From: Dehalococcoidia bacterium
GTDB lineage: Bacteria; Chloroflexota; Dehalococcoidia; Bin125
Assembly: GCA_965263065.1 (NCBI GenBank)
Contig: CBDHGH010000003.1
Coordinates: 2,565,592-2,629,591 of the forward strand
Reading direction: 5' to 3'
Length of the DNA: 64,000 bases
Position 1 is the stretch's first letter; each line of letters begins with the position of its first letter. Shown in pieces: positions 1 to 64,000 of the stretch. A program made the translations under genes and the position numbers. The notes below the pieces were generated by a model. That model saw only the letters and a list, made by a program, of their open reading frames with translations. It searched no databases and was not told where the DNA came from.

Positions 1-61
1 GCGGCGCGGGAGTTGTGACCCGGCGCCGCCCCGCCGTGGGCCTGTCGGAGAGGGATAGCCA

Positions 62-397
62 ATGACCGAGCCCAATCTGCAGCGCAACGCCGACACCCGC
101 CAGGTGGAGATGCTGCCCGGCATCACCCGCCGGACGCTGAATCACGGCGACCGCACCTCCATCCATGAGATCCGCATCGCCAAGGACGCGGTCGTGCCCA
201 ACCACAGCCACCCGCACGAGCAGACCGGCTACCTCGTCTCCGGGCGCGTCCTCTTCGAGATGCCCGGCACGACCCGGGAGCTCGGCCCCGGCGACTCCTG
301 GCTCGTCCCCGGCGACGTCGACCACCAGGTGACGGCGCTGGAGGAATCGATCGCGATCGACATCTTCTCCCCCGTGCGCGAGGACTACCTCGACTGA
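62..397 (+). CDS. cupin domain protein
   Basis: 111 aa; beta-barrel cupin-like motif (HSHPHEQTGYLVSG...PGD..HQV); ORF from supplied track. Confidence 0.55.
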   Translation: MTEPNLQRNADTRQVEMLPGITRRTLNHGDRTSIHEIRIAKDAVVPNHSHPHEQTGYLVSGRVLFEMPGTTRELGPGDSWLVPGDVDHQVTALEESIAIDIFSPVREDYLD

Positions 398-442
398 CCC
401 GCCCGGCACGACGCCGGCGCAGCGGAAGGCTCTGCGACCCCG

Positions 443-1762
443 ATGATCCCGCGCTACTCCCGCCCCGCCATGGCCGCGCTCTGGACAGACCAGGCCAAGT
501 ACGAGCGCTGGCTGCAGGTCGAGATCGCCGCCGTGCAAGCCTGGGCCGCCGAGGGCGTCGTGCCGCAGGCCGCCGCCGACGCCGTCGCGGCCGACGCATC
601 ATTCGTGCTGGAGGACCTCGACCGCTACCAGGCGGAGACCCACCACGACGTGACCGCCTTCCTGCGCTCCGTCTCCGACTCCCTGGGCGACGAGGGACGC
701 TGGGTGCACCTCGGCCTGACCTCATCCGATGTCTGGGACACGGCGACGTCGCTGCAACTGCGCGATGCGGCGGCGCTGTTGCAGACGGAACTGGCGCGGC
801 TCGAGGCGGTCCTGGTCGCCAAGGCGCAGGAGCACAAGCGCACGCTGATGGTGGGCCGCACGCACGGCATCCACGCCGAGCCGATGACCTTCGGGCTAGT
901 GCTCGCCCTCTGGGCCGATGAGGTGCGGCGGGGCCGCGCCCGCCTGACGGCCGCCACCGCCTCAATCGCGGTGGGCAAGATCAGCGGCGCCGTCGGGACG
1001 CACGCCACGGTCCCGCCCTCGGCCGAGGAGCGCATCTGCGCGGGACTCGGCCTGGGCGTCGCGCCGGTGTCCAATCAGATCCTCCAGCGCGACCGGCACG
1101 CGGAGTTCGTCTCGACCCTGGCGCTGATCGCGGCCTCGCTGGAGAAGTTCGCGGTGCAGATCCGCCACATGCAGCGCACCGAACTGCGCGAGGCCGAGGA
1201 GCCCTTCCTGCCCGGCCAGACCGGTTCCTCGGCGATGCCGCACAAGCGCAACCCCGAGAAGTGCGAGCGCATCAGCGGCCTGGCCCGCGTGATCCGCGGC
1301 TACGCCACGACCGCGCTGGAGAACGTCGCGCTCTGGCACGAGCGCGACATCTCGCACTCGTCGACGGAGCGCATCATCTTCCCCGACGCCTGCATCCTGC
1401 TCGACTACATGCTCGACATGTTCAGCTGGATCATGGAGAACCTGGTCGTCTACCCGGAGCACATGCGCGAGAACATGGAGCGCTCCTACGGGCTCGTCTT
1501 CTCGCAGCGCGTGCTGCTGGCGCTCGTCGAGCGCGGCATGCCCCGCGAGGCCGCCTACAAGCTCGTGCAGGCCCACGCGATGACCGCCTGGAACGAGCGA
1601 CGCCCCTTCTTCGACCTGCTCGCCGGCGACGCCGCCGTGCTGGCCGCGCTGCGCCCGGCCGATGGATCGGCGGCGGATCCGGTCGAGTCGCTGCGGGAGC
1701 TATTCGACCCCACGTACTACCTGCGCCATCTGGACGCCAGTTTCGGGCGTCTGGGCATCTGA
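443..1762 (+). CDS. purB: adenylosuccinate lyase
   Basis: 439 aa; N-terminal MIPRYSRP..ALW and fumarate-lyase signature GSSAMPHKRNP. Confidence 0.9.
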   Translation: MIPRYSRPAMAALWTDQAKYERWLQVEIAAVQAWAAEGVVPQAAADAVAADASFVLEDLDRYQAETHHDVTAFLRSVSDSLGDEGRWVHLGLTSSDVWDTATSLQLRDAAALLQTELARLEAVLVAKAQEHKRTLMVGRTHGIHAEPMTFGLVLALWADEVRRGRARLTAATASIAVGKISGAVGTHATVPPSAEERICAGLGLGVAPVSNQILQRDRHAEFVSTLALIAASLEKFAVQIRHMQRTELREAEEPFLPGQTGSSAMPHKRNPEKCERISGLARVIRGYATTALENVALWHERDISHSSTERIIFPDACILLDYMLDMFSWIMENLVVYPEHMRENMERSYGLVFSQRVLLALVERGMPREAAYKLVQAHAMTAWNERRPFFDLLAGDAAVLAALRPADGSAADPVESLRELFDPTYYLRHLDASFGRLGI

Positions 1763-1799
1763 ACGGCCCCGCCCCGGGGCGAATCGACGGGAGAGCACC

Positions 1800-2729
1800 A
1801 TGACCACGGGAACGAGCGACGTGCTGCTGCACACGGACCTGGACCTGCCCAAGTTCCAGGGCAAAGTCCGCGATGTCTACGACCTGGGCGACCGCCTCCT
1901 CATCGTGGCGACGGACCGCGTCTCGGCGTTCGACGTCGTGCTGCCCAACGGCATCCCCGACAAGGGGCGCGTGCTCACGCAGATGTCGGCCTACTGGTTC
2001 GAGAACACCCGAAGCGTCGTGCCGAACCACATGATCCGCGTCATCGATTCCACCCACAACCCGGACCTGCCCGTCGCGCTCGGCCCGGACTTCATCGGCC
2101 GCACGATGCTGGTGCGCAAGACGGTCCCCGTGAAGTTGGAGTCCATCATCCGGGGCTACCTGTCGGGCAGCGGCTGGAAGGACTACCAGGCGAGCGGCAA
2201 GGTCTGCGGCATCCGTCTGCCGGCCGGCCTGCGCGAGTCCGACGCCCTCCCCGCCGCGATCTTCACGCCCTCCACCAAGGCCGACGAGGGCCACGACGAG
2301 AACATCTCCTACGAGCAAGCGGTCGAGATCGTCGGCGAGGAGGTCGCCAACACGGTCAAGGTGCGCTCCATGTCGCTCTACATGTACGGCCTCGAGCGGG
2401 CCCGGCAGCAGGGCTTCATCATCGCCGACACCAAGTTCGAGTTCGGCCTGCTGCGCAACGACCAGGGCGAGGAGGAAGCGATCCTGATCGACGAAGCGCT
2501 GACCCCCGACTCCTCGCGCTTCTGGGATGTGGCGGTCTACCAGCCCGGCCGCCCCCAGCCGTCGTTCGACAAGCAGCCCCTGCGCGACTGGCTGGAGTCG
2601 ACCGGCTGGGACAAGACTCCGCCCGCCCCCGCCATGCCTCCGGCGGTCGTCGCGCTGCTCCAGGAGCGCTATGCACGGGGCTTCAAGCGCCTCACGGGGC
2701 TCCAGCTCCTCCGTCCGGGGGCCGGCTGA
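1800..2729 (+). CDS. purC: phosphoribosylaminoimidazole-succinocarboxamide synthase (SAICAR synthetase)
   Basis: Start placed at internal ATG 1800 with GGGAGAG RBS; sequence LGDRLLIVATDRVSAFDVVL typical of PurC; the track ORF 1662.. is an N-terminal over-extension. Confidence 0.88.
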   Translation: MTTGTSDVLLHTDLDLPKFQGKVRDVYDLGDRLLIVATDRVSAFDVVLPNGIPDKGRVLTQMSAYWFENTRSVVPNHMIRVIDSTHNPDLPVALGPDFIGRTMLVRKTVPVKLESIIRGYLSGSGWKDYQASGKVCGIRLPAGLRESDALPAAIFTPSTKADEGHDENISYEQAVEIVGEEVANTVKVRSMSLYMYGLERARQQGFIIADTKFEFGLLRNDQGEEEAILIDEALTPDSSRFWDVAVYQPGRPQPSFDKQPLRDWLESTGWDKTPPAPAMPPAVVALLQERYARGFKRLTGLQLLRPGAG

Positions 2730-2730
2730 C

Positions 2731-2991
2731 GTGCCCCGCTACAAGGCCGAGATCCACGTCACGCTCAAGCGCACCGTCAACGACCCCCAGGGCCTGACGA
2801 TCAAGGGCGGCCTCCACTCGCTGGGTTACGCCGGCGTCGACGCCGTCCGCGCCGGCAAGTACATCGAGGTCTGGCTGGACGCCCCCGACGCGGCCGCCGC
2901 CGCGTCCCAGGTCGATGCGATGTGCGACCAACTCCTCGCCAACCCCGTCATCGAGGACTACCGCTTCGACGTGTCGGACGCCGCGATCTAG
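2731..2991 (+). CDS. purS: phosphoribosylformylglycinamidine synthase subunit PurS
   Basis: About 86 aa from a GTG immediately after the purC stop; sequence PRYKAEIHVTLKRTVNDPQG...VIEDYRF typical of PurS. Confidence 0.8.
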   Translation: MPRYKAEIHVTLKRTVNDPQGLTIKGGLHSLGYAGVDAVRAGKYIEVWLDAPDAAAAASQVDAMCDQLLANPVIEDYRFDVSDAAI

Positions 2992-3058
2992 CCACCGAGT
3001 CCATACTCCGCTATACTGACATCGAGACCCGCGAGTCGCGGTCTGACGGCCCCGGCAG

Positions 3059-3182
3059 CACGTGCACACTCGTGCACACTCGTGCACACAGGTGCACACT
3101 CATGCACACTCCTGACCCGCTATGCACCCCAATGACCCGCTCTGACCACCCATGAAACACCAAGAACGCCAATGATCACGGG
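3059..3182. repeat. Array of about 12 tandem 10-bp units (TGCACACTCG x2, TGCACACAGG, TGCACACTCA, TGCACACTCC, then decaying units TGACCCGCTA, TGCACCCCAA ...); inverted copy at 35371-35440
   Basis: Read directly from the sequence; 10-bp periodicity; lies between the convergent purS and hisB genes. Confidence 0.8.
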
Positions 3183-3280
3183 CGATCGCATCTTCCAGAC
3201 CGTCCCGGCGCGGGCAAAACACGCGCAGGCGTGCACGTGGCCCCAGATCGGTCCAATCCCAGCGCCGGAAAGGGCCGCCT

Positions 3281-3874
3281 CTAGGCCGACAACGTCCCCT
3301 TCGTGCTCGGCACGACCCCCCCTGCCTCGACCACCACCACCGCGTCGCGCAGGGCCCGGGCCGTCGCCTTGAAGGCCGCCTCCATGATGTGGTGGTCGTT
3401 CTCCCCGGCCAGCTGGCGCAGGTGCAAGGCGAAGCGCCCCTCCTGCGCGAACGACTCGAAGAAGTGCGACACCAGGGCCGTCGGCAACTCGCCCGCCATG
3501 TCGGCGCTGAAGCGCAGCCCGATGTCGGTGTATGGCCGGCCACTCAGGTCCAGCGCGGCGTGCACCAGCGCCTCGTCGAGCGGGACGCTGCGGTCCGCCA
3601 TCCGCGCGATGCCCGCCCGGTCGCCCAGCGCCTCGTTGAGCGCCTTGCCCAGCGCCAGCCCGATGTCCTCGACGGTGTGGTGGGCGTCGACGTGCAGGTC
3701 GCCGTCGGCGTGCACCGTCAGGTCAAAGCCGCCGTGCCGGGCCAGCTGCTCGATCATGTGGTCGAGCATGCCGATGCCGGTGGCGACATCGACACTGCCG
3801 CCCCCCTCCAGCCGCAGGACGACCTCGATCTTGGTTTCTTTGGTCTCGCGCCGGACCGAGGCTTCTCGCGTCAT
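3281..3874 (-). CDS. hisB: imidazoleglycerol-phosphate dehydratase
   Basis: Start at MTREASVRRETKETKIEV; sequence DHHIMEAAFKATARAL typical of IGPD; track ORF trimmed by 10 codons. Confidence 0.9.
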   Translation of the reverse strand: MTREASVRRETKETKIEVVLRLEGGGSVDVATGIGMLDHMIEQLARHGGFDLTVHADGDLHVDAHHTVEDIGLALGKALNEALGDRAGIARMADRSVPLDEALVHAALDLSGRPYTDIGLRFSADMAGELPTALVSHFFESFAQEGRFALHLRQLAGENDHHIMEAAFKATARALRDAVVVVEAGGVVPSTKGTLSA

Positions 3875-3928
3875 GGCTGGCTCCCGTTCCCCGACCAACT
3901 CCATCGTGGCAAGCGCGGGCGCGTGGCG

Positions 3929-5047
3929 CTAGGCGAGGCCCAGGGCCGCGCCCGCCTCGCGCAGATGCGTCATCAGGGCGTCGTGCTGGTCGGGCCGGGG
4001 GCACGAGATGCGAACGCAGTCGCGCAGCCGCGGCGTGCCGAAGTAGCGCACGAAGACCCCCCGCGCCGCCAGCGCCGCCTGCAGGCCGGCCCCCGCATCG
4101 GGCGCCCCCCCGCCGACCGCGCAGAGCAGGAAGTTCGCCGACGACGGATACGGCGTCAGCCAGCCCAGGGCGTCGATGTCGCGGGCCAGCGACTCCCGCT
4201 CCTCCACCACTTGGGCAGCCTGCGCCAGCAACTCCTCCTGTGCGTCGATCGCCGCGCGCATGGCGACGTCGGCGGCGAGGTTGACGTTGTAGGGCTGCTT
4301 GATGCGCAGCAGCGCGGCGGCCAAGTCGGCGTGGAACACCCCATAGCCCGCCCGCAGCCCGGCCAGGCCGGCCCACTTGCTGAACGTCCGGAAGACGATC
4401 AGGCGCGGGTGGTCGCCGAAGCGGTCCAGCGCCGACGCCCCCGCGTACTCGCCGTAGGCCTCGTCGACGGCGATGGTCGGGCCGCTGTCCAGCAGGGCCG
4501 CCAACTCGTCGTCGCCGAGCGGCGTGCCGCTGGGATTGTTGGGCGAGGCCAGGATGACCAGCGCCGTCTCGGGCCTGATCGCGGCCAGCACCGCCTCCAG
4601 GTCGATGCGGAAATCGGGCCGCCGCTCGACCTCGTCCAGCGGGACCGCGGCGACATCGCACAGGAAGCGATACATGCCGAAGGTCGGCGGACAGCTCAGG
4701 ACGCGTTGCCCCGGGCCGGCCAGCGCCCGCACCGTGAGCTCGATCAGCTCGTCCGACCCGGCCCCCCCGACCACCCGCTCCGGCGTCACGCCGGCGTAGC
4801 CGGCCAGCGCCGCCCGCAGGTCGAGTTGCAGCGGGTCGGGGTAAACGGACCAGCCGTCGAAGGCGGCGATGGCGCGTTGCACGGCCGCGCTCGTGCCGAA
4901 CGGGTTCTCGTTGGCGTCGAGCTTGAGCACGTCGGCCGGGTCGACCCCGGCCCGCGCCGCCATCTGATCGACGGGCGTGACGGGCTCGTAGCCGGGCAGG
5001 GCGGCCAAGTGCGGCTGCACGCGCGGTGGGTCGGATCGGCCGAACAT
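3929..5047 (-). CDS. hisC: histidinol-phosphate aminotransferase
   Basis: 372 aa; sequence LKLDANENPFG and a PLP-aminotransferase class I/II fold. Confidence 0.85.
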   Translation of the reverse strand: MFGRSDPPRVQPHLAALPGYEPVTPVDQMAARAGVDPADVLKLDANENPFGTSAAVQRAIAAFDGWSVYPDPLQLDLRAALAGYAGVTPERVVGGAGSDELIELTVRALAGPGQRVLSCPPTFGMYRFLCDVAAVPLDEVERRPDFRIDLEAVLAAIRPETALVILASPNNPSGTPLGDDELAALLDSGPTIAVDEAYGEYAGASALDRFGDHPRLIVFRTFSKWAGLAGLRAGYGVFHADLAAALLRIKQPYNVNLAADVAMRAAIDAQEELLAQAAQVVEERESLARDIDALGWLTPYPSSANFLLCAVGGGAPDAGAGLQAALAARGVFVRYFGTPRLRDCVRISCPRPDQHDALMTHLREAGAALGLA

Positions 5048-5119
5048 GGGCTCATGGTGGCACGCGTCCGGGCGGCGTGGAAATCGCCCCGCTGGCGCTC
5101 GCGACGGTCTGGCCGCGCC

Positions 5120-6496
5120 TCAGCGGTCGCTGCGACGCACTTCCAGGGAGCGCGCATGGGCCTGGAGCCCCTCCGCGTGGGCGATCGTGATCGCGTCCTC
5201 GGCGACGCGCTGCAGCAGGTCGTCGCCGGCGCGGAGCACGCTCGTGACCTTGCGGAAGGCATCGACGTGCAGCGGCGACGCGTAGCGGGCGCTCCCCCCC
5301 GTCGGCATGACGTGGGACGGCCCGGCGATGTAGTCGGCCAGCGCCTCCGGGGAGCCCTCCCCGACGAACAGCCCCCCCGCGTTGCGCACCTGGTCCACCG
5401 CCGCCCGCTCGTCGGCCACGATGAGCGCCATGTGCTCCGGCGCGTACTCATTGGCCAGCGCGATCGCGACCGCCAGATCCTCGGCCAGGATGATGCCCCC
5501 CCGATTCTCGAACGCCCGCAGCGCAATCGCGCCGCGGGGCAAGGTGGCGGCCTGCCGCGGCACGATGGCCGCCACCGCGCGGGCGACGCGCTCGCTCGAC
5601 GTGATCAGGATCGGCGCGGCGATGGTGTCGTGCTCGGCCTGGGCGAGCAGGTCGGCGGCGCAGAGTTCCGGGTTGGCGGAGTCGTCCGTCACGACGACGG
5701 TCTCCGTCGGACCGTAGAGCGCGTCGATCCCGACGTCGCCGTAGACCATGCGCTTGGCCAGCGTCACGAAGCGATTGCCAGGCCCGAAGATCTTGTCGAC
5801 GGCGGACACCGACTCGGTGCCGTAGGCGAGCGCCGCGATCGCCTGCGCCCCCCCGACCTTGTAGACGGTGGTCACGCCCGCGATCTCGGCGGCGACCAGC
5901 TTGATCGGGGCGACGGCGCCGCCTGCCTCGTCATCGCCCGGCCCCCCTGCCCCCGGCGACACCGGACTGACGATGCAGACATCCTCCACGCCGGCCACGA
6001 GGGCGGGGATCGCCGTGTGCAGCACGGAACTGGGGTACACCACCGCCGTGCCGGGCACGTACAGCCCCACCCGTGCGATCGGCCGCACGATCTGGCCCAG
6101 GCCGTCGTGCTCGAAGGACTGCATCGCGTGTGCGAGCTGGCGCTGGTGGTAGTCGCGCACCCGCTCCGCGGCGGCCTGCAGCGCGCCGATCAGCCCGTCG
6201 TCGACCGCGGCGCGGGCGGCGGCGAACTCCGCCTCGCTCACGCGGATCGGGTCCGGCGCGAAACCGTCCAGCGCGGCGGAGATGCGTCGCAGCGCGCGGT
6301 CGCCGTCGCGGCGGACCTCGTCGATGATCCGGCGCACGGCGGCGTCCGCGGTCGTCACATCCGCGCCCGGGTAGAGCGTCGCGATCAGGTCGCGTTCGGC
6401 GTCGCTGAGCGCCCCCGCATCGACCACGCGCTTGCGGAAGATCGTGGCCCGCGCCGCAGCCGCGCCACGCACGACGGGCAGCGGCGGCGGCGGCAT
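5120..6496 (-). CDS. hisD: histidinol dehydrogenase
   Basis: Start trimmed to MPPPPLPVV (459 codons); HisD-like throughout (QAEHD, GPSHVMPTGG). Confidence 0.88.
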   Translation of the reverse strand: MPPPPLPVVRGAAAARATIFRKRVVDAGALSDAERDLIATLYPGADVTTADAAVRRIIDEVRRDGDRALRRISAALDGFAPDPIRVSEAEFAAARAAVDDGLIGALQAAAERVRDYHQRQLAHAMQSFEHDGLGQIVRPIARVGLYVPGTAVVYPSSVLHTAIPALVAGVEDVCIVSPVSPGAGGPGDDEAGGAVAPIKLVAAEIAGVTTVYKVGGAQAIAALAYGTESVSAVDKIFGPGNRFVTLAKRMVYGDVGIDALYGPTETVVVTDDSANPELCAADLLAQAEHDTIAAPILITSSERVARAVAAIVPRQAATLPRGAIALRAFENRGGIILAEDLAVAIALANEYAPEHMALIVADERAAVDQVRNAGGLFVGEGSPEALADYIAGPSHVMPTGGSARYASPLHVDAFRKVTSVLRAGDDLLQRVAEDAITIAHAEGLQAHARSLEVRRSDR

Positions 6497-6522
6497 CCCG
6501 GCGTTGGCGGCGCTCGCGGCGC

Positions 6523-7317
6523 TCACCCGAGGTACTCCCGCAGAGCCGCGACGGTCCGCTGCTGCGACAGCTCGAAGAAGGCCTCCACCTTGGCCGCGCC
6601 GACACTGCGCAGCGTCTCCTCCAGCAATTCGGGGATCTGCTCCACGAACGCACGGTACTCGGCGTCGGAGCCGACGCCCGCGTCCCGCAAGTGCCGGGAA
6701 GCGACCACGCTGAAGCGCTCCCAGTCCGGCGCGTGCTCCGTGAGACCGGCGGAGACATCGCGCCACCGCTCCAGCGTCGCACGGTCAAGGAAGCCGCAAT
6801 CGACGTCGAGGGCGCAGCCGTACAGCGACTGCCGCAGCCCATCCATCGTCTCGGGGCTCTCGCGCTCGCGGCGGTCCATCTCGTACTGCAGGATGCGGTC
6901 CAGCAGGTTGGCGCGCCGCCCCCCACCCAGCGCGGATCGGCGGCCGAAATGAGGCCGGTAGATCTCCTCGATGTACGTCTCGTCCATCACCAGGTGGGCA
7001 ATGAATCCGCCCGCCCAGGCGCGCGTCTGTGGCGCCAGGGCGCCGGCGTCGCGCAGCCGCGGGTGGGCCGCCAGGAAGCCCCCCACGCTGTCCTGGTGCT
7101 GCTCCTCGCTCAGGTCGAAGAAGTGCGTGCGCTCGCGCTCCCAGCGCGTGATCACGCGGATGTCGGGCGTCGTCGCGCCCAGCGTGAACGCGCCGACTTC
7201 CTCGGAGTTGGCGGACTCCCGCCCGGCCGGCCCCGCGGCCTCGCTGGCGGGGCCGAACAGGCCCGCCTCCTGGGCGGCGCGGCGGGCGGCGAGCATATGC
7301 GAGACCAGCGGCGGCAC
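6523..7317 (-). CDS. hypothetical protein, possibly a metal-dependent hydrolase or Zn-phospholipase-C-like fold; first gene of the his operon
   Basis: 264 aa; motif FIAHLVMDETYIEEIY; no confident family assignment; co-directional with hisD, 26 nt upstream of it. Confidence 0.45.
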   Translation of the reverse strand: MPPLVSHMLAARRAAQEAGLFGPASEAAGPAGRESANSEEVGAFTLGATTPDIRVITRWERERTHFFDLSEEQHQDSVGGFLAAHPRLRDAGALAPQTRAWAGGFIAHLVMDETYIEEIYRPHFGRRSALGGGRRANLLDRILQYEMDRRERESPETMDGLRQSLYGCALDVDCGFLDRATLERWRDVSAGLTEHAPDWERFSVVASRHLRDAGVGSDAEYRAFVEQIPELLEETLRSVGAAKVEAFFELSQQRTVAALREYLG

Positions 7318-7456
7318 GGCGACTCCGATGACCCACTCCCGGGATGTCGGGATGGATGCAGTCTACGAGCAGGCAGTCTATGCGTGGGGGTCTGCCGGGA
7401 GCCGCGCCCGTCTCGGCCGGCCGGGGCCGGCGCGCTCATGCCCGTATACTTGATAA

Positions 7457-8905
7457 ATGCGCAGCCACCGCGACCCCGCACCCCCCGTCGCCGCGCACAG
7501 GCGCCTGCGGACGGCGCTGTGGGGCCTGCTCGCCCTCAGCGGACTGCTGCTGCTGGCCTGCGGCGGCGACAGCGTCGCGCGCGGGGCGGTGCATGTCTCG
7601 GAACTGGACAACGACATCGGCCCGGTGACGGCGGACTTCGTCGACCGCGCGCTGGATCGGGCCGAGGACAACGGCGCGGCCGTCTGGATCCTGGAACTCA
7701 GCACCCCCGGCGGCCAGGTCACCGCCACCGACGACATCACGGAGCGCATCATCGCGGCGCGCGTGCCGGTGGTGGTGTATGTCAGCCCGGCCGGGGCGCG
7801 AGCCGCGTCGGCGGGGACCTTCATCACGATGTCGGGACACGTGGCCGTGATGGCGCCCAGCACCCAGATCGGCGCGGCGACGCCGATCGGCGCGGGCGGA
7901 GAGGAGATCGAGGGGCCGTTGGGCGAGAAGATCATCAACGACGCCGTGGCCGGCATCCAGGGCATCGCCCGCCTGCGCCAGCGCAACGCGGAGTGGGCCG
8001 AGGCCGCCGTGCGCGAGGCCGCCTCCGTGACTGCCGAGGAGGCGGTGGCGCTTGGGGTGGTGGACTTCATCGCCCGCGATCTGAGCGAGTTGATCACGCA
8101 GCTCGACGGCCGAGCCGTTGTGCTGGACGGCTACGTCGACGACGCCGCAGCCGGACCGGAAACGACGATTCGCACGGCCGGCGCCGATGTCGTGCGCTCC
8201 GATATGAACCTGTTCGAGGACATCCTCGACGTGATCGCGGACCCCAACATCGCCTTTCTGCTGCTGACCCTGGGCGGGCTGGCGCTGCTGATCGAGGTCA
8301 TTTCACCGGGACTGGTAGGGCCGGGCGTGGTCGGCGTGATCATGCTGATCTTCGCCTTCTTCAGCCTGGACGTGCTCGACGCGAACGTGGCCGGGATCGT
8401 GCTGGTGCTGCTGGCCTTCGTCCTGATCGGGGTCGAGATCCTGGTGGCGGGGTTCGGGATCTTCGGGATCGGGGGAATCGTGTCTCTGTTCCTGGGCGGC
8501 CTGCTGCTCGTCAGCGACAGCCCTGGGGGCCCAGGCGACGTGTCGATCTGGGTGCTGGTCATCGTGGCGGCGGTGGTCGCGGCGGTCGTCCCGGTGCTCT
8601 GGTTGGTCATCGTGCGCGACCGCAGCAAGGCGCGGAACCTGCCCACCCGGCTGGAAGGGATGGTCGGACGGACCGCCTTCGTGCATCACGCGATCGACCC
8701 CGAAGGTACGGTGAAGGTGGCGGCCGAGCTGTGGAGCGCGCGGGCGCCGGGCGGCCCCATCGCCCAGGGCGTGCAGGTCCGCGTCATAGCGATGGACGGC
8801 CTCACCATGATCGTCGAGCCCCTCGCGGAGGACGTTCCCGGCGAGGCGCCGCCCGGCGGCACACCCCCCTCCTCGCCGCCGCCGCCGGGACCGGCCGATT
8901 CCTAG
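7457..8905 (+). CDS. NfeD-family membrane-bound ClpP-class serine protease
   Basis: 482 aa; N-terminal signal, ClpP-like domain (ILELSTPGG), multi-TM region and a C-terminal OB/NfeD domain. Confidence 0.8.
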   Translation: MRSHRDPAPPVAAHRRLRTALWGLLALSGLLLLACGGDSVARGAVHVSELDNDIGPVTADFVDRALDRAEDNGAAVWILELSTPGGQVTATDDITERIIAARVPVVVYVSPAGARAASAGTFITMSGHVAVMAPSTQIGAATPIGAGGEEIEGPLGEKIINDAVAGIQGIARLRQRNAEWAEAAVREAASVTAEEAVALGVVDFIARDLSELITQLDGRAVVLDGYVDDAAAGPETTIRTAGADVVRSDMNLFEDILDVIADPNIAFLLLTLGGLALLIEVISPGLVGPGVVGVIMLIFAFFSLDVLDANVAGIVLVLLAFVLIGVEILVAGFGIFGIGGIVSLFLGGLLLVSDSPGGPGDVSIWVLVIVAAVVAAVVPVLWLVIVRDRSKARNLPTRLEGMVGRTAFVHHAIDPEGTVKVAAELWSARAPGGPIAQGVQVRVIAMDGLTMIVEPLAEDVPGEAPPGGTPPSSPPPPGPADS

Positions 8906-9765
8906 GCGCCCGGTATCGCCCTCCCGGCATCGCTGCCGGGCGCGGCCCTGCCGCCGAGTGGCGGCGCTGGACTCCCGCGCAGGCTGACCTCGCCGGCGTG
9001 GAAGCGACGCAGGTCGCCGCCCGGCAGCCGCACGAGCAACGCGCCGTCTTCGTCGACATCCTCCGCCGTGCCCTGGATGACGCCGCCGGGCTCTCGAACG
9101 GCGGGGCTGCCGCTCACCGTGACCGGGCGCCCGAGGAGCGCCTGCCGGGACCGCCAGCCACGGAAGATGGCTGGGTGCGCCGCGCCGTCGAAGGCCCGCT
9201 CGAACGAGGCGAAGATCGCGGCCAGCAGGGGCTCGCGCGGCAGCGGCCGCCCCTTCTCGATCGCCAGGCTCGTGGCCGGCCGGTCGAGCTGGGCGTACGC
9301 CGCAGGGTCGAAGTTCACGTTGACCCCCACTCCCACCAAGGCGAAGACGGGGCGGTCGCCGTTCCACTCGCCCTCAATCAGGATGCCGGCGAACTTCTTG
9401 CCCTTGAGCTGGAGGTCGTTGGGCCACTTGATGCGCGGGTACAGCCCAAGCGTCTGCTCGACCGCGTTGGCGATCGCCACCGGCGTGATCAACGAGAGCC
9501 GCTGCAGCTGCGCGGCAGTGGGCCGCAGCACGATCGTGAAGTACAGGTTCTGTCCGGATGGGGAGACCCAGCTGCGGCCCCGGGTGCCGCGCCCGGCGGT
9601 CTGCTCTTCCGCGAGGACCACGGCGCCATGAGCGACGCCCTCCCGCGCCAGGGCGCGAGCGTCGTCCATGGTGGAGCCGGTGCGGAGCTTGTAGACGAAC
9701 TCGCGACCGAGCCAGCGCGCAGTCGAGCGCTGTTCAAGCAGCGTGCGTCGCAGTCGGCTGGACAT
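8902..9765 (-). CDS. birA: biotin--[acetyl-CoA-carboxylase] ligase
   Basis: Signature GRGRRGRSW and KWPNDL motifs. Confidence 0.85.
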   Translation of the reverse strand: MSSRLRRTLLEQRSTARWLGREFVYKLRTGSTMDDARALAREGVAHGAVVLAEEQTAGRGTRGRSWVSPSGQNLYFTIVLRPTAAQLQRLSLITPVAIANAVEQTLGLYPRIKWPNDLQLKGKKFAGILIEGEWNGDRPVFALVGVGVNVNFDPAAYAQLDRPATSLAIEKGRPLPREPLLAAIFASFERAFDGAAHPAIFRGWRSRQALLGRPVTVSGSPAVREPGGVIQGTAEDVDEDGALLVRLPGGDLRRFHAGEVSLRGSPAPPLGGRAAPGSDAGRAIPGA

Positions 9766-9844
9766 GCAAGGAGGCTAGCGCCGGCAGGCGAGTCGTGGGC
9801 GGGGGACCGTGACCGGGCAGGCGCCGCCTGCGCGTCGCCACGGC

Positions 9845-9883
9845 CCCGAAAAGAAGAAGGCCCCCGGTGACACGGGGGCCTTC
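9845..9883 (-). terminator. Intrinsic terminator: 11-bp GC stem (GAAGGCCCCCG/CGGGGGCCUUC), 6-nt loop, then UUCUUUUC on the minus strand
   Basis: Seen in the sequence; lies downstream of the minus-strand aminotransferase gene. Confidence 0.7.
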
Positions 9884-10048
9884 CCATGGTTCTCAGCCCA
9901 GAGGCGATACGGCTACGTTTCGCTCACCTCCGAAAAGTGCGAGCGGACCGAATCACTGCTGGACTTGCTTTTATGTCCCAACGCGCATCACCTCCTTCCT
10001 TGCCCGCAGCGTAGCAGGCTCCGCGCCGTCGTTCACGCCCGGCCGTCG

Positions 10049-11401
10049 CTACAGCCCGGCGACGACCGCGCGCACGCTGTCGTCGAGGATCGTGAGGATG
10101 TCGTCGACCTGCTGCGCTGTTGTGATCAGGGGCGGAGCGAGCAGGTAGCTGTCGAGCCGGATGCGAGAGATCAGCCCGCGCCGCGTCGCCTCCTGCAGGA
10201 GCTTCATGCCGGCGGCGGATTCCATGGGGAATGGCGTGTCGCTGTCGGGATCCTGCAGCAGGTCGAAGCCCTGCATGAATCCCAGGCCACGCACATTGCC
10301 GACGTTCGAGTGGCCGGCGGCCAGCGTCTCGAGGCCGGCGCGCAACTGCGCACCGCGCGCGGCCGCGTTCTCCACCAACTGCTCGTCCTCCATGATCTGG
10401 AGGTTGCGCAGCGCGACGGCCGCCGCGGCCGTATGCCCCGAGTTGGTGTAGGCGTGCATGAAGCGCGTGCTGGGGTCGGTGCCGGTGATGGTCTCGTGCA
10501 CCTCCTTCGACCAGATTGCCGCCGCCATGGGGATGTAGGCGCTCGTGATCGCCTTGGCCGTGGAGACCATGTCGGGTTGGACCCCGTAGTGCTCCAGCGC
10601 GAACCAGGCGCCCGTGCGGCCGAAGCCGGTGATGACCTCGTCGTCGATGAGCAGGATGTCGTTCTCGTCGCAGATCTCGCGCAGCCGCGGGAAGTAGCTG
10701 TCGGCGGCGACGTGTATCCCGCCGGCGCCCTGCACGGGCTCGGCGATGATCGCCGCGATGGTGTCGGCGCCCTCATCCTCAATCGCCTCGGCGATCCGGT
10801 CGATATCGACGTTGGCGGGGTCGATCCGCCCCCCGCCCGTGAGCTTGGGCTCCACGCTGGCGGCGGGAATGGCTTCGCCGACGCGCGGGCCGAAGTTGGG
10901 GTAGTAGACCTTCATCCCGGTCATCGACATCGCGGCCAGGGTGTTGCCGTGGTAGGCCTCCGCCCGGCTGATGATCTTGGTCTTCTCGGGGCGGCCCTTC
11001 ACCGACCAGTAGTAGCGGGCGGCCTTGAAGTTGGTCTCGTTCGACTCGGAACCCGAGTTGCCGAAGAAGACGGCCTGCATGTTCGGGTAGCAGAGGCCGA
11101 CGACCTTGGCGGCCAGCTCGATGGCGGGTGGGTTGCTGAAGCCCACGTAGTTGCTGGTGAAGGCCGCCTGCGACATCTGGTCCGCGGCGGCCTGCGCCAG
11201 CTCGGTGCGGCCGTGACCCACGGCAACGTTCCAGAGGGCGGAGAGCCCGTCGATGTAGCGCTTGCCGTCGTGCCCGACGAGGTAGATGCCTTCCCCGCGC
11301 TCGATCAGGATCGGGGCCTGATGGGCCGCAGGGTGGTAGAGCGGGTGCACCCAGTGCGCGAGGTCGATCTCGACCAGTTCCTGATAGCGCGAGTCGTCCA
11401 T
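10049..11401 (-). CDS. class III pyridoxal-phosphate aminotransferase (BioA or omega-transaminase-like)
   Basis: 450 aa; aminotransferase class III motifs (LIDDEVITGFGRTG); adjacent to birA. Confidence 0.85.
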   Translation of the reverse strand: MDDSRYQELVEIDLAHWVHPLYHPAAHQAPILIERGEGIYLVGHDGKRYIDGLSALWNVAVGHGRTELAQAAADQMSQAAFTSNYVGFSNPPAIELAAKVVGLCYPNMQAVFFGNSGSESNETNFKAARYYWSVKGRPEKTKIISRAEAYHGNTLAAMSMTGMKVYYPNFGPRVGEAIPAASVEPKLTGGGRIDPANVDIDRIAEAIEDEGADTIAAIIAEPVQGAGGIHVAADSYFPRLREICDENDILLIDDEVITGFGRTGAWFALEHYGVQPDMVSTAKAITSAYIPMAAAIWSKEVHETITGTDPSTRFMHAYTNSGHTAAAAVALRNLQIMEDEQLVENAAARGAQLRAGLETLAAGHSNVGNVRGLGFMQGFDLLQDPDSDTPFPMESAAGMKLLQEATRRGLISRIRLDSYLLAPPLITTAQQVDDILTILDDSVRAVVAGL

Positions 11402-11549
11402 CCGGCATCTCTTTCTGGCTCAAGTTCCCGAGGGGACTTCCTCCCTGGGAGTGGTAGGGGAGCAGCCAGGAAAGCGTAGCGCCGACCGTCAGGTGTGTCC
11501 GGTCGCGAGTATCGGAGGGATGTCGTGCTGCTACCGACCGATCAGCGAG

Positions 11550-12860
11550 CTAGTCGGCCCCGCGATCCGGCTCGGCTTGGCCGGGCGCAGCCGCCTTGAC
11601 TCTCGGCGGCTTCCACTCATCGAGCCCCGCTGCGATCGTCGCATGGAACTCTGCGATGAGGGCGGTGAGATCGTTGATGAAGCTGTTCCGTCCAGCGCCC
11701 CGGCTGCCGCCCACGGGCCGGGCGAGCGTGAGGACGAAGGCGCGAGGAGGATTCGGGACCGGGTCGACAAGGAGATGGGGATCCCCGCGCAGGGATCCCA
11801 CAAGCTCCGACGTCGTGAGACGAGAGCGGACGAAGCGCGCGTCGACACGGCAGTCGGCGGGCGCATCACGCAATTGTCGCAGCAACCAGTTGACGCGGGA
11901 GGTCGACCGGGCGAGTTCCGGGGCCCGCACTTCGATCGACACCTCTCCGCGCATCGTGCGCAGATCGGCCTTGATGTGCAGTGGCGCGATGACGGACGGA
12001 ATCCGCAGGTCGCCGCTGAGACGCCCACTCTTCGACAACTCTTCGACGAGGCTCCGAATACGAAGCTCCGGCTCCTCCCGGTGCGCGCGCGTCACGTGCG
12101 GCGTCACATCCTCACCCAACGAAGCGCCCAGAGTGAGCGCGGCGTACTGGATGAGTTGATCCCATCGCTGGCACACCTCAACGGCGCCGGGGTCGCCCGG
12201 CCGCAGGGTCCCCGCGCGCGCGGCCTCGCGAATGGTCGTCCACCCCGGCCCCATGTCCGCGAAGGCCGTCGCACCGGAGTTCTCGTGCTGGAGGTAGCGA
12301 ATCAACTCCCGCAATATCCATGCCTGGTCGGAATCACGAACCCCGCGGTGCTCCTTCACCCGGATCGCCGTCGACAGAATCCGGAACCATGACATGTGGT
12401 GCAGGGGCACGTTCCGGTACTTGCGGCGATCCACCGTGACGGGGTGCTCGCCCAGCGGGGCGATGTCGTTGCTGATGGTGAGCAAACCACCCGCGAAACC
12501 CTGTTGCTTGGCAACGTCGAGATACCGCTCGACCTGTTCTCTGTCGTGTTGGGCCGTGCCCGTCTTGACCTCTAGCAGCAGGTACCAATCGGCTTTGGCC
12601 CGGGTGACGCGCACCAAGCCGTCGACTCGCACGGATTGGTCGTTCAGCGTGAATGGGACCTCCGTGTACGTCGTGACGGTGCCGGCAGGAGCCCCGAGCG
12701 GCCGCAGGATCTCCCGGCCGAACTCCCGAACCGCGCCCAGCACCGCCAGCAGCGCCGATGTCGCCCGCCCTTCTTTCTCGGCGGCCTTCTTGATCCCGGT
12801 CACCGGAATCAGCCGGGCCGCTTCCCATTGCTCCTCGTTCTCTGGCATCGGCCATCCCAT
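11550..12860 (-). CDS. hypothetical protein with an N-terminal PD-(D/E)xK (NERD/NucS-like) nuclease domain
   Basis: Motif VDGLVRV...WYLLLEVKTGT...QVERYL (D...ExK...Q..RY); about 300-aa C-terminal region of unknown function; locally lower GC (about 60%) than the flanks; start uncertain (12860 or 12923). Confidence 0.6.
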   Translation of the reverse strand: MGWPMPENEEQWEAARLIPVTGIKKAAEKEGRATSALLAVLGAVREFGREILRPLGAPAGTVTTYTEVPFTLNDQSVRVDGLVRVTRAKADWYLLLEVKTGTAQHDREQVERYLDVAKQQGFAGGLLTISNDIAPLGEHPVTVDRRKYRNVPLHHMSWFRILSTAIRVKEHRGVRDSDQAWILRELIRYLQHENSGATAFADMGPGWTTIREAARAGTLRPGDPGAVEVCQRWDQLIQYAALTLGASLGEDVTPHVTRAHREEPELRIRSLVEELSKSGRLSGDLRIPSVIAPLHIKADLRTMRGEVSIEVRAPELARSTSRVNWLLRQLRDAPADCRVDARFVRSRLTTSELVGSLRGDPHLLVDPVPNPPRAFVLTLARPVGGSRGAGRNSFINDLTALIAEFHATIAAGLDEWKPPRVKAAAPGQAEPDRGAD

Positions 12861-12956
12861 CTTCAGCACGCACGGCCGCCCGTACGTGCTGAAGATAGCG
12901 CCTTCCGAGGCGCGTCCACCCACCGTCCGCCATTCGGCGCGGATGCCGCGGGCGAA

Positions 12957-14483
12957 TCAAGGGGCGGCGAGCAGCTCCCGCGCGACGCGACGGTCATCCC
13001 ACGGCTCTTCGTGGTCGGCGAAAATCAACGACTGCTCAGCGCCCTTCCCGGCGATGAGCACGTAGTCTCCCCCCGACGCCAGGGCGAAGGCGCGGGCGAT
13101 CGCGGCACGACGGTCCGGCCGCTCCTCGAAGTCGGCGGGGGCGCGCTTGCCGGAGCGCTCCATGGCGGCGGCGATATCGCGGACGATGGCGGCCGGATCC
13201 TCCGAGCGGGGGTTCTCGCTGGTCAGCACGGCAAAGTCGGCGAACTCGGCCGCAGCGGCGCCCATGCCGTCGCGACGACGCGGGTCGCGCTCCCCGGCGA
13301 CTCCGAAGACCACGATCAGCCGGCCGTCCACGAGCGGTCGCACCGCGCCCAGGACACGGCGGAAGGCGTCGCTGGTGGCGGCCGCATCGACGACGACGCT
13401 GAAGGGCTGCCCGGCATCGATCCGCTCCATGCGCCCGGGCACCCCGGCCAGGTCGCGCACGCCTCGCTGTATGGCGACGGGCCCCGCTCCGAGCGCGTAG
13501 GCGGCGCCCGCCGCGAGAACGGCGTTGTCGAGGTTGAAGCGGGCCGGCAACGCCAGGTCGAGGGCGAGCGCCCCGGCCGGCGTGGCGAGGCGGAAGCGGG
13601 ATCCGTCGGCGCGGAGGTCGAGGTCGGAGATGGAGATATCCGCGGCCTGCGTGGCCTGACCACTTGGGTCGACGGTCACGAGCTCCGCCCTGGTGGCAGC
13701 GGCGACGGCGGCGCGATGGGCGTCGTCCACCCGCACAACGGCGCGCTTGGCGACGCCCTTGTCGCGGGCGGTGTCCAGGAAGCGGAAGAGGTTGAGCTTG
13801 GCGTCCAGGTACTCGGCGCGCGTGCCGTGGAAGTCCAGGTGGTCATCGCTGAGCCCGGTGAATACGCCGATGTCGAACTCGCAGTGATCGAGCCGGTGCA
13901 GAGCGAGGCCATGGGACGTCGACTCGACCACGGCGTGGGTGCAGCCAGCGGCGACCATCTCCGCGAGCAGGCCCTGGGTCAGGTCGGCCTCCGGGCTGGT
14001 CTCGGTGAGCGTGTTCATGCGCCATTCGTCGCCGATCTTGAACTGCACGCCGCCGATCAGACCGGTGCGATATCGGGCGGCTTCGAGCATGGCGACGGTG
14101 AGATAGCAGGTGGTGCTCTTGCCGTCGGTGCCGGTGATGCCGACGACGGTGAGCTTGCGGGCCGGGAAGTCGTGAAAGGCGGCGGCGAGCGCGGGCAGCG
14201 CCGCGCGGGTGTCGCTCAGGGCGACGAGGGTGCGATCCGGTATGCCCAGCAGGGGCGCCCAGCGGGGGCGCCGGTCGGCCTGGACGATGAGCGTGGTCGC
14301 GCCGGCGGCGACCGCCTGGGGGAGGAAGTCGTGGCCGTCGACGGTGAAGCCCGGCACCGCGACGAAGCATGCGCCTGGGGTGACGCGCCGGGAGTCCTGC
14401 GTGACCGCGCGCACGGTGCGGTCCGCATCGCCGTGGACCGCGAGGGGGCGCGTGGCCTGGAGGACGTGCGCGAGCGGCTTCAT
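12957..14483 (-). CDS. murE: UDP-N-acetylmuramoyl-L-alanyl-D-glutamate--2,6-diaminopimelate ligase
   Basis: 508 aa; Mur ligase motifs (GITGTDGKSTT, DNAVLAAGAA). Confidence 0.9.
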   Translation of the reverse strand: MKPLAHVLQATRPLAVHGDADRTVRAVTQDSRRVTPGACFVAVPGFTVDGHDFLPQAVAAGATTLIVQADRRPRWAPLLGIPDRTLVALSDTRAALPALAAAFHDFPARKLTVVGITGTDGKSTTCYLTVAMLEAARYRTGLIGGVQFKIGDEWRMNTLTETSPEADLTQGLLAEMVAAGCTHAVVESTSHGLALHRLDHCEFDIGVFTGLSDDHLDFHGTRAEYLDAKLNLFRFLDTARDKGVAKRAVVRVDDAHRAAVAAATRAELVTVDPSGQATQAADISISDLDLRADGSRFRLATPAGALALDLALPARFNLDNAVLAAGAAYALGAGPVAIQRGVRDLAGVPGRMERIDAGQPFSVVVDAAATSDAFRRVLGAVRPLVDGRLIVVFGVAGERDPRRRDGMGAAAAEFADFAVLTSENPRSEDPAAIVRDIAAAMERSGKRAPADFEERPDRRAAIARAFALASGGDYVLIAGKGAEQSLIFADHEEPWDDRRVARELLAAP

Positions 14484-14627
14484 GAGTGGGAAGGGTATCG
14501 CGGCCTTCCCGTGCAGCGCGTTGTCAGGCGGCGCCGGCCTTGGACCGTGCCTGTTTCGGACCGTGCCGCGGTGGGACAGTGCTGCGCTCGGACAGCACAG
14601 AGGGGCGACTTCCGTCGCCCCTCTTGT

Positions 14628-15038
<411 letters not shown>

Positions 15039-15057
15039 CCGGAGTGTATCGGCCGGG

Positions 15058-15471
15058 CTACCCGACGTCCGACAGGCGTCCGTCGAGTGCCGCGTTGGCG
15101 AGTTCGTCGGCGCGCGAGTTCTGCGCGCGGGGGACATGACGGACGCGCACGACATCGAGTCGCGACAGGAGCCGCTGCAGGCGCGCGTACAGCGGCTTGA
15201 GAGCGGCGTTCTTGACGCGGTAGCGCCCCTCGATCTGGCGCACGATGAGTTCGGAATCGAGGCGTAGCTCGAGCTCGGTCGCGCCCAACTCCAGGGCAGC
15301 CTCCACCGCGGCGATCGCGCCACGATACTCGGCGACGTTGTTCGTGTGGTGGCCGATCCGGCCCCCCAGGGCGCGCAGTTCGGCGTCCGTGGCGTCGTAG
15401 ACCACGGCGCCGAAGGCGGCGGGGCCGGGGTTGCCGCGAGAGGCGCCATCGGCGTTGGCATACATCTTCAC
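15058..15471 (-). CDS. rnhA: ribonuclease HI
   Basis: 137 aa; catalytic motifs ADGASRGNPGPA, TNNVAEY, DSELIV and NSRADELAN. Confidence 0.85.
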   Translation of the reverse strand: MKMYANADGASRGNPGPAAFGAVVYDATDAELRALGGRIGHHTNNVAEYRGAIAAVEAALELGATELELRLDSELIVRQIEGRYRVKNAALKPLYARLQRLLSRLDVVRVRHVPRAQNSRADELANAALDGRLSDVG

Positions 15472-15495
15472 GCCGGCGTCGATCGCACCGGTGGC

Positions 15496-16947
15496 TCAGA
15501 CGCGGAGGACGGTGCGGACGCCGCCCTCATCCACGATGACGCGCTCCACGACATCCCGCAGGAGCGCCTGGCGGTGCTCGAAGCTCAGTCCGTCCCAGTC
15601 GTCGCGGATGCGCGCCAACTGGCGTGCGCGGTGGCGGCCGCGTTCGCTCTCGGTGGCCTGCGCCGCGGCCCGACGGTCCAGCGCGGCGAGCTCGCCGGTG
15701 GAGTGCTGGTAGTCCGCGGTGATCTCGGCGGCGACCTCCCGCAGCCGCTCGGGTGTGTCGCGGCCAGTGGACGCGGCCGTGATGGCGTCGGAGAGGCGCC
15801 GGTCCAGGCTGCGCATGTGGCTGCGCACGCGCGCCTCGGCGACTGCCGTCTCGGCCGCGACGGCGCCGGCGTTGCCTGCGCGCAGCAGCGCGGGGCGCAC
15901 CACGCCGGTCTCGACGTCTCCCTCGGTCCCATTCGCGGCGCCCGTGAGGTGCGCCAGCACTTCCGCCTCCAAGTCCGCGGCTCGGCGCGTGTGGTACTCG
16001 CCCACCGACTGGTTGGTCCGCGCCACGTTCTGGTAGTAGCGGTAGGTGTTGTTGCCCACTGCACCGTCGCGGCGGGTCCATTGCTGCCGGCGAGTGACGC
16101 CGATCATGCGCGAGCCGCCGTCGCCGCAGTACACAAGGCCGGAGAGCAGGAAGCGGCCGGGCTGGGCTTTGGCGGCGGGGCGGCGGCGCTGCGCCGTGCG
16201 CGTCTGCACGGCGCGGAAGTCGGCCTCGCTGACGATGGCCGGGTGGTTGCCGGGTACCTTCACGCCGAAGCGCGTGTACGTGCCCACGTAGACACGGTTG
16301 CGGAGCAGATCGCGGATCGTGACCATGCTCCAGTTTCCCCCCCGGCGCGTGCGATAGCCCTGCTCGTTCAGATGCTTCGCGATCAGCCGGATACCGCGTC
16401 CCTCCGAGAGGTAGAGGTCGAAGATCATGCGCACCAACGTCGCCTCCGCCTCGACGATCTGCAAGCGCCGGTCTTCGCCCACCTGGTAGCCGTAGGGCGG
16501 CCGGCCGAGCACTTTCCCCTGGATGGCGCGCCGCCGCATGGCGTCGCGCACCCGGCGGCCGCTCGCTCCCGTCCCGTGCTCGTCCCAGATGCGGAGCAGG
16601 CGGACATCGTCCAGTGGGCCTTCGGCGATCGAGATGATTTGCGCACCGCTGGCGCTGATCTGGAAGTACGTACGGGCGGCCGCGGCCCGCTCCGGCCCCA
16701 GCCGCGAGAAGGCGGTCACGACGACAGCGATGAACCCCTTGTCCGGCGCGTCCAGATAGTCCAGCAGTTGCCGGAGGCCCGGGCGATCCGACGCGCCGGC
16801 GCCGGCGCCGGGCACGGGATCGAGGAAGGCAGCCGCGGGCTGGTAGCCGTTCGCCTCGCAGTAGCGCAGGAAGGCATCGTTCTGGGCGGCCAGCGTGCCG
16901 GCGTCGCCAGCCGGGCCGTACTCCGTCAGATAGCCGATCGCGCGCAT
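15496..16947 (-). CDS. large serine recombinase homologue (resolvase/recombinase/zinc-beta-ribbon architecture), apparently degenerate at catalytic positions
   Basis: 483 aa; N-terminal MRAIGYLTEY against the family consensus MRAIGYARVST (Arg and Ser replaced); recombinase-domain motif GRPPYGY; single-Cys remnant of the C-terminal zinc ribbon. Confidence 0.75.
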   Translation of the reverse strand: MRAIGYLTEYGPAGDAGTLAAQNDAFLRYCEANGYQPAAAFLDPVPGAGAGASDRPGLRQLLDYLDAPDKGFIAVVVTAFSRLGPERAAAARTYFQISASGAQIISIAEGPLDDVRLLRIWDEHGTGASGRRVRDAMRRRAIQGKVLGRPPYGYQVGEDRRLQIVEAEATLVRMIFDLYLSEGRGIRLIAKHLNEQGYRTRRGGNWSMVTIRDLLRNRVYVGTYTRFGVKVPGNHPAIVSEADFRAVQTRTAQRRRPAAKAQPGRFLLSGLVYCGDGGSRMIGVTRRQQWTRRDGAVGNNTYRYYQNVARTNQSVGEYHTRRAADLEAEVLAHLTGAANGTEGDVETGVVRPALLRAGNAGAVAAETAVAEARVRSHMRSLDRRLSDAITAASTGRDTPERLREVAAEITADYQHSTGELAALDRRAAAQATESERGRHRARQLARIRDDWDGLSFEHRQALLRDVVERVIVDEGGVRTVLRV

Positions 16948-16971
16948 GGCCTCTCTCCGGCGGTCACGGGC

Positions 16972-17652
16972 TCAGCGGATGTAGACGATGCAGTGGCAGG
17001 CGGGGCACTTGACGGCATCCGCGCCACGCCTGGCTCGGTTGAGGATGGTCGTGGGCAAGCTCAGACGGCAGGAGCCGCAGACTCCGCCGATGGAGGCCGC
17101 CACTGCGACGTGCTGGAGCGCGCGCTGAGAGTCGTAGACGGCGAGGTCGGCGGCGCCGAGACGGGCACGCAGGGCGTCCACGTCGGCGCGCACGCGGGCG
17201 GCCTCGGCATCGATCTCGTCGTGCTGGGCCTGAAGCCCGGCGCGACGTTCCTCCCAGACCAGGCGACTCTTCTCGCTCAATGCGATGAGGTAGTCCAGCG
17301 CCGCTTGCTCGTGCTCCTCCTCGTCGATGCGGGCCAGCAAGCGTTCCTCGTGGGCCTTGAGGCCGCGCCGCAGCGCGAAGACTTCCTCTTGCAGGTGGCG
17401 CAGCTCCTTGGCGTCGGTGGTCTCGCCGCTGTAGAGCTTGCCGTCCTCGGTGACGATCTTGGCACGGAGCGCGTCCGCCTCCGCCTCGACAGCCTTGCGC
17501 GCCAGCGTGCCCTCGTCGAGGCGCGCTCGTTGAGCCGCGATCTCGTCACTCAGCGTGCGGTGCGAGTCCGGCTCCTGGAGCTGGTCCGCCACCGCGACCA
17601 GTCGCCGCTTGATGGTGTCGAGGCGCAGATCGACCTCTTGCAGCGCGACCAT
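16972..17652 (-). CDS. DUF164/COG1579 C4 zinc-ribbon coiled-coil protein
   Basis: Start at MVALQEVDLRL; coiled-coil body and C-terminal CGSC...CPAC; the track ORF 16972..18120 is an upstream over-extension. Confidence 0.7.
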   Translation of the reverse strand: MVALQEVDLRLDTIKRRLVAVADQLQEPDSHRTLSDEIAAQRARLDEGTLARKAVEAEADALRAKIVTEDGKLYSGETTDAKELRHLQEEVFALRRGLKAHEERLLARIDEEEHEQAALDYLIALSEKSRLVWEERRAGLQAQHDEIDAEAARVRADVDALRARLGAADLAVYDSQRALQHVAVAASIGGVCGSCRLSLPTTILNRARRGADAVKCPACHCIVYIR

Positions 17653-17847
17653 GTCCCCAATATCGACCACGAGGCCTCTCTCCGCTTCGATTAGGTAGGG
17701 AAAGTATACGAACGAGCCTTCGTCCGCGGCAATAGTCGCGAGGCCCGATAAGGCGGCCCTGGTACGATTATGCGGCGCAGGTCCCGCACCCACGCCGCAG
17801 GCTGTCGGGTAGGAACGGAACGGCCTATCCCCTCCAACGCCGCCCTC

Positions 17848-18342
17848 GTGATCAACGTGTCGACGCTGCTCAGCGAAGCACTGGGCAGCACACGATCCTA
17901 CGTGCTGGAGGGTGCGGAGTTTCGCTTCGACGAGGGTCGCACGCCCGCCGACGGCGAACTGCAGCTGACTCGCACGGATGGATCGATCCTGGTCGCGGGA
18001 CAGATCCGGGTGGCAGTGGAGGAGGCCTGCGGTCGCTGCCTGGACCTGTTCCAGCAGCCGCTGCAGCTGCAGTTTCGGGAAGAGTTCTGGCCCGACTATG
18101 ACCCGCTGTTGCAGAGGCATGTGGAGGTCCCGGAGGGTCGGGAGGGCTTCCCGATTCAGCAGGGATTACTCGACTTGCAGGAGGCGCTGCGGCAATATGT
18201 GGAGATGGCGCGCCCCATGCAGCCGATCTGCCGCCCGGATTGCGCGGGCGCCGGGGCCGGACCAGGGCCGAGCGAGGCGGCCGGATCCCCGGTCGACCAT
18301 CGCTGGGCGGCGCTCAATGCGTTGCGACGCGACTCCCACTAG
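17848..18342 (+). CDS. yceD: YceD/DUF177 family protein (23S rRNA accumulation protein)
   Basis: Motif VINVSTLL...CGRCLD...CRPDCAG; lies upstream of rpmF as is typical; GTG start inferred. Confidence 0.6.
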   Translation: MINVSTLLSEALGSTRSYVLEGAEFRFDEGRTPADGELQLTRTDGSILVAGQIRVAVEEACGRCLDLFQQPLQLQFREEFWPDYDPLLQRHVEVPEGREGFPIQQGLLDLQEALRQYVEMARPMQPICRPDCAGAGAGPGPSEAAGSPVDHRWAALNALRRDSH

Positions 18343-18447
18343 GATCAGCCGGCGCTAGAGTCGGCCCGCGTGGGGGCTGCCCCACGCTACGCTCAGCCCC
18401 CCGTGCGGCTTCGCACGGCAGACGGCACGGCGGGAAGGACAAGCACG

Positions 18448-18630
18448 ATGGCTCCGTTGCCAAAGCGAAAGTACGCCAAGACCCGCCAGCGACTCCGCCG
18501 GCAGCACCTCAAGCAGCGGCGGGCCACGGTGACCACCTGCCCCACGTGCACGTCGCCGGTGGTGGCGCATCAGGTGTGCTACACCTGCGGCCGCTACCGC
18601 GGGCGGCAGGTGCTGGAGTTCGAGGACTAG
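18448..18630 (+). CDS. rpmF: 50S ribosomal protein L32
   Basis: MAPLPKRKYAKTRQRLRRQHLK...CPTC; GGGAAGG RBS. Confidence 0.85.
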   Translation: MAPLPKRKYAKTRQRLRRQHLKQRRATVTTCPTCTSPVVAHQVCYTCGRYRGRQVLEFED

Positions 18631-18634
18631 CCGC

Positions 18635-19651
18635 GTGGCCCCGGCAGCGGCGCCCTCCGGCGCGACGGCCTGGCTGTTCCCAGGACAGGGCGCCCAGCAC
18701 GTCGGCATGGGCCGAGACCTGTACGACGCGTTCCCCGAGGCGCGCGCAGTCTACGAGCGCGCGGATGCGGCGCTGGATCGGCCGCTCTCCTCGATCATCT
18801 TCGACGGGCCGGAGGAGGATCTGCTGCAAACCATCAACGCGCAGCCGGCCATCCTGATCACCAGCTTGGCTTGCTTGGCGGCGGCGCAGGCGGCGGGCAT
18901 CGTCGGACGTCCGTCAGCGGTCGCTGGAGTGGCGTCGGACCGGGCGCCCGCGTACGTGGCGGGGCACAGCCTGGGGGAGTACACCGCCCTGGTGGCGTCT
19001 GGCGCACTCGACGCCGACGCCGGCGTCCGGCTGGTGCAAAAGCGGGGCCGCCTGATGCAGCAGGCCGGCGAGGCCAATCCCGGCACGCTCGCGGCGATCT
19101 TGGGGCTCCCGGAGCAGGATGTGGCAGCGGTCTGCCGCGAGGCGGGCACGGAGATCTGCAACGTCAACGCGGCGACGCAGATCGTCGTGGGCGGCACGCG
19201 CGCGGCCGTCGCGCGGGCGATGGACCTCGCGACGGCGCGGGGCGCCCGCAAGGCGATTCCCCTGAGGGTCAGCGGCGCGTTTCATTCGTCCCTGATGCTG
19301 CCGGCGGCCGAGCGGATGCTGGCGGAGGTCGACCGCGTATCGTTCCGGATGCCGGCGACGCCCATCGTGGCCAATGTGACGGGCAAGGTCATCGAATGCA
19401 CGCTGCCCGGGGCGGCCGCGGAGGCAGTCGGCGCAATCAACGCCGCGCTGCGGACCGAGCTTGCGCAGCAACTCCGATCGACGGTGCGCTGGGAGCAGTC
19501 GGTGCTGTTCATGGTCGAAGCCGGCGTGCGCACCTTCGTGGAGATCGGGCCTGGGCGCGTCCTGACGGGGCTCGTGAAGACGATCGCGCGGCAGCAGCGC
19601 CCGACCCTGCTGACGCTCAACGGCGCCGACGCGATCCAGAAGCTGCGCTAG
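18635..19651 (+). CDS. fabD: malonyl-CoA:ACP transacylase
   Basis: Motifs LFPGQGAQHVGMG and GHSLGEYTALV. Confidence 0.9.
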   Translation: MAPAAAPSGATAWLFPGQGAQHVGMGRDLYDAFPEARAVYERADAALDRPLSSIIFDGPEEDLLQTINAQPAILITSLACLAAAQAAGIVGRPSAVAGVASDRAPAYVAGHSLGEYTALVASGALDADAGVRLVQKRGRLMQQAGEANPGTLAAILGLPEQDVAAVCREAGTEICNVNAATQIVVGGTRAAVARAMDLATARGARKAIPLRVSGAFHSSLMLPAAERMLAEVDRVSFRMPATPIVANVTGKVIECTLPGAAAEAVGAINAALRTELAQQLRSTVRWEQSVLFMVEAGVRTFVEIGPGRVLTGLVKTIARQQRPTLLTLNGADAIQKLR

Positions 19652-19700
19652 TCGTGGCGCCGGGGCGTCGCCCCGCACCCACCACACAGAAGGACGGTCC

Positions 19701-20183
19701 GTGGCCAAATTGCACGTGCTGGGACGCCGGCTGGCGTTCCAGGCGCTGTTCGAAGCAGAGTTCGGCCGGGCGACCGCCGCGGAGGCGCTAGCCCGCGAGT
19801 CCGAGTCGCGGCGCATGGCGGCGTCGGACCGGCGCTTCGCCGACGCGCTGATCGCGGGCGTGCTGCGGGAACAGCAGGTCCTGGATGCCACGATCGGGGA
19901 GTTCGCCCCCGCGCACCCGGTCTCGGCGCTGGGGATCGTGGAGCGCGTGGTACTGCGGATTGCGCTCTATGAACTCCTGTTCAATAATGCCGCAACCCCA
20001 TCGGGAGGGGTTCCGGTCGGGGCGGTGATCAATGAAGCGGTCGAGTTGGCCAAGACCTTTGGCAGCGACGCCAGCCGGAGATTTGTCAACGGCGTGCTGG
20101 GCACGGTGAGCCGCGAGCGACTCCCGCAGCCAGCCGCAGAGATGCCGAGCACAGAAATGGGGGCCCCTCATGGCGCTGTTTGA
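19701..20183 (+). CDS. nusB: transcription antitermination factor NusB
   Basis: 160 aa; motifs [21 protein letters not shown] and FVNGVLG. Confidence 0.85.
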
Positions 20184-20427
20184 ACGCGTGCAGGGAATCA
20201 TCGAGAACCAATTGGGCGTCGAACTGGATGAGATCACCCCGACAGCCTCGTTCGTCGACGACTTGGGGGCGGACTCCCTGGACCTCGTCGAGTTGATCAT
20301 GTCCTTCGAAGATGAGTTCAAGGACGAGGTGCCGGACCTGGAGATCTCCGACGAAGAGGCGGAGGGGATCAGCACCGTGCAGAGCGCGGTCGACTTCCTC
20401 CAGAGCAAAGGCGTCCCTGCGGACTAA
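20170..20427 (+). CDS. acpP: acyl carrier protein
   Basis: 85 aa; motif [13 protein letters not shown]; overlaps the nusB 3' end by 14 nt. Confidence 0.9.
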
Positions 20428-20643
20428 CGCCTGCGGGCGGTCGTCGCGCGTGCCGGGCCGGCCGTTCCGGCTCTCGTCCTCGGGCCGAACCACACGGCCG
20501 CCAGCCCCTCCGACCCTGGGCGCGCCGCCAGTCCGGGACATGCGGTAGTCTTAGGCCACGTCTGTGCCCCTGCCGACCCGGTCGGCGGGCGTGGCGATCC
20601 TCCCGGCGCCTTCCAGCCGGGACGGACGCAGACTGAGGCGACG

Positions 20644-21225
20644 ATGGACTTTTTCGGCATCGGGGTTCTTGAGGTGGTGGCCGTACTGCTGCTGATCGCG
20701 ATCGTGTTCGGGCCTCACCGCCTGCCGGAGATCGCCGGGCAGTTTGGCCGTGCGATCCGAGATCTTCGCGAATACGCCCGCGACTTCCGCGACGAATACC
20801 TGACCGATTTCGAGGAGGTCAAGGAGGAGTACCTGGAGGTCCGGCACGACCTGGAACAGACGGACAAGGAGCTGCGCGAGGAACTGAAGCAGATCGACGC
20901 GGAGGTGCGTCTCGCCGCGGCGGAGGTCAAGGGCGCGGTCGAAGACACGGCCTCGGAGGTCACCGGAACTCCCGCGGAGGTCACCGGAACTCCCGCGGAG
21001 GTCGCCGCGGCCGCCGCGGAAGCCGCGGGAGTCGCGGCCGCAGCCGCCGCGGATGCCGCCGCCGCGGCTGCGGCGGCCGAGGCCAGCCTGCCGGCGGCAG
21101 CGCCGATCGCGGAGCGGCCCCGTGGCGCGCGGCGGCGGCTGGGGCGAACGTCCTCGGGCGCATCCAAGGCCGCCCGCCCCGGCAACGTCATCTCCATCAA
21201 CCGCCGGCGCCGGCCGGGCCGGTAG
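20644..21225 (+). CDS. tatA: Sec-independent translocase TatA/TatB family protein
   Basis: Motif GIGVLEVVAVLLLIAIVFGPHRLPE; long Ala-rich C-terminal tail. Confidence 0.8.
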   Translation: MDFFGIGVLEVVAVLLLIAIVFGPHRLPEIAGQFGRAIRDLREYARDFRDEYLTDFEEVKEEYLEVRHDLEQTDKELREELKQIDAEVRLAAAEVKGAVEDTASEVTGTPAEVTGTPAEVAAAAAEAAGVAAAAAADAAAAAAAAEASLPAAAPIAERPRGARRRLGRTSSGASKAARPGNVISINRRRRPGR

Positions 21226-21282
21226 CCGGCCCATCGGGCGCGCGCGCCCGGCCGGCGCATATTCGGGCAGAGCAAATCCACG

Positions 21283-22086
21283 ATGGCGAGTCAGCCAGAG
21301 CCAGCACCCGAGATCGTTGACGACGAGGCGCAAAACGCCCCGGCGGGGATGCTCACCATTGGTGAGCACTTGGTGGAGGCGCGGCAGCGCCTGACGATCG
21401 CCGCACTCACAATCGTCCTCACGACGGTCGTCTCGCTGATCTTCACGAATCAGATCCTGGACTACCTGATCGAACCGGCCCGCGTCGCGGATCCGGACTT
21501 CCGGCCGATCTTCACCGAGTTGCTGGGCTTCATTTCGGCCTATTTCAAGATCGGGCTGCTGGTCGGCATCGCCGTGGCGATGCCGATGGTGATCTACCAG
21601 GGGTTCATGTTCATCAACCCGGGGCTGGAACCGCAGGAGCGGCGCTGGCTGCTGCCGATCGTGTTGCTCGCCTCGCTCTCCTTCGCCGGCGGGGGCGCGT
21701 TCGCGTTCTACGTGGCCTGGCCCCCGGCGCTCGACTTCCTCTTGGACTTCGGCGACAACATCGCCGATCCGCAGATCCGCATCAGCAACTACATCGACAT
21801 GCTCACCCGCTTCGTGTTCTGGACCGGCATCGTCTTCGAGACGCCGCTGGTACTCATGGGCTTCGGCTGGCTGGGCCTCGTCACCGCGCGCCGCCTCGTT
21901 AAGGCATGGCGCTGGGCGATCATTGGCTCGTTCGTCATCGCGGCGTTTATCACGCCCTCGATCGACCCCGTCACTCAGGCGGCGGTCGCGATCCCGCTGA
22001 TCTTCCTCTACGGCCTGGGCATCCTGCTGGTCAAGCTCGTCGAGAAGCGAGGGCTGGGCCGCCATCGGAACGTTGAGCCCGAGTAG
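21283..22086 (+). CDS. tatC: Sec-independent translocase TatC
   Basis: 267 aa; six-TM TatC pattern (LIEPARV... FETPLVLM). Confidence 0.88.
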   Translation: MASQPEPAPEIVDDEAQNAPAGMLTIGEHLVEARQRLTIAALTIVLTTVVSLIFTNQILDYLIEPARVADPDFRPIFTELLGFISAYFKIGLLVGIAVAMPMVIYQGFMFINPGLEPQERRWLLPIVLLASLSFAGGGAFAFYVAWPPALDFLLDFGDNIADPQIRISNYIDMLTRFVFWTGIVFETPLVLMGFGWLGLVTARRLVKAWRWAIIGSFVIAAFITPSIDPVTQAAVAIPLIFLYGLGILLVKLVEKRGLGRHRNVEPE

Positions 22087-22308
22087 GACACCAGGTCCGA
22101 CGCCCAGCCTGCCATAACCGACCCCGATCACGCGATCCCGGGCGTCGGAGGCTTCCAGGGGAACGGCGCCCGTTGCTAGCCTCGTGAGGACCATAGCGGC
22201 GCGCGCGGCCGCTTCTTCGGTGGCGCGGCGCTGATCGCGGGGCTGCGGGTCCTCTCACGCGGGGGTCGCGCTGAAACCGGCCGGGCCCCAAAACGAAGGA
22301 AAGCCTCC

Positions 22309-22938
22309 ATGGAGATCAGGCAGTTGGAGTCAATCAACGCGCGCATCGCGGGTTGCCACGCCTGCGCGCTGGCGGCGGGGCGCACGCGCACGGTCCCCGG
22401 CGACGGCGATCCGAACGCGGAGCTGATGTTCATCGGCGAGGGACCGGGGTTCTACGAGGATCAGCAGGGGAGCCCCTTCGTGGGGCGGGCGGGGGCGCTG
22501 CTGGACGAACTGCTGGCCCGCATCGGGCTGACGCGCGCGGACGTGTTCGTGACGAACGTCGTCAAGTGCCGGCCGCCGAACAACCGCGATCCGGAGCCAG
22601 CCGAGATCGCCGCCTGCGAGCCGTACCTGACGGAGCAGATCGGCGGCATCCGGCCCAAGCTGGTCGTGACCCTGGGCCGTTTCGCGATGCAGTACTTCGT
22701 GCCGGGTGCGGCCATGGGGCGGTCACACGGGCAGGTCATCCAGCGTGGTGCGTATCGGGTCTATCCCGTCTACCACCCGGCCGCGGCATTGCGACAGGGC
22801 CAGTTGGCGCGGGTGCTGCGGGAAGACTTCGATCGCATCCCGGCGCTGCTCGCGGCAGCGGAACGGCCAGCCGCGCCGACGACGCCTGCCGCCCCGGCCG
22901 AGCGCGCGGATGCGGCGACGCAGCTGTCGCTGTTGTAG
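22309..22938 (+). CDS. uracil-DNA glycosylase family 4
   Basis: Motif GEGPGFYEDQQGSPFVGRAG...YHPAA. Confidence 0.85.
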   Translation: MEIRQLESINARIAGCHACALAAGRTRTVPGDGDPNAELMFIGEGPGFYEDQQGSPFVGRAGALLDELLARIGLTRADVFVTNVVKCRPPNNRDPEPAEIAACEPYLTEQIGGIRPKLVVTLGRFAMQYFVPGAAMGRSHGQVIQRGAYRVYPVYHPAAALRQGQLARVLREDFDRIPALLAAAERPAAPTTPAAPAERADAATQLSLL

Positions 22939-22967
22939 CGCTGCCTCCGTTCGAGGGCTCCAGGGCG

Positions 22968-23903
22968 CTAATCGAAGGCGGCGAAGACCTCCGCGTCCAA
23001 CTCCTCGTGGACCTCCGGCGTCTGTTCGATTGACGACAAGCAGAATTCGTCGACGCCCGCGTCGATGTACGCCCCGCACTTGTCGATCAGGTACTGCGGC
23101 GGCCCGATGAGCGTCCAGTCTGGCCCGAGCCTGAGGGTGTAGTCGCGGGCGCGGACCTCCCGCGCCTGCTTCTCGTCGCGGATGATGCGAATCGGCATGT
23201 GCACGGTGGTCGTGATCTGCGCCGGATCGCGGCCCACCGCGTCGCAGTGCCGTTCCAGGATGGCGCGCTGCCGCTTGAGATCCTCCGGCGTCGCGCAGAC
23301 GCTCATGATGTCGCCGTACATCGCGAGCGTCTTCAACGTGCGTTTGGGTCCCTCCCCACCGACCATGATCGGGATCGGCCGCCCGACACCCTTGGGCTCG
23401 AAGGGCGCCTGCCTCAGCGTGTAGTAGCGGCCGCGATAATCCACGAGCCCATCCGAGTCGAAGAGCAGGCGGATCAGCTCGCAGGCCTCCTCGAGCCGGT
23501 CGGAGCGCTCCTTCATCGACGGGAAGTCCCAGCCGTACGCCCGGTGCTCCCGCAGGTGCCAGCCCGTGCCGATACCCAGGATGACGCGGCCGCCCGACAC
23601 CTCGTCGATGGTCGCGGCCATCTTCGCCGTCAGCACCGGGTTGCGGTACGTGTTGCCGGCGACGTGGACGCCCAGCTCAAGCCGGCTGGTCACGGCGGCC
23701 ATGCTCGCCAGCAGCGACCAGCCTTCGAGCGTGGGGATCGAGTCGTACTCGGACACCTCGTCGGTAGGGTTGTGATAGTCCCGGGGCGGGATGAAATGGT
23801 CGTAGGTGTAGGCGCTCGTCCAGCGGCCCGCCTCCATGACCGCGAGCACCGCTTTGATGTCTTCCCAGGACGTGTCGTGGTTGCGGAGTGTTGATCCGAA
23901 CAC
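22968..23903 (-). CDS. LLM-class (luciferase-like) F420-dependent oxidoreductase
   Basis: 311 aa; paralogue of 62841..63758 (shared ...LGIG.GW...E...YGW.FPSMKER.DR...). Confidence 0.8.
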   Translation of the reverse strand: MFGSTLRNHDTSWEDIKAVLAVMEAGRWTSAYTYDHFIPPRDYHNPTDEVSEYDSIPTLEGWSLLASMAAVTSRLELGVHVAGNTYRNPVLTAKMAATIDEVSGGRVILGIGTGWHLREHRAYGWDFPSMKERSDRLEEACELIRLLFDSDGLVDYRGRYYTLRQAPFEPKGVGRPIPIMVGGEGPKRTLKTLAMYGDIMSVCATPEDLKRQRAILERHCDAVGRDPAQITTTVHMPIRIIRDEKQAREVRARDYTLRLGPDWTLIGPPQYLIDKCGAYIDAGVDEFCLSSIEQTPEVHEELDAEVFAAFD

Positions 23904-24079
23904 TGATCTCCCAATTCAGCTGACTGGTCCCGTTCGGGCATGCTGAGAGCGCAGACGCTAGTCCCCCGTTGGCACCCTGTCGAGGGCGAGGCTCGCATGG
24001 CCGGGCAGAAGACCCGGCGGCCGGGCCAGCCCCAGCGGTGCGGCTACGGTACGGTGGGGGTGTCGGGCGAGGAGGATCT

Positions 24080-25747
24080 GTGAGTTCGATTCCCGCGGAC
24101 GGCCTGCGCGTCGTTCCCTTGGGCGGCCTGGGCGAGATCGGCCGCAACATGATGGTGTTCGAGACCGCGGATGACATCGTCGTGGTGGACGCCGGCATCC
24201 TCTTCCCGTCGGAAGAGATGCACGGCATCGACTACATCATCCAGGACGTGACGTACCTGCTGGAGCGTCGCGAGAAGCTGCGCGCCTATCTCATCACACA
24301 CGGCCACGAGGACCACATCGGCGCGCTGCCGCACCTGCTCCACGATCTGCCGGCGCCGATCTACGCGTCGCGGCTGGCGCAGGGGCTGATCGGCGTCAAG
24401 CTGCGCAACGCGAAGATCCGCAACATCGAGCAGATCCAGGTGACGGAGGACACCGTCGTGGACTGCGGCTCGATCACGGCGGAGTACTTCCCGGTGGCGC
24501 ACTCGATCCCGGACGCGATGGGGATTGCGCTGCGCACCCCGGCCGGCATCGTGGTGCACACGGGCGACTTCAAGATCGATCACACCCCGGTGATGAGCGT
24601 GCCCACTGACCTGAACCGCCTCGCGCTGTACGGCGAGGAAGGCGTCCAATTGCTGTGCAGCGACTCGACCTACGCCGACACGCCGGGCCACACCGAGTCC
24701 GAGTTGTCGGTGGGCGAGGCGCTGGAGCACGTGATGCTGACAGCGCCGGGGCGCGTGATTATCGCGACCTTCGCCTCGCAAATCGCGCGCGTCCAACAGA
24801 TCGTGGATGGGGCGGAGAACGCCGGCCGGACCGTCTTCCCGACCGGCCGCTCGATGGTGCAAAACGTGAAGATGGCGCGCGAGCTGAACTACATCCAGGC
24901 GACCGGCGGCGTGATCCGTGACATCAGCCAGCACGAGAACTTCGCCGATGAGGATGTCGTCATCGTCTGCACCGGCGGCCAGGGCGAGCCGATGTCGGCC
25001 TTGGCGCGGATGTCGATGGGGGACCACCGCGACGTGCGGATCAAGCCGGGCGACACCGTCGTGATGTCGTCCAACCCCATCCCCGGCAACGAGTCGGCCG
25101 TCTTCCGGACGATCGACAACCTGTTCCGGGTGGGAGCGGACGTGCGCTACGCGCAGGGGGGCGCGGTGAACGTGCACGTGCGCGGGCATGCCGCCCAGGA
25201 GGAGTTAAAGACGGTCCTGGGGCTCGTGAAGCCCAAGCACTTCATCCCCGTCCATGGGGAACATCGGCATCTGGCGGCGCATGTCAAACTGGCGCGGGCG
25301 ATGGGCGTCGCGCCGGAGAACACGCACCTGCTGCGGGACGGCGCCGTCTTCGAGTTGACGCCCCGAGGCGGGGCGGTGGTGGGTGAGGCCTCGGCGGCGT
25401 ACGTGTTCGTCGATGGCATGAGCGTCGGCGATGTGGACCACACGGTGCTGCGCGATCGCCAGCATCTGGCGACGGATGGCGTCGTGGTGGTGGTGGTCAC
25501 GGTGGACCACGAGACGGGCGCGGTGGTGGCGGATCCGGATGTCGTTTCACGCGGCTTCACGGGGCTGGATGAGTCCCCAGCGCTGCGGGAGCGGACGTCG
25601 CAGGCGCTGCATGAGATGCTGGCGCGCGATAGCCACCCGGTGGAAGCGTCCGCGCTGCACGAGATCGTGAAGGATGAGATTTCCCGTTTCCTGTACCGCG
25701 AAACGCGTCAGCGGCCTATGGTGTTGCCGGTGGTTGTGGAGGTGTAG
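24080..25747 (+). CDS. rnj: ribonuclease J
   Basis: GTG start after an AGGAGGA RBS; metallo-beta-lactamase motif HGHEDHIG plus beta-CASP domain. Confidence 0.85.
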   Translation: MSSIPADGLRVVPLGGLGEIGRNMMVFETADDIVVVDAGILFPSEEMHGIDYIIQDVTYLLERREKLRAYLITHGHEDHIGALPHLLHDLPAPIYASRLAQGLIGVKLRNAKIRNIEQIQVTEDTVVDCGSITAEYFPVAHSIPDAMGIALRTPAGIVVHTGDFKIDHTPVMSVPTDLNRLALYGEEGVQLLCSDSTYADTPGHTESELSVGEALEHVMLTAPGRVIIATFASQIARVQQIVDGAENAGRTVFPTGRSMVQNVKMARELNYIQATGGVIRDISQHENFADEDVVIVCTGGQGEPMSALARMSMGDHRDVRIKPGDTVVMSSNPIPGNESAVFRTIDNLFRVGADVRYAQGGAVNVHVRGHAAQEELKTVLGLVKPKHFIPVHGEHRHLAAHVKLARAMGVAPENTHLLRDGAVFELTPRGGAVVGEASAAYVFVDGMSVGDVDHTVLRDRQHLATDGVVVVVVTVDHETGAVVADPDVVSRGFTGLDESPALRERTSQALHEMLARDSHPVEASALHEIVKDEISRFLYRETRQRPMVLPVVVEV

Positions 25748-25813
25748 CGGGCGGCCCCGGCCGTTCGCTCTCGCGTTCCTTGGGGTGGCCTCGCACGAAC
25801 GAGGCGTCCTGCT

Positions 25814-28324
25814 ATGGCTCGATCCGCGAAGCCGGCGGCCCCACGGGCGGCCCAACGCTCCGGCGCGCGTCCGCTCGTCCCCCGATTCCTGAGGACCATG
25901 CTCGGCCGGGCCGTGCCGCTTTTGGGCTTGGCGCTGATCGTGTTCGCCGGCCTGGCGACGGCGTGGTTAGTGCAGGTCGACGTGCTTGGCGACGCCCGCG
26001 CGCGCGTCGCGGGGGCACTGGGCGTCGGCGTGTTCCCGCCCCTGGCGCTGTGCAGCCTGGCGGGGCTATGGCTGCTCGCCGGGGCGGCGCCCCTGCCCGC
26101 GCGGCGAGTCGCGCGCACGATGACGATCGGGGCGCTGGTCTATGCGATCAGCCTGGGGATCGCGGGCTTCGTCACGCCCGACTGGACCCTGGGATCGGTC
26201 GATCTGGCGGTCGCAACCGCCACCGGAGACGCCGGTGCATGGCTGGCCTCGGTGCCCGGCGTGGCGATCATGCTGCTGATGGCGCTGACAATCTCCGCGA
26301 TGATCACGCCTCACCACACGGCACAGGCGTTGCTCCTGAGCGGAGCAGTGACTTGGCTCAGCAGTCGCTGGCTGGGCCGGCAGTTGCGGGCGCTCTGGGT
26401 CACCCGTCCCCGGCGCCACCCAACGGACATGTGGGAGGCCGGCGTGGGACCGTCGCAGGCCGCCGACACCTACGCCTTCGACACGACCCTGCCCGCCGTC
26501 GAGCCCCACCTGCCGGCCGCGCCGATCCATGCAGCGGCCGGTGCGGCGGCGGCCGGTGCGGCGGTGGAGATCAAGCCCGCGGCAGCCACCCCCGGGAAGG
26601 CCGCCCTGGCGGACGCCGCGCCCACGCTGCCCCCGGACGACCCCCTGACTCCCGCGCCCTCCGGGGCGGGCACGCGCCGCAGCCCGGACGGCTGGATCCT
26701 GCCGCCCCTGAGCCTGCTGAAGCCCGATACCAAGCGCACCGGCAGCAGCGACAGCCCGCAGCAGGCAAAGGCGATCATCGACACGCTGGCGTCGTTCGGC
26801 GTGGACGCGGAGGTGACGCAAATCAACGAGGGCCCGTCCGTCACGCAGTTCGGCGTGAAGCCCGGCTGGGACGTAAAGACCCGAATGGTCCCCGTCAAGG
26901 ACGCCGACGGTCAGCCACAGTTGGACAAAGACGGCCGGCCCGTGCTGCGCGCGGAGGAGATTGGCCGGACGCGCGTGCGGGTGAACAAGATCACGCGGCT
27001 GACCAACGACATCGCGCTGGCGCTGGCGGCGCCGTCGATCCGGATGGAGGCGCCCGTCCCAGGGCAGCCGATCATCGGCATTGAGGTGCCCAACCGAGAG
27101 ACGCGCATCGTCTCGTTGCGCGGTGTGATCGAGTCGCCGGAGTTCCGGCGGGTCGTCAAGAGCGGCGGCCTGCCCATCGCGCTGGGATGCGGCGTCGCCG
27201 GCCAGCCGGTCGCCGTGGACCTAACAAGGATGCCGCACCTGCTCATCGCGGGCGCGACGGGGTCCGGCAAGAGCGTATCGATCAACGGCATCATCACCAG
27301 CCTCATCACGCACCACTCGCCGGAGTCGCTGCGCATGGTGCTCGTCGACCCCAAGCGGGTCGAATTGACGGCGTACAAAGACATCCCCCATCTGGCGTTT
27401 TCCCGCGTCGTCACGGACGCCGAGGAGGTCACCGGCGTGCTGGCCGTCGTGGTCGCGGAGATGGAGCGTCGCTACTACCGCTTCCAGCAGGCGGGAGCGC
27501 GCAACGTCGCGGCCTACAACGCGGTGGAGCGACCCGAGGGACCACTGCCGTTCTGGGTGGTGATCCTGGACGAACTGGCGGACCTCATGATGGTGGCGCC
27601 GGTGGAGGTGGAAGCGCAGTTGGTGCGGTTGGCGCAGCTCGCCCGCGCGACGGGCATCCACTTGGTGATCGCAACGCAGCGACCCTCGGTGGACGTCGTG
27701 ACGGGGCTGATCAAGGCCAACTTCCCCACCCGGATCGCCTTCGCGACGAGCTCGCAGACGGACTCGCGGGTGATCATGGATCGGGCGGGAGCGGAGAAGC
27801 TGTTGGGTCGCGGCGACATGCTCTTCCAGAGCCAGGACCGGATCACGGCGCAGCGCGTGCAGGGCGCATTCGTCTCGGACGAGGAGATCGCAGCCGTGAT
27901 CGGGTTCTGGTCGCAGGACCGGTTCCGCAACTTGCCGCGGCCGACGCTGGACCAGCAGCTGGAGGAGGCGATCGAGCGCACCACCTCCCCGCGCGAGGAC
28001 GGGCCGGTCACTGTGACGCGGCCGGCCGACGCGGACGGCGTGGCCGCCGTACCGCCCGCACCGGCCGCTGCCCCGTCGCCCCCGACGGAGTCGCGCGACC
28101 CCGCGGACACGCTGTATCCCCGTGCCGTGGCGCTGGCGGCGGAGCACACTCGCATCTCCGCGTCGATGATTCAGCGACGGCTGCGGATCGGGTATCCGCG
28201 CGCGGAGCGGCTGCTCAACGAGTTGGCGCGCAACGGCATTGTGGGGCCCAACGAAGGTGGCCCGTCGCGCGTCGTACTGGTCCAGGAAGCGCCGGTCGGT
28301 GTCCCCGGCGGGGGCGGCGCCTGA
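25814..28324 (+). CDS. ftsK: DNA translocase FtsK/SpoIIIE
   Basis: 836 aa; N-terminal TM segments, Walker A GATGSGKS, and a C-terminal gamma winged-helix domain. Confidence 0.9.
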   Translation: MARSAKPAAPRAAQRSGARPLVPRFLRTMLGRAVPLLGLALIVFAGLATAWLVQVDVLGDARARVAGALGVGVFPPLALCSLAGLWLLAGAAPLPARRVARTMTIGALVYAISLGIAGFVTPDWTLGSVDLAVATATGDAGAWLASVPGVAIMLLMALTISAMITPHHTAQALLLSGAVTWLSSRWLGRQLRALWVTRPRRHPTDMWEAGVGPSQAADTYAFDTTLPAVEPHLPAAPIHAAAGAAAAGAAVEIKPAAATPGKAALADAAPTLPPDDPLTPAPSGAGTRRSPDGWILPPLSLLKPDTKRTGSSDSPQQAKAIIDTLASFGVDAEVTQINEGPSVTQFGVKPGWDVKTRMVPVKDADGQPQLDKDGRPVLRAEEIGRTRVRVNKITRLTNDIALALAAPSIRMEAPVPGQPIIGIEVPNRETRIVSLRGVIESPEFRRVVKSGGLPIALGCGVAGQPVAVDLTRMPHLLIAGATGSGKSVSINGIITSLITHHSPESLRMVLVDPKRVELTAYKDIPHLAFSRVVTDAEEVTGVLAVVVAEMERRYYRFQQAGARNVAAYNAVERPEGPLPFWVVILDELADLMMVAPVEVEAQLVRLAQLARATGIHLVIATQRPSVDVVTGLIKANFPTRIAFATSSQTDSRVIMDRAGAEKLLGRGDMLFQSQDRITAQRVQGAFVSDEEIAAVIGFWSQDRFRNLPRPTLDQQLEEAIERTTSPREDGPVTVTRPADADGVAAVPPAPAAAPSPPTESRDPADTLYPRAVALAAEHTRISASMIQRRLRIGYPRAERLLNELARNGIVGPNEGGPSRVVLVQEAPVGVPGGGGA

Positions 28325-28414
28325 AGCTTCGATCCACCGTCGTTGCGCGACGCAGTGCGGCCACGCTAGGCGACTCCCCCACAGTTGGCGCATACTGAGG
28401 GCAGGAGGCGACCG

Positions 28415-30223
28415 ATGCGCGCACTTGCTGATCTCGTGGCCCGCTGGCGAACGCCGGAGCCCCGCATCCCCGCGGAGCGGACGGAGGAGCAGGCCTGCGT
28501 GCTGTGCGGCACGGCGACGCGCGACACGCCTGGCTTCCAATCGCATGGGGTCTGCGGCCAGTGCGGCTACCACCACGCGATCAGCGCCTGGGCGCGCATC
28601 CGGCTGCTGGCCGATCCCGACACCTTCCGCGAGTCGCATGCGTCGACGACATCGGTCGACCCGCTCTCCTTCCCGGATGGGGGCATGTACCGGCGGCAGC
28701 TGCGAGAGGCGTTCCGTCGCACGGCGCTGCGGGAGGCGGCGATCACGGGAACCTGCGAGGTGCGCGGACGCTCGGTGATGCTGATCGTGCTGGACTTCGG
28801 CTTCCTCGGGGGCAGCATGGGCGTGGTGGTCGGGGAGCGCGTGGCGCAGGCATTCGAAGATGCGACGCGGCGCAAGTTGCCGGTCGTGTCGATGATCTCC
28901 TCCAGCGGGATGCGGGTGTGGGAAGGTGTGCTGGCGCTGACGCAGATGGCGAAGACAGCCGCGGCGGCCGAGCGACACCAGATCGCCGGGCTGCCGCACA
29001 TCGGCGTGTTGTCGAACCCGAGCACGGGGGCGGCGTTCGGCTCCTTCGCGAATCTGGCCGACGTGCTGATCGCCGAGCCGGGCGCGCTGATGGGCTTCAC
29101 GTCGCTGCGGGACCTGCAACGCGACGAGGGAAAGCCGCTCGACGCGGAGGCCCACTCGGCCGAGTCGCACCTGGCGCACGGGCTGATCGACCAGGTGGTG
29201 GAGCGGGGGCGGCAGCGTGACCTGCTGACCTCTCTCATCGACTTGATGAGCCCGTCGACGCGGCTGGAGATCACGCGGCGCTTGGAGCCCTTCGTGCGGC
29301 CGGGCGGCCGCGAGATCAGCCCCTGGCACGCGGTCGAGCTCGCCCGGCACAGCGATCGCCCCCAGGCGATCGACTACATCGGACGGATGACGACATCGTT
29401 CGTGGAGTTGCGCGGCGACCGCAGCGGCGAGGACGACCCCGCGATCGTGGCCGGGCTGGCCGACCTGGGCGGCGAGGCGATCATGCTGATCGCTCAGCAG
29501 GGCGGGGCCGACGGCGCAGCCGCCGTCGTGCGACCGGCCGGTCTGCGCAAGGCGATGCGGGCCGTGCGGCTGGCCGAGAAGTTCACCTTGCCCATCGTGG
29601 CGCTGGTCGACACGCGCGGCGTCGAACAGACACGGACGGCCGAGGAGGGGGGGCTGGGAGCGGCGCTCGCCGCGACGCTGGCGCTGATGTCGCGCGTGAA
29701 GACCCCGGTCCTGTCCGTGATCATCGGGGAGGGGGGCAGCAGCGCAGCTCTGGCGCTCAGCGTCGCGGATCGGGTGCTGATTCTGGAGCACGGCATCTTC
29801 ACGATCGCCTCGCCGGAGGAGGCGGCGCTGGCGTTGCACGGCGACGCGTCGCGGGTGGACGAGGTAGCCGAGGGACTGCGCCTGACAGCGCGCGACGCCC
29901 TCGAGCTGGGCGTCGTGGACCTGATCGTGCGGGAACCGCAGGATGGGGCGCACGCCGACCCGGACGCGGCGGCGAGCCTGCTGCGCACGGCGATCGTGCA
30001 GGAGCTGGGGGTGCTGGCGACGCAGCGGCCGGGGAGGCTCGTCAAACGTCGCTACAACCGCTACCGGCACACGGGGGTCTACCAAAACTTCTTCCGCGTC
30101 AGCCTGGGGCGCAATCTTGTCGATCTGCGGCGGGGGGCGCTGGCGCGCGCGCGCCAACGGATCCCGCAGCGACTGCGTGGCCTCCCGCCGGAACCCGACG
30201 AGCCGAGCATCCCGATCGATTAG
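28415..30223 (+). CDS. accDA: acetyl-CoA carboxylase carboxyltransferase, fused beta (AccD, N-terminal with zinc ribbon) and alpha (AccA, C-terminal) subunits
   Basis: N-terminal CVLCG...CGQCGYH zinc finger; two crotonase-like carboxyltransferase halves within one ORF. Confidence 0.85.
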   Translation: MRALADLVARWRTPEPRIPAERTEEQACVLCGTATRDTPGFQSHGVCGQCGYHHAISAWARIRLLADPDTFRESHASTTSVDPLSFPDGGMYRRQLREAFRRTALREAAITGTCEVRGRSVMLIVLDFGFLGGSMGVVVGERVAQAFEDATRRKLPVVSMISSSGMRVWEGVLALTQMAKTAAAAERHQIAGLPHIGVLSNPSTGAAFGSFANLADVLIAEPGALMGFTSLRDLQRDEGKPLDAEAHSAESHLAHGLIDQVVERGRQRDLLTSLIDLMSPSTRLEITRRLEPFVRPGGREISPWHAVELARHSDRPQAIDYIGRMTTSFVELRGDRSGEDDPAIVAGLADLGGEAIMLIAQQGGADGAAAVVRPAGLRKAMRAVRLAEKFTLPIVALVDTRGVEQTRTAEEGGLGAALAATLALMSRVKTPVLSVIIGEGGSSAALALSVADRVLILEHGIFTIASPEEAALALHGDASRVDEVAEGLRLTARDALELGVVDLIVREPQDGAHADPDAAASLLRTAIVQELGVLATQRPGRLVKRRYNRYRHTGVYQNFFRVSLGRNLVDLRRGALARARQRIPQRLRGLPPEPDEPSIPID

Positions 30224-30272
30224 CCCGGGCGGGATCCACCCGAGCGGGCCATCGACGCACGCGCCGGGGGGT

Positions 30273-31031
30273 CTAGGGCAACAGGCCCGCACGCGACGCC
30301 ATGGGCGGCAGATCCTCCCGCGCCGTCCAGACGAGTTCATACAGTTGCTGGCGCCCTTCCATGCCGCGCAGGCGCCGGGGTCCGCGATCGATGAGGTCTT
30401 GCGTGGGGAAGTCGTGGCGGATCTCCTCGTGGACGCTGCCCGAGAGCCAGATCTCACCGCCCTCACTCTTGTCCATGACGCGCTGCGCCATATTGACGGT
30501 GCGGCCCAGAATGTCGCCGCCGGGACGCAGGAGCACATCGCCGCGGTGGAGGCCAATGCGAACCCGCACCGGCCAGTCGGGCCGCATGGCGGCGCGCGCC
30601 GCGATGCGACGCTGGATCTCGATCGCGGCGCGGGCCGCGTTGGTCGCGTCGGCGAACACGATGAGGAAGCCGTCCCCAGTGCCCTTGACCTCGAAGCCCG
30701 CGAAGCGCTCGATGGCATCGCGGACGATGGTGTCGTGATCGTCGGAGACCTCGGCCCAGGCGAGGTCGCCCAGGCGCTCGGTGAGATAGACCGAGTCCTC
30801 GATGTCGGTGAAGAGGACGGTCAATGTGGTGCCGCTGGTGGGGTGCAGGGAAGCGGTGAGCGCGCGCCCGTCGTTGGGGCAGAAGGCGGAGTCGGGGGGA
30901 GCCAATTCCCCGCAGAAGGCGCAGACGCGCGCACGTGCGTCGCCCTCCGCCGGGCGGATCCAAGGGGGGACGCTGACACGCAGGTGGCGTGGAGGCGCAT
31001 CCTCCGGCGTTGTCACGGCAGTCCGTCCCAT
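30273..31031 (-). CDS. class III adenylate/guanylate cyclase with N-terminal double zinc ribbon
   Basis: Motifs CAFCGE...CPNDG, LFTDIEDSV, FEVKGTGDGFLIVF and GLHRGDV. Confidence 0.78.
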   Translation of the reverse strand: MGRTAVTTPEDAPPRHLRVSVPPWIRPAEGDARARVCAFCGELAPPDSAFCPNDGRALTASLHPTSGTTLTVLFTDIEDSVYLTERLGDLAWAEVSDDHDTIVRDAIERFAGFEVKGTGDGFLIVFADATNAARAAIEIQRRIAARAAMRPDWPVRVRIGLHRGDVLLRPGGDILGRTVNMAQRVMDKSEGGEIWLSGSVHEEIRHDFPTQDLIDRGPRRLRGMEGRQQLYELVWTAREDLPPMASRAGLLP

Positions 31032-31140
31032 CCGGCCGGAACCAAGTACAGAGTCGTACCATCCGGCGCTGGTCCGTGCTGATCATACGTGTCATCGCCC
31101 GCTTCAACGTTATCGGGGGGTCAAATGGCCGGGCGCGGCA

Positions 31141-33251
<2,111 letters not shown>

Positions 33252-33255
<4 letters not shown>

Positions 33256-33878
33256 GAGTCGGCCAGTTTCTGGAAGACGGCGCGGAGCACCGCTTCGGCG
33301 CCGGGCTCGAGTTCTTGGCCGGCGACGTCGTCCACCCAGGCCTGCGCCTCCCGGCGGGGGTAGCCCAGGTTGACGAGCGCCTCGACGGCGTCGAGCAGGG
33401 CCCGGTCCGCGGCGGGTGGGGGGGCGGTCGCGACCTCGCGGTACTGCTCGTCGCGCAGTAGAGCCTCCTCGACGACCTTGCCCTTGAGCTCGGCGACAAC
33501 GTAGTCGGCCTGCCGGGCGCCGACGCCGGGGAGCTGTCGCAGGGCGGCCTTGTCCTCGGTCTCGATCCAGTGGGCGATGGTGGAGACGGAGCTGGCCAGC
33601 GCCTTCTGCGCCTTGGTCGCGCCCATGTTCCGGACGCGCATGAGCTTCTTGAAGAAGTCCCGCTCGACGGGACGCAGGAAGCCGTACAGCACCGGCGTGG
33701 GGTTGCGATCCGGCACGTGGTAGTACGTGTAGAAGCTGACCTCCGTCGGCTGCGCCTCCATGGCGCGCCAACAGTAGGTCGGCAGCAGGACTTCGTACCA
33801 CAGCCCACCGACCTCCACCTCCACGCTCTGGGCGTCCGCATTCCAGCTCTTGGCGACGCCCTCGATGCGCGTGATCAC
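33252..33878 (-). CDS. ruvA: Holliday junction DNA helicase RuvA
   Basis: 208 aa; motif LYGF...F..L..V.GIG. Confidence 0.85.
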
Positions 33879-34414
33879 GACGGCGCCATCCGCGTCGCCA
33901 CGCCCCCACCGCCCGCCAGCAGCCCGACACCCTCCAGCAGAATGTGGCAGGCGGCGATGGCGAGCGCGTCCGAGGCGTCGCCGGGGGCCGGCACGGTGTC
34001 GAGGTCCAGCTGAACGGCGAGGGCTCGGGCGAGCGCGGCCTTCTCGGCGTTGCCGTCGCCGCTGACGGCCTGCTTGACCTCGCGGGGGGCGTACTCAAAG
34101 AGGGGGAGGCCGGCAGCGGCGGCGGCGAGCATGGCGGCCGCCTGCGCCTGGCCCAGCGCCATGGCCGAGCGCACGTTGTCGCGCAGGAAGGGACGCTCCA
34201 GCACGACGACGGCGGGACGGTGCTCGTCGATCAGGGCCGCGACTTCGCGCTGGATGACGAGCAGGCGCTGCTCGATCGGCGCCGCCGTGGGGGGACGGAT
34301 GACGCCGTAGCGGGCGGCGCTGCCGGGGAGATGCCCGGTCGTCTCGAGGACGCCCCAGCCGGTCGCGCGCAGACCGGGGTCGACACCGAGGACGCGGACG
34401 GAAGGGGGGGGCAC
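33875..34414 (-). CDS. ruvC: crossover junction endodeoxyribonuclease RuvC
   Basis: 179 aa; motif [15 protein letters not shown]...E..F. Confidence 0.85.
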
Positions 34415-34419
34415 GACGC

Positions 34420-35166
34420 TCAGGCTTCGACGAATACGGACTCGGGCAGGTCGGCGTTGGTGGAGACCCGCTGGACATCGTCGAGGTCCTCCAGCGACTC
34501 AATCAAACGCACGATCTGTCGGCCCTTCGACTCGTCCACACCGACGGTGTTGGTGGGGCGCATGATGACTTCGGCCGAGGCGATGGTGACGCCGTTGCCC
34601 TCCAGCCCGTGGCGCACCGCCTCCACGTCGGCGGGGGCGGTGACGACTTCCAGGACGCCGCTGTCCACTTCGATGTCCTCCGCGCCGGCGTCGATCGCCT
34701 GCAGCTCCAGGTCCTCTTCGTCGACACCCGCGTCGAGGTCGACCAGGACGACGCCCTTCTGCTCGAACGTCCAGGAGACGCTGCCCGTCTCCCCCAGGCT
34801 GCCGCCCGCTTTGGTGAGGGTGGAGCGGAGGTCGGAGACGGTGCGGTTGCGGTTATCGGTCAGGGTGTCGATGAGGAGGGCGACGCCGCCGGGCCCGTAG
34901 GCCTCGTAGCGGATCTCCTCCCAGTGCTCGCCGCCGCCGGTCGCGGTCGCGCGATCGATCGCGCGCTGGACGTTGTCCTTGGGCATGTTGGCCTGGCGCG
35001 CCTTGCCGATGGCGATGCGCAGCGCGGCGTTCTCTTCGGGGCTGGGGCCGCCCGCTTTCGCGGCGACCATGATCTCGCGGGCGATCTTCGTGAAGATCTT
35101 GCCGCGCTTGGCGTCGGCGGCGCCCTTCGCGCGCTTGATGGTGGACCATTTCGAATGACCGGACAT
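34420..35166 (-). CDS. yebC: YebC/PmpR family DNA-binding transcriptional regulator
   Basis: N-terminal MSGHSKWSTIKRAKGAADAKRGKIFTK. Confidence 0.9.
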   Translation of the reverse strand: MSGHSKWSTIKRAKGAADAKRGKIFTKIAREIMVAAKAGGPSPEENAALRIAIGKARQANMPKDNVQRAIDRATATGGGEHWEEIRYEAYGPGGVALLIDTLTDNRNRTVSDLRSTLTKAGGSLGETGSVSWTFEQKGVVLVDLDAGVDEEDLELQAIDAGAEDIEVDSGVLEVVTAPADVEAVRHGLEGNGVTIASAEVIMRPTNTVGVDESKGRQIVRLIESLEDLDDVQRVSTNADLPESVFVEA

Positions 35167-35370
35167 GTCGCTTCCCTCACGCCGGCTGCGACCGGCAACC
35201 CATGGGGATTTTACACGCGATCGGGGCGCAATGATCGTCCCGAAGGGGGGTTAGTACGGCGATGTGCACGCCCTGGGCGTATTTCCCGCCCGCTGGACCT
35301 GGCGAAAGCCAGAAACGCCTGTGTTCACTGGGTTTTCGGGGAATCATGGTGTGTCACGGGGGAGCACTGG

Positions 35371-35440
35371 GGTGCATAGCGGGTCAGGAGTGTGCACGAG
35401 TGTGCAGCAGTGTGCATGTGTGTGCACGAGTTGTGCACGG
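35371..35440. repeat. Inverted copy of the TGCACAC 10-bp-periodic array; its reverse complement reads ...TGCACACTCG TGCACACTCC TGACCCGCTA TGCACCCC, identical to 3093-3130
   Basis: Read directly from the sequence; intergenic between yebC and panC. Confidence 0.8.
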
Positions 35441-35562
35441 GTCCGGAAGCTGTCGGCAGTGCCCGCGATCTGCGGACGACCACTCCGAGTATAGCGGATA
35501 ATCCACAGGACGGGAAGCCCCGCGCCGTCGCGCCGTCCTCCTCCGCGACGGAGGGGCGCGGC

Positions 35563-36468
35563 TTAGGGATCGGAGCGGAGGGCCGGAGGGAGGACGTCGA
35601 GGTCGGCATGGGCGGCGCCGAGGCCGGGCGGCAGGCCCAGCCAGTGGTTGTCGATCAGGTGGGCGCCACCAACCATCGCGGCGATCGAGACGAGGGCGGT
35701 CTCGACGACGCGGTCGAGCTCTTGCAGGGTGTCGAGCGAGGCGCACGACACGTACTGGACGTCGATCAGGGGCTGGGCGGCGAGCTCCGTCCGGGCGGCC
35801 TCGCGGATGACGTCGCCGCGGCGCTCCCCGGCGGCGAAGCGCGCAGCGGCTGCATCCAGGGCGCGGGAGATGGCGGTCGCGGCGCGCCGCCCTTCGGCGT
35901 CGAGGTGGACGTTGCGGCTGCTCAGGGCGAGACCGTCGGCAGCGCGGACGGTGGGGACGGGAACGATCGTCGTGGGGATGGCGAGGTCGCGCACGAGCTT
36001 GGTGAGCACCAGGATCTGCTGCGCGTCTTTCATGCCGAAGTAGCTGCGATGGGCCTGGGCGACCTGCAGGAGCTTCGCCACGACGGTCGTCACGCCCCGG
36101 AAGTGGGTGGGGCGCTGGGCGGCTTCGAGGCGCTGCGTCAGCGGACCCTCGACCACGACGGCGGTGTCGAAGCCGGGCGGATACATGACGGCCTGCGTCG
36201 GCAGGAACACGGCGTCGGCGCCCACCTCCCGCAGCAGCCGGAGGTCGGCGTCGAGGTCGCGGGGGTAGCGCTCCAGGTCCTCCTCAGGGCCGAACTGCAA
36301 CGGATTGAGGAAGATCGAGGCCAACGAGCGATCGGTTTCGGCGCGGGAACGGCGCAGCAACGCCAGGTGGCCGTCGTGCAGCGCGCCCATGGTGGCGACG
36401 AATCCCACGCTGCCGGTCTGGGCGCGACGCCAGCGGCGCGCCGCCGCGATCGATTCGAGGCGCTCCAC
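35563..36468 (-). CDS. panC: pantoate--beta-alanine ligase
   Basis: GTG start 9 nt after the panB stop; motif TMGALHDGH. Confidence 0.82.
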   Translation of the reverse strand: MERLESIAAARRWRRAQTGSVGFVATMGALHDGHLALLRRSRAETDRSLASIFLNPLQFGPEEDLERYPRDLDADLRLLREVGADAVFLPTQAVMYPPGFDTAVVVEGPLTQRLEAAQRPTHFRGVTTVVAKLLQVAQAHRSYFGMKDAQQILVLTKLVRDLAIPTTIVPVPTVRAADGLALSSRNVHLDAEGRRAATAISRALDAAAARFAAGERRGDVIREAARTELAAQPLIDVQYVSCASLDTLQELDRVVETALVSIAAMVGGAHLIDNHWLGLPPGLGAAHADLDVLPPALRSDP

Positions 36469-36476
36469 GGGGTGGC

Positions 36477-37352
36477 TTAGCGCTTCGCTGCGCCCAGCTC
36501 TTCGCCGAGCTCCTCGAAGAGGGCAGAGAGCACCTTCGCCATGTTGGGCTTGGCATCGAAGGAGTTGCCGGGGCCGGGGAACTCGCCGCGCTTGACGGCG
36601 TGCACGTAGTTCTCGAGGCCGTGGCGGATCTGCGGGGCGAGCTTGGCGAAGTGGCTGGCGTGCTTGGGCAGGAAATCCTCGAACAGGCCCAGCACGTCGT
36701 GCCAGACCTGGATCTCGCCGTCGCAGCCGACGCCCGCGCCGATGCCGACGGTGGGGATGCGCAACTCGCGCGAGATCTCGACGCCCAGCGGGGCGGGGAT
36801 ACATTCCAGCACCACCGCGAACGCGCCGGCGCGCTCCAGCGCGCGCGCATCGTCGAGCATGCGGGCGGCGGCGGAATCGGTCTTGCCCTGGATCTTGTGC
36901 CCGCCGAGCTGCCGCACCGACTGGGGCGTGAGGCCCAGATGTCCCATGACGGGGATGCCGGACGCGACGAGGCGCTCCACGATCCCGGCCACGCGCACGC
37001 CGCCCTCGAGCTTGACCGCGGTCGCGCCGCCTTCCTGCAGGAGGCGGACCGCGTTGCGCATCGCCTCGTCCTCGTTGGCCTGGTAGGAGCCGAAGGGCAT
37101 GTCGGCGACGACGAAGGCGCGCTCGGTACCTCGCACGACGGGCTTGGTGTGGTGGATGATCTCATCCATGGTCACGGGGACGGTGGAGTCGTAGCCGAGG
37201 ACGACCGTGCCCAGCGAATCGCCGACGAGGACGCCGGGGATGCCCACCTGGTCGACGAGGCGGGCGCTGGGGTAGTCGTAGCAGGTGATCATGGCGAAGC
37301 GCTCGCCACGATCCTTGAGCGCGCGGAGGCTGTGGACTGAGCGTCGTGCCAT
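36477..37352 (-). CDS. panB: 3-methyl-2-oxobutanoate hydroxymethyltransferase
   Basis: 291 aa; PanB-like throughout (LVGDSLG...GHLGLTPQS). Confidence 0.9.
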   Translation of the reverse strand: MARRSVHSLRALKDRGERFAMITCYDYPSARLVDQVGIPGVLVGDSLGTVVLGYDSTVPVTMDEIIHHTKPVVRGTERAFVVADMPFGSYQANEDEAMRNAVRLLQEGGATAVKLEGGVRVAGIVERLVASGIPVMGHLGLTPQSVRQLGGHKIQGKTDSAAARMLDDARALERAGAFAVVLECIPAPLGVEISRELRIPTVGIGAGVGCDGEIQVWHDVLGLFEDFLPKHASHFAKLAPQIRHGLENYVHAVKRGEFPGPGNSFDAKPNMAKVLSALFEELGEELGAAKR

Positions 37353-37462
37353 GCGGCGGGCCCTCCTGGGCGACGCCCAGCACAGGCGACGCCGATGGTC
37401 TCGGGAACGCGCGGCGAATGTATCGACGCGCTTCGCAGCGTGTCAATCGCGCCGGGTGCGCA

Positions 37463-38602
37463 TCAGGCGACACCTGGCCCGGGGATCTCGACGCCGACGG
37501 CCGGCAGTCCGGCCAGCGGGGTCGCCTGGCGCACGCCCCGCACGATCGCCCTACCCAGGACGTCGGCGGCCATGCTGCCCAGCATCGTCAGCAGGGCGGG
37601 GGCGCGGCACAGGTCGGCATCGTGGCGGCCGGTCGCGAGGACGAACACGGAGTCGCCATCGACGGGCGTATGCGCGGGGCGCACGGCCTGCGCGAGGCCG
37701 TCGTCCGCCATGATGGCGAGCCGGGTGGCCTGCGCCTTGTCGAGGCGGGCGTTCGTCGCGACGACGGCGACCGTCGTGTTGAGCAGCCCCTGCGCCCCGT
37801 GCAGCGCCTCGACGGCGGCGGCGTGGTCGGCGTAGTAGGCGTCGAGGGGCTTGCCGAGCAGGGCGTCGTGGGCGGGCCGCATGGCGCCCTCGCTCCCGCG
37901 CCCGCGGGGGCCGGCGACGAGCACGCCCGTCGCCGGGTCGACGATCGCGCCGGCGGCGTTCACGGCCGCAATCGCCGCGACGACGAGTCCGGACTCGTGG
38001 CGGACGGAGGCGGTACCGATGCCGCCCTTCCAGGCGAGGTCGCGCCCGTCGAGCTTGGCGACGCTGCAGCCCGTGCCGGCGCCCACGCAGCCCTCGGCGA
38101 CGGCGCCGCCGGTGGCGCGGCGGACGGCCATCGCGCCCTGGTCGGGGCCGGGGAACGCCGTGGGCGACCCCAGCGCTTGGTCGAAGACGACGGCGCCGGT
38201 GACGATCGGCACCGGGGCGGCCTCGGCGGTGACGGGCAGGCCAACGCCGCGATCGACCAGGGCGGCGCGCACGCCGGCGGCGGCGGCGAGGCCGTGGGCG
38301 CTGCCGCCGGTGATCAGCACGGCATGGACGACGCCCACGGTGTTCTCGGGGCGCAGGAGTTGCGTGTCGATGGTGCCGGGCGCGCCGCCGGCGCCGTGGA
38401 AGCCGGGCGTCGCGCCCGCTTCGGTCAGGACGACGGTGCAGCCCGTGGCACGGCGGCGGCTGGTCCAGTGGCCCAGGCGCACGCCCTCGACATCGGTGAT
38501 CGCCCCGTCCATGTTGGCTGCCGCGGTGTTGGTTGTCGCCATCGCGCCTCCTGCGCTCAGTCCAGCGCGGACTCGACGTCGCGCATGTGCAGGTACAGCC
38601 AC
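37463..38602 (-). CDS. S58/DmpA family peptidase (L-aminopeptidase/D-esterase-like)
   Basis: Motif TNTAA...AITDV.GV.LGH; probable start at MATTNT (38542). Confidence 0.7.
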   Translation of the reverse strand: MAVPAHARRRVRAGLSAGGAMATTNTAAANMDGAITDVEGVRLGHWTSRRRATGCTVVLTEAGATPGFHGAGGAPGTIDTQLLRPENTVGVVHAVLITGGSAHGLAAAAGVRAALVDRGVGLPVTAEAAPVPIVTGAVVFDQALGSPTAFPGPDQGAMAVRRATGGAVAEGCVGAGTGCSVAKLDGRDLAWKGGIGTASVRHESGLVVAAIAAVNAAGAIVDPATGVLVAGPRGRGSEGAMRPAHDALLGKPLDAYYADHAAAVEALHGAQGLLNTTVAVVATNARLDKAQATRLAIMADDGLAQAVRPAHTPVDGDSVFVLATGRHDADLCRAPALLTMLGSMAADVLGRAIVRGVRQATPLAGLPAVGVEIPGPGVA

Positions 38603-39267
38603 ACCATGTCGCGGCCGGCGTCGGTGATGCCGCCGATGGCGTCGATGAAACGCTCCAACTGCCCCTCGTCGATGGCGAGGACGTGGCTGGTCATCGCACG
38701 ACGCCGCTGGTCCAGCACCAGCAGCGCGACTTGGTCGGGGTTCATGCGGCGTTCGGGCAGCCAGTCGACGCGCTCGGCGAGGGTCTGCGACTGGCGCAAG
38801 CCCTCGGAGAGACGCAGCAACGCGCCGTGCTCCACCTTGGCCACACGCGTGAGGCCCCCGGCGACGGCGGTCACGGCGGCGCGGAACTGCTTGTACTGGC
38901 GCCGGGGGATGTCCCCGCGCGCGCGCTCCACGTCCGCGACGGTGGGGAGTCCCAGGTCGCGCATGATCCAGTCGGCGTCCCGGCCCTGGGTGAGATTGAG
39001 GAAGGCCGTCAGCGAGCCAGGGTTGAGGCGGAACTGCATGAACGTCCGCACGACCGGGCTCGCGTCGCGACCGCGCAGCGCCAAGTAGAGGCCGATCAAC
39101 TCCTCGGCCGCGGCCAGGTACTCCTGGACGATGCGCATGCCCATGACCTTGCGGTCGGAGGGGTCGGCGGTGACGAGCCCGCGCAAGAGTGCCTCGGCGA
39201 TGGTGCGGTGCGCTTTGCCGCCGAAGCTGGCGTAGTTCTCCAGGAACGGCGTCTCGACGGCGTGCAC
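38557..39267 (-). CDS. hypothetical protein; the in-frame upstream extension to about 39418 encodes a CxxC-x17-CxxC zinc ribbon but lacks ATG/GTG/TTG
   Basis: 236 aa from a GTG; no recognised family; upstream in-frame translation reads ...SIATCEECGDDFDLAGLDRRAALCAACFTAYVHAVETPF. Confidence 0.45.
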   Translation of the reverse strand: MHAVETPFLENYASFGGKAHRTIAEALLRGLVTADPSDRKVMGMRIVQEYLAAAEELIGLYLALRGRDASPVVRTFMQFRLNPGSLTAFLNLTQGRDADWIMRDLGLPTVADVERARGDIPRRQYKQFRAAVTAVAGGLTRVAKVEHGALLRLSEGLRQSQTLAERVDWLPERRMNPDQVALLVLDQRRRAMTSHVLAIDEGQLERFIDAIGGITDAGRDMVWLYLHMRDVESALD

Positions 39268-39425
39268 GTACGCGGTGAAGCAGGCGGCGCAGAGCGCGGC
39301 GCGGCGATCAAGCCCGGCGAGATCGAAGTCGTCGCCGCACTCCTCGCAGGTCGCGATGGAGGCCGGCAGGCGCTCGGCCGAGGATTCCAGGCCGACGCCG
39401 GGGCGGGTCGCACGTGGGCGCGTGG

Positions 39426-40388
39426 TCAGGGGGCGCTCCGATCGACCGTGTCCGCTGTTCTGCGGCCGAGGCTAGCAGCGGCGCCGGGCCCGCGTGCGTG
39501 GGAGGCGACGCGCGCCGAGCGGGCGCCCGGCGGCCGGCGGGTGGACCTGACGCGCCGGCGCATCTGCGCCGGCGGCTGGCAGCGCGGACACCAGTGCGAC
39601 GCGCGCCCGCCGACGACGCTGCGGCGGATGGCCGCGCCGCAGTCGTCGCAGGGCTGGTCGGTGCGGCGGAAGACGCGCACGAAGTATTGCTGGCTGCCCT
39701 CCGCGCCGTCGGCGTCGGTGTAGTCGCGAAAGGATGCGCCACGGTTGGCGATGCCGTCCTGAAGGACACGGCCGATCGCGGCGTGCAGGGCGCGGCGCTC
39801 GGCGGGACGGAGCGCCCCGGCGGGCGCCTGCGGGTGCAGACGGGCCAGGAAGAGGGCTTCGTCGGCGTAGATGTTGCCGATCCCGGCGACGAAGCGCTGG
39901 TCGAGCAGCATGGACTTGACGGGGGCGCGACGACCACGCAGCCCGCGCCAGAGGGCGTCGCTGTCGAAGGCGGGATCGATGGCGTCGGGGCCGAGCTTGG
40001 CGAGCGCCTCGGCGGGGTCATCCACCAGGTCGAGTGTGCCGAACTTGCGGACGTCGATGAAGCGCAACTCGCTGCCGTCGTCGAGGGGCAGGCGGGCGCG
40101 GAGGAAGTTGTCGGGGGGCGCGCCGGCGGGGCGGTGGCGCAGGGAGCCGGTCATCCGCAGGTGGATGACCAGGAGCGGGCCCTCGCCGAGGCCGATGAGC
40201 AGGTACTTGCCGTGCCGGCCGATGTCCGTGATCGGCGCGCCGCATAGGCGGTCGCGCAGGGCCCGCGGCGGAACGCCGCGCAGCAGTCGCTCGGCGCCGG
40301 GCAGCAACTCGAAATCGGTGATCGTGCGACCGACGATGCGCGCCGCCAAGTCACGCCGGAGGGTCTCGACCTCTGGGAGTTCAGGCAT
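39426..40388 (-). CDS. mutM: formamidopyrimidine-DNA glycosylase
   Basis: N-terminal MPELPEVE; H2TH domain; C-terminal CPRC zinc finger. Confidence 0.85.
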   Translation of the reverse strand: MPELPEVETLRRDLAARIVGRTITDFELLPGAERLLRGVPPRALRDRLCGAPITDIGRHGKYLLIGLGEGPLLVIHLRMTGSLRHRPAGAPPDNFLRARLPLDDGSELRFIDVRKFGTLDLVDDPAEALAKLGPDAIDPAFDSDALWRGLRGRRAPVKSMLLDQRFVAGIGNIYADEALFLARLHPQAPAGALRPAERRALHAAIGRVLQDGIANRGASFRDYTDADGAEGSQQYFVRVFRRTDQPCDDCGAAIRRSVVGGRASHWCPRCQPPAQMRRRVRSTRRPPGARSARVASHARGPGAAASLGRRTADTVDRSAP

Positions 40389-40485
40389 GAGCGCAGGCTA
40401 GCAGCGGGGGCTCGCCGGACGCGGCGGAGGCCGCCCGGCGGCGGCCCCTGCGATAGGCGTCCCTGCGGTGTACGTCCAGGAGGCC

Positions 40486-41352
40486 TTAGCGGTACGCCCC
40501 CACGCCCTTGGCGTGGTAGGCGTTCTGCAGGACATCGGGCTCGAAGAATTGCGGCTGGACCTTCTCCACGACCTGCTCGTAGAGCGCCATCTTGAAGATG
40601 CCCTCGAGCGCGTTGACGACGGCCAGGCCGATCCCGACGAGTGGAATCGCGACGATGATCCCGGCCACGGGGGAGATCGCGCCGACGGCCGCGCCGATGG
40701 CGATGCCGGGAATCACGGCCAGGAAGCGGAAGATGCCGAAACCGAAGCCGGACACCAACTGCTCGCCCCAGGTGCGGCCGAAGTAGTTCTTGGAGCGCTT
40801 GATCGCCTCGATGGGGCCGACGTGCTCGACGATCAGGATGGGCACGACGAAGAAGGTCATGTAGGCCCAGATCGCGCCCATGATGTCGATGATGATGCGC
40901 GCGAGGAAGTTGTCGTTCGCGACGCTGCGGGCGTACGTCAGGAGAATGAAGATGATCGTGGAGATGAACGACCAGCCGATCACGCCGGTGACGTTCTTGT
41001 TGACGGCGGCGAAGCCCGTGAAGACGTTGGGGTCGCCGCCCTTGAGGCGGTGGCGGGCGGCGCCCATCAGGGCCGCGTTGAAGTACGTGATGACCGTGAT
41101 GGAGGCGAACAGCGCGATGACGGCGACGATGGCGTCGCCGAGCTGGAGCTGGGCCTCGCCGCCGCTGCTGTCGAGGCGGTCGAAGGATCCCATCGCGAGG
41201 AACGCGATCGCGGCGACGGCGACGACGATCCCCACGCCGATGAACGACATGACCGGGAAGAGCAGCAGCTCCTTGTCTTTTCGGAGCACGACCATGGAGG
41301 TCTTAATGATGCTCCACGTGTTGGAGAAGGTGCGGAAGATTCCTGACAACAT
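40486..41352 (-). CDS. hypothetical multi-pass membrane protein
   Basis: 288 aa; about six hydrophobic segments; somewhat lower GC than the flanks. Confidence 0.5.
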   Translation of the reverse strand: MLSGIFRTFSNTWSIIKTSMVVLRKDKELLLFPVMSFIGVGIVVAVAAIAFLAMGSFDRLDSSGGEAQLQLGDAIVAVIALFASITVITYFNAALMGAARHRLKGGDPNVFTGFAAVNKNVTGVIGWSFISTIIFILLTYARSVANDNFLARIIIDIMGAIWAYMTFFVVPILIVEHVGPIEAIKRSKNYFGRTWGEQLVSGFGFGIFRFLAVIPGIAIGAAVGAISPVAGIIVAIPLVGIGLAVVNALEGIFKMALYEQVVEKVQPQFFEPDVLQNAYHAKGVGAYR

Positions 41353-41408
41353 GCAGCGATCCTAGCAAACATTCCCGTACGCGGGGGCGGGCGGGAGACT
41401 TGGGGGGC

Positions 41409-44216
<2,808 letters not shown>

Positions 44217-44317
44217 GGAGCCAGCATATGGGGCCAGTCGGTGGGGCGGCCATCCGGGCCGGCTGCCGCCGGTGACGGCGTGCTCCCGCCGGCGCCCGCG
44301 GGGCGACCTCCCGGCGG

Positions 44318-44932
44318 CTACCGAATGGCGACCTCAAGGTCGACGGCGTCGGTCATGCGGATGCGCTGGAAGCCACAGCCGAAGCAGGTCAGGTTGAGGT
44401 CGATGACGGCGCCGGCCGTGCGCAGGCCGATGTGGATGCTCTCACCGGCGCGCAGGTCGAACGGGAGCAGGGTGCGCCCGGCGCTGCGTATGGCGCCGGT
44501 GCGCAGGACGCCCCGCCGCCGGCTCTCGCCCTCGTTCACGATACGGAGGTCGCTGCGGTCGATGGCCGGCTTGTCCAGGGGCCACAGCACGACGACGAGA
44601 CGCTGCCCACCCGCGATGGCGAAGTGCACGCTGTGGCAGCCGCGACAGCTCGCCAGCATGTCGACGGGCTCCGCGCCAGCATCGACGTCGATGGTCAGGG
44701 TCTCTTGGCTGGCAACCGTGTGCCGGCCGCGGATGCCCGTCAGCAGTGTTTGGACCTCGACCGTGCGCGAGCCGGGCGTGAGGTTGAGCAGGGTGACGAA
44801 GGCGGGCTCGGCGGGGGTCGACTGTGCCGCGATCGGGCGCGGCGCGCCGAGCGCGATCACGGCCAGCCCGCCCACGATGATCGCCACGACCCAAACCGCG
44901 AGGACGGAACGCTGTCTCGTGCAATCGGCCAT
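44318..44932 (-). CDS. hypothetical exported or membrane-anchored protein
   Basis: Trimmed to [29 protein letters not shown] (signal anchor); the upstream part of the track ORF is antisense to uvrA. Confidence 0.4.
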
Positions 44933-45044
44933 ACCGGATTCAACCTCTGCTCCACCCGACTGTCCCCGATGGGAGCGGGGGAGCCCTGATACGATCGGCG
45001 CGCCCGGATCGGCGCCCCGGTGAGCGGGCTTTGCAGCGGAGGGA

Positions 45045-48080
<3,036 letters not shown>

Positions 48081-48270
48081 CGCGGGTCCGGGGAGCCCGG
48101 GCCTCGCGGATCCAGCGTTCCCGTTATGACACGCCGCATGCAGATGTCACATCCTGGTCGTCGGAGGTGTTGCCCGGATCGGGACACAGGGCTATAAGAG
48201 AATCAGGCTGGGCGGCGGCAACAATCGGAGTTGCCGGGCAGCGCCGGGGCGGCGCCAAGGAGATACACCG

Positions 48271-48552
48271 ATGACGTACACAATCACCGAACCGTGCATC
48301 GACGTGAAGGACCAGTCCTGCGTCGAGGTCTGCCCGGTTGACTGCATCCACGCCGACGAGGAGGACCGCATCCTCTTCATCAGCCCGGACGAATGCATCG
48401 ACTGCGGCGCCTGTGAGCCCGCCTGCCCGGTGACGGCGATCTTCTCCGAGGACGACGTCCCGGAGGAATGGGTGGCCTACACGGAGATCAACGCCCTCTG
48501 GTACGAGGACAAGGCCGCCGCGCGGGAGAAGGTCTTGGCCCTGATCCCGTAG
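48271..48552 (+). CDS. 4Fe-4S (7Fe-type) ferredoxin
   Basis: Motif CIDVKDQSCVEVCPVDCI ... CIDCGACEPACP. Confidence 0.85.
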   Translation: MTYTITEPCIDVKDQSCVEVCPVDCIHADEEDRILFISPDECIDCGACEPACPVTAIFSEDDVPEEWVAYTEINALWYEDKAAAREKVLALIP

Positions 48553-48578
48553 CCGCGGGCCATCCGGCACGGACGCAC

Positions 48579-48610
48579 GAGCCCGGCGCGATGCGCCGGG
48601 CTCTCTTCGT
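48579..48610 (+). terminator. Hairpin GAGCCCGGCG-cgatg-CGCCGGGCTC followed by TCTTCGT; sits between the convergent ferredoxin and glyQS genes
   Basis: Seen in the sequence. Confidence 0.6.
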
Positions 48611-48616
48611 GCCCGC

Positions 48617-49954
<1,338 letters not shown>

Positions 49955-50157
49955 GGGTACTCGCAGGCGCATCGTGGGGCTGGCGGGGATTACGACGAGC
50001 CGTGCGCGGGGGCTCCCGATCACGGTATCGCCGGCCCGGAGTGGGCTCAACGAACGAGCTAACACGCCCGCGCCCCGATCAGCGCTCGTTGACGGCGGTG
50101 CGCGACGCTGGATAGGGTGCCGCTGACGCGGCAGCGCCTGCGAAGGAGTAGCTCCGG

Positions 50158-50277
50158 GATGCGATTTTTGATGGGCTTGGCGGTGGGGGTCGTGGTGGGC
50201 TTCGCGGTCGTCGCGATCGTCACGGGGGAGTCGGGCGGGGCCCTGATCGCACAGGCGCGCGCGCGGCTGCGCAACTA
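50158..50277 (+). CDS. 39-aa hydrophobic peptide [39 protein letters not shown]
   Basis: GAAGGAG RBS 10 nt upstream of the ATG; single predicted TM helix; not in the supplied track (below its size cutoff). Confidence 0.35.
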
Positions 50278-50402
50278 GCGTCGCTCACGCCGCGCCGGCG
50301 CCGTCGCGCCGCGTTCGCGTTAGTCGGGGCGACCCTTGTGGTCGCCCTGCCGGGCGCCCTGCCGGGCGGAGTCCGGGCGCCCTACCCGCCCGCCTTCCCT
50401 TT

Positions 50403-50477
50403 CCGGTCCCCCCTCTCCAGCGCTTTAGCTGGAGAGGGGGGCAGGGGGTGAGGTTCCCACGCAGGGGGTGAGGTTCC
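50403..50477. repeat. GC-rich hairpin element copy A (CCGGTCCCCCCTCTCCAGC-gcttta-GCTGGAGAGGGGGG + 2x GCAGGGGGTGAGGTTCC)
   Basis: Seen in the sequence; immediately 3' of the stop codon of the substrate-binding protein gene. Confidence 0.75.
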
Positions 50478-50480
50478 GCT

Positions 50481-52859
50481 CTACACCCCGGGCTTGCCCT
50501 CAAACCACGACCGGTACAGCCGTTGGGTGGCGGCGGTGCTGCTGTTGGTCGGGCCGTAGCCCTTGAGCCAGGGACGGTGTGCGACGGTCGGCACGCCCCA
50601 ATTGAAGAAGATCCGGGGCACGTGCTCTTCGAGCAGCTTGGTCTGGATCTCGTCGTAGATCGACACCCGGTTCTCGGTGCCGATGGTGGTGCGTCCCTGC
50701 TCCAGCAGCGCGTCGATCTCGGGGTCGGAGAACTTGCCGTAGTTCCGTGCGCCGTCGGTCTGGTGGCTGCTGGAGAGGATGTCGGGGTCGTGCGCGCCGC
50801 CGAAGCCATTCCAGTGGATGGAGAAATTCCCCGACGACCGCTGGTCCTGGCCCTCCATGCTGGTCGTCTCCTCAAGATCGACCTCGAAGCCGATTTCGGC
50901 CCAGTTCTGCTGGCCCACCTGCGCGTAATGGATGGATCCGTCCCAGGAGCTCATCGGCGGCACGCTCGCCGGGTCGTAGCCGCTGGCGTCGAGCAGCCGC
51001 CGGCCCTCGGCCAGGTCCTCCTCGCGCAGGGCGCCGGAGCGGTAGCCGGGCAGCTCGCGGAGCTCGTCGGCGCTCCACGCGTACACGCCGGCCGCGTGGC
51101 AGATCACCCCGCCGATCTCGATGAGACCTTGGCCCACCGCGAAGAGCTGTTCCCGGTTGGTGGCGAGATGCAGGGCCATGCGCACGCGCGGGTCGGTGTA
51201 GGGCTCGACCTGGAGGTTGAAGTGCGTCGAGAAGCTCCAGGTCGCTTGCATGGGCACTTCGACGAGGTTCTCCTCGCCGACCTGGGCCCGCACGGCCTCG
51301 TTCTCTGCCGGGAAGCCCAGCCACGGGATTAAGAGGAAGTCGGCCTCGCCGGCGACGTACTGTGCGGCCCGATACGCCGCGTCCGCATTCCAGTTCGCCC
51401 GGAACCCGTCGAAGTAGGGGAGCCCTGCGCGGAAGTAGTTGGGGTTGCGTTCCAGCACGGTGAGGACGTCGGCCTCACGGGAGACATGCTGCATGCCGCC
51501 GGTGCCGATGGCGGCCTCGGGGTTGCTGGCGATGCCGTCGTCGCCGAAGGCCTCGACCGCGTCGCGTGAGACCATGAGCACCCGCTGCTCGCCGACGGCG
51601 TAGAGCAGCGGCGCGAACACCTCTCTCGCCTTGATGTGCAGGGTGAGTTCGTCGGTGGCCTCGTACTGGTCGACGGCGGAGAGGAGGTCTTTCAAGATGA
51701 ACTCGGGGTTGTCCTGGCCGAAGCGTGCGAGTCCGAAAGCGGCGTCTTCGGCGACGAACTGACGCCCGTTCAGCGGGGCCTTGTCCTGCCAGTGCACGTT
51801 CGGCTTGATGGCGTAGATGAAGTTGAGCTCATCGACGACCTCGGGCAGCTCCGCCATCGCCGAGGTGAGCACACCGCCGTTATCGAGGTAGTTGATGTGG
51901 TCGTAGATCGGCAACCAGTTGCTGTCGTTGCCGCCGTGGTCGGCGATGGCCGGGTCGAGGATGCCGCCGCTGTCCGCGAAGTAGGTGACGACGCCTCCGT
52001 ACTGCGGGCCGGTGGCCGGGGCCGGCTCGTCCTCCGCCGCCGCCATGGCCGCGCTCTCGGCGGCCTCCTGGGCCGCGTCGGCGGCCTCTTGGGCGGCGGC
52101 GACGGCCGCGGCGGCGGTCTCGGCCGCGGCTTCGGCGGTCTCCTGGGCCGTGGCGGCGGCCTGCCCGGCGGCGGCGGCGGCCTGCCCGGCGGCGGCGGAC
52201 GCCTCCCCGGCGGCCGCCGCGGCGGCGGCAGCGGCCTCGGCGGCGTTGTCGATGGCGGCCTGGGCGGCCGCCGCGGTGGCCGTGCCGGCTTCGACGGCCG
52301 CGGCGACATCGCGGGCGGCCTGGGCGGCGGCCTCGGCCGCCTCGGCGGCGGCGTCCGCGACGGCCGCGGCAGCGGCGTCGCCGGCAGCGCCAGCGGCGTC
52401 GGCGGCCTGGGCGGCCGCTGCGGCGGCGGCTTCCGCGGCGGCGGCCGCGTTGCCGGCGTCTTCCGACTCGGCCGCCTCGGCGGCCAAGGCGGCGGCGGCA
52501 TCGGCGGCGCTGGCCGCCTGCGAGGCGGCGGCGGAGGCCTCGCCGGCGGCGTCTGCCGCGTCGGCCGCAGCGGCGGAGGCCTCGCCTGCGGCGTCTGCCG
52601 CCTCGGCCGCGACGGCGGCGGCGGCGGCGGATTCGGCGGCGCGCGCATCCCCGGCGGCGACCGCCGCGGCGGCGGCCTCTTCCGCGGCCGCGGCGGCCCG
52701 TTCGGCCGCCACGGCGCCGGCGTCGGGCCCGTCGTCGTCGCCGCAGCCGACCAGGGCGAGGCCGGCTGCTCCAACCCCAGCCTTCGCGCTGGCTCCCAAC
52801 ATGGTGCGGCGTGAGATCTTCCGCTGTCGCAGGGTCGTCCAATAGTTCCGGCGGCTCAT
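50481..52859 (-). CDS. ABC transporter substrate-binding lipoprotein (family 5, peptide/nickel type) with Tat signal, lipobox and a roughly 270-aa Ala/Glu-rich low-complexity spacer
   Basis: Tat-signal and lipobox region MSRRNYW...SRRTMLGASAKAGVGAAGLALVGCG; spacer AAAEEAAAAA...; C-terminal SBP_bac_5-like domain; GGAAGGGA RBS; no permease or ATPase genes adjacent. Confidence 0.78.
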   Translation of the reverse strand: MSRRNYWTTLRQRKISRRTMLGASAKAGVGAAGLALVGCGDDDGPDAGAVAAERAAAAAEEAAAAAVAAGDARAAESAAAAAVAAEAADAAGEASAAAADAADAAGEASAAASQAASAADAAAALAAEAAESEDAGNAAAAAEAAAAAAAQAADAAGAAGDAAAAAVADAAAEAAEAAAQAARDVAAAVEAGTATAAAAQAAIDNAAEAAAAAAAAAGEASAAAGQAAAAAGQAAATAQETAEAAAETAAAAVAAAQEAADAAQEAAESAAMAAAEDEPAPATGPQYGGVVTYFADSGGILDPAIADHGGNDSNWLPIYDHINYLDNGGVLTSAMAELPEVVDELNFIYAIKPNVHWQDKAPLNGRQFVAEDAAFGLARFGQDNPEFILKDLLSAVDQYEATDELTLHIKAREVFAPLLYAVGEQRVLMVSRDAVEAFGDDGIASNPEAAIGTGGMQHVSREADVLTVLERNPNYFRAGLPYFDGFRANWNADAAYRAAQYVAGEADFLLIPWLGFPAENEAVRAQVGEENLVEVPMQATWSFSTHFNLQVEPYTDPRVRMALHLATNREQLFAVGQGLIEIGGVICHAAGVYAWSADELRELPGYRSGALREEDLAEGRRLLDASGYDPASVPPMSSWDGSIHYAQVGQQNWAEIGFEVDLEETTSMEGQDQRSSGNFSIHWNGFGGAHDPDILSSSHQTDGARNYGKFSDPEIDALLEQGRTTIGTENRVSIYDEIQTKLLEEHVPRIFFNWGVPTVAHRPWLKGYGPTNSSTAATQRLYRSWFEGKPGV

Positions 52860-52932
52860 CACATGTTCCCTTCCGGTCCCCGGCTGTCCCGTTGTGGGAT
52901 CGCTCGGTGCGTGAGCACGCACAGTATCGCAC

Positions 52933-52959
52933 ATTATAAGCGTGCACCCCCCCCCCCCC
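52933..52959 (-). promoter_or_regulatory. Candidate promoter: perfect TATAAT -10 box (minus strand) 8 nt downstream of a 13-nt G tract (C13 on the plus strand at 52947-52959)
   Basis: Seen in the sequence; lies in an AT-richer island about 75 nt upstream of the substrate-binding protein start. Confidence 0.5.
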
Positions 52960-53087
52960 GTTATGTCATATAGGAAGGAAATTATGGGGTTATCCACCGA
53001 ATTTTTCGGCTTCTCACGCTGTTGGAACCCCCCCCTGTGTCACTCGTGGGGTTCCGGCGTGCGATCGCGCGGGGGAACCTCGCCCGT

Positions 53088-53143
53088 CCGGTCCCCCCTC
53101 TCCATCGCTTCAGCTGGAGAGGGGGTTAGGGGGTGAGGTTCCC
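53088..53143. repeat. GC-rich hairpin element copy B (CCGGTCCCCCCTCTCCATC-gcttca-GCTGGAGAGGGGG-TTAGGGGGTGAGGTTCCC), in the same orientation as copy A
   Basis: Seen in the sequence; an inverted partial motif GGGGGAACCTC at 53071-53084 gives an outer stem. Confidence 0.75.
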
Positions 53144-53253
53144 GACGTCGCACGCCCCGCAGCCCGGTTGTCAGCAGGGTCGTGTAGCGAAGACGTGGGG
53201 CCGAAGCTGTGGGCGAGTATCATGAAGCAAGCGGGCCGCAGGAGAGAACGCCG

Positions 53254-53598
53254 ATGAAGCTGACCTACGCCGTCGTCTTCGAGCAGACGCCCAACAACTA
53301 CTGCGCCTACGTGCCGGACGTGCCGGGCTGCATCAGCACGGGCAAGACCTGGGACGAGATGCAGGCGCTGATCCGGGAGGCGCTCAGCTTCCATATCGAG
53401 GATCTGCTGGAGCAGGGCGAGCCCCTCCCCGAGCCGAAGATGTCCATCAAGCAGGCGATCGCCTGCCACAACGAGCCCATCCCCGAGGATGTCCTCCGGT
53501 CGTACGCCGAGTACGGCGACGACACTCCCACGCTGTCGACGAGGGTCGAGCTCGTGGAGGTGGAGGTTCCGGCCCCGCAGGCGGCGCGGGCGAACTGA
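53254..53598 (+). CDS. HicB-like (UPF0150 family) type II antitoxin-fold protein, orphan
   Basis: Sequence MKLTYAVVFEQTPNNYCAYVPDVPGCISTGKTWDEMQALIREALSFHIEDLLEQGEPLPEP; GGAGAG RBS; no hicA nearby. Confidence 0.65.
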   Translation: MKLTYAVVFEQTPNNYCAYVPDVPGCISTGKTWDEMQALIREALSFHIEDLLEQGEPLPEPKMSIKQAIACHNEPIPEDVLRSYAEYGDDTPTLSTRVELVEVEVPAPQAARAN

Positions 53599-53666
53599 AG
53601 CCCCGGGTCGATTCGGCCCCGGAGGTCAGGCGCGGCGGGGTCGGGGCGCGGGCCCCAGATCGACGC

Positions 53667-55751
<2,085 letters not shown>

Positions 55752-55844
55752 GGGGCCTCCGGGGGGGCAGGGATGGGGGCTGCGGATCGCAGCCCGGCTT
55801 GCGTCGCGCGACGGGCCGCAATGTATCGCGCGGCGATCAGCCGA

Positions 55845-56561
55845 TCAACCGCGCGGGGACAGTGGAGCAGACGGCTCGCCGGGCGGTCCGGCGCCCGCGG
55901 AGAGACGGTCCTGCAGCGCCTGAATGCGGGTCTCGAGTTCTTGTTGCACGGCGACGAGCGTGAGGTCGCCGCGGGTGCGCTCGGTGACGCCGCGGACCAT
56001 ATCGGTGTTGCGGCGCAGCCCCCGGGTGATGGCGTCCGGGTAGTCGAACGTGACGAGCAGCCCGTAGATCTCGTCCATTGCGCGCAGCAGCGACTCGGCC
56101 CGGTCGCGCTCGCCGTGGCGTAGCGAGTCGAGCGCGAAGCGGCGCAACTCGCCCACGGTTTCCGCCAGCCCGTTGAGGTATGCGGGGTACTCGACGCCGA
56201 GATCCTCGGGCGTGGGCAGGGGCCGGCCGGCGATCACGGCCAGGGTCAGCGAGGCCTCGGCCAGTTCCTTGAGGGCGTCGTGGAGGAAGCCGGCGTGGTA
56301 GATCTCGCCGTGCTCCGCCAGGGCGGTCTGAGCGCGGCGCGCGTCCGCCCGCGCCTGGGCCAGCAGCGCGCCGGCGGCGTCGAACTCGCGCCGGTGCACG
56401 GCGCGAATGCAGCCGGCGCTGTGCTGGATGATCCGGCGGGTGGCGGCGAGCGCCTCCTCGCGGGCGGCGTGGCGGGCGTCGAAGCTGGCGCGAATCCTCG
56501 CAAGGATGTCCTCCAGCGGGGGGCCGATGCCCGCCCCGTCGCGCTGCGGCGGCGATGACAC
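55845..56561 (-). CDS. hypothetical protein, possibly translin family
   Basis: 238 aa, all-helical; motif YLNGLAETVGELRR resembles the translin/TRAX Y..G.ADL.GEL.R signature; low certainty. Confidence 0.4.
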   Translation of the reverse strand: MSSPPQRDGAGIGPPLEDILARIRASFDARHAAREEALAATRRIIQHSAGCIRAVHRREFDAAGALLAQARADARRAQTALAEHGEIYHAGFLHDALKELAEASLTLAVIAGRPLPTPEDLGVEYPAYLNGLAETVGELRRFALDSLRHGERDRAESLLRAMDEIYGLLVTFDYPDAITRGLRRNTDMVRGVTERTRGDLTLVAVQQELETRIQALQDRLSAGAGPPGEPSAPLSPRG

Positions 56562-56905
56562 TAGAGATCCTTGACCGGGTCTGGCAGCTCGCCCGCGCGG
56601 GCGGCGTCGATCATCTGCTTGGCCTCCGCGGGCATCTCGACGCCCAGCTCGTCGAAGCGCTTTTCGGCCCAGCGGCCGATCTGCCGCGGGTCCTTGTACG
56701 CATCTGGGCCGGCGCCGGGGTCCGGCGCTCCGTACTGCTCCATCACCTGCGCCTCGGTCTTGGGCGTCGCGAAGCGCGAGAGGGCGCGCGCGGTACGACC
56801 GCTGCCGCAGTGCTCGCAGTCGGGCCGCCGGGCGTTCTGCAACGACCGGTGGAAGGCCTCGGTGCGCTTGCCGCAGGCGGCGCAGTGGTACTCGTAGATC
56901 GGCAT
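56561..56905 (-). CDS. FmdB-family zinc-ribbon protein
   Basis: Motif MPIYEYHCAACGKRTE...CEHCGS. Confidence 0.7.
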   Translation of the reverse strand: MPIYEYHCAACGKRTEAFHRSLQNARRPDCEHCGSGRTARALSRFATPKTEAQVMEQYGAPDPGAGPDAYKDPRQIGRWAEKRFDELGVEMPAEAKQMIDAARAGELPDPVKDL

Positions 56906-56991
56906 GGCACGCTCCCCGGGGCGGGATCGTAGCACCGTCGCCCGAGGCAGGGGGGTGGGGGTCGCGCTCGCCGGGCCCTCAGCAGTCGCCC

Positions 56992-57375
56992 TCAGCAGTC
57001 GACCGCGTTGCGCACGTGCCGCGCGACGCTGAGCCGGCCACCCCGGGCGGGCGCGACGGCGATGACATCGATGCGGGCGTCGGGATCGTCGCCGCCGTCC
57101 TCGGCGAGATCGGCGAGGTACGCCGCCGCGCCCAGACGCAAGCGCTCCTGCTTGGCCGGATCGACGGACTCCAACGCGGCCAGCGCGCCGCCGGGCCCGC
57201 GCCGGGTGCGCACCTCGACGAAGACGACCACGCCGCCGGGGTCGCGCGCGACGATGTCGATCTCGCCACCCTCGCTGCGGCGGTTGCGATCGAGCAGCGT
57301 GTAGCCGGCGCGAGTCAGGTACTTCGCCGCAACCTCCTCCCCGGCCTGGCCGAGCTGCCGCCGTGCGTCGGTCAT
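56992..57375 (-). CDS. yraN: YraN family (UPF0102) endonuclease
   Basis: Motif GGEIDIVARD...VFVEVRTRR. Confidence 0.8.
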   Translation of the reverse strand: MTDARRQLGQAGEEVAAKYLTRAGYTLLDRNRRSEGGEIDIVARDPGGVVVFVEVRTRRGPGGALAALESVDPAKQERLRLGAAAYLADLAEDGGDDPDARIDVIAVAPARGGRLSVARHVRNAVDC

Positions 57376-57459
57376 CGCTTCGCCGTTCGGGTGCGGGGCC
57401 GGGGCGTCAACGGCGGTATCAACGGCGACCTCAACTGCAACATCGGTGGCGTGCGGATC

Positions 57460-58236
57460 TCAGAAGCCGAGCGGCCGGGGCGCCGGTCGCAGCGCCGCGC
57501 GGTCGCTGGCGCGGACCGGCGTAAAGCTGTAGCGATGCTCCGCGCACGGACCGTGGCGGCGCAGGGCGTCCAGATGCGCGGGCGTCCCGTAGCCCTTGTT
57601 GGCGGCGAAGCCGTAGCCCGGATAGGCGGCGGCGCGGGTCTCCATCCAGGCATCACGCGCGACCTTCGCCACCACCGACGCGGCGGCGATGCTGGTAGAG
57701 GACGCATCACCCCCGATGATCGTCTCGAACGCACAATCAAAGTGGTGCGCGTCGCGGCCGTCGACCAGGACGTAGCTGACGGGCACGCCGACCCGCTCGG
57801 CGAGGTCGCTCAGGGCGCGGCGCATCGCCAATCGGGTGGCCTGCAGGATGCCCACGCTGTCGATCTCCTGAACGGCGGCCCAACCCACGCCCCAGCCCGG
57901 CACGACGTCCTTGATGGCGGCGGCGAGCTCGCGCCGGGCGCGGGCCGAGAGCTGCTTGCTGTCGCGGACCCGGCCCAGCCAGCCCGGCCGCGACCGAGGG
58001 TCGAGGCAGACGGCGCCCGCGACGACGGGCCCGGCGAGCGGCCCGCGACCGACCTCGTCCACTCCGGCGACGACCCCGTACCCGGACGCCCAGAGCTGGA
58101 GTTCCCGGCGCCGGGTCGGACGCTGGGCGCCGCGTCGCCGGGGGGCAGCCCCCGCCCGGGGTGGAGTGATCCGCCCGGGACGCTGCCCGGGAGCAGGGTT
58201 GGGCGGCAGCGGCGGTTGGAAGGAGGAGGTCAGCAT
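57460..58236 (-). CDS. rnhB: ribonuclease HII
   Basis: Motifs VAGVDEVGRGPLAGPVV and D/E...D; start uncertain, with a Pro/Arg-rich N-terminal extension. Confidence 0.8.
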   Translation of the reverse strand: MLTSSFQPPLPPNPAPGQRPGRITPPRAGAAPRRRGAQRPTRRRELQLWASGYGVVAGVDEVGRGPLAGPVVAGAVCLDPRSRPGWLGRVRDSKQLSARARRELAAAIKDVVPGWGVGWAAVQEIDSVGILQATRLAMRRALSDLAERVGVPVSYVLVDGRDAHHFDCAFETIIGGDASSTSIAAASVVAKVARDAWMETRAAAYPGYGFAANKGYGTPAHLDALRRHGPCAEHRYSFTPVRASDRAALRPAPRPLGF

Positions 58237-58514
58237 GGGGTTGCTCGGCAGCCCAGGGGAATTGCGCCCGCAGGTGACCGGATCGTAGGCGCGGGCGGCG
58301 GCGGGGAGAAGGGGCGGGCTGCGTCCACCCATCGGGGGCGACGAGGCGGGCGGCCATCACCCCGCGATGACCGGGAATTGCGAACGTTACCGGCGAAACG
58401 TCGCCGGCCGGCGGGGGCGGGATCGGAGGCGTCCCCTGCTATATTGCCAGTGCAGATATTTCCAGTGGACCCGGGGCCGCTGCGGGGCGGGGGAGGGTCT
58501 GGAAAGAGGTCGCC

Positions 58515-60515
<2,001 letters not shown>

Positions 60516-60644
60516 TCCCCGCGTCACGGCGCCGGGCGGAGACTTGGGACGATTGGGGGCCCGGCGGCGCGGTCACTTGCCCCCCCATCGGGGGGCTCGT
60601 AGGCTGTTCCGGTACCCCTTCAACAGATGAGGTTCACGAAGACG

Positions 60645-61343
60645 ATGTACGCCGTCATCCGCACCGGCGGGAAGCAATATCGCGTGGAGGCGGGCCAGCA
60701 GCTCCGAGTGGAGAAGCTGTCCGGCGCCGCCGGCGACCGCGTGGAGTTCCCCGAGGTCCTCATGATCGGCGGCGACGGCGATGTCGCGGTCGGTACGCCG
60801 ACCGTTGAGCACGCGAGGGTCGTTGGGGAGATCGTGGAGCAGGGCCGCGGCCGCAAGATCACGGTCTTCAAGTACAAGAGCAAGACGCGCTATCGCCGGC
60901 TGCGCGGGCACCGGCAGCAGCAGACGTTGCTGGCGATCACCGAGATCCAATCTCCCGACGGACGGTCGGCCTCATGGGAGTTGCGCCGGCCGGGGGCGCT
61001 GACAGCGGAGTTGGACGACGCGCCGGCGGACCTGCGGGAGGACCTGCGGGAGGACGACCCGGAGGAGAGCGGCGTGGAGGCGACGCTCGTCGCCGAGGAG
61101 CCGGCAGCCCCGGAGGTCGTCGAGTCGGAGGTCGTCGAGGCAGCGCCGTCGGACGAGGCAGCGCCGTCGGACGAGGCAGCAGCAGTTGAAGAGGCCGGGG
61201 AGGCCGGGGCCGCGGAGACGGCGCCGGAGCCCGCGACCGCCGAGATCGCCGACGATGCGCCGGAGGCGGTCGCCAAGCCCGCAGCCCGGGCCCGCAAGAC
61301 CGGCGCTAAGAAGGCCGCCGCCAAGAAGGCTGAGGAAGAGTAA
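60645..61343 (+). CDS. rplU: 50S ribosomal protein L21 with a roughly 130-aa acidic Ala/Glu/Pro-rich C-terminal extension
   Basis: L21 core [18 protein letters not shown]; tail ...[29 protein letters not shown]...[11 protein letters not shown]. Confidence 0.85.
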
Positions 61344-61624
61344 TGGCGCACAAGAAGGGGGTCGGGTCGTCCCGCAACGGCCGCGACAGCAATGCCAAGC
61401 GCCTGGGCGTCAAACTGTACGATGGCCAACTCGTGCGCACGGGCGGGATCATCGTGCGGCAGCGCGGGACGCGGATTCACGCCGGCAGCAACGTGGGCGT
61501 GGGTCGCGACCACACGCTGTTCGCGCTGGCGGATGGCAAGATCAAGTTCGCCCCCTTCGCCAAGGGACGCCGCAAGCAGGTGAGCGTCCAGCCGATGGCG
61601 GTGGGGGTGCGAGAACTCTCATGA
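61343..61624 (+). CDS. rpmA: 50S ribosomal protein L27
   Basis: [24 protein letters not shown]; ATG overlaps the rplU stop. Confidence 0.9.
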
Positions 61625-61827
61625 AGGCCGACATCCATCCCAAGTACGGACCGGCGACGGTTCACTGCGGCTGCGGCAACTCCTGGGAGACCCGCGGGAC
61701 CAAGGCCGACATGCGGATCGAGGTCTGCAGCCAGTGCCATCCGTTCTTCACGGGCGAGCAGCGCATCGTGGACACAGCGGGCCGCGTGGAGCGGTACCGG
61801 CGTCGCTTCGGGCTGCCCGGGGACTAG
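61621..61827 (+). CDS. rpmE: 50S ribosomal protein L31
   Basis: MKADIHPKY...CGCG...[10 protein letters not shown]; ATGA overlap with rpmA. Confidence 0.85.
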
Positions 61828-61853
61828 CCGGGGCCGGCCAGCGGTACAGACGG

Positions 61854-61883
61854 ACGACCGGCGCGCGCCGGTCGTTGTCGATC
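61854..61883 (+). terminator. Perfect 22-nt palindrome ACGACCGGCGCGCGCCGGTCGT followed by TGTCGATC, after rpmE
   Basis: Seen in the sequence. Confidence 0.5.
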
Positions 61884-61908
61884 AACGGAGAGCCCGTATC
61901 TTGGCGAC

Positions 61909-62844
61909 ATGAGTCTGCGCGAACAACATCGGGCGGTCCGCCAAGGCTACGGCGGCCAGGCCGTGATCGAGGGCGTGATGATCCGCGGCCCCCGGCACGC
62001 GACCGTGGTCTGCCGGCGGCCGGACGGGACCGTGGCCAGCCGGGCCCGGGCGCTGCGCTCGTCGTACACCGGCCGGGCGCGCAAGACGCCGCTGCTGCGC
62101 GGCGTGATCATCCTCTGGGAGACGCTGCACCTGGGGATGTGGGCGCTGCTGTTCTCGCAGAACGTGGCGCTGGCCGAGGAGCCCGCCGACGAGGACAAGG
62201 GCATGGGCGTGCTGAACGTGATCACGATGCTGATCGCGTTCAGTATCGCGATCGGGATCTTCTTCCTCGCGCCCATCGTCGGGACGCGCTGGCTGGTCGC
62301 CCGCATCGATCCCGACATCATCGCGATCGTGCTGGAGGGGGTGCTGCGGCTGGCCCTGCTGTTGGGCTACCTGGCCTTGATCGGACGGATGAGCGAGATC
62401 AAGCGGGTCTTTGAGTACCACGGGGCCGAGCACATGACGATCGCCGCCTGGGAGTCGGAGCAGGCGCTCACGGTCGAGAACGTGCGGCGCTACAGCCGGG
62501 CGCACCCGCGCTGCGGGACGTCGTTCCTGCTGGTCGTCGCGGTGGTGGCGATTCTGGTCTTCACGGCGCTGGGCACGCCGCCGCTGTGGTGGCACCTCAC
62601 CAGCCGCATCGTGTTCATTCCGGTCATCGCGGCGATCGCCTACGAGGCCATCCGCTTCGGCGGCAGCCACCGGCACATCCGGCTCGTCAACTGGCTGTTC
62701 GCGCCCAACCTCTGGCTGCAGGCGCTGACGACGCGCGCGCCGCAGGACGACCAGATCGAGGTCGCGATCACGGCGATGGAAACGGCCCTGGCACACGAAC
62801 TCGCGGACGCGCCGGCCGTCGCGGAGCCCGCGCCGGGCAGCTAG
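61909..62844 (+). CDS. DUF1385 (YqhQ-like) membrane protein
   Basis: Motif GGQAVIEGVMIRG...EYHGAEH; follows rpmE as is typical. Confidence 0.72.
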   Translation: MSLREQHRAVRQGYGGQAVIEGVMIRGPRHATVVCRRPDGTVASRARALRSSYTGRARKTPLLRGVIILWETLHLGMWALLFSQNVALAEEPADEDKGMGVLNVITMLIAFSIAIGIFFLAPIVGTRWLVARIDPDIIAIVLEGVLRLALLLGYLALIGRMSEIKRVFEYHGAEHMTIAAWESEQALTVENVRRYSRAHPRCGTSFLLVVAVVAILVFTALGTPPLWWHLTSRIVFIPVIAAIAYEAIRFGGSHRHIRLVNWLFAPNLWLQALTTRAPQDDQIEVAITAMETALAHELADAPAVAEPAPGS

Positions 62845-63758
62845 TCGAAGGCCGCGATTACCTCTTCATCGAGCCGCTGGAAGTCGTCCGGGGTGTTGTA
62901 GAGCACTCCGAACATGATCTCCTGGGCGCCCGTGTCGATCAGCTCACCGACGCGCTGGACCACGTAGTCGGCCGGGCCGGCGACCGTGTTGGGTCCGATG
63001 GCCGCGATGAAGCGCTCGGCGCTGGCCGGATCGTCCGTGAGGCGGACGGGCACGAGCACGGTGGGCGTGATCTCGGCCGGGTCGCGGCCGACGTCGGCGC
63101 AGTGCTTTTCCACCACGTCCAGCTTGTGCCTGAGCAGCTCGGCGGAGACGCCCTTGCCGGCCCAGCCGTCGAGGTTGAGGACGTCGCCGTACATCGCGAG
63201 GGTGCGCAGGGTGCGCTTCTCGCCGGTGCCGCCGACGAGAAGCGGGATCGGGGCGTCGTAGCTTCCGGGCGACAGGGGCGCATCGTCCAGCGAGTAGTAG
63301 CGGCCCTGGAAGTCGACGGGCTCCTCGGCGTGGATGAGGGCGCGGAGCAGTTGCATCGCCTCCTGGAAGCGGTCCTGGCGCTCCTTCATGGAGGGGAAGT
63401 TCCAGCCGTAGGCCTCATGCTCACGCTGGAACCAGGAGGCGCCGATGCCCAGCACGAAGCGGCCATGCGAAATGTGGTCGATGCTGCCGGCGATCTTGGC
63501 CACGTGCGCGGGGTTGCGGTAGGTGTTGCCCAGCACGAGGTGGCCGATGCGCAGGGTCTCGGTGATCGAGGCCGCGGCGCCAGCGAGCGCCATCGCCTCG
63601 TAGGCGGGGAGGGGCTCCTGGTCGCGAGGCCGGTTGGGCGGCACGAAGTGATCGGCGAACCAGACGCTGCTCCAGCGGCCGGCGTCCATCGTCTCGACGA
63701 CGGAGCGGATGTCGTCCCAGGACGTGCGGTAGGCGCTGACCTGTGCGCCGAATTTCAT
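62841..63758 (-). CDS. LLM-class (luciferase-like) F420-dependent oxidoreductase
   Basis: 305 aa; paralogue of 22968..23903. Confidence 0.8.
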   Translation of the reverse strand: MKFGAQVSAYRTSWDDIRSVVETMDAGRWSSVWFADHFVPPNRPRDQEPLPAYEAMALAGAAASITETLRIGHLVLGNTYRNPAHVAKIAGSIDHISHGRFVLGIGASWFQREHEAYGWNFPSMKERQDRFQEAMQLLRALIHAEEPVDFQGRYYSLDDAPLSPGSYDAPIPLLVGGTGEKRTLRTLAMYGDVLNLDGWAGKGVSAELLRHKLDVVEKHCADVGRDPAEITPTVLVPVRLTDDPASAERFIAAIGPNTVAGPADYVVQRVGELIDTGAQEIMFGVLYNTPDDFQRLDEEVIAAFD

Positions 63759-63835
63759 GGCGGGGCTCCTTGGCGGATGCGGACGCGCGGGTTGCGACCG
63801 GCGCGAGGATAGCGCGGGGGGCGCGTCCGCGCCGC

Positions 63836-64000
63836 TCAGTCGTCGTGCAGGGCGCGGTAGAAGCAGCTGCGCTCCCCGGTGTGACAGCTGGGCCCGGCCG
63901 GCTCGGCCCGGACCAGGAGCGCGTCGACGTCGCAGTCCTTGCGGATCGACTTGAGGCGCAAGACGTTGCCGCTGGTCTCGCCCTTGGTCCAGTACTCCTC
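63836..64000 (-). CDS. hisI: phosphoribosyl-AMP cyclohydrolase (C-terminal fragment; 5' end beyond the window)
   Basis: The reverse complement translates to ...[51 protein letters not shown]. Confidence 0.7.

Follow-up and report, generated by a model that had tools for sequence, protein, structure and literature searches.

The multivalent protein-sponge small RNAs (sRNAs) CsrB and RsmZ, with their GGA motifs, and CrcZ, with its CA motifs, present these motifs in hairpin loops at irregular spacing. In the LhrC1–5 RNAs of Listeria and the CcsR1–4 or ‘cuckoo’ RNAs of Alphaproteobacteria, hairpin loops containing UCCC or CCUCCUCCC pair with Shine–Dalgarno sequences, and tandem arrangement is common in sRNA families. 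The type III antitoxin ToxI consists of tandem 36-nt repeats. Among DNA elements, iterons and parC-type centromere repeats are direct repeats of 10–11 bp or 17–22 bp that are bound by Rep or ParR, and REPs are imperfect palindromes of 20–40 nt present in tens to hundreds of copies. Here we analyze a decanucleotide tandem array that occurs twice in a 64-kb stretch of Dehalococcoidia DNA (the window, meaning the whole of that stretch). Similar to the sponge sRNAs, the element is intergenic, has several paralogs and its own predicted promoter, and would carry many short motifs in a transcript of a few hundred nucleotides; unlike them, it consists of a head-to-tail 10-nt array in an apparently unstructured RNA, lacks a Rho-independent terminator and is matched by no Rfam model. 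With LhrC and CcsR it shares several paralogs (some in tandem), C-rich single-stranded stretches and predicted promoters of its own; it differs in conserving (C)GUG at a 10-nt period and in the purine-rich units of a sister clade.

The ten-bp-periodic TGCACAC array described in a first-pass annotation of the window is confirmed. Copy 1 (plus strand) comprises five homogeneous TGCACAC(T/A)(C/G)N units at 3063–3112, followed in the same 10-nt register by seven decayed, C-rich and G-poor units at 3113–3182 (TGACCCGCTA, TGCACCCCAA, TGACCCGCTC, TGACCACCCA, TGAAACACCA, AGAACGCCAA and TGATCACGGG), which keep the register TG in 6 of 7 slots. TG thus opens 11 of the 12 slots from 3063 to 3182, and all TGs of the region share one phase (binomial P = 1 × 10−11). 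Copy 2 lies on the minus strand, where its periodic region (35437–35337) contains one imperfect unit, four TGCACAC units (35426–35387) and five decayed units with in-phase TG (9 of 9 slots, P = 9 × 10−9). Period-10 arrays were detected with TRF at 3061–3111 (score 81) and 35388–35439 (score 67), and all 7 matches to TGCACACNNNTGCACAC in the window, with up to two mismatches allowed, fall within the two arrays (0.24 expected). The two copies are inverted and about 32 kb apart, as first reported, and no inverted repeat in the window is longer than the one they make up (3068–3167 versus 35332–35431; 100 nt, 81%). The exact reverse complementarity previously assigned to 3093–3130 and 35371–35408 has to be corrected: only 15 of 38 bases match at those positions, and the true partner is shifted by 2 nt (35369–35406), where 37 of 38 match. 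The longest exact run between the copies is 29 nt (3103–3131 versus 35396–35368).

On sequence grounds, the 10-nt array is the core of a larger unit of approximately 230–290 nt that bears a predicted promoter. Homology between the two copies extends over about 250 nt at 76% identity (approximately 2989–3236 on the plus strand versus 35516–35264 on the minus strand), and so runs from about 75 nt upstream of the array, where it includes a promoter-like site and a hairpin, to about 55 nt past 3182. Each copy has a predicted sigma-70-type promoter. In copy 1 (2989–3017, plus strand) it consists of a −35 TAGCCA (2989–2994), a 17-nt spacer and a −10 TATACT (3012–3017), and it is the sole site of its kind in 2700–3600 (promoter scan; 0.0 expected); in copy 2 (35488–35516, minus strand) a −35 TTCCCG (35516–35511) is followed by a 17-nt spacer and a −10 TATACT (35493–35488). 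The arrays begin approximately 45–70 nt downstream of this conserved −35/17/−10 element, at odds with the initial statement that they are not promoter-associated. The sequence CCGCTATACT (3008–3017 in copy 1, plus strand) occurs in the two window copies and in almost all homologs; of the 17 recovered copies, which span two clades, 14 have it unchanged, and the tRNA-Trp operon of a related genome of the same lineage has TGGCCC-16-TATACT, and hence an identical −10. Among paralogs, the first homologous bases are those of the −35 hexamer, and homology extends no further than GCGTGCAC. The predicted promoter is intergenic and conserved in homologs, as in an independent bacterial sRNA gene.

The predicted transcript would open with a short hairpin, located in copy 1 at 3025–3044 (plus strand; AGA-C-CCGCG, AGT loop, CGCGG-TCT) and in copy 2 at 35461–35477 (minus strand; GTCCGC, AGATC loop, GCGGGC). 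Its 3′ domain includes, on the plus strand of copy 1, a candidate stem-loop at 3167–3184 (CGCC, AATGATCACG loop, GGCG) that holds a conserved RTGAWYAY box, a hairpin at 3208–3226 (GCGCG at 3208–3212, CGCGC at 3222–3226) and a conserved terminal GTGCAC (3231–3236), at which paralog homology ends. The equivalent domain of copy 2 (35264–35336, minus strand) has the RTGAWYAY box, a candidate stem, a hairpin (GGGCG at 35291–35287, CGCCC at 35279–35275) and the terminal GTGCAC (35269–35264). The copy 1 region has no intrinsic terminator (hairpin plus T-run) of the kind that would mark the 3′ end of an sRNA gene. The RNase P RNA encoded in the window likewise ends in a hairpin without a U-tract, and canonical terminators may therefore be rare in this genome.

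The genes around the element were then compared between loci, all source sequences being MAGs or metagenome contigs. Copy 1 is located between purS (2737–2991, plus strand; PF02700, E = 3 × 10−31), its same-strand upstream neighbor, and the convergent hisB (3281–3904, minus strand; PF00475, E = 4 × 10−61), as originally annotated; the hisB stop codon lies 45 nt past the terminal GTGCAC. Copy 2 is preceded by panC (35563–36480, minus strand; PF02569) and followed, after a gap of about 100 nt, by yebC on the same strand (34420–35166; PF01709, PF20772). A pattern search recovered at least 7 units, in both orientations, from the related complete genome OZ244557.1 (2.82 Mb), and 3 copies are present in CBDBQC01. 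Both window copies have syntenic orthologs in these two genomes, and copy positions are stable across the three genomes at a 4-fold-site identity of 0.86–0.91. Their relative arrangement is also the same in all three, and no inversion between the two copies, for which the first-pass annotation proposed a check, is thus seen. Each locus has its own flanking genes (purS/hisB, panC/yebC, a solute-binding protein, tRNAs and others); at 4 of 7 distinct loci the gene downstream is convergent, and no downstream gene is common to all. The unit is therefore independent of its neighbors and is not a leader or untranslated region, and a role as leader or riboswitch for the downstream gene is ruled out by the frequent convergence of that gene. 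Because at least 7 units occupy unrelated intergenic contexts in the related genome, the two window copies are paired only incidentally; the first-pass annotation had foreseen this outcome for a REP-like repeat present hundreds of times, and of that proposal the incidental pairing stands, whereas the family is in fact low-copy. The window also contains a genuine REP-like hairpin family (50393–50458 and 53078–53143), the sequence of which is different from that of the array unit.

In a genome-wide scan, 99 matches to (TGCACACN3)x3 were found, most of which belong to unrelated repeat families in other phyla; among these matches, homology beyond the repeat was confined to loci from Dehalococcoidia/Chloroflexi MAGs. 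A metagenome scan with a family-specific pattern added only one locus (L126), matching a locus already found (L021), and a search of viral contigs yielded no homologs. At one locus (L043), two units are arranged in tandem. Elements of a sister clade (clade B) keep the promoter, the hairpin, the decayed units and the 3′ domain, and have fresh units of the form GTGAAAGAAC (GTGAAAGAWC); one of them (L141) occupies the same panC–yebC site, and three others (L147, L148 and L150) occupy an nfeD–BPL site. A third unit type, CGTGCAANNN, was found in L043b. All that is common to the three unit types is CGTG at a 10-nt period, and the palindromic GTGCAC core, initially highlighted, is therefore not essential. 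Orthologous decayed units are conserved between the clades. Conservation reaches a distant MAG, TK10-74A (L021/L126), which retains a CGCTATAGT −10, a GACCGC/GCGATC hairpin and identical TGCACACTCG units, the rest having diverged. The same metagenome holds a contig, not necessarily from the same genome, with a hisB that is 85% identical at the protein level and has 4-fold sites near saturation. Within close relatives, the element is absent from some orthologous sites (copy 2 in L134 and L143; copy 1 in L147–L151), showing that individual copies are dispensable.

The decayed units show periodic selection on TG. Across the whole family, their information content peaks at G1 (1.23) and T0 (0.94), with no other position above 0.64, and the register of TG is strict over 6–16 slots per element (P = 1 × 10−6 to 1 × 10−14). 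The sense strand of the periodic region is 36–47% C and 17–29% G, compared with 33.5% C and 37% G in the window. We acknowledge that gene conversion, instead of selection, could explain why different loci of one clade carry identical units, which counts against the RNA-gene reading given below.

The CCGC/GCGG pairing of the 5′ hairpin is kept in 11 of 11 sequences (RNAalifold), with a covariation term of only −0.39 kcal/mol; 80% of cells are paired and 3 pairs are altered on both sides, and the few compensatory changes include C:G to A:U in clade B and G:C to A:U in one further locus (L060). This covariation is not significant, given that 48 of 500 shuffles reach the observed score. For the 3′ stem, 73% of cells are paired (pair counts, alignment A7) and covariation is no better than in shuffles (178 of 500); the 3′ hairpins of the two window copies differ from each other on both sides. 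Since the hairpin covariation is weak, these comparisons do not demonstrate an RNA structure. Predicted minimum free energy folding is also no better than that of shuffles (z = 0.05), which, together with the C-rich and G-poor sense strand, is consistent with a single-stranded platform. The 3′-terminal motif has 6–11 bp of perfect complementarity to the array units; the pairing changes in step with the clade, from CGUGCA:UGCACG in clade A to CUUGCA:UGCAAG in clade B, and reads CGUGCAU:AUGCACG in L060. A 6-bp match is guaranteed in clade A because GTGCAC is palindromic, and a long-range helix between the motif and the array was rejected, as the extensions to 9–11 bp are not clearly above chance. 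A coding role is incompatible with the 10-nt period, which is not a multiple of 3; the open reading frames over the array begin inside purS or are not common to both copies, and by inspection a short candidate frame in the 3′ domain is not preserved in L141 and L045, where either the start or the frame is lost. At gathering thresholds, Rfam models matched only RNase P in the whole window, and a permissive search of 2950–3300 returned chance-level hits only (E ≥ 0.64, with scores far below the gathering thresholds). We found no relevant literature on the motif or on Chloroflexi repeat sRNAs.

We judge it somewhat more probable than not, on the combined sequence evidence, that the arrays form the bodies of self-contained transcription units, each most likely a small non-coding RNA gene of a lineage-restricted, multicopy family; this family is most likely undescribed and belongs to a group of uncultured Chloroflexota. 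A housekeeping-type promoter (a TGCCA-like −35, a 17-nt spacer and TATACT) would start an RNA that opens with a short stem-loop, continues into a largely unstructured, C-rich and G-poor body of 9–16 decanucleotide units and finishes with a small 3′ domain that GUGCAC closes. The (C)GUG motif, repeated at exactly 10 nt, would be the functional core. Fresh units may be born and homogenized near the promoter, with older ones drifting while in-phase UG is retained. Given the (C)GUG core at an exact 10-nt spacing and the in-phase UG retained in older units, a factor that binds at, or moves in, 10-nt steps probably reads the RNA or its synthesis. In the most likely case, the active molecule would be the RNA itself, a single-stranded and multivalent platform or sponge to which an oligomeric RNA-binding factor would bind.

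A different reader of the same periodicity, RNA polymerase itself, is an unlikely alternative. The consensus elemental pause is G−10 Y−1 G+1, with an extended form G−11 G−10 T−3 G−2 Y−1 G+1 (PMC6062546; PMC6336406). Here, 6–16 consecutive slots per element have TG or CG spaced at exactly 10 nt, so that a YG every 10 nt supplies G−10, U or C at −1 and G+1 at each unit, and fresh units also supply G−2; therefore, a promoter upstream would drive serial pausing. The polymerase would cross 9–16 consecutive consensus pause sites in a C-rich, G-poor (rut-like) transcript, and slow transcription, polymerase queuing and/or Rho-dependent termination would be the purpose of the unit, or the route to the 3′ end of its RNA. 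Known elemental pause sites are isolated, whereas this is a tandem array, and the likeness is one of sequence only. The C-G-T|G shared by all three unit types provides 3 of 3 core positions and 4 of 6 extended positions (G−10, G−2, Y−1 and G+1), although positions −11 and −3 do not fit the extended consensus. In decayed units, T0 and G1 are the best-kept positions, and position 9, which is −2 relative to the G of the next unit, is G or A in 64 of 81 cases and T in 1. Programmed pausing would also account for a period of 10 rather than 10.5 or 11, and for the survival of TG alone during decay; the missing intrinsic terminator and the excess of C over G fit it as well. Nevertheless, the core consensus arises automatically in any 10-nt tandem repeat that contains YG, it was defined for the Escherichia coli polymerase and may not hold for Chloroflexota, and the biological rationale is not established. 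Rho utilization (rut) regions span at least 60–80 nt of unstructured RNA that is rich in C and poor in G; the periodic region has a C-rich, G-poor composition and no excess of predicted structure, but the purine-rich GTGAAAGAAC fresh units of clade B are a poor Rho-binding sequence. Slightly less probable again is the specific proposal of a natural tandem pause array, in which a strong, conserved promoter would send the polymerase over 9–16 in-phase Y|G sites spaced by exactly one RNA–DNA hybrid length, and the product would be a regulated dwell or queue, or 3′-end formation coupled to Rho or pausing, instead of or besides a base-pairing sRNA. We found no literature on natural pause arrays.

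We likewise doubt that the array acts at the DNA level, as a series of protein-binding sites or of anisotropically flexible TG/CA steps that would nucleate a nucleoprotein complex just downstream of the promoter, in the manner of iterons or centromere-like repeats. A 10-bp period is near the helical repeat of DNA, TG/CA steps are flexible, and the weak hairpin covariation leaves room for a role of the duplex. However, at approximately 10.5 bp per turn, 12 units with a period of exactly 10.0 bp accumulate a phase shift of about half a turn, and by this established geometry the sites do not stay on one face of the DNA, as had been proposed. The terminal GTGCAC falls within 1 nt of the array register in 6 of 7 clade-A paralogs, at distances of up to 200 bp, but this agreement in phase may reflect shared ancestry without indels, and clade B lacks the palindrome. 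The strong strand asymmetry (C far in excess of G on the promoter-sense strand) would be needless for recognition of a duplex. Like iterons and parC, the array is composed of direct repeats near the helical period and adjoins a promoter; unlike them, it starts downstream of the promoter, with no overlap, its copies are chromosomal and dispersed, its unit sequence is replaceable and it is not consistently accompanied by a cognate rep, par or regulator gene. The 26 GTGCAC (ApaLI) sites of the window put this hexamer inside the range seen for palindromes of equal composition, neither unusually rare nor common, and restriction-site avoidance was rejected on the same count.

More improbable still is a selfish or neutral origin, in which a low-copy MITE- or REP-like element carries a chance promoter, and the arrays are slippage products with no cellular function. 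The patchy presence of the element at orthologous sites in close relatives would fit such an origin, as would the short, GCGCCCC-like direct repeats at the copy 2 junctions, the variable number of units in the copy 1 orthologs (5, 4 and 4) and the separate REP-like hairpin family that accompanies the element at several loci. Against this, there are no terminal inverted repeats, clear target-site duplications or nearby transposases, viral contigs are without copies, and positions are stable in the three genomes compared above; the conservation of promoter, hairpin core and unit sequence out to TK10-74A and the selection on TG in decayed units are also not expected of a neutral repeat. Similar to REPs and BIMEs, the element is intergenic, sometimes between convergent genes, and forms a dispersed family, but it is approximately 250 nt long, directional and promoter-bearing, with 2 copies in 64 kb and about 7 per genome (at least 7 by pattern search in the 2.82-Mb genome). 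A type III toxin–antitoxin system resembles it in having a promoter (predicted here) followed by a tandem-repeat RNA, but the unit is 10 nt rather than about 36 nt, there is no toxin gene downstream and the next gene is often convergent; a CRISPR array, with 24–48-nt repeats and unique spacers, is excluded by contiguous 10-nt units without spacers.

If transcribed, the small non-coding RNA genes favored here would constitute an undescribed multicopy family in a poorly studied and mostly uncultured branch of the Chloroflexota. Their architecture is unusual in its strictly decanucleotide-periodic, largely unstructured body. Units can be exchanged wholesale between clades, with only (C)GUG and the 10-nt spacing persisting, which points to a reader with a 10-nt step that could be either an oligomeric RNA-binding factor or RNA polymerase. 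The element may also serve as a small natural template on which sequence-programmed pausing could be studied outside model organisms, and as a bacterial repeat array it clearly exemplifies polar growth and decay, together with concerted evolution.

Tandem Repeats Finder places a period-10 array at 3061–3111 (5.1 copies, score 81) and a second, on the opposite strand, at 35388–35439 (score 67). We refer to the repeat units containing them as copy 1 (+) and copy 2 (−). Allowing at most 2 mismatches, TGCACACNNNTGCACAC has 7 matches in the window against 0.24 expected, all within the two arrays. Read in a 10-nt register from 3063 to 3182, copy 1 consists of TGCACACTCG, TGCACACTCG, TGCACACAGG, TGCACACTCA, TGCACACTCC, TGACCCGCTA, TGCACCCCAA, TGACCCGCTC, TGACCACCCA, TGAAACACCA, AGAACGCCAA and TGATCACGGG; TG starts 11 of these 12 slots and a single phase holds all TGs (P = 1e-11), in agreement with the periodicity described in the first-pass annotation. 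The convergent genes reported around copy 1 were likewise recovered (purS, 2737–2991, +; hisB, 3281–3904, −); panC and yebC flank copy 2, all three on one strand. The exact 38-nt reverse-complement match proposed between 3093–3130 and 35371–35408 was in error, as only 15 of 38 bases agree; with the partner moved to 35369–35406, 37 of 38 agree, and the longest exact run between copies is 29 nt (3103–3131 against 35396–35368).

The array is the middle part of a larger conserved unit. Alignment of the two regions gives 76% identity across about 250 nt, far past the array on either side, and the order of parts is the same in each copy: a −35/−10 pair, a hairpin, a spacer, the homogeneous array, decayed units, an RTGAWYAY box, a second hairpin and GTGCAC. 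The −35/−10 pairs, both with a 17-nt spacer, are TAGCCA (2989–2994) and TATACT (3012–3017) in copy 1 and TTCCCG (35516–35511) and TATACT (35493–35488) in copy 2, and the 5′ hairpin (3025–3044; 35477–35461) lies about 8–12 nt 3′ of the −10. Within the window, the 10-mer CCGCTATACT is confined to the two copies. The box is conserved in each copy, with complementary bases on its flanks; the second, small hairpin has both arms changed between copies (GCGCG/CGCGC in copy 1 versus GGGCG/CGCCC in copy 2), and the terminal GTGCAC is at 3231–3236 and 35269–35264. Similarity among the paralogues starts at the −35 hexamer (GCCTAGCCAC...) and stops at GCGTGCAC, beyond which the sequence is unrelated, and the flanking genes are different at each locus.

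A promoter scan of 2700–3600 returned exactly one sigma-70-like site, that of copy 1, against 0.0 expected, and found no intrinsic terminator in the same interval. In the same lineage, TGGCCC-16-TATACT precedes a tRNA-Trp operon; the −10 of the unit is therefore of the kind that serves stable-RNA genes there. The next gene is convergent with the unit at four of seven distinct loci, which rules out a role as a 5′ leader or riboswitch. A coding array was also rejected, as the copies have no ORF in common and the period is not divisible by three. Elsewhere in the window, a strong hairpin that lacks a U-tract (AGAGGGGCGAC GGAA GTCGCCCCTCT) comes after a bacterial class A RNase P RNA (14630–15032, −; 258.8 bits), suggesting that the source genome does not, as a rule, use canonical intrinsic terminators.

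To find relatives, we scanned one genome per species with three consecutive TGCACAC units. The majority of the 99 loci returned belong to unrelated repeat families in other phyla and have only the 10-mer in common; a small set is homologous over the entire unit. These come from OZ244557.1, a complete 2.82-Mb Dehalococcoidia MAG chromosome (L026, L099, L013, L043, L045 and L054), and from the MAG CBDBQC01 (L018, L060 and L029). L026 is the orthologue of copy 1, after purS, L099 is that of copy 2, 32 kb away, and L043 holds two units in tandem. Profile searches recovered only copies 1 and 2 in the window and no unit in viral contigs; from a metagenome scan the sole gain was L126, which nearly duplicates L021 from a Chloroflexi TK10-74A MAG. 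The family is thus dispersed and has few copies (at least 7 per genome), and the inverted pairing of copies 1 and 2 is incidental. The copies are convergent and about 32 kb apart in the window, OZ244557.1 and CBDBQC01 alike, so no inversion is seen. All comparative sequences are from MAGs or metagenome assemblies, in which tandem repeats can be mis-assembled; the unit architecture was found repeatedly in independent assemblies.

With elements cut in the register of their commonest TG phase, 6–16 slots per element carry the in-phase TG (binomial P between 1e-6 and 1e-14). Positions 0–6 are invariant in the 35 homogeneous units analysed, an invariance built in by defining this class through its TGCACAC start. 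Among 82 decayed units, information content is 0.94 bits at T0, 1.23 bits at G1 and at most 0.64 bits at the remaining positions; position 9 is a purine or C, hardly ever T. Because neutral decay would hit every position equally, the in-phase TG is being retained. On its sense strand the periodic region has 36–47% C and 17–29% G, compared with 33.5% C and 37% G for the window, and shuffled sequences fold as well as either strand (z = 0.05 and −0.12).

Orthologous loci were fetched through YebC and HisB homologues. The yebC comparison defines clade A (the window, OZ244557.1 and CBDBQC01) and clade B (L141, with L134 and L143 as the closest pair). L141 has an element exactly at the copy 2 site, with CCGCTATACT and orthologous decayed units and 3′ domain; its hairpin core is ACGC/GCGT, replacing CCGC/GCGG, and its promoter-proximal units are GTGAAAGAAC. 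The site is empty in L134 and L143. Three loci assigned to clade B by HisB (L147, L148 and L150) have no element in the purS–hisB spacer; theirs (CTTGACT-17-TATATT, again with GTGAAAGAWC units) is flanked by nfeD and a biotin-ligase gene. The second unit of L043 carries CGTGCAAATG, CGTGCAAGAT and CGTGCACGCT. The distant TK10-74A element retains CGCTATAGT, a GACCGC/GCGATC hairpin and four exact TGCACACTCG units, the remainder having diverged; a hisB contig from the same metagenome has a 4-fold-site identity to the window of 0.49. From these comparisons the GTGCAC palindrome is dispensable, as the other clade and other loci use units without it; CGTG at a 10-nt period is the sole feature common to all unit types, and turnover occurs at the promoter-proximal end, with older units persisting. 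Within a clade, units are homogeneous across loci, for which gene conversion is one possible cause and co-evolution with a trans-acting partner another.

We infer from the sequence, with slightly better than even confidence, a multicopy small non-coding RNA gene, together with its transcription, active molecule and partner. The transcript would be a mostly single-stranded, C-rich platform bearing (C)GUG every 10 nt, and its reader, in the simplest case an oligomeric RNA-binding factor, would have a step of 10 nt. RNAalifold predicts the 5′ hairpin core, small 3′ hairpins and a helix joining the first and terminal GUGCAC, with a covariation term of only −0.39 kcal/mol; pair counts are not significant for the 5′ hairpin (score reached by 48 of 500 shuffles) or the 3′ stem (178 of 500). 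The 3′ tail has 6–11 bp of complementarity to array units, and the two change in step between clades (CGUGCA with UGCACG; CUUGCA with UGCAAG); the core being palindromic, this is within what chance could give. It is thus the promoter, unit boundaries, strand composition asymmetry and neighbour independence, not structure, that argue for an RNA product.

RNA polymerase itself may be what reads the array, although we consider this unlikely. The elemental pause consensus is G−10 Y−1 G+1, extended to G−11 G−10 T−3 G−2 Y−1 G+1 (PMC6062546; PMC6336406); YG every 10 nt supplies all three core positions at each unit and the CGTG core contributes G−2 as well, which would account for the exact period of 10 and for TG alone surviving decay. 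However, the same is true of any 10-nt repeat with YG, and a natural pause array is not described in the literature searched. The array of DNA-binding sites envisaged in the first-pass annotation fits less well and seems distinctly unlikely, because, on DNA with 10.5 bp per turn, sites 10.0 bp apart go out of phase by about half a turn in 12 units, the palindrome is not needed, base composition is strand-asymmetric and no cognate gene adjoins. A selfish repeat, suggested by presence/absence polymorphism and by short direct repeats where copy 2 joins its flanks, is improbable given that orthologous positions are stable, conservation is deep and TG is under selection.

As a putative small RNA gene, the unit matches no Rfam family. 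It would work most like multivalent sponge sRNAs and multicopy C-rich sRNA families, but differs in its strict tandem decanucleotide layout, replaceable unit and lack of hairpin presentation. It failed the defining tests for REP/BIME elements, iteron or centromere arrays, type III antitoxin RNAs and CRISPR arrays.

Several other repeats were encountered. A REP-like element with a long GC-rich hairpin (CCCCCCTCTCCAGCG...GCTGGAGAGGGGGG) has two 66-nt copies in the window (50393–50458 and 53078–53143; 88% identical), on either side of a GGC-rich region (about 52000–52740). In OZ244557.1 and CBDBQC01, members of its family also directly adjoin several repeat-RNA units (L029, L043 and L054) on the upstream or downstream side, where the hairpin might be their terminator, and a related hairpin is in the purS–hisB spacer of L152. 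The long imperfect GGC/GCC-rich tandem repeats at 52006–52740 (periods of 3, 6, 9, 21, 27 and 75 nt; TRF scores up to 203) recur on the other strand at 20950–21096, with inverted-repeat pairing to the shorter block at about 21000, and are presumably an Ala/Gly-rich low-complexity coding segment. An unrelated widespread repeat (L001, L011, L036, L042, L056, L073, L088, L091, L097 and others) from Planctomycetota, Verrucomicrobiota, Acetobacteraceae, Chloroflexaceae and others has the form GGAACCACAGA(TGCACACAGA)n with its reverse complement (...TCTGTGTGCATCTGTGGTTCC) within about 100–200 nt, and is thus a MITE- or REP-like inverted pair built of 10-nt units. Two more unrelated TGCAC-type families have periods of 10–11 nt: a low-GC one, in which TGCACGCT-type repeats precede a conserved AT-rich region, on six contigs from metagenome Ga0247779 (L105, L109, L110, L111, L119 and L125), and a high-GC one (L121, L123, L127 and L130), with dozens of GTGCACGG/GTGTACGG units flanking a central segment on both sides.

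At the site corresponding to 35170–35565, surE lies between panC and yebC in the more distant L135, L136, L139 and L144; in the window's clade surE is missing and the repeat unit takes its place, except in L134 and L143, where a 59-nt spacer is all that is present. The clade B purS–hisB spacer (L147, 10594–11090, and its equivalents in L148–L151) is free of repeat units and contains hairpins with A8/T-runs, such as GGCCGCGCCGAAAAAAAATTTCGGCCCGC, which L147 has in duplicate; clade B repeat units likewise have an A8 tract ahead of their 3′ end. Finally, L142 (Logan contig SRR23561550_34889, 1290 nt) starts just past an L141-type 5′ hairpin and extends through yebC; if SRR23561550 is RNA-derived, this contig would indicate a transcript from an L141-type unit into yebC.

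Follow-up and report, generated by a model that had tools for sequence, protein, structure and literature searches.

The two GC-rich hairpin repeats, copies A and B, that flank a substrate-binding protein (SBP) gene in a 64-kb window of Dehalococcoidia DNA (the whole stretch analysed, 64,000 nt) are members of the described, widespread BoxC/PIT/TM class II family of purine-motif "potential intrastrand triplex" repeats, and are neither the ends of a mobile cassette nor a transposon. They represent an extended-hairpin variant of this motif, with a longer hairpin than the E. coli consensus. We infer that they function as a gene-end hairpin and as a recombination or gene-conversion junction, a joint reading that we consider probable, and that they mark a recombination-prone gene slot, the framed gene being missing, swapped or strongly diverged in relatives.

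Two direct copies of one repeat flank the SBP gene

A repeat search of the window placed copies A and B in one two-copy direct family (50393–50458 and 53078–53143, 66 nt, 88% identity), with a longest unbroken identity of <20 nt. The sequence at the positions of the original prediction matched its description, confirming two hairpins in direct orientation as the only such elements in 64 kb, although the shared unit begins ~10 nt earlier than had been claimed. The hairpin core CCCCTCTCCAGCGCTTTAGCTGGAGAGGGG occurred only at 50410–50439 (0 mismatches) and 53095–53124 (2 mismatches), against an expectation of 0 in 100 shuffles, and the arm GGGGGTGAGGTTCC occurred three times, at 50444, 50464 and 53129, the first two being the tandem arm duplication already noted in copy A. 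Copy A formed a perfect 14-bp stem, and copy B a stem of 11 bp, a mismatch and 1 bp, as well as an outer stem with GGGGGAACCTCGCCC, the inverted partial copy that had been proposed. RNA and DNA folding, which models Watson-Crick pairs only, left the third arm of copy A unpaired, with an RNA fold z-score of −4.3.

Both copies are intergenic (Table 1). Copy A ends about 3–4 nt from the SBP stop codon (50481–50483, minus strand), 3′ of the gene, and copy B begins about 220–230 nt upstream of the SBP ATG (52859). The encoded protein contains a twin-arginine-like signal with a lipobox, an Ala-rich linker of ~250 aa (about 52000–52760) and a binding domain, in that order, and no permease genes adjoin it. 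A promoter of the SBP gene had been placed between the copies, but the consensus scan returned no sigma-70 match; the C homopolymer in the upstream region varies in length among strains. TM_B occupies the place of the 5′ two thirds of hicA: the homologous hicA remnant at L046 matched Pfam HicA_toxin positions 38–58 of 58 (E = 2.5e-4), and the window's own remnant gave no match in the domain search. An exact-protein look-up returned nothing for SBP, hicB or the GlyRS representative P0001. A cluster of another GC-rich hairpin repeat separates TM_A from the islet edge and contains several strain breakpoints, and the spacer just past the PPase stop may be a decayed repeat arm.

Table 1 Features of the SBP locus, in window coordinates
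Feature	Coordinates	Strand	Evidence or remarks
Repeat copy A (TM_A)	50393–50477	+	Repeat search, motif matches, rule-based scan
TM_A Y stem CCCCCTCTCC	50409–50418		
TM_A top AGCGCTTTAGCT	50419–50430		
TM_A R stem GGAGAGGGGG	50431–50440		
TM_A loop GCA	50441–50443		
TM_A mirror third arm GGGGGTGAGG	50444–50453		Runs on as TTCC
TM_A arm, second tandem copy	50464–50477		
Repeat copy B (TM_B)	53078–53143	+	Repeat search, motif matches, folding, rule-based scan
TM_B Y stem	53094–53103		
TM_B top ATCGCTTCAGCT	53104–53115		
TM_B R stem	53116–53125		
TM_B loop TTA	53126–53128		
TM_B third arm GGGGGTGAGG	53129–53138		Runs on as TTCCC
TM_B degenerate opposite arm GGGGGAACCTCGCCC	53071–53085		
SBP_bac_5 lipoprotein gene	50481–52859	−	792 aa
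Strain-variable islet	50284–53636	.	3.35 kb; REP-like cluster, TM_A, SBP, TM_B, hicA remnant, hicB
Cluster of different GC-rich hairpin repeat	50300–50392	+	GGGGCGACCCTTGTGGTCGCCC at 50326–50347; CCGGGCGGAGTCCGGGCGCCC at 50362–50382
Homopolymer, SBP upstream region	52947–52959	+	13 C (13 G on SBP sense strand)
hicA toxin gene, C-terminal remnant (..KLWASIMKQAGRRRERR*)	53186–53257	+	Overlaps hicB start
hicB-like antitoxin gene	53254–53598	+	114 aa
Spacer just past PPase stop	53637–53666	−	Aligns with left arm of L123 solitary repeat, 26/32 columns

The repeats are BoxC-type triplex motifs with an extended hairpin

A rule-based scan for a pyrimidine stem, a purine stem and a mirror third arm (stems of at least 8 nt, at most 1 mismatch) found exactly two sites on both strands of the 64 kb, copies A and B, against 0 in 200 dinucleotide shuffles, and also picked up E. 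coli BoxC/TMECO sites 1 and 2 at the coordinates given in the literature. Judged as class II triplex motifs, the Watson-Crick tracts CCCCCTCTCC and GGAGAGGGGG (permitted length 6–15 nt) pair at 10/10 positions in both copies, and the third tract GGGGGTGAGG matches reversed GGAGAGGGGG at 10/10 positions in A and B under the antiparallel rule (G.GC, A.AT, T.AT; at most 1 mismatch), with no match at either copy under the parallel, direct-repeat rule. This order of parts is what would permit a single DNA strand to fold as a purine-motif (G.GC, T.AT, A.AT) intrastrand triplex, a structure predicted from the sequence. The loop lengths depart from the definitions in use (1–6 nt in ITxF; 0–10 nt in Hoyne et al.): loop 2 fits at 3 nt, but the tracts are 12 nt apart because the hairpin extends by 3 (A) or 1–2 (B) non-triplex pairs around a 4–6-nt loop, and a default ITxF run would therefore miss both copies. 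Published triplex-motif searches, with loops of at most 6 nt, would likewise overlook an extended hairpin of this kind, so the true spread of the family is probably wider than has been reported.

The copies read CCCCCTCTCC N12 GGAGAGGGGG N3 GGGGGTGAGG and do not match the TMECO/BoxC consensus 5′-CCCTCNCCC N3-6 GGGNGAGGG N3 GGGNGAGGG; core and loop 2 are common to both, but register and spacing differ. A near-consensus copy in the relative L012 (CCCTCTCCC TG GGGAGAGGG TTC GGGTGAGGG; first loop 2 nt rather than 3–6) adjoins a window-type copy. As with BoxC, the repeats are intergenic and multi-copy, with several loci per MAG among the matches listed, and no transposase lies near the copies. Rfam gave no covariance-model match at gathering score across the whole window, or at E ≤ 10 across 50200–53400, beyond sub-threshold microRNA-model noise. 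The proposed dispersed, REP-like intergenic family was thus right in kind, and is more precisely the BoxC/PIT/triplex-motif family.

The G-rich half could instead act as a G-quadruplex that regulates expression: in Klebsiella, the corresponding half of BoxC-type repeats (GGGAGAGGGCCGGGGTGAGGG) has been the subject of study as one, and the putative G-quadruplex KP-PGQ-5 of Klebsiella pneumoniae (PMC11170735) consists of the purine stem, loop and arm of such a repeat. However, neither window copy has four tracts of at least three G with 1–7-nt loops, and this variant resembles the E. coli type in its mirror triplet layout rather than in the G-quadruplex pattern; with the pattern absent, we rejected this highly improbable reading.

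The hairpin and its mirror arm are conserved across phyla

The same core was found in many phyla, mostly Chloroflexota. Among the matches listed, the mirror arm (at most 1 mismatch) accompanied 115 of 136 hairpins and was exactly GGGGTGAGG on 107, and only 14 hairpins had two-sided arms, so Watson-Crick pairing cannot explain conservation of the arm. The hairpin top covaries, with 114 of 126 distinct interiors among the matches listed adding at least one pair and all four pair types in use.

Conservation of an arm that lacks a Watson-Crick partner, together with its adherence to the mirror rule rather than the direct-repeat rule, would suit a reading in which the triplex itself is the active structure: the G-rich strand, single-stranded as a lagging-strand template or during repair, would fold and stall polymerases, and the resulting breaks and slippage would rearrange the locus with no role for RNA. 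The asymmetric G-runs (2-5/5-2), which keep the mirror rule despite the lost G-quadruplex motif, and the triplex formation and polymerase arrest reported in vitro for BoxC are consistent with this, and the positive GC skew of the plus strand would make the G-rich strand the lagging-strand template at both copies, a weak indication with n = 2. By contrast, no triplex was detected in E. coli in vivo, DMS footprinting having found no stable one there, and the strong preference for T-G-A in the arm is not accounted for by triplex rules, which would allow A-G-A equally. In addition, a CGCG variant in L125 breaks the purine rule and persists as a perfect hairpin; such degenerate copies suggest that the hairpin, not the triplex, is maintained. 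A triplex as the sole active structure is conceivable, but we do not expect it.

Near-identical cores in a multi-copy, cross-phylum family, a "master" hairpin top (ATCGCTTCAGAT) recurring in several genomes, tandem arrays and inverted pairs could also be the traces of a non-autonomous mobile element, either a MITE or a REP mobilised by a RAYT-type transposase, the two copies being independent insertions. Yet the copies lack a target-site duplication and, the palindrome apart, terminal inverted repeats; the sites in L123 (filled) and L124 (empty) did not form a clean insertion pair, GTAG or CTAC flanked the hairpin of neither copy (GTAG at the palindrome foot being the mark of REP/BIME), and no transposase was found in the window neighbourhood. 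A GTCGATC lying beside both the L123 repeat and a second repeat in L001 was considered as a target duplication and set aside, as the filled and empty sites misfit simple insertion. Holder et al. likewise describe no mobility genes near the E. coli elements (PMC4666352), and in IMG/VR viral contigs the repeat was rare (22 hairpins, 8 with the arm). We regard mobilisation of this kind as improbable, and we also rejected a phage origin of the repeat, most viral matches lacking the arm.

Repeats close to gene ends favour one orientation

Within 60 nt of a long-ORF stop, 35 repeats lay antisense and 11 sense (~3:1, p = 5e-4), as counted from crude stop-to-stop ORF calls in a non-random sample of loci among the matches listed; the bias was stable under changed settings and seen only close to gene ends. 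In three other Chloroflexota genomes, SBP_bac_5 genes end 11–17 nt before a repeat, and repeats also lie between SBP and permease genes (L001 and L128). The original prediction would have lapsed had the elements proved to be generic repeats with no enrichment around this gene and the cassette invariant across strains; they are indeed generic, occurring in many phyla, yet they show a preference for SBP_bac_5 3′ ends. Its placement of copy A at a gene end without a U tract was borne out: the copies have a hairpin but no T run on either strand, and the consensus scan for intrinsic terminators reported nothing at them.

With the repeat in the antisense orientation, the SBP mRNA would bear the C-rich arm followed by a very stable hairpin, matching the ~3:1 preference of repeats just behind genes across genomes, and the hairpin of copy A would end or protect the SBP transcript, by analogy with REP hairpins in ABC-importer operons. 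Alternatively, the orientation may merely keep a structure-prone G-rich strand off the non-template strand, an avoidance that would fit the triplex reading as well.

Could the repeats then act at the RNA level alone, as U-less terminators or as 3′-end protectors or insulators, with strain variation arising from selection on SBP and ordinary flanking recombination? The start of copy A immediately past the SBP stop codon, the confinement of the orientation bias to a short distance from gene ends, the recurrence at SBP_bac_5 3′ ends and between SBP and permease genes, and the covarying hairpin top all argue for such a role, but the conserved unpaired arm has no obvious part in a simple hairpin terminator, and no terminator activity has been reported for the E. 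coli elements. Two features of the strains also speak against it: the sharpest identity drops fall at the repeats, even between strains almost wholly 100% identical through the SBP gene, and the solitary repeat at an empty site lies between two convergent or unrelated genes. An action on RNA alone therefore seems unlikely to us.

Related strains differ at the slot framed by the repeats

Housekeeping genes frame the islet on both sides, and among close relatives it may be complete, missing or partly replaced, several of the contigs compared being low-coverage long-read metagenome assemblies and the L128/L129 source having an odd inverted duplication. The proposed comparison of related strains showed that the segment is not invariant: the whole 3.35-kb islet is absent from two sister lineages (L123 and L124), where the H+-PPase adjoins the small ORF and GlyRS, and the SBP part is replaced or diverged in L125–L127 and L129. 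At the empty site of L123 there is one solitary repeat. In L127, the flanks are 97% identical, the SBP domain has no BLASTP similarity, and breaks fall at 53078, about 52100 and 50382; in L129, where the breaks are at 50331 and 52092, an ATPase gene replaces TM_A and the binding domain. L125-type strains have flanks of 95–96% identity, an SBP gene of 84–85% nucleotide identity and a non-homologous TM_B region, and the diverged SBP gene in close strains has 79% amino-acid identity. L130 and L131 are almost wholly 100% identical to the window across the SBP gene and 64–81% identical at TM_A and its flank.

Breakpoints came at the repeats or within ~100 nt of them, on the outer flank of A and in the B region, and recurred also where the Ala-rich linker ends. 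The hairpin tops have been exchanged as well, the window's TM_A having a TM_B-type top and the L125-type TM_B a TM_A-type top. At L001, SBP is followed by oppB/oppC, while L130, a contig from the same sample, has the window arrangement; L001 may represent an enlarged islet or an assembly that joined different strains. An origin of the window arrangement from L001 by double inversion with breaks at the repeats was dropped, as the gene orientations misfit. More distant SBP homologues (L120–L122) lie in repeat-free SBP-oppB-oppC operons, so the SBP gene did not carry the repeats ancestrally.

It had been suggested that homologous recombination between A and B excises or duplicates a one-gene SBP cassette. 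In keeping with this, both copies are in direct orientation in all strains, the exchange of hairpin tops amounts to gene conversion over 2.7 kb, and L123 has an empty site with a single repeat. However, no A × B crossover product was found among about 12 strains, the expected deletion product (hicB, one repeat and the small ORF) occurring in none, and in the strains without SBP, hicB and the REP-like cluster are missing too, so A and B are not the limits of the indel. The presence/absence polymorphism instead spans 3.35 kb, from the small ORF to the PPase stop, and this variable segment (50284–53636) holds hicB and a second kind of GC-rich hairpin besides SBP, so that neither the one-gene content nor the proposed bounds held. 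Moreover, the unbroken identity between A and B is short, and what has been swapped is the binding domain together with TM_A, a unit whose other end lies in the Ala linker. We consider excision or duplication by A × B crossover very unlikely.

Discussion

The favoured reading thus joins a gene-end hairpin with a recombination junction. For the junction, the correlation between repeats and breakpoints is observed; if the repeats are causal, they would serve as short portable homologies and hairpin-forming fragile sites for DNA breakage, joining and gene conversion, and the conserved promoter, signal-peptide and Ala-linker module would be a second homology anchor for swaps of the SBP binding domain. 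Breakpoints are also found at two other kinds of repeat, the REP-like cluster and the Ala-linker coding repeat, and intergenic DNA is where rearrangements break in any case; the triplex-motif repeats may therefore be bystanders. In 56 E. coli strains, triplex motifs were associated with local rearrangement (Holder et al., PMC4666352), and earlier work, as far as it is summarised in the same paper, found no promoter or terminator activity of the E. coli elements.

We speculate further, and with considerable doubt, that the triplex-motif repeats here are not just passive debris but frame a domain-swapping slot for substrate-binding lipoproteins in this Dehalococcoidia-class lineage. Such a slot would be flanked by the multi-copy promoter, signal-peptide and Ala-linker module and, opposite it, by the repeat, whose hairpin or triplex would favour breaks or template switches, so that binding domains could be exchanged among paralogues and strains, diversifying nutrient-uptake specificity. 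If true, this would assign a concrete role to the BoxC-type repeats, which have lacked a known function since 1992. To our knowledge, BoxC/PIT repeats have been known for three decades without an established function, the only lead being a statistical link to E. coli genome instability, and we found no functional follow-up on triplex motifs in the literature after 2015. The locus is a naturally occurring example from an unrelated phylum: across about a dozen comparable strains, one chromosomal site shows empty, single-repeat and several filled states with differing genes, as well as exchange between the flanking repeats. Together with the orientation bias and the placement after SBP genes, these strain states make both the transcript-end hairpin and the recombination junction directly testable.

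Comparison with known systems

Enterobacterial REP/BIME elements of ABC-importer operons, for example at malE-malF, are stable GC-rich hairpins right after a binding-protein cistron, serve as recombination substrates and are sometimes clustered with other repeat types. REPs are marked by a conserved GTAG and a cognate RAYT transposase and are devoid of a mirror third arm; their likeness to the window copies serves as a working analogy and not as a sign of membership. The ITxF database (PMC4666352) also lists G/C-rich class II triplex motifs from cyanobacteria and Thermus, in whose genomes, known for their plasticity, they are abundant; the likeness is one of description.

The BoxC/PIT/TMECO repeats are known from E. 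coli and other Proteobacteria (Bergler 1992; Hoyne and Maher 2000; Holder et al. 2015, PMC4666352), and Chloroflexota are not mentioned in Holder et al. 2015, whereas the hosts here are mainly Chloroflexota, with Bacteroidota, Acidobacteriota, Patescibacteria and others. The window type also differs in its 10-nt stems with asymmetric G-runs (CCCCCTCTCC) in place of the symmetric E. coli 9-mer CCCTCNCCC, in its 1–4 extra covarying pairs and a pyrimidine-purine gap of 8–13 nt (3–6 in the consensus; ITxF limit 1–6), in having no G-quadruplex motif, and in a gene-end orientation bias of a kind not reported for E. coli. By contrast, the core 8-mers CCCTCTCC, GGAGAGGG and GGGTGAGG and the TTA loop are common to the window copies and TMECO type A. 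As in BoxC/PIT/TMECO, the parts follow the order pyrimidine stem, purine stem, 3-nt loop and mirror G/T/A arm, and the elements are strictly intergenic, occur singly, as inverted pairs or with two-sided arms, have no linked mobility genes, and are found with DNA that is locally variable among close strains.

The repeats flanking the SBP gene are triplex-motif elements

The two GC-rich hairpin repeats in direct orientation on either side of the SBP_bac_5 gene, copies A and B, are BoxC/PIT-type triplex-motif repeats in an extended-hairpin variant. A repeat search (D12) recovered them as a two-copy direct family of 66 nt with 88% identity, and the 30-nt hairpin core matched at these two places only, against a chance expectation of none. 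Their sequence matches its description in the original prediction, including the tandem duplication seen in copy A, where the arm GGGGGTGAGGTTCC occurs twice and thus provides a tandem second arm, and the outer stem proposed for copy B, which folding returned together with an 11+1-bp stem; copy A folds into a perfect 14-bp stem. Copy A ends 3 nt from the SBP stop codon; upstream of the gene, about 220-230 nt separate copy B from the SBP start. Searching the window against Rfam gave no matching family, and a consensus scan found neither a sigma-70 consensus nor a U-tract terminator consensus at either copy.

The family was found through a full-text search of two G-rich strings, which turned up the study of Holder et al. 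2015 (PMC4666352). In BoxC elements, also termed PIT or TM, a pyrimidine stem pairs with a purine stem; a 3-nt loop comes next, and then a third tract (G/T/A) mirroring the purine stem, a layout that enables a single DNA strand to form a class II purine-motif intrastrand triplex (PMC4666352). In the window copies, 10 of 10 triplets are of the allowed types (G.GC, T.AT, A.AT). A custom scan using the published triplex-motif rules, with a longer first loop permitted, returned exactly two sites on both strands of the 64 kb, copies A and B, and none in 200 dinucleotide shuffles, relaxed settings included; as a positive control, the triplet-rule scan placed BoxC sites 1 and 2 of E. coli K-12 at their published coordinates.

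Features of the repeats and their surroundings (positions in the window unless an L-number, a compared locus from another genome or contig, is given)
Feature	Position	Strand	Sequence or content
Copy A (TM_A)	50393-50477
Copy B (TM_B)	53078-53143
66-nt repeat family	50393-50458; 53078-53143
30-nt hairpin core	50410-50439; 53095-53124
Arm	50444; 50464; 53129		GGGGGTGAGGTTCC
Outer stem, copy B	53071-53085		GGGGGAACCTCGCCC
Pyrimidine (Y) stem, window copies			CCCCCTCTCC
Purine (R) stem, window copies			GGAGAGGGGG
Loop			TTA in copy B (like E. coli type A); GCA in copy A
Third arm, window copies			GGGGGTGAGG
Position A top, most strains			ATTGCTCCGCAAT
Position A top, L137			ATCGCTTCAGAT
Position A top, the window only			AGCGCTTTAGCT
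SBP_bac_5 lipoprotein gene	52859 to 50481	minus	792 aa; between copies A and B
SBP linker	~52000-52760	minus	Ala-rich (A/E/D/G/Q), low complexity, ~250 aa; between lipobox and binding domain
C-run, SBP upstream region	52947-52959		13 C (G on SBP sense strand); beside TATAAT-like box
hicA remnant	53186-53257		last 20-25 codons
Small conserved hydrophobic ORF	50117-50278		up to 53 aa in the window; called as 39 aa in relatives
Second GC-rich hairpin repeat family	50300-50392; L001 15380-15700		GGGGCGACCCTTGTGGTCGCCC; CCGGGCGGAGTCCGGGCGCCC
RNase P RNA, bacterial class A	14630-15032		258.8 bits
Ribosomal protein L21 gene	60627-61343		long acidic Ala-rich C-terminal extension
Three-repeat tandem array	L128 19932-20102		~64-nt spacing; upstream of SBP paralogue
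E. coli-type 9-nt-stem copy adjoining window-type copy	L012 6715-6830		CCCTCTCCC TG GGGAGAGGG TTC GGGTGAGGG
hicA remnant	L046 1240-1335
Variant at position B	L125, L126 about 6830-6885 (alignment A1, columns 139-190)		CCCCCGCGCC...GGCGCGGGGG TTC GGGGGTGCGG

The repeats frame a strain-variable islet

Uncultured 'Dehalococcoidia bacterium' MAGs (about 2.7-2.9 Mb, ~70% GC) are the nearest genomes, and comparison with them bore out the predicted variability of the locus, with segments absent, diverged or replaced. Two sister lineages (L123 and L124; GlyRS 92-93% identical to that of the window, DNA about 84-87%) are colinear on both flanks and lack 50284-53636, the small ORF and GlyRS coming immediately after the H+-PPase gene; the spacer is ~50 nt with no repeat in L124 and holds one repeat in the same orientation in L123. 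The PPase-side spacer of the window aligns with the left arm of this solitary repeat in 26/32 columns and, judged from this alignment, may be a decayed repeat remnant. The small ORF always accompanies GlyRS, on the opposite strand, and is the constant left boundary of the islet.

The window arrangement was present in nine loci from eight samples and is therefore not an assembly artefact, and identity profiles within this group are mosaic. In L130 and L131 the SBP gene is almost entirely 100% identical to that of the window, with copy A and the outer flank at 64-81%; in L125, L126, L132, L133, L135 and L136 the flanks are 95-96% and the SBP gene 84-85% identical (79% at the amino-acid level), and the copy-B region is non-homologous. 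L127, with flanks at 97%, has the same signal peptide and linker as the window and a binding domain without BLASTP similarity to the window's, its breaks lying at 53078 (inner edge of copy B), ~52100 (linker end) and 50382 (outer edge of copy A). An nSTAND/AAA ATPase gene replaces the binding domain and copy A in L129, with breaks at 50331 and 52092. The repeats frame the islet, the breakpoints and sharpest identity drops falling at or beside them.

We infer that the repeats are recombination junctions; a multi-copy promoter/signal/linker module would supply the other anchor for swapping of binding domains. Against a causal role of the repeats, adjacent REP-like hairpins and the repetitive linker are likewise found at breakpoints. 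What matters may be the triplex, the hairpin or mere homology.

Several further observations concern this locus. In L001 (96.5% identical), copy A is followed by another repeat, with oppB and oppC beyond it; since the window arrangement recurs on a second contig of that sample, L001 may represent either an enlarged islet or a mixed assembly. More distant SBP homologues lie in SBP-oppB-oppC operons without repeats. The source contig of L128 and L129 (ena:ERZ25766727:ctg358408_6x_l; 174 kb, 6x coverage) carries the Fpg-to-GlyRS block twice, inverted and ~40 kb apart, with different content beside the small ORF; this duplication, which probably arose as an artefact of assembly or a chimera of strains, was given little weight. 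The second hairpin family is interleaved with the triplex-motif repeats in a BIME-like manner, GTAG preceding some copies. The SBP protein ranges from 768 to 792 aa across strains, the end of its linker is a recurrent recombination breakpoint, and other SBP paralogues (L128, L012) begin with this N-terminal module too. The C-run reads 5+10, 3+13, 3+11 or 10 in other strains and could be a phase-variable tract or a homopolymer error of long-read assemblies. Directly upstream of an intact hicB, the hicA toxin gene is apparently truncated, and a repeat occupies the place of its missing part both in the window and in L046, a distant Chloroflexota genome whose hicB shares ~72% nucleotide identity; Pfam HicA matched the L046 fragment only (E=2.5e-4).

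Positions A and B exchange sequence

Across the strains compared, the hairpin top (the interior above the stem) has three alleles at position A. The window's allele and the top of the window's copy B (ATCGCTTCAGCT) differ by two substitutions, one of them restoring a base pair, and position B of L125-type strains carries ATTGCTCGGCAAT, an A-type top. Positions A and B exchange sequence with each other, and since alleles cross between them, part of the A/B similarity reflects recent homogenisation. Both positions draw their tops from a common pool, through gene conversion or template switching. Excision of the one-gene cassette by recombination between the copies, as the original prediction proposed, was not demonstrated, no strain compared having a reciprocal A x B crossover product.

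The variant hairpin at position B is perfect in L125; in the near-identical L126 the 3' stem is still GGAGAGGGGG, with two mismatches, a difference suggestive of compensatory change in steps or of correction within the hairpin. In the variant's third arm, TGAGG has become TGCGG, a change not accounted for by triplex rules.

Distribution, conservation and orientation of the repeats

Scanning a species-representative genome collection with the pattern CCCCTCTCCA N6-14 TGGAGAGGGG returned at least 118 stretches. Among the matches listed, Chloroflexota (Anaerolineae, Dehalococcoidia, Chloroflexia, Thermomicrobiales) account for 47 of 80 titled loci, beside Bacteroidota, Thermoanaerobaculia, Patescibacteria, Gemmatimonadota, Zixibacteria and others. 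Also among the matches listed, a mirror arm with at most one mismatch lies a few nt away in 115/136 hairpins, the exact arm GGGGTGAGG occurs in 107, and arms on both sides occur in 14 only, so pairing between opposite arms cannot explain arm conservation. The hairpin interior is free to vary, yet paired: 114 of 126 distinct interiors among the matches listed add at least one Watson-Crick pair, all four pair types being used, with a mean of 1.56 extra pairs versus 0.36 in shuffled interiors. The third arm is nearly always GGGG-T-G-A-GG (107/115 among the matches listed); triplex rules equally permit A at the T position. Among 2.9 million viral contigs, only 22 hairpins were found, 8 of them with the arm.

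Orientation was counted for single-armed repeats at most 60 nt downstream of a long-ORF stop in the sampled loci, with crude ORF calls. The G-rich strand lay opposite the gene in 35 cases and on the same strand in 11 (p=5e-4), a ~3:1 ratio that was stable under other thresholds and with one repeat per locus and faded with larger distance. Repeats close behind genes have an antisense orientation bias, and copy A has the majority orientation. In three further genomes of Chloroflexota (L022, L047, L005), a repeat follows the end of an SBP_bac_5 gene at a distance of 11-17 nt, and repeats flank SBP paralogues in L012 and L128; the remaining neighbours are of many kinds, among them dehydrogenases, permeases and, identified by eye, a sigma-factor-like ORF. 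By these crude ORF calls, the repeats are generic elements that prefer the ends of binding-protein cistrons.

This pattern suggests that the repeats are gene-end hairpins, or that the bias arises because the G-rich strand, prone to form structures, is avoided as the non-template strand. E. coli studies, which reported no terminator activity (PMC4666352) and no in vivo triplex, weigh against a causal role. GGGGGUGA would pair 8/8 (one G.U) with the anti-Shine-Dalgarno sequence, and such pairing in transcripts could be one source of the orientation bias.

Comparison with known BoxC-type repeats

Elements of this kind have been described before; what is new is the variant, the host range, and the orientation and neighbour pattern. 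The natural series of alleles at this locus is unusually informative. Compared with the E. coli BoxC consensus, CCCTCNCCC N3-6 GGGNGAGGG N3 GGGNGAGGG, the window stems are 10 nt long with asymmetric G-runs, and the hairpin carries extra pairs on top, which place the triplet-forming tracts 12 nt apart, a spacing wider than either published search allows for a loop. In Klebsiella, the equivalent repeat has been investigated as a G4 (PMC11170735); by contrast, the window copies lack the canonical G-quadruplex pattern, and therefore what the window and E. coli types have in common is the mirror-triplet layout rather than a G4 pattern.

Follow-up and report, generated by a model that had tools for sequence, protein, structure and literature searches.

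The gene described here, from an uncultured member of the Dehalococcoidia (Chloroflexota), codes for a nutrient-binding protein of ordinary type that is carried on an unusually long stalk. It lies on the minus strand of a 64,000-nucleotide stretch of the genome (hereafter the window) as an intact open reading frame (50481-52859; 792 aa) with a coding-type GC3 of 0.89. It begins with ATG at 52859, preceded 7 nt upstream by GGAAGGGA, and its product has three parts: a twin-arginine/lipobox leader, an alanine-rich spacer and a family-5 substrate-binding protein (SBP) domain (Table 1). The explanation that we consider probable is that this protein serves as the receptor of an ABC importer (family-5, Opp/Dpp/Nik-type), exported by the Tat pathway, held away from the membrane by the stalk and governed by a 5′ cassette that is exchanged among paralogues.

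Architecture of the lipoprotein

The translated leader (MSRRNYWTTLRQRKISRRTMLGASAKAGVGAAGLALVGC39) contains the twin-arginine motif S16-R17-R18-T-M-L-G, followed by a weakly hydrophobic h-region (ASAKAGVGAAGLALVG) that is closed by the lipobox L36-V37-G38-C39. In the 82 homologues compared, S16, R17, R18, L21 and the positions from A23 through C39 either never vary or are conserved at 90% or more, with V37, G38 and C39 invariant throughout, and a near-identical leader occurs in at least 36 genes. Neither Pfam TAT_signal nor NCBIfam TIGR01409 matched at E ≤ 0.01; such short models often miss true signals, and the assignment to Tat export therefore rests on the motif and its conservation. The window also encodes a TatA/B-family protein and TatC (Pfam TatA_B_E, E 8e-9; TatC, E 4e-58), but no Lgt or LspA. 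A homologue search with the leader only returned just short fragments.

The C-terminal domain matched Pfam SBP_bac_5 (PF00496) over residues 336-693 (E 3e-35; 122.3 bits against a cutoff of 32.4), and sequence matches in the PDB included CtaP/Lmo0135, AgaA, YliB and DppA (best E 3e-14). Foldseek searches with the AlphaFold2 (AF2) model recovered the cluster-C proteins GbpA, CtaP, MppA, AgaA, OppA, DppA and NikA (E 1e-16 to 1e-14), with TM(target) values of 0.5-0.66 from a model in which part of lobe I is of low confidence (residues 298-431; overall pTM 0.55). The NCBIfam equivalogs Opp4A, NikA, OppA and SapA scored 33-49 bits, far under their cutoffs of 393-947. A first-pass annotation of this DNA had proposed a Tat motif (SRRTMLGA), a lipobox (LVGC) and, after a spacer of about 270 residues drawn from A, E, D, G, S and Q, a family-5 SBP domain; the translation and the Pfam match bear out the motifs and the domain, and the composition of the spacer stands (90% of its residues), but its length is 244 residues.

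Table 1. Positions of the stalked SBP gene, its flanking elements and the Tat genes within the window
Feature	Position	Strand	Basis or remark
TatA/B-family gene (20644-21225) and TatC gene (21283-22086)	20644..22086	+	Pfam
Separate terminator-like hairpin	50374-50392		
28-nt palindrome, second copy CCCTCTCCAGCGCTTTAGCTGGAGAGGG	50411..50438	.	43 nt downstream of stop codon
Stop codon	50481-50483	-	
Mature family-5 (cluster C) substrate-binding domain, residues 284-792	50484..52010	-	Pfam, PDB, Foldseek
Spacer/stalk, residues 40-283	52011..52742	-	Composition; AF2; paralogue alignment
Exact 21-bp tandem duplication in spacer	52153..52198 (approximate)	-	Repeat search
Signal peptide, residues 1-39	52743..52859	-	Translation; conserved in 82 homologues
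5′ leader region with GTCCC-ACAAC-GGGAC hairpin and Shine-Dalgarno GGAAGGGA (52867-52874)	52860..52922	-	
Extended -10-like element TGcGATACT	52923..52931	-	Alignment of 15 G-type upstream regions
G13 tract (C13 on the plus strand)	52947..52959	-	About 100 nt upstream of ATG
ATGACA, aligning with the paralogous TTGACA (-35-like) hexamer	52964..52969	-	Consensus resemblance only
GTGGATAAC motif (resembles DnaA box) in AT-rich upstream element ggtggataaccccataatttccttcc	52989..52997	-	Upstream alignment
28-nt palindrome CCCTCTCCATCGCTTCAGCTGGAGAGGG	53096..53123	.	Upstream cassette boundary

Composition and repeats of the spacer

Alanine makes up 61% of the spacer, glutamate 10% and aspartate 7%, and the Ala-rich core spans approximately residues 47-276. 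With three arginines and no lysine, the segment carries a net charge of -38. Only 10 of its 244 residues are V, L, I or M, spaced without significant periodicity, and the three prolines all lie at its ends. In all family copies the stalk measures 215-250 aa, with charges of -36 to -43. A spacer-only homologue search gave five matches, probably an effect of the composition-bias filter, and no earlier description of Ala-rich SBP linkers in Chloroflexota was found in the literature searched.

The spacer DNA has coding-like GC3 and codon usage and is repetitive only in a cryptic manner, with periods of 6, 21 and 27 bp at 56-62% match. Its longest exact non-overlapping repeat is the 21-bp duplication, the only such tandem, which encodes AAAGQAA twice (residues ~222-235) and matches a 7-aa insertion present in only some family members. 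Orthologues of 771, 785 and 792 aa differ by slippage-like 21-bp steps within the spacer, in line with the earlier suggestion that this DNA is prone to slippage, and all spacer indels in the displayed alignment are multiples of 7 aa. Frameshifts occur in two relatives, within the spacer in L039 and at an internal run of G11 in L035.

Conservation and predicted structure of the spacer

Among paralogues, the spacers share 92-95% of their amino acids whatever the identity of the attached domains (22% to 99%), and this holds even where the binding domains share about 27%. Synonymous-codon identity in the spacer is 75-79%, compared with ~58% expected from Ala codon bias alone and with 97% in the domains of close orthologues. 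Recent gene conversion alone was rejected as the source of the spacer identity because the synonymous sites of the spacer have diverged and are less alike than those in the domains of close orthologues. Judged from these alignments, the spacer is neither a fast-evolving linker nor a mis-assembly, and the stalk appears as a selected structure whose amino acid sequence is highly conserved, beyond what mere low complexity would entail.

The stalk is predicted to form three to four long α-helices. AF2 placed helices at residues 47-129, 135-158, 162-190 and 196-274 (pLDDT 65-77), and the spacer modelled alone (pLDDT 79) was again helical, with the same two breaks in both models; at first pass the spacer had been taken as probably helical or extended. 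The non-Ala residues show a 3.6-residue periodicity at roughly the 95th-99th percentile of shuffled sequences, a marginal significance. Two familiar helical designs were rejected: a single α-helical (SAH) domain, given the lack of an alternating E and K/R (i, i+4) pattern in a segment with no lysine and three arginines, and a canonical coiled coil, given the lack of a hydrophobic a/d heptad core. Since both stabilizing patterns are missing, the stability of the helices in isolation is uncertain. Sequence and Foldseek fold searches of the PDB with the stalk alone produced no significant match.

Related spacers occur in other settings. A sister lineage carries a Gln-rich version of 67-73 aa that aligns to the C-terminal part of the stalk, and an SBP_bac_6 lipoprotein with a Sec-type leader bears a related Ala-rich spacer.

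Orphan locus and permease-linked paralogues

The direct neighbours of the gene are those for GlyRS, UvrA, PolA, a HicB-like protein and an H+-PPase. The first-pass annotation had seen no permease or ATPase gene nearby, and this observation was upheld: neither a BPD_transp_1 permease nor a transporter ATPase is encoded within the whole 64 kb window, and the syntenic orthologue (L005) is likewise an orphan. Five related Dehalococcoidia genomes, which include chromosome-level assemblies, contain at least 33 SBP_bac_5 genes with this leader and spacer; each genome has 10 or more such paralogues, and two more of the same architecture (P0050 and P0094) lie on the window's own 2.70 Mb contig.

Many of these paralogues are followed by two genes with six predicted transmembrane segments (L006, L015, L016, L022, L025, L027-L029 and L031-L034), and at L025 the pair was identified by profile match as BPD_transp_1 with OppC_N. 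No ATPase gene was found within 10 kb on either side of the permease-linked paralogues. Since genes with identical leaders and spacers precede permease genes, receptors of ABC importers in this lineage normally carry such a spacer. The earlier proposal of a surface receptor or S-layer-associated protein rather than a transporter component is thus not supported, as the same module sits on paralogues directly before BPD_transp_1/OppC_N pairs; nor does the spacer prove to be peculiar to a mis-assembled copy, since the orthologues carry it and the architecture recurs in at least 33 genes.

Promoter tracts and the 5′ cassette

The promoter elements named here were read from paralogue alignments only; a sigma-70 scan found no canonical promoter upstream of the window gene. 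Apart from the G13 tract, no homopolymer in the window reaches 9 nt. Of the 39 G/C runs of at least 9 nt found across 711 kb of related loci, 37 lie just upstream of family SBP genes, with lengths from G7 to G23 and from C9 to C19 among paralogues. In the window gene the tract is placed between a TTGACA-like hexamer and a TGn-GATACT element, and G-type promoters conserve TGnCATACT/GATACT 17-18 nt downstream of the tract. In these promoters, including that of the window gene, the TTGACA-like hexamer stands 29-43 nt from the -10-like hexamer, and they therefore do not fit a simple -35/-10 spacing model. C-type promoters carry the tract precisely in the interval from TTGAC(C/G) to CATAAT, with spacings of 18-21/22 nt.

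Tract length also varies between orthologues. The syntenic orthologue carries G11 against G13 in the window gene, and three orthologue pairs with near-identical domains (98.9-99.8% nucleotide identity; tract flanks 77-93%) have C10/C11, C12/C11 and C11/C11, a 1-nt difference in two of the three. Homopolymer lengths in long-read metagenome-assembled genomes (MAGs) can be off by 1-2 nt. The tract occupies the same promoter position whether the independent assemblies come from short or from long reads. Two scans of metagenome DNA, one for the window promoter flanks and one for the Gln-type promoter, gave zero matches.

Further upstream, the 8-mer GTGGATAA/TTATCCAC has 19 copies in 775 kb, of which 16 sit 130-168 nt upstream of family SBP starts. 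Downstream of the promoter, the 5′ leader region (52860-52922) is conserved among paralogues; a riboswitch or structured leader is unsupported, because Rfam returned only spurious hairpin matches below gathering scores and the region folded no better than shuffled sequence (z = -0.1). The 28-nt palindrome is present in only two copies in the window, both flanking the gene, and the upstream copy separates the divergent HicB-like gene from the SBP promoter. Hairpins of the same type cluster up- and downstream of family members in the related loci.

Comparison of closely related copies separates the history of the 5′ region from that of the domain. The domains of L006 and L007 are 99.6% identical in nucleotides but their spacers only 89.8%, and orthologues at 94-96% domain identity may differ in promoter type or even in spacer type. 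By these comparisons, the 5′ cassette of promoter, leader and spacer is a unit that evidently recombines independently of the binding domain; its members are the hairpin, the AT-rich upstream element, the G/C homopolymer, the -10-like element, the 5′ leader, the signal peptide and the stalk.

Proposed mechanism

In the scheme that we favour, the protein would be exported in folded form through the Tat system encoded in the same window and would be lipid-anchored through Cys39 on the outer side of the membrane, in a cell that presumably has a single one (monoderm). Its spacer would act as a semi-rigid stalk built from three or four long α-helices, reaching roughly 10-12 nm if the helices bundle and up to ~35 nm if they are extended, while the stalk's charge of about -40 may repel the anionic envelope and keep the binding domain extended into the wall or past it. 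Many stalked paralogues appear to be co-transcribed with DppB/C-like permeases, and the orphan most likely hands its ligand to such a paralogous translocator, with ATPases apparently encoded elsewhere and shared. The 5′ cassette would be swapped among paralogues independently of the binding domain. We infer that the length of the promoter tract probably sets the transcription level of each copy, and cells could therefore express different subsets of receptors. The variable tracts thus suggest surface receptors that may be individually switchable. A broader version, put forward tentatively and judged rather less probable than the stalked-receptor reading itself, holds that these possibly sponge-associated Dehalococcoidia run a contingency-locus system, in which at least 10 stalked SBP lipoproteins per genome would each be switched or tuned on their own by tract slippage, share a recombining cassette that moves between binding domains and stand on a conserved polyanionic helical stalk of the 35-nm class.

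Alternative readings

The long spacer could in principle result from faulty assembly or annotation of GC-rich low-complexity DNA, and the frameshifts in L039 and L035 indicate that such DNA is error-prone or mutable; however, the frame is intact and continuous with leader and domain, the codon usage of the spacer is coding-like and the architecture recurs across six genomes from different projects, so that this reading is effectively refuted. It is also quite unlikely that the protein is no part of a transporter and reuses the SBP fold on a stalk as a surface receptor, adhesin or S-layer-associated protein. Such a role would suit an orphan locus shared with the syntenic orthologue, a domain that would sit far from the membrane, and promoter tracts with a shared 5′ cassette, which are typical of variable surface antigens; but the same leader and stalk occur in SBP-permease-permease operons, the related spacer recurs on the SBP_bac_6 protein, and the binding domain is full length with its family-typical residues conserved across the 82 homologues. 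Orphan SBPs that use the permease of another operon are well known. Somewhat less improbable, though still unlikely, is a disordered polyanionic entropic tether or brush in which only composition and length would matter. Its low complexity, its lack of bulky hydrophobic residues, the absence of PDB sequence or fold matches, the replacement of much of the alanine by glutamine in the sister lineage, and the disordered-looking acidic A/E/D/Q/P linkers of ~170 aa on other lipoproteins here (for example an M28 peptidase) all accord with a tether. Against this, amino acids are conserved position by position despite diverged synonymous sites, indels come only in multiples of 7 aa, both AF2 models give helices (pLDDT 65-79) with two shared breaks, and proline is almost absent from a segment dominated by alanine, which with glutamate and glutamine is among the strongest helix formers. 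The helical stalk on an importer receptor remains our preferred reading.

A more serious challenge, although we still regard it as on balance unlikely, concerns the tracts, which might be no switches at all but fixed features with a structural or recombinational role, for instance as part of a mobile promoter or REP-like element, as a site where a protein binds or as a former of G4 or i-motif structures, with lengths that reflect neutral drift plus assembly error. The metagenome scans with zero matches provide no demonstration of variation within a population, the G-type geometry misfits the -35/-10 spacer model, the tracts accompany REP-like palindromes at cassette borders, and homopolymers can be miscounted in long-read assemblies. 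Yet the tract keeps its position in assemblies of both read types, its length ranges over 7-23 nt between otherwise conserved flanks, and two of three near-identical orthologue pairs differ by 1 nt. That the sense strand has G in some promoters and C in others argues for a role of duplex length over one of RNA or G4 structure. Moreover, the C-type position between TTGAC(C/G) and CATAAT is a geometry that experiments in T. pallidum and Neisseria have shown to govern transcription (PMC7864442).

Implications

Should the stalk prove to be a helical rod of defined form, it would represent a new way for single-membrane bacteria to present anchored binding proteins through or beyond the wall, one that must still feed a translocator in the membrane. 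The spacer also illustrates that a 61%-alanine "low-complexity" segment can face strong purifying selection, which calls for caution in disorder-based annotation. The portable 5′ cassette offers a clear natural case of modular exchange of promoter, export signal and tether between paralogues.

Phase variation is known mainly in host-associated pathogens. If the tracts switch, its range would widen to include a Chloroflexota lineage of environmental or symbiotic habit as well as nutrient-uptake receptors, and this would affect the uptake potential inferred from the gene content of MAGs. Should the contingency system prove true, it would be the first phase-variable surface family of the Vlp/Fim/Tpr kind in Chloroflexota and the first with ABC-importer receptors as its variable units, linking bet-hedging or evasion of phages or hosts to nutrient uptake.

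Comparison with known systems

The window family shares with Gram-positive OppA/DppA lipoproteins the PF00496 domain, the cluster-C fold, the lipobox anchor and the presence of several paralogues per genome, some without a permease of their own. Orphan OppA-type paralogues that share one translocator include Borrelia OppA1-5 and pneumococcal AmiA/AliA/AliB. Unlike these lipoproteins, the window family has a twin-arginine leader, operons without ATPase genes and a conserved polyanionic Ala-rich stalk of 215-250 aa between anchor and domain; in the 150 top-ranking representatives of 50% clusters, only ~30-110 aa precede the domain. Haloarchaeal lipoprotein SBPs are exported by Tat and have short acidic low-complexity linkers, and thus share the order of twin-arginine leader, lipobox and acidic linker before the SBP, whereas the linker described here is bacterial, ~5-10 times longer, 61% alanine, predicted to be helical and conserved in sequence.

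The promoter geometry resembles that of phase-variable promoters such as Bordetella fim and Treponema tpr. In Bordetella, the paralogues fim2, fim3, fimX and fimN each possess a conserved promoter element containing a homopolymer (C-stretch, C7-C22), a layout shared by the G-type promoters of the window family, which differs in comprising nutrient receptors, in belonging to another phylum and in being known from sequence alone. In Mycoplasma Vlp-type lipoproteins, a conserved 5′ region of homopolymer promoter and lipoprotein leader is joined to divergent external regions. The window family has the corresponding series of homopolymer promoter, prolipoprotein leader, repetitive charged region and divergent C-terminal part, with a 5′ end common to paralogues; in contrast to Vlp, its external part is an SBP domain, many copies lie in transporter operons and the repetitive region varies modestly, in 7-aa steps. 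Transcription of T. pallidum tpr and tp0126 (poly-G) and of Neisseria porA/opc depends on tract length or -35/-10 spacing (PMC7864442). These systems and the window family alike have poly-G or poly-C inside the promoters of surface-protein paralogues, but the tracts of the latter are longer (up to 23 nt), run in both G and C orientation and have been seen solely at the level of DNA.

For the stalk, the nearest likenesses are TolA domain II and the flounder protein Maxi, which also combine very high alanine content with long helices of 60-190 residues. Of the two, TolA II is rich in lysine and has a transmembrane-helix anchor, and Maxi, a type I antifreeze protein, has an 11-residue Thr periodicity. 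The stalk has no homology to either, lacks lysine and carries a charge of about -40; Maxi (4ke2) appeared among its Foldseek matches at rank 19, with 45% identity and without significance.

An orphan gene for a stalked substrate-binding lipoprotein

Translation of the SBP_bac_5 gene revealed an intact ORF with coding-type codon statistics in a window of ~70% GC, starting at ATG 52859 with GGAAGGGA 7 nt upstream. In the N-terminus of its 792-aa product, MSRRNYWTTLRQRKISRRTMLGASAKAGVGAAGLALVGC39, the twin-arginine motif SRRTML precedes a weakly hydrophobic core and the lipobox LVGC. The spacer that follows (residues 40-283, 244 aa) is 61% Ala; Glu contributes 10% and Asp 7%, Lys is absent, Arg occurs 3 times, and the net charge is -38. 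Six residue types (A, E, D, G, S and Q) account for 90% of the spacer. Pfam SBP_bac_5 matches residues 336-693 (122 bits, cutoff 32.4), and the C-terminal 500 residues, modelled with AF2, matched GbpA, CtaP, MppA, AgaA, OppA, DppA and NikA (E ~1e-16), in agreement with PDB sequence matches for the binding domain. No ligand equivalog could be assigned, every NCBIfam equivalog scoring far under its cutoff.

The Tat motif, lipobox, Ala/acidic spacer and family-5 SBP domain listed by a first-pass annotation are all present in the 792-aa translation and the Pfam match; its spacer composition holds, but its length of ~270 aa exceeds the 244 aa measured. As a family-5 SBP lipoprotein, the protein belongs to an ordinary class of component; its form is unusual and apparently undescribed, literature searches on Ala-rich SBP linkers in Chloroflexota having turned up no earlier account in the library searched.

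The gene had also been called an orphan, and inspection of all multi-TM and all Walker-A proteins of the 64 kb window bears this out, revealing neither ABC permeases nor transporter ATPases. Beyond the HicB-like gene on one side lie H+-PPase, small genes and FtsH. The syntenic orthologue in OZ244557.1 (L005) shows the order FtsH, PPase, SBP, GlyRS, UvrA, and its SBP gene is likewise an orphan. The window also encodes Tat components; its TatA/B-family gene adjoins tatC and specifies an unusually long product of 193 aa (22% Ala) with a coiled-coil-like tail.

Features of the window and related loci, and promoter layouts of the family
Feature	Position	Strand	Remark
SBP_bac_5 gene	50481-52859	-	792 aa
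GlyRS gene	48617-50065	-	one side of SBP gene, with UvrA and PolA
HicB-like antitoxin gene	53209-53598	+	other side of SBP gene; divergent from SBP promoter
TatA/B and TatC genes	20644-22086	+	encoded in window
G13 tract	52947-52959	-	~100 nt upstream of ATG
GTGGATAAC/TTATCCAC motif	52989-52997	-	in conserved upstream element
G8 run	53028-53035	-	~170 nt upstream of ATG
28-nt palindrome	53096-53123; 50411-50438		two copies
SBP_bac_6/1 lipoprotein gene	L034:3315-4889	-	spacer ~165 aa
M28/PA peptidase lipoprotein gene	L021:12447-14045	-	linker ~170 aa
Frameshifted family member	L035:10624-10634		at internal G11 encoding Gly run
Frameshifted family member	L039 ~10400-10430		inside spacer
C-type promoter			TTGAC(C/G)-tg-C(9-12)-tagacgt-CATAAT
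G-type promoter (window gene)			AT-rich element with GTGGATAAC > TTGACA/ATGACA > 3-4 nt > G(n) > 17-18 nt > TGn-(C/G)ATACT
Gln-spacer lineage promoter			TTGACA-(1-5 nt)-G(8-14)-TAGTTT

A family of stalked receptors, many encoded beside permease genes

A genome-collection scan placed close relatives in Dehalococcoidia bacterium and Chloroflexota bacterium MAGs with genomes of 2.65-3.15 Mb; an identical protein (P0001) lies on a 2.70 Mb contig, and two bins, named RHO1_ and COS3_, probably come from sponge metagenomes. The leader and spacer are common to at least 33 SBP_bac_5 genes of the related loci and the window genome taken together, and OZ244557.1 alone carries at least 10 copies. The family leader is nearly invariant (...RQRKISRRTMLGASAKAGVGAAGLALVGC), and the spacers measure 215-250 aa, with ~61% Ala, 12% Glu, 7% Asp and charges of -36 to -43. 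The mature domains attached to this module include those of very divergent SBP_bac_5 subfamilies, ~27% identical.

The first-pass annotation had viewed the window protein as perhaps a receptor or S-layer protein and not a transporter component. Evidence against the second part of this view comes from the many paralogues that carry the same module and directly precede permease genes. Two 6-TM genes (~300-320 aa) lie immediately 3' of family SBP genes at L006, L015, L016, L022, L025, L027-L029 and L031-L034; at L025 both are BPD_transp_1 genes, one with OppC_N. Because so many stalked copies precede permease pairs, a stalk is a regular feature of the ABC-importer receptors of this lineage. In the 10 kb flanking each side of the SBP-permease-permease operons, no Walker-A gene passing the coding filter was found as a candidate ABC ATPase; presumably the operons share ATPases whose genes lie elsewhere.

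Long acidic tethers are a lineage trait, since two other kinds of lipoprotein carry them: an SBP_bac_6/1 protein with a Sec-type leader has a related Ala-rich spacer, and an M28/PA peptidase has an acidic A/E/D/Q/P linker. The pre-domain region spans ~30-110 aa in the 150 best 50%-cluster representatives of the binding domain; the sole longer one (~217 aa) occurs in fragment P0123. A sister lineage (L001, L003, L010; P0003, P0004, P0014, P0056, P0142) combines a 67-73-aa Gln/Glu-rich spacer with binding domains near-identical to Ala-spacer ones (up to 92%) and with permeases 3' of the gene. This shorter spacer aligns to the C-terminal third of the Ala-rich spacer with many Ala-to-Gln exchanges, a pattern compatible with selection for helix propensity and acidity.

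Spacer conservation and signs of exchange among paralogues

Pairwise comparison revealed spacer amino acid identities of 92-95% for attached domains ranging from 22% through 99% identity. In the DNA, the codons of identical spacer residues showed a synonymous-codon identity of 75-79% in all pair classes, above the ~58% expected from the Ala codon bias of the spacer (73% GCC) and well below the 97% of close-orthologue domains. Because synonymous sites have drifted and residues have not, the spacer amino acid sequence is under purifying selection; and because the spacer does not carry the recent history of its attached domain, the paralogues exchange spacers.

Individual pairs illustrate the pattern. 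L006 and L007 share 99.6% nucleotide identity in their domains and only 89.8% in their spacers; the domains of L004 and L017 are 95.9% identical, their promoters of different types; and in L003 and L017, whose domains are 94% identical, the spacer is Gln-rich (68 aa) in one and Ala-rich in the other. A single 90%-identity protein cluster holds members of 604, 615, 771 and 785 aa. The first-pass annotation had considered that orthologues might lack the spacer, but both direct orthologues of the window protein, P0144 (771 aa) and P0147 (785 aa), keep it in Ala-rich form, their total lengths differing from that of the window protein by 21 and 7 aa, respectively. They fall in one 90%-identity cluster with P0002, whose domain is 96% identical to that of the window protein.

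Spacer repeats and predicted structure

Indels in the displayed family alignment were all of 7 or 14 aa and fell at three hot spots. Tandem Repeats Finder detected a 21-bp period in the spacer DNA, and the spacer of the window gene contains one exact 21-bp tandem duplication (AAAGQAA x2). Non-Ala residues showed their strongest periodicity at 3.6 residues, a marginal signal at the ~95th-99th percentile of shuffles. Frameshifts interrupt two family members, at L035 and L039, and might be explained by pseudogene formation, by assembly errors in homopolymers or by switching through coding tracts.

With an 82-sequence alignment, AF2 predicted helices at residues 47-129, 135-158, 162-190 and 196-274 (pLDDT 65-77), and for the spacer alone at 47-68, 72-131, 135-191 and 196-276 (pLDDT 79, pTM 0.58); helix breaks near residues 130-134 and 191-195 are common to both models. 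At 0.15 nm per residue, the modelled stalk would measure about 10-12 nm as a three-helix bundle or about 35 nm if fully extended. PDB sequence and fold searches returned no solved structure significantly resembling the spacer, and the Ala-rich helix of the antifreeze protein 'Maxi' was a compositional look-alike only.

A homopolymer tract in the promoters of the family

The G13 tract on the gene strand is the sole homopolymer of at least 9 nt in the 64 kb window. Nearly all family members (L001-L039) have a G or C run of hypervariable length in the corresponding position, ~92-111 nt upstream, with lengths of G7-G23 and C9-C19, and of the 39 G/C runs of at least 9 nt in the 711 kb of related loci, 37 immediately precede a leader-encoding gene. 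The tract flanks are conserved across 200-300 nt upstream. A second run, G8, is located farther upstream of the window gene, in a region conserved among G-type cassettes.

C-type promoters hold the tract inside the -35/-10 spacer, with spacings of 18-21/22 nt. In the G-type layout the TTGACA-like hexamer is too distant from the -10-like element for a -35 role, and the tract would set the distance from the upstream element to the extended -10 core. Since tracts occur in both G and C orientation, the comparison points to duplex length as their role, not RNA or a G-quadruplex. Promoter type is mostly uniform inside one genome and differs across genomes for orthologous domains, which indicates that the 5' cassette of promoter, leader and spacer is homogenised within genomes. 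Orthologue pairs with near-identical domains (98.9-99.8% at the nucleotide level) have tracts of C10/C11, C12/C11 and C11/C11 between flanks 77-93% identical, and the G13 of the window gene corresponds to G11 in its syntenic orthologue.

Transcription of tpr and tp0126 in T. pallidum and of porA and opc in Neisseria is under the control of tract length or -35/-10 spacing (PMC7864442), and in the Bordetella fim paralogues a common promoter element includes a C-stretch of 7-22 nt that separates the activator region from the -10 box (PMC1891110). The family promoters have the same geometry as these experimentally established phase-variable promoters and would be candidates for switching. Two metagenome pattern scans with the flanks of the window promoter and of the Gln-type promoter gave zero matches. 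At the family level, the notable features are a conserved stalk and a contingency-like promoter cassette.

Chloroflexota are in general monoderm. Architecture, family membership, conservation pattern, paralogue operon context and promoter tracts are established by the sequence data. In the mechanism that seems most likely, the window protein would be exported by the Tat pathway and then lipidated at Cys39, and its polyanionic stalk, predicted to be helical, would keep the binding domain off the membrane of the presumably monoderm cell. Ligand would be handed to DppBC-type translocators encoded beside paralogues, and tract length may tune the expression of each paralogue.

Upstream motif and cassette borders

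The GTGGATAAC/TTATCCAC motif resembles a DnaA box and is at times duplicated in the conserved upstream element. Family promoters account for 16 of its 19 occurrences in 775 kb, at 130-168 nt upstream of the genes, and it could be a regulator binding site.

The 28-nt palindrome CCCTCTCCA...TGGAGAGGG has exactly two copies in the window, which flank the promoter and SBP gene on either side. Hairpins of the same type number 145 in the 711 kb of related loci. Approximately half lie near a family SBP gene, at most 450 nt upstream or 400 nt downstream of it, and others are at the ends of SBP-permease operons. This REP-like palindrome may act as a terminator, an insulator or a recombination border.

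Follow-up and report, generated by a model that had tools for sequence, protein, structure and literature searches.

Results

A binding-lipoprotein gene in a repeat-bounded cassette

The locus described here lies within a 64-kb stretch of Dehalococcoidia DNA, which in its entirety we refer to as the window. Its minus strand encodes a substrate-binding protein (SBP) whose N-terminus carries a twin-arginine signal and a lipobox (…SRRTMLGASAKAGVGAAGLALVGCG), and whose SBP_bac_5 domain is recognised by Pfam at E = 3e-35. Among proteins of solved structure the nearest are those that bind peptides, nickel and opines, all of them distant (best E = 3e-14). From these features the product is predicted to be a lipid-anchored extracytoplasmic protein of the envelope. 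Between the lipobox and the binding domain there is a low-complexity stalk of about 250 aa, rich in Ala, Glu and Asp (52007-52740, minus strand). The gene and its promoter form a 2.7-kb cassette situated between two direct copies of a 66-nt palindromic repeat that are 88% identical to one another:

50481-52859, minus strand: coding sequence of 792 aa, SBP lipoprotein with a Tat-type signal, lipobox LVGCG, Ala-rich linker of ~250 aa and SBP_bac_5 domain
53078-53143, no strand assigned: 66-nt palindromic repeat, upstream copy (hairpin z = -5.8)
50393-50458, no strand assigned: 66-nt palindromic repeat, downstream copy, just past the SBP stop codon (hairpin z = -2.6)

The sequence of this element (…CCCCCCTCTCCA…GCTGGAGAGGGGG…GGGGGTGAGGTTCCC) is found 3' of SBP genes in many related loci as well, and a part of it, GCAGGGGGTGAGGTTCC, is duplicated in tandem at 50441-50457 and 50461-50477. 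The downstream copy probably also works as a terminator hairpin. In L069, whose pyrophosphatase is 94% identical to that encoded in the window, the site is empty: pyrophosphatase, a single copy of the palindrome (L069 4616-4663) and proS follow one another, and both the HicB and SBP genes are absent. The SBP unit thus acts as a cassette that can be dispensed with. The palindromic element may both terminate transcription and provide a substrate on which cassettes are gained, lost or shuffled.

No permease genes adjoin the window SBP gene. Downstream of it lie proS on the same strand and then uvrA on the opposite strand, and upstream are a divergent HicB-like gene (53254-53598, plus strand) and an H+-pyrophosphatase gene (53667-55751, minus strand). 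No HicA partner is recognisable for the HicB-like antitoxin, and a candidate hicA remnant upstream of it ('...SIMKQAGRRRERR') was dropped as it lacks Pfam support; the HicB family is itself present in very many copies in these Chloroflexota (574 homologues at E <= 1e-20). At gathering thresholds Rfam has no match in the promoter region, its sole match in the window being a bacterial RNase P RNA class A elsewhere (RF00010, 14630-15032, minus strand, 258.8 bits), and a permissive Rfam scan gave merely chance miRNA-like hairpin matches on the palindromic repeat.

The poly-G tract and the elements around it

Read along the minus strand towards the gene, the promoter region has the order CCTATATGACATAAC-G13-TGCACGCT-TATAAT-GTGC-GATACT-...-GGAAGGGAACATGTG-ATG, and contains the following elements, all on the minus strand:

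53024-53055: stem-loop GGAACCCC...GGGGTTCC with a second run, G8 (53035-53028), conserved upstream of G-type promoters (defined below)
52989-52997: GTGGATAAC motif, DnaA-box-like, candidate regulator site, upstream of the -35-like hexamer and unique in the window
52964-52969: ATGACA, -35-like hexamer (TTGACA in most paralogues), with TAAC between it and the tract
52947-52959: G13 tract, candidate hypermutable element, its 3' end 18 nt upstream of the conserved -10
52933-52938: TATAAT, allele-specific proximal -10-like hexamer, 8 nt after the tract and lacking in other G-type promoters
52923-52931: TGC-GATACT, putative extended -10, the positionally conserved -10 in the promoter alignment of the family
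52867-52874: RBS GGAAGGGA, of which GGAAAGGA is kept at the same position in paralogues

A preliminary description of this stretch had placed a C13 run at 52947-52959 of the plus strand, which is G13 at 52959-52947 of the minus strand, and its coordinates are right. It exceeds every other homopolymer in the window, the runners-up being of 8 nt. In dinucleotide-preserving shuffles, 13-nt runs occur with a mean of 0.04 and at least one is seen in 3 of 100 shuffles; as the window holds 3 G/C runs of 8 nt or more where ~21 are expected under an iid model, long runs are otherwise depleted within it. The TATAAT hexamer (minus strand, 52938-52933) does begin 8 nt past the tract, as had been described, and is the sole perfect copy on both strands of the 64 kb (mean in shuffles 0.40), so that this hexamer and G13 each occur once in the window. 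Equally well founded were the AT-rich island (G+C of 54-55% around the promoter vs 70% window-wide), the placing of the start codon ATG at 52859 (minus strand), and the second C8 run at 53028-53035, which proves to be inside the conserved stem-loop. The RBS GGAAGGGA is at 52874-52867.

The same description had raised the concern that the run might be a homopolymer sequencing error. This is not borne out: the tract is identical, G13, in L063, an independent assembly of a close strain, and related tract-bearing promoters number more than 30, from at least 10 assemblies of megahit, SPAdes and long-read style. Together these observations argue that G13 is not an assembly artefact. The promoter, signal peptide and stalk of L063 are almost identical to those of the window. 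Its binding-domain part (~7700-9300, equivalent to window 52068-50542) has dozens of 1-nt indels together with substitutions, the gene being called in three pieces; either it is a pseudogene in decay, or paralogue reads have corrupted the consensus. Downstream of the SBP gene in L063, an ABC permease gene takes the place of proS.

We also considered that the tract might lie within a longer ORF and act as a translational frameshift switch. This was rejected, as the frame from GTG 52997, open through the tract in the window, is closed in several paralogues, a Tat signal belongs at the N-terminus, and both the RBS and the start codon at 52859 are conserved.

Promoter geometry with and without a tract

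The more distant paralogues (~52-55% identity) are tract-less, and 21 of them have promoters of the form TTGA[CA]A, a spacer of exactly 17 nt, and CATACT ending 54-65 nt before the ATG, and so provide a canonical sigma-70-type geometry calibrated for this lineage. Tract-bearing promoters fall into three types:

C-type: TTGACC-TG-C(9-12)-TAGACGT-CATAAT, with the tract inside the spacer, which is 9+n = 18-21 nt
G-type (window included): TTGACA-(2-11 nt)-G(9-23)-(16-18 nt)-[C/T/G]A[T/G]ACT
Q-linker type (L001, L005, L012, L027): TTGACA-(1-5 nt)-G(8-14)-TAGTTT

C-type tracts have lengths of 9-12 nt with a mode of 11, and their spacers cluster at 19-20 nt, while in L009 and L023b, C-type homologues without a tract, the corresponding stretch is 17-18 nt. 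A spacer of 17 nt is seen in 0 of ~35 tract promoters, so that a simple ON state at 17 nt is not evident. The G-type and C-type promoters were also compared as possible mutual inversions, which was rejected as the reverse-complemented C-type aligns to the G-type, by inspection, only at TGAC.

The -10 of G-type promoters lies 62-66 nt before the ATG (63 nt in the window) vs 54-65 nt in the canonical promoters, and the 3' end of the tract is situated 16-18 nt upstream of this conserved -10 in 11/11 of them. An extended -10 TG (at -15/-14) is present in 9/11 G-type vs 1/19 canonical tract-less promoters (Fisher p = 3.5e-5). The gain of TG, together with a tract ending 16-18 nt from the -10, fits a promoter in which the -35 is replaced by the tract or the -35 contact is lost. 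The distances from TTGACA to the -10 are 32, 33, 33, 35, 36, 36, 36, 37, 38, 38 and 42 nt, and these 11 values have no clear helical phase.

In the window, the conserved G-type -10 corresponds to GATACT (52928-52923), which is preceded by TG and lies 10 nt further downstream than TATAAT. The preliminary description had taken the tract to be a -35/-10 spacer, at -16 to -28, and this we cannot sustain: ATGACA (52969-52964) stands 25 nt before TATAAT and 35 nt before GATACT, and with 25 nt to TATAAT one-base changes in the tract would not carry the spacer through 17. A consensus scan of the window promoter found no sigma-70-type pair, neither -10 having a -35 partner at 16-18 nt, and a canonical pair at TATAAT was rejected, the sole -35-like hexamer (found by eye) being the one 25 nt away. 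It is GATACT that is conserved in the family; TATAAT is confined to the window allele and L063, with CATAAT in L067 and CTGGAT or TTGGAT in the other G-type promoters. Its position is the one at which C-type promoters carry their CATAAT -10, so the window promoter resembles a hybrid, having two candidates for the -10. On the sequence alignment we putatively assign the promoter to GATACT, relative to which the tract spans -31 to -43; with its 3' end 18 nt upstream of the -10, the tract would then occupy the -35 position and not the spacer.

Association of tracts with the gene family

The genomes closest to the window are Dehalococcoidia/Chloroflexota MAGs. They are likely to be sponge-associated, since several isolate names (RHO1, COS3, IRC3 and SB06xx) resemble those of the sponge-MAG series of Robbins et al. 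2021 (PMC8163846). Scanning the GTDB representative genomes with the SBP domain gave 62 loci, and a poly-G or poly-C run of 8-26 nt is present 70-110 nt upstream of the start codon in nearly all relatives that are at least 64% identical. Conversely, G/C runs of at least 9 nt number 39 across 596 kb of related loci, and 34 of them are less than 260 nt upstream of the signal-peptide motif of the family. Among the remaining five, the promoter of a truncated family gene and the upstream hairpin of a promoter of this kind account for one each, two adjoin a scaffold gap, and one is unexplained. Several genomes have multiple family genes (at least 11 in CAXXCV01, 7 in OZ244557, 6 in CBDBQC01 and 4 in CBDBNA01).

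The flanks of family tracts are of three unrelated kinds, and either strand may carry the run. A TTGAC[ACG] hexamer always precedes the tract in family promoters, and a pure run of at least 8 nt is kept in every tract-bearing promoter despite flank divergence of ~10%. Searches of JGI metagenome contigs by exact-flank pattern and N-terminal peptide gave no useful strain-level copies, and exact-protein look-ups with the SBP, proS and HicB gave no match.

Long runs are also seen in two other settings. In L008 (OZ244557) a C12 run at 5842-5853 lies downstream of the SBP cassette, apparently within an unrelated ORF, and could be a coding-region tract or an assembly error. In L040, C19, G20 and G12 runs (3414-3530) are found beside an N run marking a scaffold gap; the paralogue downstream of them has a canonical promoter, and the runs are probably assembly artefacts.

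Variation of tract length at orthologous positions

As HicB homologues are multi-copy and not syntenic, the single-copy H+-pyrophosphatase was used as the anchor for the orthologous locus, and the syntenic pyrophosphatase-HicB-SBP locus was recovered from five other assemblies. The tracts at this position are:

window: G13
L063: G13
L007: GGGA+G11
L066: GGGA+G11
L068: GGGA+G16
L067: TGAGGTT+G8 (interrupted)

The most direct comparison is between L066 and L068, which are 1.8% divergent over the first 4 kb; over the last 3 kb, comprising HicB, the full intergenic region and 1.7 kb of the SBP gene, they differ by 2 substitutions and one indel, the latter being the 5-nt difference in the tract. 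Further sets of positional orthologues have C10/C9/G14/C26, C12/C11/G17, C11/C10, C11/G10 and G14/G10/G9/G15, and a single genome has G9, G13, G14, G17 and G23 within ~90% identical, indel-free flanks. Between pairs of promoters with ~90% flank identity the tract differs by up to 6 nt, and pairs with flank identity of at least 95% have equal lengths (C11; G13 for the window and L063). Consensus homopolymer lengths from metagenome assemblies carry some error.

The tract is thus polymorphic in length between strains and between species. Comparison with related strains had been proposed in the preliminary description, with uniform length as the contrary outcome; lengths at this locus in fact range from G8 to G16. 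The proposal of a hypermutable promoter tract of the SBP gene gains from the association with more than 30 promoters and from G11 vs G16 in near-identical strains, although the window's own allele is constant, being G13 in its single comparator assembly too (L063). At the level of sequence comparison the data support a hypermutable promoter tract. G and C tracts occupy the same promoter slot at orthologous positions, and this interchangeability argues for action at the level of DNA.

Elements upstream of the tract and in the leader

Matches to GTGGATAAC in the fetched loci are concentrated in front of family genes, 11/14 lying 105-165 nt upstream of a tract-bearing family start codon, or 12/14 with inclusion of L016 (C-type promoter, opposite strand). 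The matches in L023 (1674) and L016 (minus strand) are not G-type sites. The motif is doubled at 21-nt spacing in five loci (L006, L010, L014, L022 and L031, around 3040-3087), and a perfect DnaA-box form, TGTGGATAA, is seen in several loci. The run within the stem-loop is G8 in the window, G7 in L063 and G9 with extra sequence in L015, so that this second run, too, is length-variable. There is in addition a -10-like CATAAT upstream of the tract (52985-52980), partly conserved in G-type promoters, and the leaders of these promoters have small conserved hairpins.

Concerted evolution and modularity of the cassettes

Promoter type is uniform within a genome, the promoters of CAXXCV and CBDBNA being all C-type and those of CBDBQC all G-type, and yet orthologous positions differ in type between genomes (L003/L013, L011/L054/L025, L026/L030/L010/L008 and others). 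This implies genome-wide homogenisation of promoters by gene conversion. Between the window and L007 the flanks are 95-97% identical and the cassette 85%, homology resuming exactly at GACATAAC-Gn. The binding domain of the window is closest to that of L001 (94.6% nucleotide identity), notwithstanding that L001 differs in promoter type, signal peptide and linker, the latter being Gln-rich. The same holds for L001, L005, L012 and L027 as a set, which have a shorter Gln-rich stalk and another signal peptide and promoter type, with binding domains 82-95% nucleotide-identical to that of the window. Matching binding domains on different promoter and stalk types indicate that promoter-stalk modules and binding domains have been reshuffled among cassettes.

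Discussion

A candidate contingency locus

We think it probable that G13 is a hypermutable homopolymeric regulatory tract in the promoter of a cassette-borne SBP lipoprotein gene, that is, a contingency locus. This is the most economical reading of the association with promoters of an envelope family, the -35/spacer slot, the strand symmetry and the length variation among close relatives, and the locus has the features of such systems: a promoter tract of at least 8 nt, length polymorphism between strains with conserved flanks, and a predicted envelope product. In this model, each member of the multi-copy family would carry its own poly-G or poly-C tract beside a -35 hexamer, and slipped-strand mispairing would alter the length of the tract. 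Length would in turn set the distance and helical phase of the TTGACA-like hexamer, the AT-rich stretch and GTGGATAAC relative to the core promoter, such that transcription of each copy could be switched or dialled independently and individual cells within a population might come to differ. For the G-type copy in the window, the tract would lie at the -35 of an extended -10 promoter, TGC-GATACT, in a layout resembling opc and fim, and output could be either graded or on/off. A caution is that a promoter with an extended -10 could be constitutive whatever the length of the tract.

Alternatively, the tract could be a fixed architectural element, in which rigid poly(dG).poly(dC), a G-quadruplex or an i-motif replaces the -35, insulates the extended -10 or sets basal strength, length differences being tolerated noise. 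We regard this as unlikely, notwithstanding that the extended -10 TG in 9/11 G-type promoters suggests that -35 contacts may be dispensable, that no locus has a 17-nt spacer and C-type lengths are confined to 9-12 (mode 11), and that the window and L063 both have G13. A structure of set length is hard to square with a difference of 5 nt between near-identical strains, and G-type tracts range from 9 to 23 in one genome with ~90% identical flanks; the interchange of G and C orientations at orthologous positions also speaks against a structure that depends on the strand, for instance a G-quadruplex. Less likely again is a single origin of a slippage-prone run in the promoter of an ancestral cassette, followed by its spread through duplication and gene conversion with no regulatory role. 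Such a neutral by-product would be consistent with the strong concerted evolution and homogeneous promoter type of each genome, with repeat-bounded cassettes that are gained and lost as units, and with interrupted tracts of the kind expected from decay (GGGTA+G9, GGGA+G11, TGAGGTT+G8). However, promoters of three types carry tracts, amid unrelated flanks and on either strand, and the tract is always in the -35/spacer slot, in genomes in which long runs are otherwise depleted; the pure run of at least 8 nt is kept in every tract promoter while the flanks diverge by ~10%, and TGn was gained specifically in the G-type, which points to a promoter adapted to its tract.

Two further explanations have far less to commend them. 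If transcription began upstream, for example from the CATAAT at 52985-52980, the poly-G would be part of a long 5' leader and might affect mRNA folding, stability or translation, and the partial conservation of that hexamer in G-type promoters and the conserved small hairpins of the leader would agree with this. We nevertheless consider such an RNA role very improbable, as an acceptable -35 partner for the upstream CATAAT was not found, poly-G and poly-C share a slot while as RNA they would behave in opposite ways, the conserved -10 that follows the tract is 62-66 nt before the ATG vs 54-65 nt in tract-less relatives, and no Rfam match is present. Finally, homopolymer length is error-prone on some platforms and the long runs beside the scaffold gap in L040 are probably artefacts, but we give almost no weight to a sequencing or assembly error as the source of G13, which is repeated in the independent assembly L063 and has equivalents in the same slot at more than 30 loci in at least 10 assemblies made with different assemblers.

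Implications of the contingency-locus model

A wider version of the contingency-locus model, which we put forward more tentatively and hold to be possible but somewhat short of probable, is that Dehalococcoidia genomes, probably those of sponge symbionts, carry ~5-12 independently switchable cassettes, each with a promoter tract and an SBP lipoprotein with a variable low-complexity stalk, and with palindromic repeats through which cassettes are shuffled and undergo gene conversion. No contingency-locus system would then have been described earlier in the Chloroflexota. If so, the set of cassettes could diversify nutrient uptake, or the surface shown to host cells and phages, within a symbiont population. 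Should tract length control expression, uncultured high-GC Dehalococcoidia would share the bet-hedging logic of pathogens, applied to a large family of transporter binding proteins, with a bearing on the partitioning of substrates among symbionts, on evasion of phage adsorption and host recognition, and on the way in which consensus MAG sequences and metatranscriptomes are read for such genes. With G/C tracts of 8-26 nt in two layouts, the family also offers a natural series in which to study the effect of such tracts on promoters with and without a -35.

Comparison with known systems

Envelope and surface proteins are the usual class of phase-variable gene, and phase variation by simple sequence repeats is mainly described in host-adapted pathogens (Neisseria, Haemophilus, Campylobacter, Helicobacter, Treponema, Bordetella, Mycoplasma). 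Our full-text literature searches found no report of such phase variation in Chloroflexota or sponge symbionts, an absence within the literature searched and not a proof.

The lipoprotein genes of the mycoplasmas provide one point of comparison. The vlp lipoprotein family of Mycoplasma hyorhinis has promoter poly-A tracts, and P78 of Mycoplasma fermentans is a phase-variable ABC substrate-binding lipoprotein with its tract in the coding region. The family described here resembles vlp as a lipoprotein multigene family with low-complexity or repetitive regions and a promoter homopolymer for each gene, and P78 in encoding an ABC binding lipoprotein. The mycoplasma tracts are, however, poly-A in AT-rich genomes, whereas these are G/C promoter runs in a high-GC genome.

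In Bordetella pertussis fim2 and fim3, a C-stretch lies between the activator site and the -10. In Treponema pallidum, the tpr genes (tprE/G/J and tprL) and tp0126 have promoter poly-G tracts of ~7-12 nt or more whose length modulates transcription, and in Neisseria meningitidis the poly-G of porA is situated between -35 and -10 and the poly-C of opc overlaps the -35 (PMC7864442). As in tpr, where tract length varies within and between strains, we see a paralogous envelope family with its own promoter poly-G for each gene. The site of the CRP regulator acts together with the tract in T. pallidum, and here GTGGATAAC is a candidate site. Unlike tpr, the products are predicted ABC binding lipoproteins of Chloroflexota (Dehalococcoidia) with 70% G+C; the tracts reach 26 nt and may be poly-C or poly-G on the coding strand, and they belong to repeat-bounded, concertedly evolving cassettes.

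The porA layout, which the preliminary description had in effect proposed, has its likeness in the sister C-type promoters, whose tract is in the spacer (9+n), but not in the window copy. There 25 nt separate the hexamer from TATAAT and 35 nt separate it from the conserved -10, and the spacer does not pass through ~17 nt by single bases; the C-type spacers themselves, at 18-21 nt, never come down to 17. The G-type layout of the window is matched best by opc and fim: on the putative assignment made above, the tract lies over the -35 position of a promoter with no usable -35, and its length would position upstream elements or an activator relative to the -10. The resemblance is limited in that GTGGATAAC is only a candidate site, the organisms are non-pathogens, and the design is common to many paralogues.

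The class of mechanism is therefore well known. The novelty lies in the phylum, and probably also in the lifestyle, a symbiotic one; in the class of gene, ABC binding lipoproteins forming a large family; in the use of G and C tracts in one promoter slot with two layouts (spacer and -35 replacement) in one family; and in the carriage of these promoters on repeat-bounded cassettes that evolve in concert.
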